Below, in pieces: positions 1-32,000 of a stretch of DNA of 32,000 nt; within the stretch, counting starts at the first letter, position 1; each line of letters begins with the position of its first letter. Location of the stretch: positions 1,500,001-1,532,000 of the forward strand of contig NC_013202.1 in assembly GCF_000023965.1 (NCBI RefSeq), read 5' to 3'. Position numbers and translations under genes: made by a program. The DNA is from Halomicrobium mukohataei DSM 12286 (GTDB lineage Archaea > Halobacteriota > Halobacteria > Halobacteriales > Haloarculaceae). The notes below the pieces were generated by a model. That model saw nothing but the letters and a program-made list of their open reading frames with translations. It had not been told where the DNA came from and searched no databases.

Positions 1-180
1 CGTGTGATCAAGATACTCGCGGAGGCCGTGAATCGCCACGATCACCCAATCTGCGTAGCCGTTTTCTCCTTCTTCGTACGCTGGATCTGGTTCGCCGACG
101 ACGGCTTTTTGAGCAAGCGAGACAACCCGATCAGTGAAGCGGGCGAGTTTGCTGGACACAAACTCGTCTTCCCGCTTCAC
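1..180 (-). CDS. 5' part of an IS-type transposase gene (haloarchaeal IS5/ISH8-like N-terminus) that continues past the left window edge
   Basis: I translated the minus strand by hand from GTG at 180-178, with an in-frame TAG at 186-184 just upstream. This gives 60 open codons to the edge: VKREDEFVSSKLARFTDRVVSLAQKAVVGEPDPAYEEGENGYADWVIVAIHGLREYLDHT. The pattern RFT..VVSLAQ...GYADW.IV..H.LR.YLD matches my recollection of ISH8-type IS5-family transposase N-termini. It is absent from the ORF track because it has no stop in the window. The family call is from memory only. Confidence 0.45.
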   Translation of the reverse strand, partial: MKREDEFVSSKLARFTDRVVSLAQKAVVGEPDPAYEEGENGYADWVIVAIHGLREYLDHT

Positions 181-323
181 TCCCTAGTAAGTTAGACATT
201 TAGCCGCTCTTACTAGCGTCTAAACACGCCCCATCATTCCACAATTCAGGAGCTCACGCAAATACACGGTGATCTTTTAATTAACTTCCCTACAATTGCA
301 GTTCGTAGGACAGCTGGAGCAGA

Positions 324-331
324 TTATAAAA
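324..331 (+). promoter_or_regulatory. TATA-box-like element TTATAAAA upstream of, or overlapping the start of, the small ORF
   Basis: ATTATAAAAC at 323-332 recurs at 2053-2062 in front of the second radical-SAM gene. It lies only 6 nt before ATG 337. If it is the promoter, the TSS would fall near 355 and the first in-frame ATG would be 406. An alternative AT-rich box, TTTTAATTAA at 275-284, would fit ATG 337. Confidence 0.3.
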
Positions 332-336
332 CAAGC

Positions 337-681
337 ATGAATAATTTTTATGGGAATGCCTCATGGGAAGCCGCAAACAGTGATGATGAATTTCGGACAA
401 TCTATATGTCCCGTCTTGCTGAAACCGGTCGACCGGTTCAAGAATATATACCAGTTCGCAGTGGAGGACAATTCTTCTATGATATGATCTACTGCACAAG
501 ACAAACCAAAGGCGGGAGTCCCTATATACAGGTCTTAGAAGACATGAAGGAGAAAATCGAACAACTGACCGGTGAAGATGTAGAGCGGATTCTTCGGTTT
601 ATGCGAGGAGAACAGACTAGTCTGGATCTTTTCGATCAGGGAGACGACCAACAGACTGGTTTAGGAGACTTCATGGATTAG
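337..681 (+). CDS. Small hypothetical protein (114 aa, or 91 aa from ATG 406) with two C-terminal PIP-box-like motifs
   Basis: ATG ORF lying 51 nt upstream of, and on the same strand as, the radical-SAM gene. The C-terminal tail reads EQTSLDLFDQGDDQQTGLGDFMD*. This contains QTSLDLF (nt 613-633) and QTGLGDFM (nt 652-675), which fit Q-x-x-L-x-x-F. I recognise no other domain. Confidence 0.55.
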   Translation: MNNFYGNASWEAANSDDEFRTIYMSRLAETGRPVQEYIPVRSGGQFFYDMIYCTRQTKGGSPYIQVLEDMKEKIEQLTGEDVERILRFMRGEQTSLDLFDQGDDQQTGLGDFMD

Positions 682-732
682 CTAAGTCCATACTCTTACT
701 AGGCCTCGGAGGATACGGTCAATCAAGTAATC

Positions 733-2004
733 ATGAGGCTTCATCACCAAAGGGACCAAACACAGATAGAGATTCTCCATCAAGGAGAGTCTGTAGAAAC
801 TTTCAATCAAACTCCAAAGCTGGACACTCTGCGTGAGTGTAGCAAAAATGTGGGCAAACCTTTAGAGCGAATTGATTTGTGGGATAGGGGATTATTTTGT
901 GGTCACTGCGAGGAACCCATTACTGATCGGTTTAGTGCTGATATTAACGGAAATCTACTTTGTTGGGATTGTGCCATGAATATCGACGCTGAAAGCGATC
1001 AGAGAGGAGTTTCACAAACCACTGATCCCACGAAGGCCGTTCTTTCGAACTCCGCGCTTCATCACAAAAATCTCTGTAACTACGTGATCAACGTGGCCAC
1101 TGGATGCACTCACGGATGCAAATTCTGCTACGTTCCTTCAACACCGAATATTAAGACCCGAGGAGATATGCTCAAAGAAAGAGCAGATGTAGAAGATAGT
1201 CAACGGGAATGGGGAAGCTACCTATTATACCGCGACGATCTCCCCGAACGCCTTGCTCGCAAACTAGACCGAAAGCAGAAGTGGGAAAATGAAGACGGTG
1301 GCCGCGGTGTCGTCATGATTTCCAGCGGAACAGACTGCTATCAGGATCGTCGGGCCGCTCAGATCACCCGGGGTTGTGTTATCGAACTCGTCAATCATGG
1401 GCGTCCGGTTCGCATACTCACTCGGAGTCCCGCTGTCGTACGTGACCTAGATGTGTTCAAAGCCGCAGATGGGCTGGTAACTGTCGGATCGTTGATCCCG
1501 TGCCTTGATGACGAACAGGTTCGATCTATCGAACCCGGCGCACCAGCTCCATCCACACGACTCAATGCTCTCGAAGAGATCAGCAATGCTGGTGTCCCAG
1601 TTTACGTTTCGATGTCCCCAACGTATCCGACACAGGACCGCGAAGACCTTCGTGAGCAGCTACGGATATTCAAAGAGCGCCTTGATCCTGATGTCGTATT
1701 CCACGAACCGATCAACCCACGTGGAGGCAACTTCGAGATGACTGTTCAGGCCGCTCGTGACGCAGGACAGGAAGAACTGGCCAATGAACTCGAAAAACTC
1801 CGAGACCGAGACAACTGGATCGAGTACTCGAAGCGTCAACTTACCGCTGTAGAGGAGATCGGCGAAGAACTCGATATTCCGATTCATCTTTGGCCGGATA
1901 AGCAGTTCGTAAAGTACGTGAAAGAGGGTAAAGAGCACTTCAAACGCCAGATCGAAAAGAACGACTCGCCAGAAGATTACCCACTCGGCCCAACCTCTGC
2001 CTAA
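733..2004 (+). CDS. Radical-SAM protein (SplB/COG1533 'DNA repair photolyase'-like) with an N-terminal CxxC...CxxC zinc-ribbon; paralog A
   Basis: 423-aa ATG ORF. The CX3CX2C triad is GCTHGCKFCY (C125/C129/C132, nt 1105-1128). The zinc-ribbon-like motif is CGHC-x17-CWDC (nt 898-972). Downstream blocks are SSGTDCYQD, RILTRSP and IEPGAPAP, followed by a C-terminal VVFHEPINPRG. Long identical blocks are shared with the next gene. Confidence 0.85.
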   Translation: MRLHHQRDQTQIEILHQGESVETFNQTPKLDTLRECSKNVGKPLERIDLWDRGLFCGHCEEPITDRFSADINGNLLCWDCAMNIDAESDQRGVSQTTDPTKAVLSNSALHHKNLCNYVINVATGCTHGCKFCYVPSTPNIKTRGDMLKERADVEDSQREWGSYLLYRDDLPERLARKLDRKQKWENEDGGRGVVMISSGTDCYQDRRAAQITRGCVIELVNHGRPVRILTRSPAVVRDLDVFKAADGLVTVGSLIPCLDDEQVRSIEPGAPAPSTRLNALEEISNAGVPVYVSMSPTYPTQDREDLREQLRIFKERLDPDVVFHEPINPRGGNFEMTVQAARDAGQEELANELEKLRDRDNWIEYSKRQLTAVEEIGEELDIPIHLWPDKQFVKYVKEGKEHFKRQIEKNDSPEDYPLGPTSA

Positions 2005-2053
2005 ATCACGTCGACGGCTTTAGTTTCACTTTCACTCCGGCATCTCCTCGATA

Positions 2054-2061
2054 TTATAAAA
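2054..2061 (+). promoter_or_regulatory. TATA-box-like element TTATAAAA for radical-SAM paralog B
   Basis: ATTATAAAAC at 2053-2062 matches the element at 323-332. It is centred about 37 nt upstream of ATG 2094. Assuming a typical archaeal TATA-to-TSS spacing, this favours ATG 2094 with a short leader over the GTG at 2067. Confidence 0.35.
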
Positions 2062-2093
2062 CTAGGGTGTCAAGTCATCAGTGGGACCCACCT

Positions 2094-3365
2094 ATGAAAC
2101 TAGAAACTGAGCGGGACCCTGACGGCGGCTGGTACGATCGGTTTGTCCAGCTCGTCGATGATCAAGGGCACGTCGTCGAGGAATTCGGGAAAAATCCAAC
2201 GCTCAACGAGCTTCGGGAAGCAGAGCGCCGCCACAGCACTCGAATCAACCTCTGGCAACAGGGTCTCGTTTGTGACGAATGTGGGAATCAAATTAACGAG
2301 CGATTCAGCGCTCGACAGGACGGACATCTTCTGTGCTGGGACTGTGCTACCAGCTCGGAAAGTCACGAACAGGGTGGGCTACGAATTAACGCGGACCCGA
2401 CTAAGAGCGTTCTGAGTGAATCGAAGCTCCACAAAAAGAGCCTCTGTGACTACGTGATTAACGTCGCAACGGGCTGCCGTCACGGGTGTAAGTTCTGCTA
2501 TGTTCCATCGACACCAGCGGTCGACAACCGCGATGAAATGCTCGATGACCGTGCCGATGTCGACGACCCACAGCAAGACTGGGGTGACTACCTGCTCTAC
2601 CGTGACGATCTCCCCGAGCGTGTTCAGCGAGGACTAGAGGAAACTGACTTCCAGAACTGGAAGACCACCGACCGTGGGCGGGGTATCGTCATGCTCTCCA
2701 GCGGGACAGACTGCTACCAGGACCGACGGGCCGCACAGATCACACGCGGTTGTGTTCATGAACTCATCGAGCATGATATCCCGACTCGGATACTCACCCG
2801 CAGTCCGAACGTTACCCGCGACATCGACCTTTTCAAACAGGCCAATGGGTCTCTCACTGTAGGGTCCTCCATCCCGAGTTTCGATACATCCTTGATTAGT
2901 GTCCTTGAGCCAAACGCCCCTCCACCTATGGCTCGATGGGAGGCACTGAACGAATTGTTCAAAGCTGGAGTCCCGCGCTTCGTATCGTTCTCGCCCACCT
3001 ATCCGACGATGGGTCGGGAGGATATTCACGAGGCACTTAGCTGGTTCTCCGCCATTGATCCCGAAGTGGTCTTCCACGAGCCAATAAACCCTCGTGGGAT
3101 CAATTTCGAAATGTGTATCGAGGCACTGGAGGACGAGGGATTAGAGTCTGAAGCGGACGAATTCCGAAAACTGCAGCGTCAAGGGAAATGGGTGGATTAC
3201 GCGCTCGACCAGATCGAAATGGTTCGCGACGTAGCAACTCATTTCGAGAATATTACTATCCATACCTGGCCCGGTCGTGATCTGATTGAGGCAACTAACG
3301 GCACTCAGCAAAGGAAATTCAAGCAGATGCGTCGACAGATATCCCCAGAACCGTTTGCGGAGTAG
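2094..3365 (+). CDS. Radical-SAM protein (SplB/COG1533-like) with an N-terminal zinc-ribbon; paralog B
   Basis: The ORF track starts at GTG 2067. I prefer the in-frame ATG 2094 (MKLETERD...) because of the TATA-like box at 2054-2061. The triad is GCRHGCKFCY (nt 2475-2498) and the zinc-ribbon-like motif is CDEC-x17-CWDC. Blocks identical to paralog A: YVINVATGC.HGCKFCYVPSTP, YLLYRDDLPER, SSGTDCYQDRRAAQITRGCV, VVFHEPINPRG.NFEM. Confidence 0.85.
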   Translation: MKLETERDPDGGWYDRFVQLVDDQGHVVEEFGKNPTLNELREAERRHSTRINLWQQGLVCDECGNQINERFSARQDGHLLCWDCATSSESHEQGGLRINADPTKSVLSESKLHKKSLCDYVINVATGCRHGCKFCYVPSTPAVDNRDEMLDDRADVDDPQQDWGDYLLYRDDLPERVQRGLEETDFQNWKTTDRGRGIVMLSSGTDCYQDRRAAQITRGCVHELIEHDIPTRILTRSPNVTRDIDLFKQANGSLTVGSSIPSFDTSLISVLEPNAPPPMARWEALNELFKAGVPRFVSFSPTYPTMGREDIHEALSWFSAIDPEVVFHEPINPRGINFEMCIEALEDEGLESEADEFRKLQRQGKWVDYALDQIEMVRDVATHFENITIHTWPGRDLIEATNGTQQRKFKQMRRQISPEPFAE

Positions 3366-3396
3366 CGAATAAACAAGAGCGGTAGAAAACGTCGTT

Positions 3397-3693
3397 CTAA
3401 TCGTCGTCGCCCTTGTACGCCCCTTCGCGCTTCCGAATGCTCTCGACTCGGAGCATCTTCGAATCACGCATAAGCCGACAGCCGAGACGATATCCACCGA
3501 CACGAAGTTTCTGAAACGGCGAGTTCGTCAGCGGTTCGAGAAAGTCGTCGGGATCGCGCCACTCGGAGGTGACGACTTCTTCCAGTTTGTCGATGATCCG
3601 CTGCTGGCTATCGCTCCCCAACTGTGAGAACTGGTTTTCAGCCCGCGGCGAGAATTCCCAGTCCCACCCGTCGTTACTCGTCGTCGGACCCAT
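3397..3693 (-). CDS. Type II toxin, RelE/ParE family
   Basis: I trimmed the track ORF 3397-3780 to the ATG at 3693: MGPTTSNDGWDWEFSPRAENQFSQL...QKLRVGGYRLGCRLMRDSKMLRVESIRKREGAY. The W.W.FS..A...L and LRVG.YRL....I..R..aY pattern is typical of RelE/ParE toxins. It overlaps the upstream RHH gene by 20 nt (3674-3693). Confidence 0.8.
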   Translation of the reverse strand: MGPTTSNDGWDWEFSPRAENQFSQLGSDSQQRIIDKLEEVVTSEWRDPDDFLEPLTNSPFQKLRVGGYRLGCRLMRDSKMLRVESIRKREGAYKGDDD

Positions 3694-3961
3694 ACTTCGC
3701 TTTGATGTCGTCGCTCGAAATGCCGTCACCCTCGTCGAACTGCGCTTCGCTGATCGCGATGTCCTTCCACACGCCCGCACCCTCGGGGTGGTTCACTGAA
3801 TCACGGAGCGCGTAGCGGATGAACTCGCTACGGCTGTTGAAGCCTCGCTCACGCCACGTCTCGTCGACCACGTCGAGGAACGACCGCGAGATTCGGAGGT
3901 TGATCCGGTCGATCTCAGGATCAGGGTCGTTTGAGTCGGCTTCTGACATACGCCTGTACAT
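3674..3961 (-). CDS. Type II antitoxin, ribbon-helix-helix (CopG/RHH) family
   Basis: RINLRISRSFLDVVDETWRERGFNSRSEFIRYALRD is a classic RHH strand-helix-helix. It lies directly upstream of, and overlapping, the RelE-like gene. Start is ambiguous: GTG 3970 (track), ATG 3961 (used here) or ATG 3949. Confidence 0.8.
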   Translation of the reverse strand: MYRRMSEADSNDPDPEIDRINLRISRSFLDVVDETWRERGFNSRSEFIRYALRDSVNHPEGAGVWKDIAISEAQFDEGDGISSDDIKAKYGSDDE

Positions 3962-3982
3962 CTGTTGCACTCACACAAAACG

Positions 3983-4141
3983 CTACCGCCACTTGCTCTC
4001 GACACTCGTTCGATACCGTAACCCGATCACGCTCGTGTTGAACCGCTGGATCGTCTCGGGGTCCAGTTCCCCACGCGCGTCGTCGATGTTCTCCTCGCTC
4101 TCGGCGAGGTGCGTCGGCGCTGCATCGAGCACGTCGGACAT
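3983..4141 (-). CDS. Possible 52-aa acidic ORF between the membrane-protein gene and the TA pair
   Basis: Hand translation from ATG 4141-4139 to TAG 3985-3983 gives MSDVLDAAPTHLAESEENIDDARGELDPETIQRFNTSVIGLRYRTSVESKWR. It is below the track length cutoff. Third codon positions are GC-rich and the composition is acidic, as in genuine coding sequence here. I recognise no homology. Confidence 0.2.
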   Translation of the reverse strand: MSDVLDAAPTHLAESEENIDDARGELDPETIQRFNTSVIGLRYRTSVESKWR

Positions 4142-4217
4142 CGGCGAGTCGTCGTGGGGCTCACTGGCGACGATGCGCTGGCCTCGTCGAGGAGTCGTGG
4201 CCGTTCGTCGGTGACCT

Positions 4218-4916
4218 TCAGGTGTGGACTTTTCTCGAAATGTACGACACTAGCCGAATATACATCGTGGTGATAATTGCTGCTGAAGCGCCCGAGAGTA
4301 ATGATATCACTGCAGCATCTGGAGCCCTCCACTTTCCGATGGCACCGATCGGTCTCTCAACCACAGCTGGTGTAATCAACACTTGGATGAGAGAATAAGC
4401 GTGGATAATGACGAACACGATGCCGCCAAAAAACAATATAGACAAAATTGTGGTGAATATGGCTCGAAATGCGCGCTTAGCTGTTTCAGAGTCTCTGCCA
4501 AAAATTTCGAAACGTGAGAGTTGTTCGATTGCCACTTTTGAGCCGCTGTCAATGACAAAGCCACCCAAAGCGACCAATATCCCCAAGATGATCCCTGCCG
4601 AAAGACGAGGCGAGAACTCTCTTGCGGGAACTGCGTCAAGATCTACCAGCAACTGAACCCAGGATTTGCTCAATTCGACTGAAAAGAAAAACCCGACAAC
4701 GGCAAGAATAGAGATTAGTGCCGCCCCCTGAATGCCGGAGACTGAGATCTTTGATCTCCAAGAAGTCGTCTCTGAACGTTCCTCTGATCCGTTTACATCA
4801 CCTTCTGGACGCTCCGAAACCACGAGTATCAGAAACCCCAGCGTGATGAGCCCCCATCCGACTAATTTGGCGTCGATAATTGAATTCGTAGAGTCGTCTG
4901 ATCTCACAGTGAACAC
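4218..4916 (-). CDS. Multi-pass membrane protein of unknown function, low GC
   Basis: 232-aa ORF with a GTG start at 4916. It has several long hydrophobic segments: LVGWGLITLGFLILVV, GAALISILAVVGFFF, AGIILGILVALGGFVI and FTTILSILFFGGIVFVIIHA. An AT-rich TATA-like box lies about 30 nt upstream. I recognise no family. Confidence 0.7.
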   Translation of the reverse strand: MFTVRSDDSTNSIIDAKLVGWGLITLGFLILVVSERPEGDVNGSEERSETTSWRSKISVSGIQGAALISILAVVGFFFSVELSKSWVQLLVDLDAVPAREFSPRLSAGIILGILVALGGFVIDSGSKVAIEQLSRFEIFGRDSETAKRAFRAIFTTILSILFFGGIVFVIIHAYSLIQVLITPAVVERPIGAIGKWRAPDAAVISLLSGASAAIITTMYIRLVSYISRKVHT

Positions 4917-4942
4917 AGCGTATATTCCCGTCAGATAGACTC

Positions 4943-4950
4943 TTATATAT
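4943..4950 (-). promoter_or_regulatory. TATA-like box (ATATATAA on the minus strand) for the membrane-protein gene
   Basis: It is centred about 31 nt upstream of the GTG at 4916, which is compatible with a leaderless or near-leaderless transcript. Confidence 0.3.
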
Positions 4951-5032
4951 CACTCATGTCTGCATCGAACGTTCTCTGAGTGATGCTACAAGTCTGATCG
5001 TTGGCTTTCGTGGCTCGGTACTTTCTGGGAGA

Positions 5033-5117
5033 TATAGTAGCCATCGAAAATCAATACACACCCGATCGCACGACAGCAGTGCGATCGGGTGTGTAAATCG
5101 TTTCAATTGTTACTATA
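5033..5117 (+). mobile_element. 85-bp self-complementary MITE-like element, copy A
   Basis: Sequence: TATAGTAGCCATCGAAAATCAATACACACCCGATCGCACGACAGCAGTGCGATCGGGTGTGTAAATCGTTTCAATTGTTACTATA. The termini are inverted (TATAGTA.C ... G.TACTATA). The core is a perfect 16-bp stem, ACACACCCGATCGCAC / GTGCGATCGGGTGTGT, around a 7-nt loop. The reverse complement of 18367-18450 is nearly identical. Confidence 0.8.
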
Positions 5118-5258
5118 ATACCTCGCGCTGGGAACGGCGTCGCTGGTTCTGGTGACTGGACTGAACTCCCTAGCGCGCAGGAAGTCGTCGCCGGCACCGC
5201 CGCGTCCGGGCTCGTCGTCGAGGCCCCGAACGACTACGTCAGCAGCTACACGGGGTGA
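5118..5258 (+). pseudogene. Possible 3' remnant of a disrupted gene abutting the MITE
   Basis: The frame is open from inside the element to TGA 5256-5258: ...PRAGNGVAGSGDWTELPSAQEVVAGTAASGLVVEAPNDYVSSYTG*. It has strong GC3 bias and acidic haloarchaeal-like composition but no start codon. It could equally be a chance open frame in GC-rich DNA. Confidence 0.2.
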
Positions 5259-5559
5259 TCCCGATGCGACTGGCTACCCTCATAGCTACGGGCTGGTCGG
5301 CGTCATCGCGGGTGTCCGCCTCGGGACAGGCCGGACGTGGCTCGTCGCTGTCGGAGTCTTGCCGGTGCAGCGTGTCGGCGGTCGCGCGCCGGCTCACAGC
5401 CACGTACCTCTGGCTAACGAGAACCGACAGAGGGCAGGGTGGCCAACTGGATTCCAGTGGCACTCGGATTTTATACGACTCTTCTCAGATCGCCAAGTGC
5501 GAGAATCCGAGCGTCTTCGAGGCTGTAATTGCGATTCCCCAGCGGTCAACGATCGTGCG

Positions 5560-5564
5560 AAAAA
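5560..5564 (-). terminator. Oligo-T tract (T5 on the minus strand) immediately 3' of tRNA-Ile
   Basis: The minus strand reads ...GGCCCA TTCG TTTTT. An oligo-T run a few nt after a tRNA is the usual archaeal termination signal. Confidence 0.45.
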
Positions 5565-5568
5565 CGAA

Positions 5569-5642
5569 TGGGCCGACGCGGATTTGAACCGCGAACCTCC
5601 CGGTTATCAGCCGAGCGCTCAACCTGATTGAGCTACCGGCCC
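5569..5642 (-). tRNA. tRNA-Ile (anticodon GAU)
   Basis: Minus strand: GGGCCGGTAGCTCAATCAGGTTGAGCGCTCGGCTGATAACCGGGAGGTTCGCGGTTCAAATCCGCGTCGGCCCA. It folds as a cloverleaf: acceptor GGGCCGG/TCGGCCC (one G-U), D stem GCTC/GAGC, anticodon stem CTCGG/CCGGG with loop CTGATAA, and T arm CGCGG-TTCAAAT-CCGCG. CCA is not encoded. Confidence 0.95.
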
Positions 5643-5762
5643 GAGCGAGTGCATCCGAGTGTACCCGAGGGGTACTGTTAAACGTTACTTTTCGGGGGCG
5701 GAGTGTGGGTCGACACCACGCCTGTCGTCGTTCCGTTGGGTCATTGTGTCACGATCGTCGCC

Positions 5763-5788
5763 GGGACGGAGTGGCGCGACTCCGTCCC
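5763..5788 (-). terminator. Perfect 10-bp hairpin 20 nt downstream of the fxsA-like stop
   Basis: GGGACGGAGT-ggcgcg-ACTCCGTCCC. It lies between the 3' end of the minus-strand gene (stop at 5808-5810) and the tRNA promoter region. Its function is inferred from position only. Confidence 0.3.
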
Positions 5789-5807
5789 AGACCGGTGGTC
5801 GGCAGTC

Positions 5808-6386
5808 TCACTCGTCGCGTTCCTCGAAGTCGATGTCGGTGGCGTTGTCGTGGTCGAAACCGGAAGGCGAGCCATCAGAGCCGGCGGTACCGGGGCCGTC
5901 GCTCGGGCCGGTGTCGGGACCGCCGGCCGGACCGCTCGGACTCGGGCCGGCGTCACCTTGGCCGGGGAAGCCACCGACGTAGACGTTGCCGCTCACGAAC
6001 CCCTGAGCTTTGGCGTCGAGGTAGGGGGTGATGATCCAGCGTTTGGCGGCCATGCGGATCGGTGCGCGAGTGATCGGCAGCGCGAGCAGGAGGCCGAGGA
6101 GGTCGGTGACGAAGCCGGGCGTGAGGAAGAACGCGCCCGCGGCGACGAGGAAGCCGCCGTCGACAAGCTCGTCGGTCGGCACCTCTCCAGTCGCTAGCTT
6201 CTCCTGGATCCTGCGCAGCGTGTGGCGTCCCTCGGCGCGGACCAGCAACATCCCGACGAGAGCGGTGACGACGACGAGCAACACGACGACGGCCGCAGAG
6301 AGCGTGTCGAACTGCGTTGCGGCGACGACGAGCAGGAGTGCGTCCAGCAGCGGTATCAACAGCAACACCGCGATGACCCGGAGCAT
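5808..6386 (-). CDS. fxsA: FxsA-family membrane protein with a Gly/Pro/Asp-rich acidic tail
   Basis: I trimmed track ORF 5808-6686 to ATG 6386: MLRVIAVLLLIPLLDALLLVVAA...LVRAEGRHTLRRIQEKLATGEVPTDELVDGGFLVAAGAFFLTPGFVTDLLGLLLALPITR. This matches the FxsA/UPF0716 pattern. The upstream part of the track ORF is Arg/Pro-rich and overlaps the divergent neighbour. Confidence 0.8.
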   Translation of the reverse strand: MLRVIAVLLLIPLLDALLLVVAATQFDTLSAAVVVLLVVVTALVGMLLVRAEGRHTLRRIQEKLATGEVPTDELVDGGFLVAAGAFFLTPGFVTDLLGLLLALPITRAPIRMAAKRWIITPYLDAKAQGFVSGNVYVGGFPGQGDAGPSPSGPAGGPDTGPSDGPGTAGSDGSPSGFDHDNATDIDFEERDE

Positions 6387-6526
6387 ACTCGCACTTGCCG
6401 GCGGCGACTCAAACGCTTTTCGAGTATCGGACCGGAGAGGGTCGTGACCCGACGCCACCGGACTGCGTGCTGACCGGGGTGATCCGAGAGTGCAAGTCTC
6501 TTGCCGGTCGGTTCCGTAACGCGGGT

Positions 6527-8161
6527 ATGGATCAGTTCGCAGCGGAGACGAAAGTCGAGTGGCGCGAGTGGGGGCCGGCGGCCTTCGAGGCTGCGCGGGA
6601 GGCCGGCAAGCCGATCCTGCTCGCGCTGACGGTGCCCTGGAGCCCCGAGTGTCGCGAGATGGACCGCAAGACGTACGCGGAGCCACGGATCGCGGCCAAC
6701 GTCAACGACGGCTTCGTCCCGGTCCGGGTCGACGGCGACCGCCACCCCGAGGTGCGCGAGCGATACATCATGGGTGGGTTTCCGTCGACGGTGTTTCTCA
6801 CGCCCGAGGGGACAGTGCTGACCGGGGCGACGTATCTCGGACCCGACGGCTTCCGTGGGATCCTCGACAGCGTCCGCGAGACGTGGGAGACGGAGGGAGA
6901 GGCCGCTGGTTCCGTCCCGCGCTCGCTCCAGACCGACGCGCCACCAGCGGGCGAGGTGACCGCACGGATCGAGGAGGCGATGGTCGAGCAGTTGCTCGCG
7001 GCTTACGACGAGGAGTACGGCGGCTGGGGCACCGACGTGAAGTTCCCGTTGCCACGGACCGTCGAGTTCGCGCTGGTGCGGGCTCGCGACCAGGCGACAC
7101 GGACGCTGGAGGCGATTCAGACGCACCTTCGGGACACCGACGACGGCGGGTTCTATCGCTACGCGAACGGCCGGACGTGGTCGGACGCGCGGACAGAGCG
7201 ACTCCTCGACGAGAACGCCGCTCTGGTCAGAGCGTTCGCTCACGGCTATCGCTACACGGGGGAGGAGGCCTATCGCGAGACCGCAGAGCGCGCCATCGAG
7301 TACCTGACGACGAAGCTGTGGGTCGACACCAGCGGGGACACCAGCGGTGCGTTCGCCGGCAGTCAGGCCGGCGACGACACGTATCACCGGCTGGACGCCA
7401 GCGATCGGGCCTCGGCGGATCCACCCCGGGTCGACGAGACGGTCTTCGCCGACCGGAACGGGATGGCCATCGACGCGCTGGCGACGTACGCCGCCTACAC
7501 CGACGACGAGCGCGCTCGCCGGTACGCCGAGCGCGCTCGCGAGACGATCGCCGAGACGCTCGTCGAGAACGGCGCGGCCACGCACTACCGGACCGACGAG
7601 GCCGTGGGGCCGACCGGGCTCCTCCTCGACCAGGCGCGGGTCCTGCAGGGACTGACGACCAGCTGGCAGGTGCTCGGCGAGGGCGGCCCCGCCAGAGCGA
7701 TCGCCGACTGGGCGATCGAGCACCTCCAGACCGAGAGCGGCGCGTTTCGCGACGGACCGGCCGACGGGCCGGGTCTGTGCTCGCGTTCGCAGTACCCGCT
7801 CGACGCGACCGTCGAGCTGGCCGACGCCTTGCTCGACCTGGCCGCGCTCGCCGACGACGAGCGCTACCGGGAGGCCGCTCACGGTGCCATCGCCGCCTTC
7901 GCCGGTGCGTCCGACCGGATGGGCGTCGAAGTTGCACACTACGCGGCCACGGCCGCCCGGCTCCGATCGCCCGCCGTCCTTCGCGTCGGGCCGCGGGCCG
8001 GGAGCGATCTCCACCGGGCCGCACTCCGGCTGGCCGACCACGAGACCGTCGTCGTCCCCGATGCTGGCGGCGACGAGGCGGTCCTGTTCGAAGACGGCGA
8101 GCGGGTCGGCACCGCCGAGGAGCCGGCGGGGCTCGAAGCCGTCCTGACGGGCGACGCGTAA
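6527..8161 (+). CDS. Thioredoxin-domain (DUF255/YyaL-like) protein with a C-terminal alpha-toroid region
   Basis: The N-terminus from ATG 6527 reads MDQFAAETKVEWREWGPAAFEAAREAGKPILLALTVPWSPECREMDRKTYAEPRIAANVNDGFVPVRVDGDRHPEV. This resembles the DUF255 thioredoxin-like fold, and the long helical remainder is typical of the family. The track start at 6395 adds 44 non-conserved-looking residues. Confidence 0.85.
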   Translation: MDQFAAETKVEWREWGPAAFEAAREAGKPILLALTVPWSPECREMDRKTYAEPRIAANVNDGFVPVRVDGDRHPEVRERYIMGGFPSTVFLTPEGTVLTGATYLGPDGFRGILDSVRETWETEGEAAGSVPRSLQTDAPPAGEVTARIEEAMVEQLLAAYDEEYGGWGTDVKFPLPRTVEFALVRARDQATRTLEAIQTHLRDTDDGGFYRYANGRTWSDARTERLLDENAALVRAFAHGYRYTGEEAYRETAERAIEYLTTKLWVDTSGDTSGAFAGSQAGDDTYHRLDASDRASADPPRVDETVFADRNGMAIDALATYAAYTDDERARRYAERARETIAETLVENGAATHYRTDEAVGPTGLLLDQARVLQGLTTSWQVLGEGGPARAIADWAIEHLQTESGAFRDGPADGPGLCSRSQYPLDATVELADALLDLAALADDERYREAAHGAIAAFAGASDRMGVEVAHYAATAARLRSPAVLRVGPRAGSDLHRAALRLADHETVVVPDAGGDEAVLFEDGERVGTAEEPAGLEAVLTGDA

Positions 8162-8234
8162 GCCCCGTCTCGAAAAACGATACACGCGGGCAAACTGCCG
8201 ATGCGTTTTTGACTGCTCGGGTCCTGTCGTCGGT

Positions 8235-9038
8235 ATGGCGAATCTGAGAGACCTCGGCCTCTCCGAGTACGAAGATCGCGCCTTCCGGTCGCTGCTGGAC
8301 ACGGGACCCACAACTGCAAAGGAGTTGTCACGCGCCAGCGACGTTCCGATGGGGCGCATCTACGACGTGCTCAACAGCCTGGAGACGTACAACCTCGTCC
8401 GCAGCCAGACGGCCAGTCGGCCCAAAAAGTACGCGCCGGTCGAGCCCGACACCGCCCTGGAGCGGCTCCTGGAGGACAAGAAACGCCAGCTCGACGAGAA
8501 GGCAAAGCAGTACGAGGAGATCGTCGACGAACTCTCGAATCAACTCGAATCCGCCGAACCGGTCGAGGAACCGTTCTGGACCGCCGCCGTCGGACCCGCC
8601 GAGACCGTCGACCTCCTGGTCGAGCGGCTCTCGGCCGCCGACGAGCGAATCGTGATGGTGGGATCGCTGCCCGGCCGGCAACTCGACCTGACCGAGGCGA
8701 CCGACCGGCTGGTCGACGAACTGGAGCGTGCGCTCCAGCGCGGCGTCGAGGTGTACATGCTCCTGCCGCCCTCCTTCGTCGAGGCAGTCCCGGCAGACGT
8801 GGGTGAGTCTTACCAGCGACGCCTCCAGCAGTACGACAACTACCACTACCGCACCACGGAGGAGGTCACGTCGACGTTCGAGCTGATCGACGACATCGAG
8901 GTGTGCATCGAGGTGCCCCACCCACTCGGAGGGTCGACGTTTGCCGTGATCGATCTGAAAGATCCGGAGTTCGCCGACGAGATCTACGCGGAGTTCGAGC
9001 CACGCTGGCAGCGGGCCAGAGAGATCGTCGGGGACTGA
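8235..9038 (+). CDS. TrmB-family transcriptional regulator
   Basis: The N-terminal winged helix LRDLGLSEYEDRAFRSLLDTGPTTAKELSRASDVPMGRIYDVLNSLETYNLV is followed by a coiled-coil and a C-terminal domain. This is the typical TrmB architecture. Confidence 0.85.
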   Translation: MANLRDLGLSEYEDRAFRSLLDTGPTTAKELSRASDVPMGRIYDVLNSLETYNLVRSQTASRPKKYAPVEPDTALERLLEDKKRQLDEKAKQYEEIVDELSNQLESAEPVEEPFWTAAVGPAETVDLLVERLSAADERIVMVGSLPGRQLDLTEATDRLVDELERALQRGVEVYMLLPPSFVEAVPADVGESYQRRLQQYDNYHYRTTEEVTSTFELIDDIEVCIEVPHPLGGSTFAVIDLKDPEFADEIYAEFEPRWQRAREIVGD

Positions 9039-9042
9039 CGGC

Positions 9043-9972
9043 TCAGTCGTCGGCCAGTTCCGCTTCGAGGTCCCCGAAGGTGGCGACCCGCTCGGCGTGG
9101 GCGTTGTGCTGGTGGATCGACTCGTCGTTGGACTGTTTCATCGTCACGATCGCGTCGGCCGGGAGGTGGTCGAAGCGGTCGACGACGCCCTCGGCCATCG
9201 AGCGCACGCAGTCCTCGACGAACTTGGCGTTCTTGTGTGACTCGTAGGTCATGTGGTCCTCGTCGGGTCGCTTGGCGAGGTTGTAGATGCGGGCGCTCAT
9301 CGACTCGCGGGCGACCTCGATTACGTCGAGCAGGTCCACGTCGGGCGCGCCCTCGCTCTCGATGGTCAGGGTCGCGTGGCCCCGCTGGGAGTGGCCCGGC
9401 TGGGGGACCTCTTCGAGGAACGAGTCGATGGTCTCGTCGTCGACGTCGAGGCCCCGCAGCGTCTCGCGAGCGCGAGCGGCCGACATCCCTTGCGAGCAGG
9501 GACAGACCGTCATCCCGGTGACGCGGGCCCCGATCTCCTCGCGGGTGCCCTCGGCGTCGGCGGTCGCCGACGCGACGATGTCGGCCGTCGACTGCGTGGG
9601 CCGTTCGGAGGCAGGCGTCTCCTCGCGGGTGACGTACTCGGCTTCCATCCGCACCTCGGCGTTGGTCGTGTAGTCGTGCTTGTCGAGGAGTCGCTCGGCC
9701 GCCTCACCGCAGACTGCTTCGACACCCGAGACCTCGTCGCGGACCGCCGCTTCGAGCGTCTCGTCGATGACTTCCATGTTGCGGCTCATGTCTGCGCCCT
9801 TGCGCCAGGAGGGGAGGTCGACGAACACCTCGAAAGTCGCCATCAGCACGATCGGGCGCTGGTCGGCCCGGTCGATCTTCACGAGCTTCTCGACGCCGGT
9901 GACGCCGACGCGGTTGAGGCCGACGGTGACGTCCGGGCTCGACGCCTGAACGTCCGGCAGTTGTTGGCTCAT
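9043..9972 (-). CDS. mptA: GTP cyclohydrolase MptA (FolE2/type IV family)
   Basis: The blocks PDVQ...[21 protein letters not shown]...[19 protein letters not shown]...CPCSQ...HSQRG...KRPDE...KFVEDCVR...[12 protein letters not shown] match my recollection of the MJ0775/MptA family. Confidence 0.85.
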
Positions 9973-10052
9973 CGACCCGTCCTAGGGAACAACTTCGGTT
10001 AGTGTTTTCGGAACCCCCCGTGAAAAGTGGGGTCACAGTGCGAGTGGGTCGA

Positions 10053-10646
10053 TCACTCGTCCAGCGACAGCTCCGCGCGGCCGCCCACGTCGCGGAAGAT
10101 CGCCTCGTAATCGTGCTCGTCGAAGCGGTCGACGATCTCGTCGAGCTCGGTCTGGTGGTCCTCGATCCGATCTTTGAGCTCCTGAAACTCCTCGCTCGAC
10201 CGGAGTTCTGCCTCCCGTTTGGACGCTTTGAGCGCCGCGAACTTCGAGGTGAGCGCGTAGTACTCCCGCAGGTGGTTCTGGTAGGCCGCACAGCTCTGGA
10301 GGCGTTCGATCGTCTCGAAGAGGTCGTCGCGACTGACGGGCTTGACGACGTAGTCGTCGAAGGGCATGTCGATGATGTCGAAGTCGGGGTCGACCGCGGT
10401 CACCATCGCCACCCGCGCCTGGAGGTCACGCTCGCGAATCCGTTCGAGGATCGCGTCGCCGGAGATGTCCGGCATCCGTCGGTCGAGCAACACGACATCG
10501 ATCTCGGGTTCGAGTGCGTCCAGCGCGGCCTGGCCGCTGTAGACCGTCTGGATGTCGTACTGACCGCGCAGCTGGGCTGCGTAGGCGTCTGCCACGTCGG
10601 GCTCGTCGTCGACGATCAGCACAGTCGCGCGCTCGCTCACGGCCAT
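10053..10646 (-). CDS. Response regulator with a receiver domain and a HalX-type C-terminal domain
   Basis: The receiver signature is TVLIVDDEPDVADAY...VVLLDRRMPDISGD...MVTAVDP...DYVVKP. It is followed by a helical HalX-like tail. The track start at 10670 is TTG, so I use ATG 10646 (MAVSERATVLIVDD). Confidence 0.85.
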   Translation of the reverse strand: MAVSERATVLIVDDEPDVADAYAAQLRGQYDIQTVYSGQAALDALEPEIDVVLLDRRMPDISGDAILERIRERDLQARVAMVTAVDPDFDIIDMPFDDYVVKPVSRDDLFETIERLQSCAAYQNHLREYYALTSKFAALKASKREAELRSSEEFQELKDRIEDHQTELDEIVDRFDEHDYEAIFRDVGGRAELSLDE

Positions 10647-10739
10647 CTGACTACGTACACTATGGACCAACTAACGCAAAAGCGTTCCGGGGATCGGCCG
10701 CCGTCCGGGAGTTTTTCTCCTCGTCGACGACACCGTGAG

Positions 10740-11777
10740 TCAGTTCCCGACGAGATCGTCGTACCGCGCCCCGGTCTGTTTCAGCGTCGCCGTCGAGTAG
10801 AGTCGCTCGTGGTCGTCGGGCAGGTACTCGTTCGCCAGCTCGTCGATCTTCGCGTCGACGGCGTCGCTCTCCCGGCCGTGGATCATCGTGAAGAGGTTGT
10901 ACGGCCAGTCCTGTTCCGGTCGCCGCGGGCGGTGGTAACACAGCGTCACGTAGGGCAGTTCGCCGACCGTCCGTCCGCGCTCGTCGAGTTCGTCGTCGGG
11001 CACGTCCCAGACGACCATGCAGTTGCTGTCGAAGCCGGTCGCGACGTGGTTGACGACACAGCCGATTCGCTTGATACAGCCGTCCTCGCGCAGGCGCTCG
11101 ATCGTCGCCAGTACGTCCGGGACCGGTGCGTCGACGCTCGCGGCCAGATCGCGGTACGGCGTCGCCGACAGCGGCATTCCGTCCTGAATCGCGAGCAGCA
11201 GCCGGCGGGCCAGCGGTGTCAGATCCGCGGCCGCCGACTCGCTGATCCGGGTCGCGCTCACGTCCGTCGACTGCAGGCTCTCGCGGGCGAAGCGGTCCGT
11301 GTTGACGACGGGAAACTCCAGGTCGATGTAGTAGTCGGTCAGCATCGGCAGCGCGAGCACCGAACAGCCGGTACGGGACTCGATCTCGGCGAGGATCTCG
11401 TCGCGGCGCTCGCGGGTGCTGGCAGTGACGACGAACCACATGTTCCACTCGTGGTCGCGGGCGTAGTTGTGGTTCACCTGCTCGTAGCCGTTGACGATCT
11501 CGGCACACTCGTCGAAGCGCTCGTCGGGGACCGAGATGGCCGCCAGCGCCGACGATCCGATGACGGGAGGGTTCAGTACCGGGCCGAACCGGCGGAAGAC
11601 GCCGTCGTCGAGCAGTCGTTGGACGCGTTCGAGCGCGTCGTCGGCGTCGATGCCCAGCCGTGTGCCGACGGTCTCGAAGGGACGCTCTTCGACGGGGAAC
11701 CCGCTCTGGTAGCCGTCGATGAGCGTGGCGTCCACGTCGTCGATGCGCTCGCGCCAGTCGCCCGACCGGAGACTCAT
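10740..11777 (-). CDS. Siroheme decarboxylase, fused AhbA/AhbB-type (Lrp/AsnC-like, NirDL-like) protein of the alternative haem pathway
   Basis: The protein has two homologous halves. Each has an HTH-like N-part (IDGYQSGFPVEERPF... and LLLAIQDGMPLSATPY...) and an AsnC-type C-part (VNHNYARDHEWNMWFVV and VTLCYHRPRRPEQDWPYNLFTMIHG). This is as in AhbA/AhbB/NirD-L proteins. Confidence 0.8.
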   Translation of the reverse strand: MSLRSGDWRERIDDVDATLIDGYQSGFPVEERPFETVGTRLGIDADDALERVQRLLDDGVFRRFGPVLNPPVIGSSALAAISVPDERFDECAEIVNGYEQVNHNYARDHEWNMWFVVTASTRERRDEILAEIESRTGCSVLALPMLTDYYIDLEFPVVNTDRFARESLQSTDVSATRISESAAADLTPLARRLLLAIQDGMPLSATPYRDLAASVDAPVPDVLATIERLREDGCIKRIGCVVNHVATGFDSNCMVVWDVPDDELDERGRTVGELPYVTLCYHRPRRPEQDWPYNLFTMIHGRESDAVDAKIDELANEYLPDDHERLYSTATLKQTGARYDDLVGN

Positions 11778-11832
11778 CGGTCCGACTAGGGAGTGCGGTG
11801 GTGTATCCCTTTCGACTGTCTGGCGCGTCGAT

Positions 11833-11848
11833 CCCCCAGATCTGGGGG
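11833..11848. promoter_or_regulatory. Perfect 16-bp palindrome CCCCCAGATCTGGGGG in a divergent promoter region
   Basis: It lies in the 136-bp gap between the divergently transcribed ahbAB-like gene (start 11777) and the trpD-like gene (start 11914). The operator role is inferred only. Confidence 0.25.
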
Positions 11849-11913
11849 TTCTCGACCGGCAATTTCGGCGGTGAACCGGGGGGCTTTAGCCGATCGCGGC
11901 CGAACAGGTTCGC

Positions 11914-12999
11914 ATGGCACAAGCGACCAGCGAGTACGGCGAGTGGCCGCTCAAGCGTCTGATGACAGAGGTCGTCGGCTCGGGGCACAAGTCCGCCGAG
12001 GACATGACCCGCGAGCAGGCCCGCGAGGCGTTCCAGCGGATCCTCGACGGTGAACCCGACGAGACGACGCTGGGCGCGTTCTGGCTGGCGAACCGCTGGA
12101 AGCGAAACACGCCCGAGGAGCTGGCGGCCTTCGTCGACGTGATGCGCGAGGAGAGCGTCGAGGTCGCGGCCCCCAGCGCCGACCCCGTCGACTGCGGGGC
12201 CAACTACGACGGCAAGCACACCTCCGCCATTCTCGGGGTGGCCGCCGGTGTCGTCGCCGCCGCCGCGGGCACGCCAGTGGTTGTCCACTCGGGCGATCGC
12301 GTCCCGACCCAGAAGCTCGACGCCTACAAGCACGTGCTGGACGAACTCGGCGCGACGACGGATCTCTCGCCCGGCGAGAGCGCCGACCTGGTCGACGACG
12401 TGGGCTTTGGCTTCTACTATCAGCCCGCGTTCAACCCCGGCGTCGACGATCTCTTCGAACGGCGGGACATGATGGGCGTTCGGACCTACGTCAACACCGT
12501 CGAGACGCTGGCGAATCCGGCCGACGCGAGCGTCCACCTCGGGAGCTTCTATCACCTCGCGTTCGCCAAGCGGATGGTCAAGACGCTCAAGAAGTCCCGG
12601 CGCAACCCCGCCGAGCGGGCACTGTTCTTCCAGGGCATGGAGGGGTACGACGACATCCGCCCCGGCGCGACCGTCGTCGCGGAGTGGCCCTCCGACGACG
12701 CGGAGGCCGACGAGAACGGCATCCTCGACTACGAGATCCGCACCTCCGAGTACGGGATGGACATCCAGGGCGAGGACCTCGAAGTCGAGGACGTGGCCGG
12801 CGACTCGGCGACGATCACCGAGGAAGTCGTGGCAGGCGACCGCGAGGACGCCTTCGCCGACGCCGTGGAACTCAACGCCGCACTGCGGATCTACGCACGC
12901 GAGGACGTGTCGGGCCTCGACGACGGCATAGCCGAGGCCCGCGCAGCCATCAGCGACGGCAGCGCCGCCGCGGTCCTCGAAGACCTCCGCTCGTACTGA
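11914..12999 (+). CDS. Anthranilate phosphoribosyltransferase-like protein (glycosyltransferase family 3, TrpD2-type)
   Basis: The N-terminal helical domain reads EDMTREQAREAFQRILDGEPDETTLGAFWLANRWKRNTPEELAAF. A GT3-like core follows: DCGANYDGK, PVVVHSGDRVPTQK. It has no trp operon context, hence the TrpD paralog call. Confidence 0.8.
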   Translation: MAQATSEYGEWPLKRLMTEVVGSGHKSAEDMTREQAREAFQRILDGEPDETTLGAFWLANRWKRNTPEELAAFVDVMREESVEVAAPSADPVDCGANYDGKHTSAILGVAAGVVAAAAGTPVVVHSGDRVPTQKLDAYKHVLDELGATTDLSPGESADLVDDVGFGFYYQPAFNPGVDDLFERRDMMGVRTYVNTVETLANPADASVHLGSFYHLAFAKRMVKTLKKSRRNPAERALFFQGMEGYDDIRPGATVVAEWPSDDAEADENGILDYEIRTSEYGMDIQGEDLEVEDVAGDSATITEEVVAGDREDAFADAVELNAALRIYAREDVSGLDDGIAEARAAISDGSAAAVLEDLRSY

Positions 13000-13026
13000 C
13001 GACATCGGCAGACGCGACGCTCTCAG

Positions 13027-13932
13027 ATGACCTCTCAGACACCCACGTTCGACGAGCAAGCGGTGACACACGAACGCGCGACGGTCAACGGGGTCGGCCT
13101 GCACTACGTGATCGCCGGCCCGGCAGACGGCGATCTCGTGGTCTTGCTCCACGGCTTCCCGGAGTTCTGGTACTCCTGGCACAATCAGCTCCCGTCGCTC
13201 GCCGACGCCGGCTACCGGGTCGTCGCGCCGGACCTGCGCGGCTACAACCGCTCGGAGAAGCCACCGAACGTCGCGGACTATCGAGTCGACGAACTGGTCG
13301 CCGACGTCGCCGGGCTGATCGAGCACTGCGGCCGCGAGCGAGCCCACGTCGTCGGCCACGACTGGGGCGGCCTGATCGCCTGGCACGTCGGCAGCGACCG
13401 TCCCGAGGTCGTCGACCGCCTGGCCGTCCTGAACGCGCCCCACCCGACCAGCTACGAGCGGCTGCTTCGCTCCTCGCCCACCCAGATCGCGAAGTCCTGG
13501 TACGTCTTCTACTTCCAGTTGCCCGTCCTCCCCGAGCTGGGGTTCCGACTGAACGACTACGCCGCCGTGGAGTCGATCCTGGGCGAGACAGTCCGGCCCG
13601 ACGCGTTCACCGACGAGGACGTCGAGCGCTACAAGTCCGCCCTCGCGACGCCGGGCGCACTGACGGCGGCGGTCAACTACTACCGGGCGCTCGGTCGCCA
13701 GCGAGCGCGGTCGATGCTGACTGGCGGCGGCGAGCCGGACCGCAGCGTCGACGTGCCGACGCTGCTGCTGTGGGGCGAGCGAGACTTCGCGCTCGACACC
13801 GAACTGACCGAGGGACTCGACGAGTGGGTCGACGACCTCCGCGTCGAGCGGATTCCCGACGCGAGCCACTGGGTGCAGTTCGACGCGCCGGAGCGAGTCG
13901 ACGGGGCTCTCGTCGACTTCTTCACCGACTAG
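13027..13932 (+). CDS. Alpha/beta-fold hydrolase (epoxide hydrolase / haloalkane dehalogenase-like)
   Basis: Motifs seen: HGFPEFWYSWHNQ, APDLRGYNRSEKP, nucleophile elbow GHDWGG, and a C-terminal DASHWVQ. Confidence 0.85.
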   Translation: MTSQTPTFDEQAVTHERATVNGVGLHYVIAGPADGDLVVLLHGFPEFWYSWHNQLPSLADAGYRVVAPDLRGYNRSEKPPNVADYRVDELVADVAGLIEHCGRERAHVVGHDWGGLIAWHVGSDRPEVVDRLAVLNAPHPTSYERLLRSSPTQIAKSWYVFYFQLPVLPELGFRLNDYAAVESILGETVRPDAFTDEDVERYKSALATPGALTAAVNYYRALGRQRARSMLTGGGEPDRSVDVPTLLLWGERDFALDTELTEGLDEWVDDLRVERIPDASHWVQFDAPERVDGALVDFFTD

Positions 13933-14689
13933 AGCGCTCCATCGGCGTCGAACACCGCATGCAGAGCGTGCGGTCGGCGACCCAGTTCACGTCCGTCGAG
14001 CCACACTCCGGACACCTGAAGTTCGCGTTGTTGTACTCCGTCGTGCCGCGGCTCGCGGCGAGAGTGCCGTCGTCGACCACGTGCGCGAGCAACGAGGGGA
14101 ACCGCTGGCGCTTGAACTGCGCGCGGTGAGCGAGAAACCGACCCGGCTCGTTCGGATCGGCCCCGTGGAGATCCTCCCACGTGATCGCGATTTCCCCGTC
14201 GTCGAGCCCGCGAGCGACCTGTTTGATCGTCGCCGCCGCGGCCTCGAAAAGCGGTGTCGTCGCCCACCGCTGTGGCGACTCCGCGTCGGCCGCCTCGTAG
14301 GCGTCGACCGCGTCCGCGTACGCCGCGTGTGGGTCTCCCACGTCGCCCACGACCCGGTAGTCGGCGACGAACTCGGCGAGGCAGGCTCGCTGTACCGGGT
14401 GTTCGAGGACGTGTTCGAGGTCCCGTGCGACGGCGACACCCTCGACACAGCGGTGGGTCGCCCGTTCGTCGGCTTCCGCGACGCGGTAGGCGACCGCGGC
14501 CGTCGCGAGCAAGCGCAGTCCGTCGCCGATCCACCCGTTCTCGTCGGGTTCGAAGGGGTGCTGTCCGTCGTGTGGGTCGGCGAGTGTCGCCCGCGCCGCG
14601 CGGGTGTACTCGTCGCCGGCACGTTCGTAGCGTCGGTCAGCGATAGCGTCGACGGCTGCCGTGTGTGCGTCCGTGGCCGTGTCGACCAT
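13922..14689 (-). CDS. Conserved-looking hypothetical protein with a C-terminal zinc-ribbon (CPEC...CMRC)
   Basis: 255-aa ATG ORF with acidic composition. The C-terminus reads FRCPECGSTDVNWVADRTLCMRCSTP. It overlaps the convergent hydrolase gene by 11 nt. I recognise no family. Confidence 0.65.
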   Translation of the reverse strand: MVDTATDAHTAAVDAIADRRYERAGDEYTRAARATLADPHDGQHPFEPDENGWIGDGLRLLATAAVAYRVAEADERATHRCVEGVAVARDLEHVLEHPVQRACLAEFVADYRVVGDVGDPHAAYADAVDAYEAADAESPQRWATTPLFEAAAATIKQVARGLDDGEIAITWEDLHGADPNEPGRFLAHRAQFKRQRFPSLLAHVVDDGTLAASRGTTEYNNANFRCPECGSTDVNWVADRTLCMRCSTPMERSSR

Positions 14690-14773
14690 ACGACTCCTTG
14701 GCCGCCGGGCGGAAATACCGTCGGATCTGACTGGCCGGAGAGCACTCTTTGGGGACGAGCCCCAACGGACGGC

Positions 14774-15367
14774 ATGGACCGTAACGACGTCCGCGCGGCC
14801 TGGGACGAAGTCGCCGAGACGTACGCTCGCCAGCGTGATCCCGACGGTTCCGACGCGGCGCTGATCGGAGACTTCCTCGACGAGTTACCGCCCGACCCGC
14901 TCGTCCTCGACGCGGGCTGTGGCGACGGTGCCCGGACGCTGGCGAACCTGCCGGCCGGTAGCCTGGGACTGGACTTCTCCGGGCGTGGGCTCGAACTCGC
15001 AGCCCAGACGGTTCCCGAGGCCCGCCTCCTGCAGGGGGACATGACCGCGCTGCCGGTCGCCGACGACGCCGTCGACGGGATCACGGCCTACCACGCCGTC
15101 TTTCACGTCCCACGCGACGAACAGCCGACCGTCTACCGGGAGTTCGCTCGGGTACTGGAGCCGGGCGGCAGCGTCCTGATGACGCTGCCCGGTGGCCGCT
15201 TCGAGACGGTTCGACGGGGCTGGATGGGCGGTGAGATGTTCTTCGCCGCGCCGGGTCGCGAACAGACGCTCACACAGCTTCGGGACGCGGGTTTCGACGA
15301 CCTCCGAACGACGAGTGCAGACGACCCCCTCGGCTCCAGCACCGAGTTCGTCGTGGCGTCGCTGTAG
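14774..15367 (+). CDS. Class I SAM-dependent methyltransferase
   Basis: I trimmed track ORF 14081-15367 to ATG 14774 (MDRNDVRAAWDEVAETYA...). Motif I is VLDAGCGDGA, followed by LQGDMTALP and LEPGGSVLM. The upstream part of the track ORF is antisense to 13922-14689. Confidence 0.85.
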   Translation: MDRNDVRAAWDEVAETYARQRDPDGSDAALIGDFLDELPPDPLVLDAGCGDGARTLANLPAGSLGLDFSGRGLELAAQTVPEARLLQGDMTALPVADDAVDGITAYHAVFHVPRDEQPTVYREFARVLEPGGSVLMTLPGGRFETVRRGWMGGEMFFAAPGREQTLTQLRDAGFDDLRTTSADDPLGSSTEFVVASL

Positions 15368-15459
15368 CGAGCCACGTCGACCGCCGTCCGCACCGCTACC
15401 CCGGTGCCCGTACCCCCGTGGGGGTTCGGATTTAATGTCTCCATACTGTTTAATGAGAA

Positions 15460-16323
15460 GTGGTATCAACCACCACTCGTTCTTTCGACACAGAGTGTGT
15501 CACAGATCAGTATGAATGTCGTCACGCGTCGTATCGATCCGCCACAGGCCGGTCCAGGAGTGTGGTGCTGACGGTGCTCGGGACGCTCCTCAGGGGTGTC
15601 CTGCGACGGGCGCTCTTGCGTCGGATGGTACGACCGGTCTTCGGGTTCGTGGCCGTCGTCGCGGCGGGCGTCGTGGGCTTCAGGGCGCTCGCTGGCGTCG
15701 GCGTCGTCGACGCACTGTTCTGGCTCCTCGATCCGACCAGTATCGAGTTGCACTTCCAGTCCCACGACGGCCCGGTCCGACTGGTCAAAGTGTACGCCAT
15801 CGTCGTGCTCTCCGGACTCGTGGTGGCGGGACTGTGGATCGGCGAGACGCTGCTGTCGGCGACGTTCGGTGGCCAGATTCAGGAGGAACTTCGACAGATG
15901 CAAATCGAACAGACGATCGAGGAACTCGACGACCACGTCGTCGTCTGTGGCTACGGGACCTTCGGACAGACCGTCGCCGCGGGGTTGCAAGAGCGCGACC
16001 GCGACGTCGTCGTCGTCGAACAGGCAGACGAACAGTTCGAGCGAGCGATCGACGACGGGCACCTCGCAGTCAGCGGCGACGCCCGACAGGACGAGACGCT
16101 GACCGACGCTGGCGTCGAACGGTCCCGGACCGTGATCGGCGCTATCGACGACACGAGCGCGAACGTCCAGATCGCCATCGCCGCGAGTCAGCTCGCGCCC
16201 ACCGTCGAGCTGGTGGTTCGGGCCGGCAGCCGGATGGACGAAGCGCTGGCCCGTCGTGCGGGTGCCGACGAGGTGATCGTGCCGGAAGTCGTCAGCGGCG
16301 AGCAGGTGACGGCGAGGCTGTGA
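15460..16323 (+). CDS. Membrane protein with a TrkA-N (RCK, NAD-binding) domain
   Basis: Two hydrophobic segments precede the Rossmann motif HVVVCGYGTFGQ and a TrkA-N-like domain. The start is uncertain: GTG 15460 in the track, with in-frame GTG and ATG candidates downstream such as MVRPVFGF. Confidence 0.75.
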   Translation: MVSTTTRSFDTECVTDQYECRHASYRSATGRSRSVVLTVLGTLLRGVLRRALLRRMVRPVFGFVAVVAAGVVGFRALAGVGVVDALFWLLDPTSIELHFQSHDGPVRLVKVYAIVVLSGLVVAGLWIGETLLSATFGGQIQEELRQMQIEQTIEELDDHVVVCGYGTFGQTVAAGLQERDRDVVVVEQADEQFERAIDDGHLAVSGDARQDETLTDAGVERSRTVIGAIDDTSANVQIAIAASQLAPTVELVVRAGSRMDEALARRAGADEVIVPEVVSGEQVTARL

Positions 16324-16390
16324 CCGATCGGGACGCGGCGGTCCGACCGAACAACGGGGGTTTTTCAGCCTACCCGCCCTCCGCCCGAGT

Positions 16391-16930
<540 letters not shown>

Positions 16931-16949
16931 TACGGAACGTTGTAGTTGC

Positions 16950-16990
16950 GTACCGGTGAGCGTCTACCCCGTGACAACGCTCACCGGTAC
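16950..16990 (+). terminator. Perfect 14-bp inverted repeat 20 nt downstream of the PPIase stop
   Basis: GTACCGGTGAGCGT-(13 nt)-ACGCTCACCGGTAC. A terminator or 3'-end structure is inferred from position. No adjacent T-tract is present. Confidence 0.35.
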
Positions 16991-17196
16991 ATTCCGACAA
17001 CCGTCCGTATGAGACGAACCGTACGACGCGTCCCGCGAGACCGTCGACGGCGACCCGGGAAACGGCAACTGTTCGTCCCACGTCGTTCGGCAACACGGGA
17101 CTGAACGGCGCTAGCGGGTCGCTGTCGTCGGACGCTCGCGTCTATTAACAACGGCTGTAGTATCGTATCCGTGGCTTGAAGTAGGAGGAATCGAGA

Positions 17197-18381
17197 GTGT
17201 TGCCCATGCTCGGGGACAAACGCGGCTATCAGTTGCTGTATTTCGTCTTCTTCGCTTCCTCGAACGGTTTCGTCGTCTTCCGGAACGCCTACTTCGAGGA
17301 ACTCGGACTGACCGGGGGGCAGATGGGGCTGTTGGGTGCGCTGCTCGTCGTCGGCGGGATGATCGCCCAGCCGATCTGGGGCGGCGTGGCCGATCGCTTC
17401 GCCGCCTCCAAACCGGTCCTGTTGATCGCGGCCGGGGTGTCGAGCGTGGCCGTTCTCGCCTTCCCGCTGGCCGGGCGCGTCCCCGATCCCTTCCTCTTGC
17501 TCGTGCTGGCGACGGCGCTGCTCTCGACGGTGCGGTCACCGATCGTTCCGATCACCAACGCGATGATCCTCTCCCGTGGCGTCGACTACGGACAGGTCCG
17601 GGCCTTCGGCTCGATCGCGTTCGGACTGGGGAGCCTCGTCATCGGGTGGCTGCTCTCGCGGTTCGCGACGGAGATCGTCTTCTACATCTACGCGGTCGGG
17701 ATGGTCGTGCTGATCCTGATCGTCCGCAGCGTGCCCGACGCCGACGCCGACCTGACGCCGGATCTCCGACGGGAGGCCGTCAAGCTCCTGCGCAACCGAC
17801 GGTTCCTGCTCTTGCTCGGCGTCGCGGTGCTGCTGGGTGGGGCCAGTTCCTCGGGCAGCGCCTACTTCTCGGTGTACGTTCGGGCGATCGGTGCGCCGGA
17901 CAGCCTCACGGGGACGGCGTGGATGGTCAAGACCGTCGGCGAGGCCGTCATCTTCCTCTCGATGGCCAAGATCGGGCTCGCCAACCGCACGCAGCTCTCG
18001 CTCGGTGCCGCCCTCTTTGCCGGCTGTTACCTCGTCTACGCCGCCGTGGGAACGGCGACGGCGATCATGGCGGTCCAGCTGGTGCTGGGCGTCGGGCTGG
18101 CGCTGTACAACCTCGCCGTCGTCGAGTTCGCCCACCGCTTCTCGCCCGACGAGCTGACCTCGACGGGACAGGCGGTGCTGTCGGCCTTCGGGATCGGGAC
18201 CGGGCGCGCGCTGGGACAACTGGGTGCCGGGAACGTGATGGACCTCGTGGGCGTCCAGTCGATGTACTTCGTGCTATCGGCGCTCGCGGCCGCCGCCCTC
18301 CTGTTGAGCCTGGGCTTTCACGGCCCGGCGTTGCGGCGGGTTGGCAACGCTGCCGGCGTCGGACGGTATAGTAACAATTGA
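17197..18381 (+). CDS. MFS transporter
   Basis: 394 aa with about 12 hydrophobic segments. The MFS loop motif reads GGVADRFAASKP. GTG 17197 is preceded by GGAGGA at 17184-17189; ATG 17206 is an alternative start. The final codons YSNN* are encoded by MITE copy B. Confidence 0.85.
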   Translation: MLPMLGDKRGYQLLYFVFFASSNGFVVFRNAYFEELGLTGGQMGLLGALLVVGGMIAQPIWGGVADRFAASKPVLLIAAGVSSVAVLAFPLAGRVPDPFLLLVLATALLSTVRSPIVPITNAMILSRGVDYGQVRAFGSIAFGLGSLVIGWLLSRFATEIVFYIYAVGMVVLILIVRSVPDADADLTPDLRREAVKLLRNRRFLLLLGVAVLLGGASSSGSAYFSVYVRAIGAPDSLTGTAWMVKTVGEAVIFLSMAKIGLANRTQLSLGAALFAGCYLVYAAVGTATAIMAVQLVLGVGLALYNLAVVEFAHRFSPDELTSTGQAVLSAFGIGTGRALGQLGAGNVMDLVGVQSMYFVLSALAAAALLLSLGFHGPALRRVGNAAGVGRYSNN

Positions 18382-18450
18382 AACGATTGACACACCGATC
18401 GCACTGCCGTCGTGCGATCGGGTGTGCATTGATTTTCAATGGCTACTATA
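18367..18450 (-). mobile_element. 84-bp self-complementary MITE-like element, copy B (inverted relative to copy A)
   Basis: The reverse complement is TATAGTAGCCATTGAAAATCAATGCACACCCGATCGCACGACGGCAGTGCGATCGGTGTGTCAATCGTTTCAATTGTTACTATA. By hand alignment it differs from copy A by 4 substitutions and a 1-nt deletion. Confidence 0.8.
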
Positions 18451-18501
18451 GCCTCCTGCGGGAAGAGTCGGGCTTAACTGTCCAGCCCGCGTTCGTCCGA
18501 T

Positions 18502-18843
18502 ATGGCAGACGAAGACGCTCCGGTCGACCCGAGCCAGATGGGTGGGACCGACGCGCCGCCGGTCGAGGACAAACCCTACAAGATCATCTTCGAGGCCAAC
18601 AAGTGCATCGGCGCGGGCAAGTGCGCCGAGGTCTCGCACAACTGGGACCTGAACCTCGACACCGGGATCGCCGCACCGAAGATGTACTTCGTCGGCGAGG
18701 ACGAGGTCGACGACGAGATCCGTGCCGCCGAGGTGTGTCCGGCCAAGAAAGACGTGGGCGTCATCCACGTGGTCGACCGCCGGACCGACGAGGAGATCGC
18801 TCCCGACCCCGAGGGCGACGGGACGCTGTCGGTCGACTGGTGA
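18502..18843 (+). CDS. Ferredoxin-like protein (divergent single Fe-S cluster type)
   Basis: The CIGAGKC...(55 aa)...CP arrangement resembles mono-cluster ferredoxin domains. The N-terminus is acidic. ATG start at 18502. Confidence 0.65.
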   Translation: MADEDAPVDPSQMGGTDAPPVEDKPYKIIFEANKCIGAGKCAEVSHNWDLNLDTGIAAPKMYFVGEDEVDDEIRAAEVCPAKKDVGVIHVVDRRTDEEIAPDPEGDGTLSVDW

Positions 18844-20169
18844 TCACCGACCGCTCCCGTCCTCCCGGTGTCGGTGGCACTCGGCGACGTGACGACCGCT
18901 CCCGTACTCGGCCGGCACCTCGTAGCGTGGCCGTTCTCGGGCACAGATGCTGGGGTCCGTAAACGACTCCGTCAGGAGGGCGGCGGCTTCGTCCCAGCGA
19001 TCGTCGACGAGCAGATCGATCGCGCGTGAGACGATCCGGCCGGCCTCACCGTCGGGAAGCCGCGGGCCGAAAAACTCCGCGCGGATGGCGTTCGCCCCGG
19101 CCAGCTCGAAGCTGTGGCGCGTGACCGAGCGAGTGAACTGTCGCACCTGCGCCCACTCCTCGTCGGTCAGTTCGAACGCCGACGGTGCGATCAGCTCCGG
19201 ACAGCGCGTCCGGAAGCGACAGCCACTCGGCGGTTCGATCGGGCTGGGTACGTCGCCTTCGAGGACGCCCCTGGTCCCTTCGACGCGGGGGTCGGGCACG
19301 GGAATCGACTCCAGCAGCGCCCGCGTGTAGGGGTGCTGTGGGTTCTCGAACAGCTCCTCTTTCTCGGCGAGTTCCACCAGTTGTCCGAGGTACATCACCG
19401 CGACCCGATCGGAGATGTGGCGGATGACGCTCAGGTCGTGCGCGATAAAGAGGTAGGTGAGGCCGAACTCCGCCTGAAGCTCGCGCATCGTGTTGAGCAC
19501 CTGGGCCTGGATGGACACGTCGAGCGCCGAGACGGGCTCGTCACAGACGACGAAGTCCGGATTGACCGACAGCGCCCGTGCGAGGTTGATGCGCTGGCGC
19601 TGGCCGCCCGAGAACGCGTGTGGGTACCGGTTGTAGTGCTGTGGATCGAGACCGACCTTCGACAGGAGTTCGCGGGCGCGGGCCTCTCGCCCGGACTCGT
19701 CGTACATCCCGTGGGCGCGCATCGGCTCCTCGACGATCTTGCCCACCTTCATGCGCGGGTCCAGCGACGACTGTGGGTCCTGAAAGATCATCTGAATGTC
19801 GCGGCGGTTCCGCCGGAGCGTCTCCCCGTCCATGGCGGCGAGGTCCTCGCCCCGGAAGTACACCGAGCCGTCGGTCGGTTCGATCAACTGGAGGATCGTC
19901 CGCGCGAGCGTGCTCTTCCCACAGCCCGATTCGCCGACCAGCCCGAGCGTCTCGCCCTCGTAGATCTCGAAGGACACGTCCTCGACGGCCCGGACCCACT
20001 CTCGACCGAGGTCGACCAGCCCGTCGCCGTCGCCCGGTCGCAGCTGCAACCACGAGAGGAACCCCTCGTCGTTGGGGAAGTGCTTGGTCAGCCCTTCGAC
20101 GCGCAAGAGGGGATCGTCGCGGGACGCGACGGTCGGCTCCGTCGCGGTCTGGCGCTCGGTGTCACTCAT
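18844..20169 (-). CDS. ABC transporter ATP-binding protein, Opp/Dpp F-type, with a long C-terminal extension
   Basis: Walker A GESGCGKST, signature FSGGQRQR, Walker B VVCDEPVSALD and the oligopeptide C-terminal motif GCRFRTRCP are present. I use ATG 20169 (MSDTERQ); the track start at 20178 is GTG. Confidence 0.9.
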   Translation of the reverse strand: MSDTERQTATEPTVASRDDPLLRVEGLTKHFPNDEGFLSWLQLRPGDGDGLVDLGREWVRAVEDVSFEIYEGETLGLVGESGCGKSTLARTILQLIEPTDGSVYFRGEDLAAMDGETLRRNRRDIQMIFQDPQSSLDPRMKVGKIVEEPMRAHGMYDESGREARARELLSKVGLDPQHYNRYPHAFSGGQRQRINLARALSVNPDFVVCDEPVSALDVSIQAQVLNTMRELQAEFGLTYLFIAHDLSVIRHISDRVAVMYLGQLVELAEKEELFENPQHPYTRALLESIPVPDPRVEGTRGVLEGDVPSPIEPPSGCRFRTRCPELIAPSAFELTDEEWAQVRQFTRSVTRHSFELAGANAIRAEFFGPRLPDGEAGRIVSRAIDLLVDDRWDEAAALLTESFTDPSICARERPRYEVPAEYGSGRHVAECHRHREDGSGR

Positions 20170-21322
20170 CGCTCTCACCTCGGAGTCGGCCCCCGTCGCC
20201 GGTCAGCGTCACGTCGACGCCGCTGCGCGTCTCGTTGTCGAGCGGCGGACTCGTCTCGTAGCCGACGCCGTCGAACACGTCGTGTTTGAGACAGGCCGAC
20301 CGGTGGGGGTGGGCACCGTCTACCAGCACGCGGCAGTCGGGATCGACCTGCGTACACGCCTCGCGAGCCTCGGGACAGCGCGTGTGGAACCGGCAGCCAC
20401 TGGGCGGATCGATCGCTTCGGGCATGACCCCCGCGATGGGGTCCAGTTCCTCGACGGTCCGATCCGGTCGGGGGATCGAGCGCAGGAGCGCCTCGGTGTA
20501 GGGGTGTCTCGTGTCGTAAAACAGTTCGTCGACGCCGGCCTGCTCGACGATCTCCCCGAGGTACAGCACGTTCACGCGGTCGCAGATCTCCGCGACAACG
20601 CCCATGTCGTGGGTGACCCAGACGAACGCGGTTCCGTACCTCTCCTGGAGGTCGGCGACCAGGTCGAGGATCTGTCCCTCCACGGTCACGTCCAGCGCGG
20701 TCGTGGGCTCGTCGGCGACGATCAGCGACGGCTCGCAGGCCAGCGCCATCGCGATCAGCACCCGCTGGCGCATCCCGCCCGAGAACTGGTGTGGATAGTC
20801 GTCGTACCGGGCCCCAGCTTCGGGAATGCCGACCTCGCGGAGCATCTCGATGGCCTCGTCTCTGGCGGCCCGCTTGCCCAGATCGCGGTTCACCTCGATG
20901 AACTCCCGGAGCTGGCCACCGACGGTGTAGACGGGATTGAGCGACTCCATGGGGTCCTGGAAGATGATCGCGATCTCCCGGCCCCGAATGCGGGTGCGCA
21001 TCTCTCGCCGGGACAGCGAGTCGTCGGTCTCGACGGGTCGCCCGTCTTCGTCGAGCACGGGGTTGCCGTCGCGGTCGGTCTCGATCTCGAACAGGGTCTC
21101 GCCGTCGAACTCGACGCGTCCGCCGACGATCCGGCCCGGCTCCTCGATCAGCCGGAGTAGCGACGCCGACGCGACGCTCTTGCCGGCTCCGGACTCGCCG
21201 ACCAGACCGACGATCTCGCCGGCCTCGACGGTGAAACTGATGCCGTCGACCGCCTGAACGACGCCGTCCTCGGTGAAAAAGTGGGTCTGCAGGTTCTCGA
21301 CGCGGAGCAGTGGGTGTGACAT
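20162..21322 (-). CDS. ABC transporter ATP-binding protein, Opp/Dpp D-type
   Basis: I trimmed the ORF to ATG 21322 (MSHPLLRVENLQTHF). Walker A GESGAGKS, signature FSGGMRQR, Walker B IVADEPTTALD and GCRFHTRCP are present. Confidence 0.9.
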   Translation of the reverse strand: MSHPLLRVENLQTHFFTEDGVVQAVDGISFTVEAGEIVGLVGESGAGKSVASASLLRLIEEPGRIVGGRVEFDGETLFEIETDRDGNPVLDEDGRPVETDDSLSRREMRTRIRGREIAIIFQDPMESLNPVYTVGGQLREFIEVNRDLGKRAARDEAIEMLREVGIPEAGARYDDYPHQFSGGMRQRVLIAMALACEPSLIVADEPTTALDVTVEGQILDLVADLQERYGTAFVWVTHDMGVVAEICDRVNVLYLGEIVEQAGVDELFYDTRHPYTEALLRSIPRPDRTVEELDPIAGVMPEAIDPPSGCRFHTRCPEAREACTQVDPDCRVLVDGAHPHRSACLKHDVFDGVGYETSPPLDNETRSGVDVTLTGDGGRLRGESDE

Positions 21323-21324
21323 GG

Positions 21325-22365
21325 TTAGTTGTTGAAGCGCGGATCGAGGGCGTCTCGGAGCCCGTCGCCGAAGATGTTGAACCCGACCACCGTGACGAGG
21401 ATCGCCAGGCCCGGCCAGACGCTGAACCACGGGTTCGGGATCATGTAGTTGCGCGAGACCGCCAACATCTGTCCCCACGAGGGAGTGGGCGGCTGGACGC
21501 CGAACCCGAGAAAGGAGAGCCCGGCGACGATCAGGATCGCGGTGCCGACCTGCAGCGTCGCCTGGACCAGCACCGGCGTGAAGCTGTTCGGGATGACGTG
21601 CCTGAAGATGATGTCGCGGTCCCGGACGCCCGCGGCCTGCGCCGCCTCGATGTAATCCTCCTCGCGAATGCTGACGACGCGCGAGCGGATCAGCCGGGCG
21701 AACGTGGGGATCGACGCGATGCCGACGCCGAAGACGATGAAGGTCAGCGAGCGGCCGAAGACGGCGATGAAGGCCAGCACCAGCACGAGGAAGGGGATCG
21801 CGAACAGCGTCTCGGCGGCCCGCATCAGCACGTCGTCGACCCAGTCCCCGTAGTAGCCAGAGACCGCACCGACGACGGTGCCGCTGGCGAAGCCGACGAC
21901 CGTCGCGCTCAGCCCGACCGTGACCGCGATCCGCGAGCCGTAGACGAGCCGCAACAGGATGTCACGCCCCCGGTCGTCGGTGCCCAGCGGATGGGCCCAC
22001 GAGCCGGCCCCGAACTGATTCTCGAAGCCGACCGGCGGGAGCAGCCGCGGGGTCGCAGCCGACTCGCTCACCGGACTCACCCACACCGTCTTGGCGATCC
22101 AGTACTTCTCGACGCCGAACTGTGCGAACAGGCGATAGCCCGCGAGGAACTCGAACAGTACGGAGTCGATCGTCGCGAACGTGGCCATCGCGGTGACGGC
22201 GGCGATGATCGCCAGACCGGTCATCGCCGTCGGATCGCTCCGGATCTGGGAGAACGTGTACCGCCATCCCACGCGGGCTTCGATCTCCGCGGGCTCCTCG
22301 CCGGGCTCTTCGACGGCGTCCCGTGCAGTCGGGCTGTCGGATTCGTCGATCGTCGCCATCGTCAC
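21325..22365 (-). CDS. ABC transporter permease (Opp/Dpp C-type)
   Basis: Multi-TM protein with the binding-protein-dependent permease EAA-like loop IEAAQAAGVRDRDIIFRHVIPN. GTG 22365 would overlap the upstream stop as GTGA; ATG 22359 is an alternative start. Confidence 0.9.
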   Translation of the reverse strand: MTMATIDESDSPTARDAVEEPGEEPAEIEARVGWRYTFSQIRSDPTAMTGLAIIAAVTAMATFATIDSVLFEFLAGYRLFAQFGVEKYWIAKTVWVSPVSESAATPRLLPPVGFENQFGAGSWAHPLGTDDRGRDILLRLVYGSRIAVTVGLSATVVGFASGTVVGAVSGYYGDWVDDVLMRAAETLFAIPFLVLVLAFIAVFGRSLTFIVFGVGIASIPTFARLIRSRVVSIREEDYIEAAQAAGVRDRDIIFRHVIPNSFTPVLVQATLQVGTAILIVAGLSFLGFGVQPPTPSWGQMLAVSRNYMIPNPWFSVWPGLAILVTVVGFNIFGDGLRDALDPRFNN

Positions 22366-23360
22366 TCGGCCTCCCCGTAGGAAACGCGTGGATCGACGTA
22401 CGCGTACGAGAGGTCAGTCACGACGACGCCGACGACGAACACGAACGCGAACACGATGGTCGTTCCCATGATGAGTGGATAGTCCTGGCGCGCGATCGAG
22501 TCGACGATGAGTCGCCCCATCCCGTTGATTTCGAAGACGACCTCGGTCAACACCGCGCCGCCGATGGCGCTCGACAGCTGGAGGCCGATGATCGTGATCA
22601 CCGGGAGCTGTGCGTTCCGGAAGGCGTGTTTCCGGAGGATCGTCCGCTCGGAGATGCCGTAGGCTCGCGCGAGCGTGACGTACTCCTCGGTGAGCACGTC
22701 GAGCATCTCGGAGCGTTCGATGCGGGTGATCGCGGCCATCTGGAGCGTTCCGAGCGTGATCATCGGCAAGAGGAGGTGCTGGCCGGCCATCGCGAGCACG
22801 TCGAGACGCGTCTCCGCGCCCCGGATCCCGGCGGGATCGGCCCACGGCATGACGAGGTTCGTCGTCGGGAGCAGGTTCGTGTGGAACCCGAACACCAGGA
22901 TCAGCATGAGCCCGATCCAGAACGAGGGGGTCGACACGCCGATCAGCGAGACGATCCGGGAGACGTGATCGGTGAGCCTGTTGCGCCGCTTGGCCGAGAT
23001 CACACCGAGCGGGACCGCCGTCAGGATCGCGAACGCGTAACTGGACAGCATCAACAGGACCGTCGCCGGCAGCCGCTCGCCGATCTTCCTGGTGACGGCC
23101 ACGTCGTAGTAGATGCTCGTCCCGAGATCGCCAGCCAGCAGGGCGGCGACGTAGTTCGCGTATCGCACCCACAGCGGCTGGTCGAGCCCGTACCGAGCCC
23201 GGATCGCCGCGATCTCGCTCTGGCTCGGTGACGGGCCCAGCATGATCTGGACCGGGTCACCGGGGATCGCGTTGGCCAGCGCGAACGTGATCGTCACGAC
23301 GCCGAGCAGGACCGGGATCGCCTGCAACAGTCGCCGTACGGTGTAGCGAACGAGCCCCAT
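22362..23360 (-). CDS. ABC transporter permease (Opp/Dpp B-type)
   Basis: The N-terminus RYTVRRLLQAIPVLLGVVTITF and the loop YVTLARAYGISERTILRKHAFRNA are typical of DppB/OppB permeases. Confidence 0.9.
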   Translation of the reverse strand: MGLVRYTVRRLLQAIPVLLGVVTITFALANAIPGDPVQIMLGPSPSQSEIAAIRARYGLDQPLWVRYANYVAALLAGDLGTSIYYDVAVTRKIGERLPATVLLMLSSYAFAILTAVPLGVISAKRRNRLTDHVSRIVSLIGVSTPSFWIGLMLILVFGFHTNLLPTTNLVMPWADPAGIRGAETRLDVLAMAGQHLLLPMITLGTLQMAAITRIERSEMLDVLTEEYVTLARAYGISERTILRKHAFRNAQLPVITIIGLQLSSAIGGAVLTEVVFEINGMGRLIVDSIARQDYPLIMGTTIVFAFVFVVGVVVTDLSYAYVDPRVSYGEAE

Positions 23361-23367
23361 TCCTCGA

Positions 23368-25053
23368 TCACTGGACGGAGACGTTGTTGTACGCCGAGAC
23401 GATGCTGAACTGGTCGACGGGGTGGGCCCGGAAGTCCGAGACGTGACTCCGGACCCCGAAGCTGTTCTTGATGTTGTACGCCGGGAGGTGGACCCGGTCT
23501 TCGAGCACCGTCTGGATGGCGTCGACGTACCACTCGCGGCGCTGTTCGTCGTCGTTGGACTGACGGGCGTTCATGATCTGTTCGTTCATCGACTCGTTGC
23601 GGTAGTAGGTGCCGTTGTTCGTGCCGATCTGGTCGTGGGCGAACAGGAAGTACATGAACGTGTCCGGATCGGGCGAACCGGCCCAGCCAAGCGTGAACAT
23701 GTTGTAGTCGTCGGCGCTGCCGGTGACGTACTGTTCGAGGAAGGCACCCCAGTCGAGGCGCTGGACCGTCGCGTCGTAGCCGGCCTCGCTGAGCCCGTTC
23801 GAGACGGAGACCCCGATCTGTTCGCGCTTGTCGTCCGGCGGGACGATGATCCGGGGCTGCCAGTCGTCCGGGACGCTGTCGTTGTCGTCGAGCAGCGACT
23901 TGGCCCGATCCAGATCCGGCTCGTGGGGGATCTGCTGCCACTCCTCGACGGGGAACTCCCAGTCTTCGGAGATCGCTCTGGGAACCGGCGCGTACTGTCG
24001 CTCGCCGGTCGGTTCGACGTACTGGCCGACCGCGTCGTCCATCGAGAAGGCGTAGTCGATCGCCTCCCGCACCTCGGGGTCGGCGGTGGGTCCCTCGTTG
24101 CAGTTGAAGGCGAGATAGAAGTAGCTCGTTCCCAGAACCGACTCGATGCTGGCCTCGCCCATGTTCTCGACAGTCTCCCAGTTTGCCGGTGGAATGTTCT
24201 TTACCACGTCGTTCTCACCGGTTCGCAGCGTCGTGATCCGGGTCGTCGGCTCTTCGACCGGGACGAATTCGATCTCGGCGAGGTTCGGGAGTGGCTCTCC
24301 CCAGTAGTCGTCCCAGCGGCTGAGCCGGACGTACTCGCCCTCCTGCCAGTCGTCGAACGTGAACGGGCCGGCTCCGACGGGGCTTGACGTGTTGTAGGCG
24401 TCTCTGTCCGATTCGCGGACGGACTTGTCGACGATTTCCCACGGGAGATACGAGTCGAATGCCCCGAACTGGAACTGCAGGTCGAACTGGACGGTCGACT
24501 CGTCGACGACTTCGACGCTATCGATCATGTTGAACTCCCCGGCGTTCTCCGTCTCTTCTTCGACCGGTGCCCGGAAGGAGTAAGCGACGTCTTCGGCCGT
24601 GACCGGGTCGCCGTTCTGGAAAGTGGCGTCGGTCCGTATCGGAACGATCCACCGCTGGGCTCCGCGCTCTACCTCCGGCATGTCGGCGGCGATCTGCGGA
24701 ACGAGATTGGTGCCCTCGTCGTACGTGTACAGCGAGTCGAAGACGAGCATCGCGACCTCGGCCGACGGAACGTCGTTCAGGACGACGGGATCGAACTCCA
24801 CGGGCGATTTCGCCTGTGCGAACGTGATCGAGCCGTCGGTCGTGGCCTCTGTGTCGTCGGTGTCCGTCGCCGTGTCCTCGCTGTCGGCCGTCGTCTCCTC
24901 CGGTTGCTGTGCGCCGCCGTCGCCGCCATCGTCCTCACCGCCGTCGCCCTGACAGCCCGCCAGAGCGACCGCGAGAGCACTGCCGGCGACGCCGCGGACG
25001 TACTGTCGCCGTGAGAGCCATGCGATCCGTCCCGTGTGCCGTGTGTCTTTCAT
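23368..25053 (-). CDS. ABC transporter substrate-binding protein, family 5 (peptide/nickel type), Tat-lipoprotein
   Basis: The twin-arginine-like SRRQYV is followed by the lipobox LAGC and an acidic Thr/Asp-rich linker. The family-5 SBP body follows. It is the first gene of the five-gene operon. Confidence 0.9.
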   Translation of the reverse strand: MKDTRHTGRIAWLSRRQYVRGVAGSALAVALAGCQGDGGEDDGGDGGAQQPEETTADSEDTATDTDDTEATTDGSITFAQAKSPVEFDPVVLNDVPSAEVAMLVFDSLYTYDEGTNLVPQIAADMPEVERGAQRWIVPIRTDATFQNGDPVTAEDVAYSFRAPVEEETENAGEFNMIDSVEVVDESTVQFDLQFQFGAFDSYLPWEIVDKSVRESDRDAYNTSSPVGAGPFTFDDWQEGEYVRLSRWDDYWGEPLPNLAEIEFVPVEEPTTRITTLRTGENDVVKNIPPANWETVENMGEASIESVLGTSYFYLAFNCNEGPTADPEVREAIDYAFSMDDAVGQYVEPTGERQYAPVPRAISEDWEFPVEEWQQIPHEPDLDRAKSLLDDNDSVPDDWQPRIIVPPDDKREQIGVSVSNGLSEAGYDATVQRLDWGAFLEQYVTGSADDYNMFTLGWAGSPDPDTFMYFLFAHDQIGTNNGTYYRNESMNEQIMNARQSNDDEQRREWYVDAIQTVLEDRVHLPAYNIKNSFGVRSHVSDFRAHPVDQFSIVSAYNNVSVQ

Positions 25054-25320
25054 GGAAATTCACCAAGGATTCGCTCGGGAAGTTCTCTCGATACCGGTAT
25101 AATCGGTTTTGATTGTTCACGATTATCGCGCCGATCCGCCGAATCAGCAGTTATCTTACGACGATGTTACCAGATTTTAACACGGACGTACCTAGAGCTA
25201 GCAGCTAATTACTCGTCGACAGGAGTCGAATAACCGGGCTGTCGACGCCTCTCGACCGCCGACGGTCGCGGCCCAGAGACCGAAAGCCCCAACCCATCGG
25301 CCGTCGGTAGTCCAGAACGC

Positions 25321-25405
25321 GCGAGGGTAGCCGAGCCTGGCCAAAGGCGGTGGGCTTAAGACCCGCTCCCGTAGGGGTCCGTGGGTTCGAATCCCATCCC
25401 TCGCA
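25321..25405 (+). tRNA. tRNA-Leu (anticodon UAA)
   Basis: Sequence: GCGAGGGTAGCCGAGCCTGGCCAAAGGCGGTGGGCTTAAGACCCGCTCCCGTAGGGGTCCGTGGGTTCGAATCCCATCCCTCGCA. Features: acceptor GCGAGGG/CCCTCGC, anticodon loop CTTAAGA, a long variable arm, and T arm GTGGG-TTCGAAT-CCCAT. Confidence 0.95.
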
Positions 25406-25479
25406 TTCTCCCGGATCGGTACGCTCCGAGAGCGACTGTTGGGGAGCCGACAGCGGCGGCTCGGTCACGGTGGTTCGCT

Positions 25480-25983
25480 CTAGACCGGCCGGGCCCCGGC
25501 CGTCTGGCGTCTCCGAAACGCGTATCCAGCGAGTCCGAGCAGTCCGGCGATCAGGCAACCGCCGTAGACCGGGACGAAGACGACACCCTCCCGTAGCAAC
25601 GGATTTCCAGCGAGCGGAAAGAGCGGCCGGGCGTCTGCGTACAGCAGCGAGTCGAGGACGACGTGGGACCAGGTCCCGACGAATGAAGCCGCCAGCACCG
25701 GGCCGAGAGCGGTGGTCGGGGCCAACCGACCGGCGTCGAGCAACGACTGGACGCCGTCCGGTAGCGCGAACACGACGACGGTGAGCATCAGAGCGACGGC
25801 GGTCGCTCCGACGAACGTCGTCAGGACGCCGTGGACCGGTCCGTCGAGGGGGCCGAACACGACCAGTGCGGCCCGAACGTCGACGACGACACTGCCAGCC
25901 AGTACCGTCGGCAGATCGAGGAACCGATACAGGACGACACCGGCGAGTAGCGCCGGACCGAGGTGGAGGGGCGTGAGCGGCAT
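25480..25983 (-). CDS. Integral membrane protein, possibly of the membrane-bound metal-dependent hydrolase (YdjM/DUF457-like) type
   Basis: 167 aa and mostly hydrophobic. It starts MPLTPLHLGPA and contains WSHVVLDSLLY, which resembles the His/Asp motifs of that family. The family call is tentative. Confidence 0.6.
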   Translation of the reverse strand: MPLTPLHLGPALLAGVVLYRFLDLPTVLAGSVVVDVRAALVVFGPLDGPVHGVLTTFVGATAVALMLTVVVFALPDGVQSLLDAGRLAPTTALGPVLAASFVGTWSHVVLDSLLYADARPLFPLAGNPLLREGVVFVPVYGGCLIAGLLGLAGYAFRRRQTAGARPV

Positions 25984-26065
25984 CGGTTCGACGGAGTCGT
26001 CGCACTCACTTGACTGTGATGGCGTGGCGACGGGCTTTTGCCCGCAAGCGGCCTACGGACGTGCA

Positions 26066-26578
26066 ATGAGCGACGATTCGCCCGAGAGTGCAGCTAGTGC
26101 CTTCGAGAGCAACGGCGCGTTCGAGCCGACCGACGACGGCTATCGCGTGACGACGACTGCCTTCGAGGGCACCGTCGTCGCGGACGACGCGCCGAAGTGG
26201 CGCGTCGCCTACACCGTCACCGTCCGGGCTCCGACACTGTCCGCCGCGACCGTCGAGACGGTCGGCGACGCCGTCACAGACGGCTGGTTCGAGACGCTCG
26301 AACGCCGCCTCGAAGACGCTCCCAAAGCCACCCGGACGAGCGTCGAACTGGACGAGTTTGGAGTCGAACGCGACGGCGAGAGCGTCGTCGTCACCTACGA
26401 GTTCGAGCTGGGCAACGCCGACACCGCGGCCCGCGTGGCCAAGACCTTCGCCGAGTACGTCGAGGGCACCTACGTCGAGGGGGTCGTCCCCGGTTACGAG
26501 TACGAGGGCGCGGTCGCGGACCTCGTGAACCAGGCCCAGACCAACGGCGATGGCGGGGCCGGTGGGACGCCTTTGTGA
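26066..26578 (+). CDS. Acidic hypothetical protein
   Basis: I trimmed track ORF 25712-26578 to ATG 26066 (MSDDSPESAASAFESNGAFEP...). It has a typical haloarchaeal acidic composition. The upstream part overlaps the opposite-strand membrane gene. Confidence 0.7.
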   Translation: MSDDSPESAASAFESNGAFEPTDDGYRVTTTAFEGTVVADDAPKWRVAYTVTVRAPTLSAATVETVGDAVTDGWFETLERRLEDAPKATRTSVELDEFGVERDGESVVVTYEFELGNADTAARVAKTFAEYVEGTYVEGVVPGYEYEGAVADLVNQAQTNGDGGAGGTPL

Positions 26579-26585
26579 CTTCTAT

Positions 26586-26729
26586 CCACGCAAGCGTAGC
26601 GAGCGTGGTTCACTCCGAGCGCACCCGGAGGGTGCGACTCGGAGAGTGTTTGGAGACTAAAGTTTGCGAGGAGTGGTTCGAGCGCGCTCGGAGAGCGCGA
26701 CTCGAACCCGACGAAGTAAAGTTTAGTCT
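26586..26729. other. Cluster of three hairpins plus an outer stem, filling a convergent intergenic region
   Basis: H1 is CCACGC-(11 nt)-GCGTGG at 26586-26608. H2 is CACTCCGAGCGCACCC-gga-GGGTGCGACTCGGAGAGTG at 26611-26648. H3 is GGTTCGAGCGCGCTC-gga-GAGCGCGACTCGAACC at 26675-26708. The outer arms are AGACTAAA (26654-26661) and TTTAGTCT (26722-29). Confidence 0.3.
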
Positions 26730-26960
26730 TCAGTCCATCGCGATGTAGGTCTGGGTGTCCTCGACGCCCTCGATCTCCTGGATCTGTTTGGCGGCGATGT
26801 CTTTGACCTCGGCGGGCGTCTCGACGACGACCTTCGCGATGAAGTCTACGTCCCCGGCGACGATGTGAGCGGCCGTGACGCCGTCGATGGCTTCGATTTC
26901 GCCTTTGAGCCGGTCGGCGTCGCCGGTGTACACCTTGACCATCACGTAGGCGACGACCAT
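26730..26960 (-). CDS. Small Lrp/AsnC ligand-binding-domain (stand-alone RAM-like) protein
   Basis: I trimmed the ORF to ATG 26960: MVVAYVMVKVYTGDADRLKGEIEAIDGVTAAHIVAGDVDFIAKVVVETPAEVKDIAAKQIQEIEGVEDTQTYIAMD. It lies 1 nt downstream of trkA. Confidence 0.8.
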   Translation of the reverse strand: MVVAYVMVKVYTGDADRLKGEIEAIDGVTAAHIVAGDVDFIAKVVVETPAEVKDIAAKQIQEIEGVEDTQTYIAMD

Positions 26961-26961
26961 C

Positions 26962-27648
26962 TCAGGCACCCCCCACGGCGGCCGCGCGTCCGGTCTCGCC
27001 GACGACGATGCTGCGCACGTCTCCGAGCGCGTCGAAGTCCGCGAGGACGACGAGGTGGTCGCCGAGATCGAGTGTCTCGTCCTCGCCGGGCAGGTCCAGG
27101 GGCTCGTCGCGCTTGCCGAACGCGAGCAGTCGGGCGTTGGCTGGCAGTTCGAGTTCGCTGATGGAGTAGCCCCGCATCGGCGACTGCTCGGTGATGGTGA
27201 ACTCCACGAGCTGGAGGTTCTGATCGATGTCGGCGACGGCACGGATGTTCCCGCCCAGCAGGGCGTTCTTCGCGGCGATCGCACCCAGGCGCTCGGGGTA
27301 GATCACTTCGTCCACGTCGCCCGCGTACTTGCGGTAAATCTCCTCGCGGTAGTCCTCGTCGATGCGCATCACGGTCCGGCAGTCGAACTGTTTGGCGATC
27401 ATACAGGCTACGAAGTTGTCGTTGAGGTCGCCGGTCAGCGCGCCGAGTGCGTCCGCACGGTCGAGATCGGCGTCGTCGAGAATCGTCTCGACCGCACCGT
27501 CGCCCTCGATCACGTCGTGTCCCTCTTCGCGGGCACGCGCTACTTTCGTGGGGTCGTTCTCCACGAGGACCACGTCGTGCCCGCCGTCGTCGAGCACGCG
27601 AGCAGTCCGGAGTCCGACGCGACCGGCACCCACGATAACGAATCGCAT
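26962..27648 (-). CDS. trkA: Trk potassium-uptake system NAD-binding protein TrkA (TrkA-N + TrkA-C)
   Basis: The Rossmann motif is MRFVIVGAGRVGLRTA. A C-terminal TrkA-C-like segment follows: ITEQSPMRGYSISELELPANARLLAFGKRDE...GDHLVVLA. Confidence 0.9.
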   Translation of the reverse strand: MRFVIVGAGRVGLRTARVLDDGGHDVVLVENDPTKVARAREEGHDVIEGDGAVETILDDADLDRADALGALTGDLNDNFVACMIAKQFDCRTVMRIDEDYREEIYRKYAGDVDEVIYPERLGAIAAKNALLGGNIRAVADIDQNLQLVEFTITEQSPMRGYSISELELPANARLLAFGKRDEPLDLPGEDETLDLGDHLVVLADFDALGDVRSIVVGETGRAAAVGGA

Positions 27649-27699
27649 GGTAACGCTTACGAGTCGGGGGTGGATAAAGGTACCCCGTGGTCGTGACGA

Positions 27700-28500
27700 T
27701 CAGCTGTCCGCGTGTGCGAACACGAACGAACGCAGCAGCTTTCCGGCGAGCACCGCAGCCTGCCCGTCGTCGCGGTCGTTGACCTCGACCACGTCGAAGC
27801 CGACGGCGTGGGGTGCGACCGCCCGAACCACGTCGCGTAGCACACGTGGGGTCAGCCCGAACGGCTCTCTGGTACCGGTGCCGGGTGCGAAGCCCGGATC
27901 GGCGGCGTCGATGTCGAGCGAGCAGTACACCCGCTCGTCCTCGAAGTCGGGCTCCCAGTCCGCGACCGCGTCGGGCTCGACGACGGTCACGTCGGCCTCG
28001 CTCGCACGCTCCCACTCGCTTCGACAGCCGCTGCGGGCACCCAGAACGATCGCCCGGTCGGCGACGGCCAGCGCGTGGCGCGTGACGGTCGCGTGGCTCA
28101 GGGAGTTGCCGGCGTACTCTTCGCGGAGGTCGAGGTGGGCGTCGAGACAGCAAAACACGTCCGGATCGAGCGCCCGAACCCCGGCGACGGAGACGGTGTG
28201 TTCTCCGCCGACCAGGATCGGTATCGCCCCGTCGTCGGCGTAGTCCCGGACGGTGCCGCGGAGAAAGGCCAGATAGTCGGCCACGTCGTCGGTCGGACCG
28301 ATGTCGCCGTGGTCGGCGACGGCGAGCTCGGTGAACCGCTGGTCGGTCCGCCGATCGTAGTCCTCGAACGACTCGGCGTAGTGGCGGACGCGGCGCGGCC
28401 CGAAGCGCGTCCCGGGCTCGAACGTCGTCGAGGCGTCGAGTGGCGCACCGACGAGGACGTAGTCGGCCGCGTCGGGGTCTGTGGCCGCGCCAGGGAACAT
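27700..28500 (-). CDS. speB: Agmatinase (arginase/ureohydrolase family)
   Basis: Ureohydrolase metal-binding blocks are present: GGEHTVS, LDAHLDLR, SLDIDAADPGFAPGTGT. It lies immediately (1-nt gap) downstream of aIF5A, a conserved archaeal pairing. Confidence 0.85.
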   Translation of the reverse strand: MFPGAATDPDAADYVLVGAPLDASTTFEPGTRFGPRRVRHYAESFEDYDRRTDQRFTELAVADHGDIGPTDDVADYLAFLRGTVRDYADDGAIPILVGGEHTVSVAGVRALDPDVFCCLDAHLDLREEYAGNSLSHATVTRHALAVADRAIVLGARSGCRSEWERASEADVTVVEPDAVADWEPDFEDERVYCSLDIDAADPGFAPGTGTREPFGLTPRVLRDVVRAVAPHAVGFDVVEVNDRDDGQAAVLAGKLLRSFVFAHADS

Positions 28501-28501
28501 C

Positions 28502-28876
28502 TTAGACGATCTTGCGCTGTTCCTCGTACTCCAGGTACTCGATCTCGTCGTCGGGGTTGAGATCCTCGTCCTCGGGGATGCGCATCGTGAACGTGTCGTA
28601 GGTCTCTAAGTCCATCACCTGGGCGTCGTCGCCCGTGACGGAGACGACCTGCCCCTGCTTTCGCTGGATGATCGGCACCCAGATCTTCGCGTCGACGGGC
28701 TGGGAGAGCGAGCGCTTCTTGCCGTCGAAGACGCCTTTCCCGTCGATACGGGCCTTGGCACTGCCGTGCTTGCCCGGCTTGGCCGTGCTGTAGGCGGTGA
28801 TCTTGCAGGGCGTCTCTTCCATCATCACGTAGCTGCCCTCGTCGAGTTCGCGAACTTCGGTCTGCTGTCGTGGCAT
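28502..28876 (-). CDS. eif5a: Translation initiation factor 5A (aIF5A)
   Basis: The sequence reads [55 protein letters not shown]. The hypusine-loop motif [12 protein letters not shown] is present. Confidence 0.95.
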
Positions 28877-28969
28877 ACGCCCGGATTATCCATGTGCGAG
28901 TATAAACGGTTTGGAATGGCGGCGGGAAAAATTACGGACGACGGGGATCAGAACGGACACATCGAGGAC

Positions 28970-29227
28970 TCACGGCTCGGCCGGCACCGGCTCGGGCGTC
29001 GTCGCGACGACACGATACACCGCGTAGACGCCCCAGACGATGAGTCCGAGGAGGATGATGTACGACCGAACTTCCAGCGGGACGAGCGCCTCGTGGACGA
29101 TCTGGCCCTCCCCGTCGACGGGGTGTCCGCTTCCGAAGAGCATTTCCAGCAGGCCGATGGCGACGACGCCGAACGTCACCTCTCGTCCCGACAGCCACAT
29201 GTCGATCTGTCCTGGCAAAAGTGTCAC
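28970..29227 (-). CDS. Small membrane protein (two hydrophobic segments), hypothetical
   Basis: The track start at 29227 is GTG; ATG 29200 (MWLSGREVTFGVVAIGLLEMLF...) is an alternative. The second TM is YIILLGLIVWGVYAVY. It does not overlap any better ORF. Confidence 0.45.
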   Translation of the reverse strand: MTLLPGQIDMWLSGREVTFGVVAIGLLEMLFGSGHPVDGEGQIVHEALVPLEVRSYIILLGLIVWGVYAVYRVVATTPEPVPAEP

Positions 29228-29278
29228 TCCGCTGCCCTGCTCAAAACAGGGGGAATAAACACACGGGGCGAAACGCGC

Positions 29279-30979
29279 TCACTCCTCGTCGGGGCCGTAG
29301 CTCGACGCGTAGCCGGCGTCGTCGGCCGACTCGCGCTGGCGCATGCTCTGTCGGGTGAACTGGGGTGTCGCACGCAGTCCTTTCGACCGACGAAAGGAGA
29401 GGTACGTGACGCCAGCGACCGCCAGCGTCCCGACGCCCGCGACAGCCGTCGCTTCGTCCGTCGAGGCGGCGTACAGCAGCGCCGTCGAGAGGGTTCCACT
29501 GGCGAGGATCATTCCGAGAATCAGCCGGCGGGTCATCCGTTCGAGGACGCCGTCAGAGTCCTCGATGTCGGCCCGGACGTGCAGGTCCTCGCGTTCGATC
29601 CGGTCGAGCGCGGACTCCAGTTTCGGCGGCACCCGGACCATCGACTCGGCGGCGTCCCGAACCTCGCCGGCCCGGTCTTGGGCGTACTGCTTCGCGCCGG
29701 CAGCGATGTGGCCCTCCTCACGGAGGTACTCCGTCGCGACCGTGATGAAGTCGAAGTCCGGGTCCAGCGTCACGCACACTCCCTCGACGACCGTGGCGAC
29801 GCGCAACACGAGTGCGAGGTTCGCCGGGAGTCGGAGCGGGAACTCGTAGATGGTGTCTTCGACCTGCTGGATGATCTGCTGGACGCGGTACTGTTCGAGG
29901 TCCTCGCCGCGGGCGTCGGCGATGGCCAGCTCCATCACCTCGCCCATCACCTGCCGGTCGGCCTCGGGGCTCAGCGTCCCCATCTCGATCAGTGCGTCGA
30001 GGATGGCGTCGATGTCCTGGCTCGCGACGGCCGCGTAGAAGTCGACGATCCGGTCCTGCACGAAGGGGTCGACCCGCCCGGACATCCCGAAGTCGTAGAA
30101 CACGAGCGTCCCGTCGGACTGCACTGCGAGGTTCCCCGGATGTGGGTCCGCGTGGAAGACGCCGTCGTCGATGATCATCTGGAGGTAGCTGCGCTGGAGC
30201 GTCTCGGCGAGTCGGGTCCGGTCGACCGACAGCTCGTCGAGTTCCTCCACGTCGTTGATCTTCGTTCCGGGGAGGTACTCCATGGTCAACACCCGGTTCG
30301 TCGAGTGAGTCTCGACGACGCCGGGGATGCGGATGCGGTCGTTGTCGGCGAAGTTGCCCCGTATCTCGGTGAGCATCTCCGCCTCCCGACCGTAGTCCAT
30401 CTCCTCGCGGATCGTCTTCGAGAACTCGTCGGCCAGCGTCTCCAGGGAGAACGAGCGCGTCTCGCCGACGAAGTACATCAGGATCGGGAGCGACCAGCGG
30501 ATCGCCCGCAGGTCGGCCTCGACGAGGTCCTCGATGCCGGGGCGTCGAATCTTCACCGCTACGGCATCGCCGTCGACCTCGGCGCGGTACACCTGGCCGA
30601 GACTGGCCCCGCTGATGGCCTCGTCCTCGAAGCCGTCGAACGCCTCGTCGACGGGACCGAGCTCGTCTTCGAGGACGGTCCGGGCCTCGTCCCAGGGCGC
30701 TGGCGGCACCCGATCTTGCAGCTGGGCGAACTCGTCGATGTATTCGGGCGGAAGGACGTCCGGCCGCGTCGACAGCAGCTGTCCCAGCTTGATGAACGTC
30801 GGTCCCAGCGTCAGCAGCGAGTCCAGCAGCCGGCCGGCGCGGCGACGGCGCTGTTCGGGAGTGACGTCTCTGGAGCGCCCGAACAGGAGAAATCGGTTCC
30901 GGTCCCGTGCGTAGGACAGCCCCAGCGGGAGGAAGTGACGAACGACGACGACGAACCGCCAGTAGGCGCGGAGATTCAC
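29279..30979 (-). CDS. ABC1/UbiB-family atypical protein kinase with C-terminal TM segments
   Basis: Family blocks seen: LGPTFIKLGQLLSTRPDVLPPEYIDEF..LQD, ASLGQVYRA, VAVKIRRPG, FHADPHPGNL. GTG start at 30979. Confidence 0.9.
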   Translation of the reverse strand: MNLRAYWRFVVVVRHFLPLGLSYARDRNRFLLFGRSRDVTPEQRRRRAGRLLDSLLTLGPTFIKLGQLLSTRPDVLPPEYIDEFAQLQDRVPPAPWDEARTVLEDELGPVDEAFDGFEDEAISGASLGQVYRAEVDGDAVAVKIRRPGIEDLVEADLRAIRWSLPILMYFVGETRSFSLETLADEFSKTIREEMDYGREAEMLTEIRGNFADNDRIRIPGVVETHSTNRVLTMEYLPGTKINDVEELDELSVDRTRLAETLQRSYLQMIIDDGVFHADPHPGNLAVQSDGTLVFYDFGMSGRVDPFVQDRIVDFYAAVASQDIDAILDALIEMGTLSPEADRQVMGEVMELAIADARGEDLEQYRVQQIIQQVEDTIYEFPLRLPANLALVLRVATVVEGVCVTLDPDFDFITVATEYLREEGHIAAGAKQYAQDRAGEVRDAAESMVRVPPKLESALDRIEREDLHVRADIEDSDGVLERMTRRLILGMILASGTLSTALLYAASTDEATAVAGVGTLAVAGVTYLSFRRSKGLRATPQFTRQSMRQRESADDAGYASSYGPDEE

Positions 30980-30997
30980 CGATGAGCCACCCCGTGA

Positions 30998-31354
30998 TCA
31001 GGCGTCCTCGACGGGGATCGTCGTCTCGGTCCCGACGCCGGCCTTCGGCAGTCTGAGTTCGAAGACGCCGCGGTCGATCGTCCCCTCGGCACCCGTCCCC
31101 GTCGCGTCTGGGGGAAGCGGGAGCTCTGCGTCCAGAAACAGCGAGCGGTCCTCCTCGACGTAGCGAAACTCCGAGCCCACGTCTTTCCCGCGCTGGGCCT
31201 CGATCACGATCGACCCTCCGTCGACGCTGACGTCGATCGTGTCGGCAGTGACGCCTGGAAGGTCGACGACCAGCAGGTAGGCGTCGTCCGATTCGAGCAC
31301 GTCGGCGAACACCGAGGCGGGGAGATCCCCCAGGGCGTCACGGAGCGCTGACAT
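30998..31354 (-). CDS. hsp20: Small heat-shock protein (Hsp20/alpha-crystallin family)
   Basis: I trimmed track ORF 30998-31996 to ATG 31354: MSALRDALGDLPASVFADVLESDDAYLLVVDLPGVTADTIDVSVDGGSIVIEAQR...GVFELRLPK. The remainder of the track ORF is antisense to moeA. Confidence 0.85.
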   Translation of the reverse strand: MSALRDALGDLPASVFADVLESDDAYLLVVDLPGVTADTIDVSVDGGSIVIEAQRGKDVGSEFRYVEEDRSLFLDAELPLPPDATGTGAEGTIDRGVFELRLPKAGVGTETTIPVEDA

Positions 31355-31459
31355 ACACGGTGCTTGGGAATGGTGGGCGAAAAAGGCCGCGGTCGCGGCC
31401 AGAAACGGTGCCGGGACGGACACGGCCGGACTTTTGTTCACGGCGTCGAACAGAGAGAC

Positions 31460-32000
31460 ATGACCGATTCTACAGGCGATCTGACGGCGATCGCCGACGC
31501 CCGCGACACGCTCACGACGCTGGTCGAGCCCATCGAACGCACCGACACCGTCCCGCTGTCGGTCGCGGAAGGGCGCGTGCTCGCCGAGGAGCTGGTGGCC
31601 CGCGAGAGCAGCCCGGCCGACGGGATTGCGGTCGACGACCGGCTCTTTGCCCGGGGCCACCGCCTGCGCTCGACGGATCTCGGGCTCCTGAAAGTGGCCG
31701 GCGTCGACGACGTACTCGCCGTCCAGCGCCCGACGGTCGGTATCGTTCCGACCGGCGACGAGCTCGTCCAGCGCGAGGCCGGCGCGGGCGAGCGCGTCGA
31801 GACGACGGCGTTTACGCTCTCCCAGCACGTCGACCGCTGGGGCGGGAAGGTGACCTACCGCGACACCGTCGGCGAGGACCGCCACGCGCTCCGGGCGGCG
31901 ATCCAGCGGGATCTGACCCGCGACGCACTGGTGGTGACCGGCGTGACGGCGGGCGATCCCGTCCACGAAGTCGTCGCGGACCTCGGGTCGATCCACGTCG
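31460..32000 (+). CDS. moeA: Molybdopterin molybdenumtransferase MoeA-like protein, 5' part; continues past the right edge
   Basis: Hand translation from ATG 31460 gives MTDSTGDLTAIADARDTLTTLVEPIERTDTVPLSVAEGRVLAEELVA...PTVGIVPTGDELV... The L..A.GRVLAE and V.V..TGDELV pattern is typical of MoeA N-terminal domains. There is no stop before the window end. Confidence 0.7.
   Translation, partial: MTDSTGDLTAIADARDTLTTLVEPIERTDTVPLSVAEGRVLAEELVARESSPADGIAVDDRLFARGHRLRSTDLGLLKVAGVDDVLAVQRPTVGIVPTGDELVQREAGAGERVETTAFTLSQHVDRWGGKVTYRDTVGEDRHALRAAIQRDLTRDALVVTGVTAGDPVHEVVADLGSIHV

What the first reader, a model, noticed from the sequence alone, without database searches (positions are those of the whole stretch)
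337..3365. Low-GC three-gene module: a PIP-box small protein plus two tandem zinc-ribbon/radical-SAM (SplB/COG1533-like) paralogs, a candidate undescribed DNA-directed system
Seen in sequence:
(a) ORFs 733-2004 and 2094-3365 are tandem paralogs with long identical blocks: YVINVATGC.HGCKFCYVPSTP, YLLYRDDLPER, SSGTDCYQDRRAAQITRGCV, RILTRSP and VVFHEPINPRG.NFEM.
(b) Both keep an intact CX3CX2C triad (A at nt 1105-1128, B at nt 2475-2498). About 45 residues upstream, both have a CxxC-x17-CxxC zinc-ribbon-like motif (A at nt 898-972).
(c) They are preceded on the same strand by a 114-aa ORF that ends in two PCNA-interacting-peptide-like motifs.
(d) All three lie in DNA of much lower GC than the surrounding chromosome, next to an IS fragment, a TA pair and a MITE.

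Established knowledge: CX3CX2C ligates the [4Fe-4S] cluster of radical-SAM enzymes. The block order GC.HGC.FCY / S.TD.YQ / T[RK]S / EP.AP resembles, from memory, the COG1533 'DNA repair photolyase' branch. Its characterised member, spore photoproduct lyase, acts directly on DNA.

Inference: this is a horizontally acquired pair of DNA-acting radical-SAM enzymes, possibly a heterodimer. It carries its own zinc-ribbon N-domain and a sliding-clamp-binding partner. Lesion repair, DNA modification and antiviral defence are all plausible functions.

I know of no described system with this architecture. I cannot run searches, so novelty is unverified.
Basis: partly seen in the sequence, partly recalled or inferred. 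Interest (0 to 1): 0.85.

Follow-up and report, generated by a model that had tools for sequence, protein, structure and literature searches.

The report
IS-broken TcmP plus radical-SAM pair
The three genes are a mobile-element copy of an annotated but unstudied gene module (a methyltransferase-like protein, TcmP, plus radical-SAM enzymes); the "small PIP-box protein" is only the tail of a TcmP gene cut by an insertion sequence, and that tail looks like a sliding-clamp docking peptide, so the module probably works on DNA at the replication fork.

Summary
The interpretation needs three corrections.

1. The 114-aa ORF (337-681) is not a small protein. [quoted passage not shown] An IS5-family element ending at about nt 232 has cut off its 5' part.

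2. The architecture is not undescribed. NCBI already annotates tcmP followed by two radical-SAM genes in other haloarchaea. TcmP-like proteins are also components of the PADLOC candidate defence systems PDC-M30 and PDC-M41. I found no experimental study of any of them.

3. Paralogs A and B are genuine radical-SAM proteins of the COG1533/SPL neighbourhood, but they fail the score cut-offs of SPL, PA0069, Rv2578c and mobile-pair-B.

New findings:
- TcmP models as an RlmJ-like Rossmann methyltransferase.
- 82 of 86 haloarchaeal TcmPs end in Q-x-x-L-x-[DE]-F, a PIP-like motif. 25 of 34 cyanobacterial TcmPs end in a QLxLF-like beta-clamp motif.
- One cyanobacterial homolog of the radical-SAM enzyme is fused to Dcm and N6A DNA methyltransferase domains. 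Another sits next to dnaN.

Most likely function: DNA modification tethered to the sliding clamp. Repair and defence remain live alternatives. The copy in this window is probably crippled.

The parts
1..232 (.). End of an IS5-family insertion sequence that truncates tcmP
   Evidence: blastn gives 93.5% identity over nt 1-232 to a Natrinema plasmid, and 70-90% identity to many haloarchaeal plasmids. Some of these matches lie under annotated IS5 family transposase genes. Independent short-read assemblies break 135-160 nt upstream of the 114-aa ORF, as expected at a repeat boundary.
232..681 (+). 3' remnant (last ~150 codons) of tcmP, the three-Cys-motif partner protein gene. The annotated 114-aa ORF 337-681 (Hmuk_1574) is the longest ATG-started piece.
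   Evidence: Frame 1 reads ...HHSTIQELTQIHGDLLINFPTIAVRR... upstream of the ATG, preceded by stop codons. The ORF is 87% identical to the C-terminus of the 333-aa Halosimplex TcmP (L002), which scores 85 bits on TIGR04474 against a cut-off of 53. P0121 identifies the ORF as Hmuk_1574 of Halomicrobium mukohataei DSM 12286.
613..633 (+). Proximal PIP-like motif QTSLDLF at the end of the folded TcmP C-domain
   Evidence: It is conserved as G-x-Q-x-x-[LM]-x-x-[FY] in haloarchaeal orthologs. A similar motif ends many non-halophile TcmPs. It may be intrinsic to the family rather than a clamp-binding site.
652..675 (+). Distal C-terminal PIP-like motif QTGLGDFM, after an acidic linker
   Evidence: 82 of 86 haloarchaeal TcmPs have Q..[LIMV]..[FWY] in their last 11 residues, against a shuffle mean of 0.33 (maximum 2). 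None of 120 partner radical-SAM proteins has it. The tail is disordered in the model: pLDDT is below 50 for residues 310-332.
733..2004 (+). Radical-SAM paralog A (423 aa): N-terminal Cys4 zinc-ribbon domain (Cys codons nt 898-972) plus a radical-SAM core (CX3CX2C at nt 1105-1128)
   Evidence: PF04055 E 6.8e-15. PA0069 family 98.5 bits against a cut-off of 360. There are 1716 homologs, which NCBI names SPL family radical SAM protein. The fold search gives only weak matches to radical-SAM enzymes; among the radical-SAM enzymes matched, SPL entries have the best query-normalised TM-score (0.37; 0.44 on the target).
2094..3365 (+). Radical-SAM paralog B (423 aa): Cys4 zinc ribbon (nt 2271-2345) plus a radical-SAM core (CX3CX2C at nt 2475-2498)
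   Evidence: 52% identical to A. PF04055 E 6.1e-13. B forms a separate orthologous clade that always co-occurs with an A-clade or S-clade paralog.
3397..3970 (-). Context: ParE-like and RHH (CopG) toxin-antitoxin-like pair on the same low-GC island
   Evidence: RHH_1 scores 24.4 bits (cut-off 20.5). ParE_toxin scores 17.6 bits, below its cut-off of 23. Genes were called here in independent assemblies.
5033..5642 (.). Context: island border, with a MITE-like palindrome (5033-5117) and tRNA-Ile(GAT) (5569-5642, minus strand)
   Evidence: The repeat has a copy at 18395-18450. ARAGORN finds the tRNA. GC rises from about 48% to more than 60% here.

Best explanation
What it is (shown). The region is a haloarchaeal copy of the TcmP / three-Cys-motif radical-SAM module. 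It lies on an integrated low-GC mobile element that ends near tRNA-Ile in Halomicrobium mukohataei. The intact form of the module is tcmP followed by two paralogous radical-SAM genes, A and B. Each paralog has an N-terminal Cys4 zinc ribbon. In this genome an IS5-family element has cut off the 5' ~55% of tcmP. That part encodes the Rossmann core with the SAM-binding motif.

How it most likely works (inferred). TcmP is an RlmJ-like Rossmann methyltransferase-fold protein. Its disordered acidic tail ends in a sliding-clamp docking peptide: a PIP box for PCNA in archaea, and a QLxLF-type motif for the beta clamp in cyanobacteria. I propose that TcmP rides on the clamp behind the replication fork, engages a base in newly made DNA, and works with the [4Fe-4S]/SAM radical enzyme or enzymes. 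Together they would install or complete a covalent DNA base modification that marks the DNA of the element or its host. A and B would act as non-redundant subunits or as successive steps.

Because tcmP is broken, the copy in this window is probably inactive or only partly active.
For: Identity of the upstream gene:
- Full-length neighbours of the radical-SAM genes score 57-179 bits on TIGR04474, against a cut-off of 53.
- The window remnant is 87% identical to the C-terminus of one of them.
- PGAP annotates the same trio in Haladaptatus.

Truncation.

Conserved linkage:
- A TcmP-family ORF adjoins the radical-SAM gene in about 64 of 77 loci: cluster 1 in 56 loci and cluster 9 in 9, with one locus carrying both. 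These span Halobacteria, Cyanobacteria and one Thermoplasmata MAG.
- A Bathyarchaeia TcmP overlaps a Pfam-SPL radical-SAM gene.

Fold:
- The TcmP model has pLDDT 81.5 and pTM 0.83.
- Its best PDB match is the E. coli m6A rRNA methyltransferase RlmJ, E 6e-8, TM-score 0.55 on the target. Trm1 and COMT follow.
- Invariant D..G.G, GSP and D178 fit methyltransferase motifs I and IV.

Clamp tether:
- Haloarchaeal tails: 82 of 86 carry a PIP-like motif. Cyanobacterial tails: 25 of 34 carry Q[LIF].[LF][FL]. Shuffle means are at most 0.33. Cross-domain counts are 0 of 86 and 2 of 34.
- The published consensus motifs are QxxI/L/MxxFF/Y and QL(S/D)LF (PMC2737543; PMC9690074).
- Met in the last PIP position, as in the FM of the window, is reported for the replicative polymerases of Haloferax (PMC2737543).

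DNA link:
- In Hormoscilla (L035) the radical-SAM domain is fused in one 1178-aa ORF to a Dcm C5-cytosine methyltransferase domain and an N6A-methyltransferase-like domain.
- In Stenomitos (L062) the gene order is radical SAM, dnaN, lexA.
- In L036 an LCM-type methyltransferase takes the place of TcmP.

Paralogs: A and B are separate, conserved clades, and B never occurs alone.

Mobile context: tyrosine recombinase, Orc1/Cdc6 and plasmid locations.
Against: - No chemistry was tested. Neither the substrate nor the product is known.
- In the window-type TcmP subgroup, motif IV is D-N-Q-G rather than (D/N)PP(Y/F). This TcmP may bind SAM or DNA without methylating.
- Clamp binding rests on sequence motifs alone.
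- The proximal motif follows a conserved helix and occurs widely. Among the named examples, archaeal TcmPs from Bathyarchaeia and Methanomethyliaceae end in Q-K-T-L-F. The rule "QxxLF means bacterial" therefore fails outside the two sets compared, and part of the signal could be a motif intrinsic to the family.
- 4 of 25 haloarchaeal loci (L003, L004, L008, L012) have TcmPs without a PIP tail.
- Most sequences within each set are related, so the counts are not independent events.
- The model of A is poor across the cluster-binding region (residues 85-165, pLDDT below 50), and its fold matches are weak (E about 3e-3).
- The dnaN adjacency is a single locus.
- Neighbours such as McrBC, GmrSD, a DUF1156 methylase with a helicase, and TA genes fit a defence island as well as a modification module.
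Confidence: 0.5

Rival explanations
1. Clamp-coupled DNA repair. The radical-SAM enzymes would directly reverse a replication-blocking lesion by SPL-like radical chemistry, for example an intrastrand crosslink. TcmP would recruit them to PCNA at stalled forks.
For: The family lies in the COG1533/SPL neighbourhood. There is a published archaeal precedent: nreB, which encodes a PIP-bearing protein, lies next to an SplB-like gene, and NreA needs its PIP motif to repair mitomycin C damage (PMC4929162). One locus carries lexA and dnaN next to the radical-SAM gene, and another has a SprT-like gene nearby.
Against: The module is carried on mobile elements, plasmids and low-GC islands rather than in core genomes. 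A methyltransferase-fold partner, and a fusion to Dcm and N6A DNA methyltransferases, fit modification better than repair. The proteins fail the SPL cut-offs.
Confidence: 0.2
2. Anti-virus or anti-plasmid defence, or abortive infection. The module would use clamp docking to reach replicating invader DNA, or to shut down replication, and the radical-SAM enzyme would damage it. Alternatively the module is the modification half of an R-M-like system.
For: TcmPs match the A components of the PADLOC candidate systems PDC-M30 and PDC-M41, up to 108 bits. Neighbours include McrBC, GmrSD, a DUF1156 methylase with a helicase, and a TA pair in this window. In S. meliloti, tcmP lies next to hna (locus tags SMa2243 and SMa2245) and rises with it in the nolR+ strain (PMC12445080). 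Bacterial toxins such as SocB are known to act through the clamp-binding motif (PMC9690074).
Against: The radical-SAM partners A, B and S and their cyanobacterial homolog match nothing in PADLOC. PDC systems are candidates only. No nuclease or other obvious effector is conserved in the module. No self/non-self discrimination component was identified.
Confidence: 0.2
3. RNA modification. TcmP would be an RlmJ-like rRNA or tRNA methyltransferase, and the radical-SAM enzyme would act on RNA as RlmN and Cfr do. The C-terminal motifs would have nothing to do with clamps.
For: The best structural neighbours of TcmP are RNA methyltransferases: RlmJ, Trm1 and aTrm4. Viral fold matches are mostly RNA methylases and capping enzymes.
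Against: The C-terminal tails differ by domain of life in the way clamp-binding peptides do. Other evidence points to DNA: the fusion to DNA methyltransferases, mobile-element carriage, patchy distribution, and the dnaN-lexA adjacency. Foldseek similarity at about 10% identity shows the fold class, not the substrate.
Confidence: 0.07
4. One reading: an autonomous three-gene system in which a dedicated 114-aa PIP-box adaptor protein recruits a zinc-ribbon radical-SAM heterodimer to PCNA.
For: The ORF is intact from ATG to stop. It keeps both PIP-like motifs and is annotated as Hmuk_1574.
Against: The frame continues as TcmP sequence upstream of the ATG and is cut by an IS5 end. In the other loci with a TcmP-family neighbour, that ORF is about 270-480 aa wherever the gene is intact; the few shorter pieces are split or contig-truncated genes. 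The database search found only one cluster of the 114-aa form, from Halomicrobium.
Confidence: 0.03

Closest known systems
TcmP (three-Cys-motif partner protein, NCBIfam TIGR04474) paired with a DUF5131 / phage Gp37/Gp68 family protein, on bacterial plasmids and prophages
   Same: Both have a TcmP-family Rossmann protein encoded next to a protein with a radical-SAM-like three-Cys motif, on mobile DNA or in defence-island contexts. One Acidovorax TcmP also ends in a QGSLF-type motif.
   Different: Here the partner is a PF04055/COG1533-type radical-SAM enzyme with CX3CX2C. DUF5131 has CX6CX2C, and the profile comparison shows no similarity (hhalign probability 0.4%). The haloarchaeal form has two paralogous partners with Cys4 zinc ribbons. 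Neither pair has a known function.
Archaeal NreB + SplB-like gene pair and the PCNA-dependent repair factor NreA (Giroux and MacNeill 2016, reviewed in PMC4929162)
   Same: A PIP-tailed protein of unknown chemistry is encoded next to an SplB-like radical-SAM enzyme in archaea. A Cys4 metal-binding N-domain occurs in the system.
   Different: Nre proteins are an archaea-specific family, and the TcmPs scanned match no Pfam family other than GMT-wHTH. Nre genes are chromosomal core genes, whereas this module is mobile. In this module the Cys4 domain sits on the radical-SAM enzyme, not on the PIP-bearing partner.
Spore photoproduct lyase (SPL/SplB; PF20903, TIGR04070)
   Same: Both have a radical-SAM TIM-barrel core with CX3CX2C. 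SPL acts directly on DNA. Among the radical-SAM enzymes matched by the model of A, SPL entries have the best query-normalised TM-score (0.37; 0.44 on the target). NCBI names the homologs SPL family radical SAM protein.
   Different: A and B score 19.4 and 12.6 bits on PF20903 (cut-off 27), and 11.6 bits on TIGR04070 (cut-off 400). A profile search of PDB sequences finds no hit. There is no sporulation context. A and B have an extra zinc-ribbon domain and a methyltransferase-like partner.
PA0069, Rv2578c and "radical SAM mobile pair protein B" families (COG1533 branch, NCBIfam)
   Same: These are the best-scoring curated families for A, B, S and the cyanobacterial homologs. An intein-containing variant also exists in this family, as it does in Rv2578c.
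   Different: All scores are far below the curated cut-offs: 98 against 360, 76 against 430, and 59 against 410. These families are themselves uncharacterised.
Clamp-tethered maintenance DNA methylation (eukaryotic DNMT1 PIP box; from general knowledge, not tested here)
   Same: The concept is shared: a methyltransferase-fold enzyme docks on the sliding clamp through a PIP-type peptide so that it can act on newly replicated DNA.
   Different: There is no homology beyond the Rossmann fold. The system here also needs a radical-SAM enzyme, and its product is unknown.

Membership tests
Radical SAM superfamily (PF04055) | CX3CX2C cluster-binding triad | tested here: met
   A has it at residues 125-132 and B at 128-135. 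It is present in 91 of 91 homologs.
Radical SAM superfamily (PF04055) | Pfam score above the gathering threshold | tested here: met
   A scores 56.1 bits and B 49.7 bits, against a cut-off of 29.5.
Radical SAM superfamily (PF04055) | Partial TIM-barrel fold resembling solved radical-SAM enzymes | tested here: inconclusive
   Foldseek hits to PFL-AE, SuiB, SPL, Elp3 and LipA are weak: E 3e-3 to 2e-2, query-normalised TM-scores of at most 0.37. The cluster-binding region is modelled at pLDDT below 50.
Spore photoproduct lyase (PF20903 / TIGR04070 / TIGR03886) | Family HMM score above the curated cut-off | tested here: not met
   PF20903: 19.4 and 12.6 bits against 27. TIGR04070: 11.6 against 400. 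TIGR03886: 13.1 against 437.
Spore photoproduct lyase (PF20903 / TIGR04070 / TIGR03886) | Repair of 5-thyminyl-5,6-dihydrothymine; catalytic Cys/Tyr H-atom relay | not testable with these tools
   No alignment to SPL is reliable enough to map the catalytic residues. The PDB sequence-profile search found no hit.
PA0069 / Rv2578c / rSAM mobile pair B (NCBIfam) | Score above the curated cut-off | tested here: not met
   98.5 against 360, 76.5 against 430, and 58.8 against 410 for A. B scores lower.
TcmP (TIGR04474) | HMM score above the cut-off of 53 bits | tested here: inconclusive
   The 114-aa window ORF alone gives no hit. Its full-length ortholog in L002, 87% identical over the remnant, scores 85 bits, and other neighbours score 57-179 bits. 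The window therefore holds a truncated member.
TcmP (TIGR04474) | Encoded next to a protein with a three-Cys (radical-SAM-like) motif | tested here: met
   tcmP lies 51 nt upstream of A. This adjacency holds in about 64 of 77 loci: cluster 1 in 56 loci and cluster 9 in 9, with one locus carrying both.
Canonical TcmP-DUF5131 pair | Partner is a DUF5131 / Gp37-Gp68 family protein | tested here: not met
   A and B have no DUF5131 hit in Pfam. hhalign of the A1 profile against an Acidovorax DUF5131 protein gives probability 0.4%. The canonical pairs were seen in L082-L084.
PCNA-interacting proteins (PIP box) | Qxx[ILM]xx[FWY][FWYLM]-type peptide at a disordered terminus | tested here: met
   QTGLGDFM lies at residues 106-113 of 114. 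82 of 86 haloarchaeal TcmPs carry the motif. The tail is disordered in the model. The consensus comes from PMC2737543.
PCNA-interacting proteins (PIP box) | Physical binding to PCNA | not testable with these tools
   No complex prediction or experiment was available.
PADLOC candidate defence systems PDC-M30 / PDC-M41 | All system components present | tested here: not met
   TcmPs hit the A components, at up to 108 bits. None of the radical-SAM partners hits any PADLOC model.
Nre-SplB-like pair | Partner belongs to the Nre family | tested here: not met
   Seven full-length TcmPs scanned against Pfam give only GMT-wHTH or nothing, so no Nre-family hit at the E <= 0.01 reporting limit. The TcmP fold is a Rossmann methyltransferase.

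The most novel reading that the evidence does not exclude
TcmP / radical-SAM modules would be a widespread, mobile DNA-modification machinery that is tethered to the sliding clamp and so coupled to replication. A methyltransferase-fold subunit docks on PCNA in archaea or on the beta clamp in bacteria, through a peptide suited to each domain of life. It presents bases in nascent DNA to a radical-SAM enzyme. The product would be a DNA base modification not yet described, used for self-marking or for evading restriction.
Probability: 0.3. Interest if true: 0.85.

Novelty: new variant of a known kind. Interest (0 to 1): 0.6.

Why it matters
TcmP and its three-Cys-motif partners are annotated in many genomes: 5546 clusters at 50% identity match the TcmP profile. 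Yet the full-text search of the held paper library found TcmP only as an entry in gene tables.

The clamp-docking tails are the main new point. They are PIP-like in haloarchaea and QLxLF-like in cyanobacteria. Together with the methyltransferase fold and the fusion to DNA methyltransferases, they turn an anonymous gene pair into a concrete hypothesis that can be tested: radical-SAM chemistry on DNA, delivered by the sliding clamp.

This would add a new class of client to both PCNA and the beta clamp. It would also bear on the open question, raised for the NreB-SplB pair, of what SplB-like enzymes do in organisms that make no spores.

For this particular window the practical message is a caution. 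The "small protein" is an artefact of an IS insertion. Experiments should use an intact locus.

Tried and rejected
- Searching with the tcmP remnant alone found only two clusters. The family became visible only through clustering of neighbouring genes.
- PADLOC with the three window proteins gave nothing.
- Sequence-profile searches of PDB sequences gave nothing for the radical-SAM profile. For TcmP they gave only a chance hit to CytB.
- The fold search of the model of A was weak because residues 85-165 are poorly modelled.
- The viral fold library returned only generic methyltransferases.
- The viral-contig scan found one real homolog (L076, 50% identity) at a contig end, so its context is missing.
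- Fetching the chromosome upstream of the window failed. Only short Logan contigs carry the gene, so the 5' half of tcmP beyond the IS could not be examined.
- The hypothesis that A and B are diverged DUF5131 proteins was rejected.
- I tried to show that PIP-type tails are archaeal and QxxLF-type tails bacterial among 147 diverse representatives. This was only partly possible, because few carry organism names. The named QKTLF-ended cases are archaeal, which goes against a simple rule.
- The Thermoplasmata neighbours gave no Pfam hits, so a link to Nre could not be tested.
- Literature searches for COG1533 with DNA modification, DUF5131, PDC-M30/M41, and clamp-binding methyltransferases found no functional study.

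Full report
**Observation**

The window comes from Halomicrobium mukohataei DSM 12286. The 114-aa ORF is Hmuk_1574, and protein A is 100% identical to a Halomicrobium protein on a 3,110,487-bp contig.

- ORFs at 337-681, 733-2004 and 2094-3365 lie on the plus strand.
- A and B are 52% identical (E 2e-151).
- Both carry CX3CX2C, at nt 1105-1128 and nt 2475-2498.
- Both carry an upstream CxxC-x17-CxxC, at nt 898-972 and nt 2271-2345.
- GC is 44-58% over the first 5 kb, against 63-75% for the rest of the window.
- An RHH/ParE-like pair lies at 3397-3970 on the minus strand.
- A 56-nt palindromic repeat at 5033-5117 recurs at 18395-18450.
- tRNA-Ile(GAT) at 5569-5642 marks the border of the island.

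**What the two large proteins are**

Both pass the Pfam Radical_SAM threshold: 56.1 and 49.7 bits against 29.5. Their best curated relatives are the COG1533-type families PA0069, Rv2578c and "radical SAM mobile pair protein B". All of these score far below their cut-offs: 98.5 against 360, 76.5 against 430, and 58.8 against 410. Pfam SPL gives only a 26-residue match, at 19.4 bits against 27.

PADLOC has no match. A profile search of PDB sequences finds nothing. The AlphaFold model of A has pLDDT 71.9 and is poor over residues 85-165. It gives only weak matches to radical-SAM enzymes. Among the radical-SAM enzymes matched, SPL entries have the best query-normalised TM-score, 0.37, or 0.44 on the target.

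So A and B belong to the SPL/COG1533 neighbourhood but to none of its curated families.

The family is large. The search returned 1716 hits, mostly haloarchaeal, which NCBI names "SPL family radical SAM protein". NCBI calls the Halomicrobium copy of A at 342 aa, which omits the conserved zinc-ribbon N-domain.

**What the "small protein" is**

I fetched 78 related loci and clustered all ORFs in them. The 114-aa ORF fell into a cluster whose members are typically about 290-480 aa (median 381) and lie directly next to the radical-SAM gene. With the related cluster 9, such an ORF adjoins the radical-SAM gene in about 64 of 77 loci across Halobacteria, Cyanobacteria and one Thermoplasmata MAG.

[quoted passage not shown] Some also carry a GMT-like wHTH domain.

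In the window, frame 1 continues as TcmP sequence upstream of the ATG, reading …HHSTIQELTQIHGDLLINFPTIAVRR…. The remnant is 87% identical to the Halosimplex ortholog over the 114-aa ORF. The homology runs back to about nt 232, where it meets stop codons.

nt 1-232 is 93.5% identical to an element found on many haloarchaeal plasmids. Some of those matches are annotated as IS5 family transposase. Independent short-read assemblies break at the same place.

The ORF is therefore the 3' remnant of a tcmP gene disrupted by an insertion sequence. It lacks the Rossmann core.

**Anatomy of the module elsewhere**

A neighbour-joining tree of 91 homologs shows three haloarchaeal clades:
- S, which is short and has no zinc ribbon;
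- A, which has a zinc ribbon;
- B, which has a zinc ribbon.

There is also a cyanobacterial clade with no zinc ribbon, and a Thermoplasmata outgroup.

Three gene arrangements occur:
- tcmP, A and B on one strand, as in this window;
- an S gene and a B gene transcribed divergently, with tcmP beside S in either orientation;
- tcmP with S alone.

B never occurs without A or S, which argues that the paralogs are not redundant.

The triad is present in 91 of 91 proteins. The four ribbon Cys are present in 32 of 32 A-clade and B-clade proteins. Cys115 is shared by the haloarchaeal and cyanobacterial proteins. Cys202 replaces the Pro of the usual TDPYQ motif, and does so only in haloarchaea.

Neighbouring genes in haloarchaeal loci include a tyrosine recombinase, Orc1/Cdc6 and small wHTH proteins. 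Several loci are on plasmids. PGAP annotates the Haladaptatus plasmid trio as tcmP plus two "radical SAM protein" genes, next to a DUF1156 methylase and a helicase.

**What TcmP looks like**

A model of P0172, one of the closest full-length orthologs found (82% identical to the Halosimplex TcmP), has pLDDT 81.5 and pTM 0.83. Its best PDB matches are the E. coli 23S rRNA m6A2030 methyltransferase RlmJ (E 6e-8, TM-score 0.55 on the target), then the related DUF519 protein, then Trm1 and COMT.

The invariant residues are D74-x3-G78-x-G80, G93-S94 and D178. They fit SAM-binding motif I and motif IV. In the wHTH subtype, motif IV reads D-P-F-G-[YFW]. In the window subtype it reads D-N-Q-G, so methyl transfer by this subtype is uncertain.

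Residues 310-332, the acidic linker and tail, are disordered in the model.

**The tails**

Among 120 TcmPs from the database:
- 82 of the 86 acidic, haloarchaeal proteins have Q..[LIMV]..[FWY] within their last 11 residues. The consensus is Q-[ST]-[SG]-L-x-[DE]-F, followed by 0-2 residues. The shuffle mean is 0.33 and the maximum is 2.
- None of the 120 haloarchaeal radical-SAM partners has such a motif.
- 25 of the 34 cyanobacterial TcmPs end in Q[LIF].[LF][FL], for example KQLSFF, KQLRLF and YQLSLF. The shuffle mean is 0.09.
- The cross-domain counts are 0 of 86 and 2 of 34.

These patterns match the published consensus motifs: QxxI/L/MxxFF/Y for PCNA (PMC2737543) and QL(S/D)LF for the beta clamp (PMC9690074). 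That paper also reports Met in the last PIP position for the replicative polymerases of Haloferax, as in the FM of the window.

There are caveats:
- The proximal motif (G-x-Q-x-x-L-x-x-F) follows a conserved helix and is common among 147 diverse representatives.
- The few representatives that carry organism names are archaeal, including ones that end in QKTLF (Bathyarchaeia, Methanomethyliaceae). A Heimdallarchaeota TcmP ends in QSSLNDWY.
- Four haloarchaeal loci lack the tail.
- The sequences within each set are related to one another.

**Independent links to DNA**

- In Hormoscilla (L035) a single 1178-aa ORF fuses a Dcm C5-cytosine methyltransferase domain (98 bits), an N6A-methyltransferase-like segment, and this radical-SAM domain. 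No TcmP is present at that locus.
- In L036 an LCM-type methyltransferase sits where TcmP would be.
- In Stenomitos (L062) the radical-SAM gene is followed by dnaN (329 bits) and lexA.
- A Bathyarchaeia TcmP overlaps a genuine Pfam-SPL radical-SAM gene next to McrBC.

**Comparison with what is known**

On bacterial plasmids the canonical partner of TcmP is a DUF5131 / "phage Gp37/Gp68" protein with CX6CX2C. A and B are unrelated to it at the profile level.

TcmPs match PADLOC candidates PDC-M30A and PDC-M41A, but the radical-SAM partners do not.

The open-access literature that mentions TcmP does so only in gene tables. DUF5131, PDC-M30 and PDC-M41 likewise have no functional study.

The nearest conceptual precedent is the archaeal NreB / SplB-like gene pair, together with the PIP-dependent repair factor NreA (PMC4929162). 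Its authors asked what SplB-like enzymes do in archaea.

**Conclusion**

The identity of the locus is secure, at about 0.9: an IS-disrupted tcmP plus two COG1533-like radical-SAM paralogs on an integrated element.

The mechanism is inferred. Clamp-tethered radical-SAM modification of nascent DNA is my leading reading, at about 0.4-0.5. Clamp-coupled repair and defence each stand at about 0.2. Because tcmP is broken, the copy in this window is probably not fully functional.

Noticed in passing
L064:8001-9461 and L070:2188-3500: The Prochloron and Paraprochloron homologs of the radical-SAM gene carry an insertion of about 500 nt directly after the CX3CX2C motif. They hit the NCBIfam model for intein-containing Rv2578c (104 bits). 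This is probably an intein at the same site as in actinobacterial SplB-like genes.
   Followed up: partly
L062:7995-10846: In a Stenomitos MAG the radical-SAM gene is followed on the same strand by dnaN (the beta clamp, TIGR00663, 329 bits) and lexA (125 bits). No TcmP is present at this locus.
   Followed up: partly
L035:6336-9872: A single 1178-aa ORF in a Hormoscilla MAG fuses a Dcm-type C5-cytosine methyltransferase, an N6A-methyltransferase-like segment and the radical-SAM domain (CLHGCTFC at residue 593).
   Followed up: partly
L036:3742-4557: A leucine carboxyl methyltransferase (LCM) family gene (PF04072, 170 bits) is transcribed divergently from the radical-SAM gene at a locus without TcmP.
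   Followed up: no
window 5033-5117 and 18395-18450: A 56-nt palindromic, MITE-like element occurs twice in the window (95% complementary arms). One copy sits at the edge of the low-GC island.
   Followed up: no
window 5569-5642: tRNA-Ile(GAT) on the minus strand lies where GC rises to chromosomal levels. It is a likely integration target for the island. No att repeat was searched for, because the other end of the island is outside the window.
   Followed up: no
window 4218-4916 (-): A 232-aa ORF with several hydrophobic segments lies on the low-GC island and has no Pfam match.
   Followed up: no
window 733-975: NCBI annotates the Halomicrobium protein A at 342 aa (P0002), starting 81 codons downstream. 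This omits the Cys4 zinc-ribbon domain, which is conserved in all 32 A-clade and B-clade homologs.
   Followed up: yes
L087:1-5921: In a Bathyarchaeia MAG, a Pfam-SPL radical-SAM gene overlaps tcmP, and the pair lies immediately downstream of McrBC restriction genes.
   Followed up: partly
L084:1-7166: An Acidovorax plasmid carries this gene order: DEAD/DEAH helicase, GIY-YIG nuclease, DUF5131, two tandem tcmP paralogs, PIN-domain protein. The first TcmP ends in …RQGSLFKSPEVLAQ, which resembles a beta-clamp motif.
   Followed up: no
L001:6281-6553, L002:6562-6831, L011:5316-5591 and 10 other haloarchaeal loci: An ORF of about 90 aa (cluster 5; no NCBIfam match) recurs in 13 haloarchaeal loci. 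It usually lies on the same side as tcmP, from about 0.1 to a few kb away. In this window its expected position is beyond the IS.
   Followed up: no
L060:9503-11296 and L081:372-6759: Defence-type neighbours of the module: a GmrSD type IV restriction enzyme in Calothrix, and a DUF1156 methylase (HmaB/PglX-like) with a PDC-S28-like helicase on the Haladaptatus plasmid.
   Followed up: no

Follow-up and report, generated by a model that had tools for sequence, protein, structure and literature searches.

TcmP proteins (TIGR04474) and their radical-SAM-type partners (Gp37/Gp68/DUF5131 or SPL-like proteins) occur widely on plasmids, prophages and defence islands, and we know of no function assigned to them; no paper addressing TcmP function was found in the literature searched. 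The locus described here lies at the start of a window of 32,000 nucleotides of the Halomicrobium mukohataei DSM 12286 genome (G000:C1:1500001-1532000; positions without a prefix refer to this window, and L004 is the 20 kb upstream of it). It has in common with the TcmP family at large the radical-SAM-type partner, the sporadic occurrence and the location on islands or plasmids, and both a 5' gene fragment and the intact relatives match the family model. It differs in that this copy is split by an insertion sequence (IS) and in that the haloarchaeal subfamily is paired with SPL/PA0069-like radical SAM proteins instead of Gp37/Gp68 (DUF5131). Moreover, the archaeal members have a C-terminal tail that resembles the PCNA-interacting peptide (PIP), whereas the bacterial TcmPs examined do not.

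Other described systems resemble the locus in part. E. coli RlmJ (the 23S rRNA m6A2030 methyltransferase) shares its fold and the SAM-binding D-x-x-x-G-x-G with TcmP, but the sequence identity is only 12-13%, and RlmJ has a DPPY motif, no clamp-binding tail and no radical-SAM partner. The PADLOC models PDC-M41 and PDC-M30 (protein A) represent candidate defence systems, and PDC-M41A is matched by the intact TcmP relatives, although only over their N-terminal two thirds (E 5e-16 to 3e-18); the radical SAM proteins of the window gave no match to the PADLOC models. The archaeal PIP-box proteins (PolB, PolD DP2, FEN1, RNase HII, UDG, NucS and NreA) carry, like TcmP, a C-terminal Q-x-x-L-x-x-F(M/W) after a flexible linker; in TcmP, however, there are two tandem copies of the motif, the binding is putative, and the carrier is an accessory RlmJ-like protein of mobile islands and not a core replication or repair factor. 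In a review by MacNeill, Nre proteins with known or possible PIP motifs are described as being encoded beside SplB-like radical SAM genes (PMC4929162). Such NreB/SplB-like pairs, the adjacency of which is taken from the literature, likewise place a protein with a known or possible PIP motif beside an SPL-like radical SAM enzyme, whereas Nre is unrelated in sequence to TcmP.

The ORF at positions 337-681 (plus strand, 114 aa, stop codon 679-681) ends in QTSLDLFDQGDDQQTGLGDFMD (also written RGEQTSLDLFDQGDDQQTGLGDFMD). It had been read in the earlier note as a whole gene, which is wrong: with near certainty it represents the C-terminal third of tcmP, this gene having been cut after codon 184 by a 934-bp IS5-family element. 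The right-hand part of this element occupies positions 1-231 on the minus strand, with the N-terminus of the transposase ending at position 180 and an inverted repeat at 216-231; the limits of the whole IS were set by BLAST against the whole genome (G000:C1:1499298-1500231). The transposase, which runs on the minus strand from position 180 into L004, matches NF033579 (IS5, E 2e-51), the 16-nt terminal inverted repeats (L004:19298-19313 and window 216-231) agree at 14 of 16 positions, and a perfect 9-bp target-site duplication, CATCATTCC, was found at 232-240 and immediately left of the IS at L004:19289-19297. A second copy of the same 934 bp, 100% identical, is located at C1:1161500-1162433. 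A DDE transposase, inverted repeats, a target duplication and multiple copies place the element in the IS5 family.

The two parts of the interrupted gene lie on either side of the element. The 5' fragment (L004:18746-19297, outside the window) matches TIGR04474 at profile positions 2-143 of 263 with 55 bits (curated cut-off 53), and since this match ends at the IS junction, an uninterrupted full-length domain is not present; the 3' fragment (positions 241-681, plus strand, codons 185-330 of the pre-insertion gene) gave no TIGR04474 match on its own in the HMM scan. When the IS and one copy of the repeat are removed, the 184 upstream codons join positions 241-681 in frame, yielding a single open frame of 330 codons. 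Two intact relatives (P0002 and P0003) share 76-79% identity with the rejoined protein, and their alignment to it stays collinear through the junction, containing no more than 2 gap columns altogether. When longer proteins were searched with the 146-residue 3' fragment, four intact relatives of 330-338 aa were obtained (81, 80, 68 and 46% identity), one of which was named three-Cys-motif partner protein by its source, and the intact relatives P0002-P0005 score 80-92 bits against TIGR04474. The assignment of the ORF as the last third of tcmP follows from the in-frame join and from the collinearity with the intact 330-332-aa relatives. Its ATG lies inside the ancestral 330-codon tcmP, where it specifies Met at residue 217, a non-conserved position (Met also in P0003 and P0004 but Leu in P0002); upstream of this ATG at 337 the frame is open back to the end of the IS.

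The last residues of the protein carry the two PIP-box-like motifs that the earlier note had reported, with coordinates and residues that were correct as first given. Motif 1 (QTSLDLF, positions 613-633, plus strand) follows the last predicted helix and is separated by an acidic linker (DQGDDQ, 634-651, plus strand), the length of which differs among relatives, from motif 2 (QTGLGDFMD, 652-678, plus strand), a PIP-box-like peptide that forms the last 9 residues and is kept in relatives. Canonical PIPs have two aromatic residues, in the place of which motif 1 has Asp and motif 2 Met-Asp. QTSLDLFD fits positions 1, 4 and 7 of the PIP box only, and QTGLGDFM fits Q-x-x-[LIM]-x-x-[FY]-[FYW/LM], its position 8 being Met, which the PolB and PolD tails of the host also have there.

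The earlier note had named a lack of conservation of the terminal motif among homologs as a refutation of its reading, but the C-terminal Q..L..F proved to be conserved. All four close relatives (46-81% identity) keep both motifs, and the acidic linker in between varies. With the 114 residues as query, HMMER returned 152 relatives, and among the representative ones of at least 250 aa a strict end (Q..[LIMV]..[FYW] followed by 0-4 residues at the C-terminus) was found in 47 of 117 and a relaxed end (the form without Q) in 75 of 117; these proportions, like those below, are descriptive, as related sequences are not independent and the counts overstate the support. As background, the strict form ends 11 of 2874 ORFs of the own genome and the relaxed form 191 of 2874 (6.6%). 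The 19 haloarchaeal TcmPs, which have several dissimilar types of C-terminal extension, end in the strict form in 12 cases and in the relaxed form in 17 (e.g. QRLGDFAD, QSGLGSFG and MSLGNFV); the relaxed motif was also found in 11 of 13 other archaeal loci, and a short TcmP from a Haladaptatus plasmid ends in QSGLGDFV. Not all archaeal TcmP tails conform: in L034, L038, L014 and L015 the Gln is absent or there are other deviations. The patterns for the scan of genome contigs were derived from an alignment of six archaeal sequences, so that its all-archaeal result is biased, and the bacterial controls were fetched separately. Taken together, the tail is a credible and conserved PIP-like motif, a reading that is well supported by these comparisons. 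Many shorter archaeal relatives end right after motif 1, which suggests that this motif was originally the terminal one and that motif 2 was added later as a second copy.

An AlphaFold2 model of the intact relative P0002, calculated with 47 relatives, had a mean pLDDT of 92 and a pTM of 0.89. Its sole low-confidence part consisted of the last 20 residues (311-330, pLDDT around 60), in which a short helical turn was modelled at 325-327; the low confidence of the linker is in line with the suggestion in the earlier note that the PIP boxes lie at the extreme C-terminus after an acidic, flexible linker. In a Foldseek search the best match of the model was E. coli RlmJ (PDB 6qe5 and 4blu, E 2.5e-8), and other class I SAM methyltransferases were matched as well. 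The SAM-binding D-x-x-x-G-x-G is invariant in the TcmP alignment, and at the catalytic position D-N-Q/E-G is found here and D-P-x-G in other TcmPs, as against (D/N)PPY or DPPY. On the basis of this model we infer that TcmP consists of an RlmJ-like Rossmann (SAM-methyltransferase-type) domain and a flexible acidic tail with one or two PIP-box peptides. Neither TcmP nor the fragment is covered by a Pfam family, TcmP had no match in PHROGs, and no relatives were found in viral contigs. TcmP was present in 20 of 301 sampled Halobacteria genomes, distributed over 13 of 80 genera, and in none of the four other genomes of the same genus.

One group of haloarchaeal TcmPs is longer, at about 390 aa (L034-L038). 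In the member at L035:1441-2640 we observed a GMT-like winged-helix domain (PF22560) in the C-terminal extension, before a Q-less M-S-L-x-x-F end; the tails of the L036 and L037 proteins are very similar to it. The winged-helix domain hints at DNA binding by the L035 protein.

Several lines of comparison point to the sliding clamp PCNA (encoded in this host at G000:C1:968363-969091) as the target of the tail. Within the genome, Q..[LIM]..[FYW] followed by 0-4 residues ends only 9 of 2874 non-overlapping long ORFs, and among these, besides the ORF with motif 2 itself, are the known clients PolB (QTGLGQFM), the large subunit of PolD (DP2, QSGIADFM), FEN1 (QTGLDDWA), RNase HII (QSSLASF) and the family-4 UDG (QRRLGDF); the remaining three are a DUF2797 protein, PurQ and a PKD-repeat protein. 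Motif 2 (QTGLGDFM) differs from the tail of the host PolB at one position and also resembles that of FEN1. Winter et al. reported that the second aromatic residue is replaced by Met in the PIP boxes of Haloferax PolB and PolD2 and by Asp in the one of PolY, and such residues were tied to a shallower PCNA pocket (PMC2737543). The Met of motif 2, for which the earlier note had pointed to degenerate archaeal PIPs, thus has its counterpart in haloarchaeal PolB and PolD, and as far as sequences can tell the "degenerate" positions of the tail are exactly in the haloarchaeal PIP style.

The style of the tail also follows the lineage. Halosimplex has FEN1 ending in QTGLDRWT and TcmP in QSGLGDFMD, and in a Hadarchaeota genome the corresponding ends are QRSLEQWT and QKKLYSFES. 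In two Bathyarchaeota genomes FEN1 ends in ..KVSLEKWFG and one TcmP in ..AKLESFFGSS; here the tails of both proteins lack the Gln, follow a basic linker and have two aromatic residues and then Gly. Judged from these pairs, the style of the TcmP tail co-varies with that of the host FEN1 tail across lineages. PIP-like tails were found in none of the eight bacterial TcmPs (from Acetobacter, Deinococcus, Agrobacterium (two), Nostoc, Nocardioides, Sinorhizobium and Rhizobium), which end right after the core domain and form a small control set for the contrast between archaea and bacteria. In most of them (six of the eight) a Gp37/Gp68 (DUF5131) gene is annotated beside or near tcmP, in line with the bacterial plasmid TcmPs, which mostly pair with DUF5131; the Sinorhizobium and Rhizobium records have no annotation near tcmP, and the Nostoc gene has an annotated radical SAM protein as neighbour instead. 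Since the untailed bacterial TcmPs share their DUF5131 partner with the tailed TcmPs of Bathyarchaeota and Hadarchaeota, the tail follows the domain of the host and not the partner. From these comparisons we consider it probable that the tail of intact TcmP binds PCNA, which would make TcmP a new candidate family of PCNA clients within a known motif class.

The DUF2797 protein (251 aa, L029:1-756, G000:C1:2241185-2241940, minus strand) ends in ...RQLQASLGAFS and may be an unrecognised PCNA client. A bacterial beta-clamp motif was considered for relatives that end in Q-x-x-L-F and was dropped, as both of those whose origin could be established proved archaeal (Thermoplasmatota and Methanolliviera).

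A conserved tail could also dock on something other than PCNA, for instance on the radical-SAM partner or on another archaeal hub protein. Short hydrophobic C-terminal peptides serve many protein-protein dockings, and tcmP is without exception accompanied by a gene for a radical-SAM-type partner. The two genes directly downstream of the tcmP fragment (733-2004 and 2067-3365, both on the plus strand) encode paralogs with a CX3CX2C motif, an N-terminal zinc ribbon and an SPL/PA0069/Rv2578c-like core, and orthologs of the first adjoin tcmP in L006, L007 and L009; tcmP and both paralogs adjoin in Halosimplex amylolyticum, Halobonum tyrrellensis and Haloarcula sebkhae, and an SPL-like radical SAM gene adjoins tcmP in all 19 haloarchaeal loci that were fetched. 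Bathyarchaeota and Hadarchaeota have DUF5131 (Gp37/Gp68) as the partner, in place of which the uncultured archaeon of L008 has an SPL-like one. The tail therefore occurs with two classes of partner (SPL-like and DUF5131) and is absent from the DUF5131-paired bacterial TcmPs, which argues against the partner as its docking site. In addition, a DUF5131-TcmP fusion from the Thermoprotei (L015) still has a related hydrophobic motif at its end, and the tail matches those of the PCNA clients of the host and their lineage-specific style. Docking on a target other than PCNA is for these reasons unlikely.

The fusion protein itself (633 aa, L015:5032-6933, from a Thermoprotei MAG) supports a physical partnership of DUF5131 and TcmP. 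In Haloarcula sebkhae the first radical SAM paralog (L009:7036-8115) is opposite in strand to tcmP and the second paralog, unlike the arrangement in the other haloarchaeal loci. In Sinorhizobium, TcmP adjoins the defence gene hna (PMC12445080), and a neighbourhood that resembles this one was seen on an Agrobacterium pAt plasmid (L021:1-5968), where two adjoining tcmP genes and DUF5131 lie beside a DEAD/DEAH helicase gene.

If PCNA is indeed the target, the terminal peptide (QTGLGDFM-D) would mimic the clamp-binding tails of PolB, PolD and FEN1 of the host, with the Leu/Phe(Met) 3-10 turn inserting into the hydrophobic pocket of PCNA and motif 1 perhaps offering a second site. Docking would tether TcmP and its partner radical-SAM enzyme or enzymes to clamp-loaded DNA at forks or repair patches, where the pair could modify or process DNA, plausibly for self-marking of a mobile element or for defence. 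The idea of the earlier note that neighbouring radical-SAM enzymes are recruited to DNA fits the conserved pairing of tcmP with radical SAM genes. DNA as the target is suggested by the RlmJ-like fold, the SPL-like/radical-SAM partners, the winged-helix domain of the L035 protein and the precedent of Nre and SplB (PMC4929162), and an archaea-specific tail in the PIP style of the host suggests that this DNA is acted on at the sliding clamp. That archaeal TcmP/radical-SAM modules are clamp-tethered systems for DNA modification or surveillance, directing radical chemistry at newly replicated or invading DNA, is nevertheless a tentative proposal, possible but on the doubtful side. If true, it would provide the first clue to what the TcmP-Gp37/Gp68 pair does, and the PCNA clients would gain a new class that is carried on mobile islands.

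In the genome studied here the situation is different from that in the intact relatives. Between the IS and its sister copy there is no sequence difference (100% identity), which indicates a recent insertion, so that no selection is needed to explain the intact frame of the fragment. As a result of the split, the half that binds SAM is cut off from the half that carries the tail; the gene is broken, the module is therefore probably inactive in this genome and the ORF a pseudogene remnant, and the tail is most likely not made here as part of a working protein. No paralog of the fragment was found elsewhere in the genome. The combined reading of an IS-split tcmP, a clamp-tethering PIP tail in the intact protein and a pseudogene in this genome is one that we regard as fairly probable.

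The earlier note had proposed instead a small clamp binder borne by a mobile element, that is, a stand-alone PCNA-binding protein of 114 aa with a recruiting or an inhibiting role. The ORF is open and starts with ATG, it has kept the complete tail, and AT-rich, TATA-like stretches occur upstream. Against this, the frame does not begin at this internal and non-conserved codon but runs upstream to the end of the IS and joins the 5' half of tcmP in frame, and all close relatives are 330-338 aa long. A word-based search among proteins of similar length matched the ORF itself only, and short matches in the representative library came, where this could be checked, from very short contigs. As for the TATA-like decamer at 323-332, it codes for conserved residues (D-Y-K-T) and sits 5 nt before the ATG at 337, too close for a promoter, and is thus unlikely to be the promoter of ORF 337-681. 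A stand-alone protein is accordingly very improbable; of the earlier interpretation the PIP-like tail stands and the small independent protein does not. The small ORF should be annotated as part of an IS-disrupted pseudogene rather than as a small clamp-binding protein.

The decamer itself, ATTATAAAAC, is common to positions 323-332 and 2053-2062, the first copy lying inside the tcmP codons.

It might also be supposed that the insertion created an expressed PCNA decoy with a new role, as the frame and the tail of the fragment are intact and the IS could provide an outward-reading promoter. Half of the fold is missing, however, and the fragment is likely to be unstable, and with so recent an insertion the intact frame says little about selection; we give this explanation a very small chance. 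A resemblance by chance or composition, without function, is hardly credible at all, for although PIP-like strings are short and degenerate and the relaxed motif is common as an ORF end, the strict motif ends only 0.3-0.4% of the ORFs here, mostly known PCNA clients, and the motif is kept at the extreme C-terminus of distant archaeal TcmPs with otherwise unrelated linkers or extensions.

The window begins within a low-GC stretch (46-55% GC over positions 1-5000, against about 66% elsewhere), and tcmP heads a module of three genes (tcmP and the two radical SAM paralogs) on this low-GC island.

Further along the window we observed several features of other kinds. On the minus strand at 3397-3970, overlapping genes for an RHH (CopG-like) and a weakly ParE/RelE-like protein form a probable type II toxin-antitoxin pair, which is not kept beside tcmP in related loci. 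A low-GC ORF of 232 aa (4218-4916, minus strand) without Pfam, PADLOC or PHROGs match is likewise absent from related tcmP loci. A gene for tRNA-Ile(GAT) (5569-5642, minus strand) is found where the low-GC island borders on GC-rich sequence and may represent the site at which the island was integrated.
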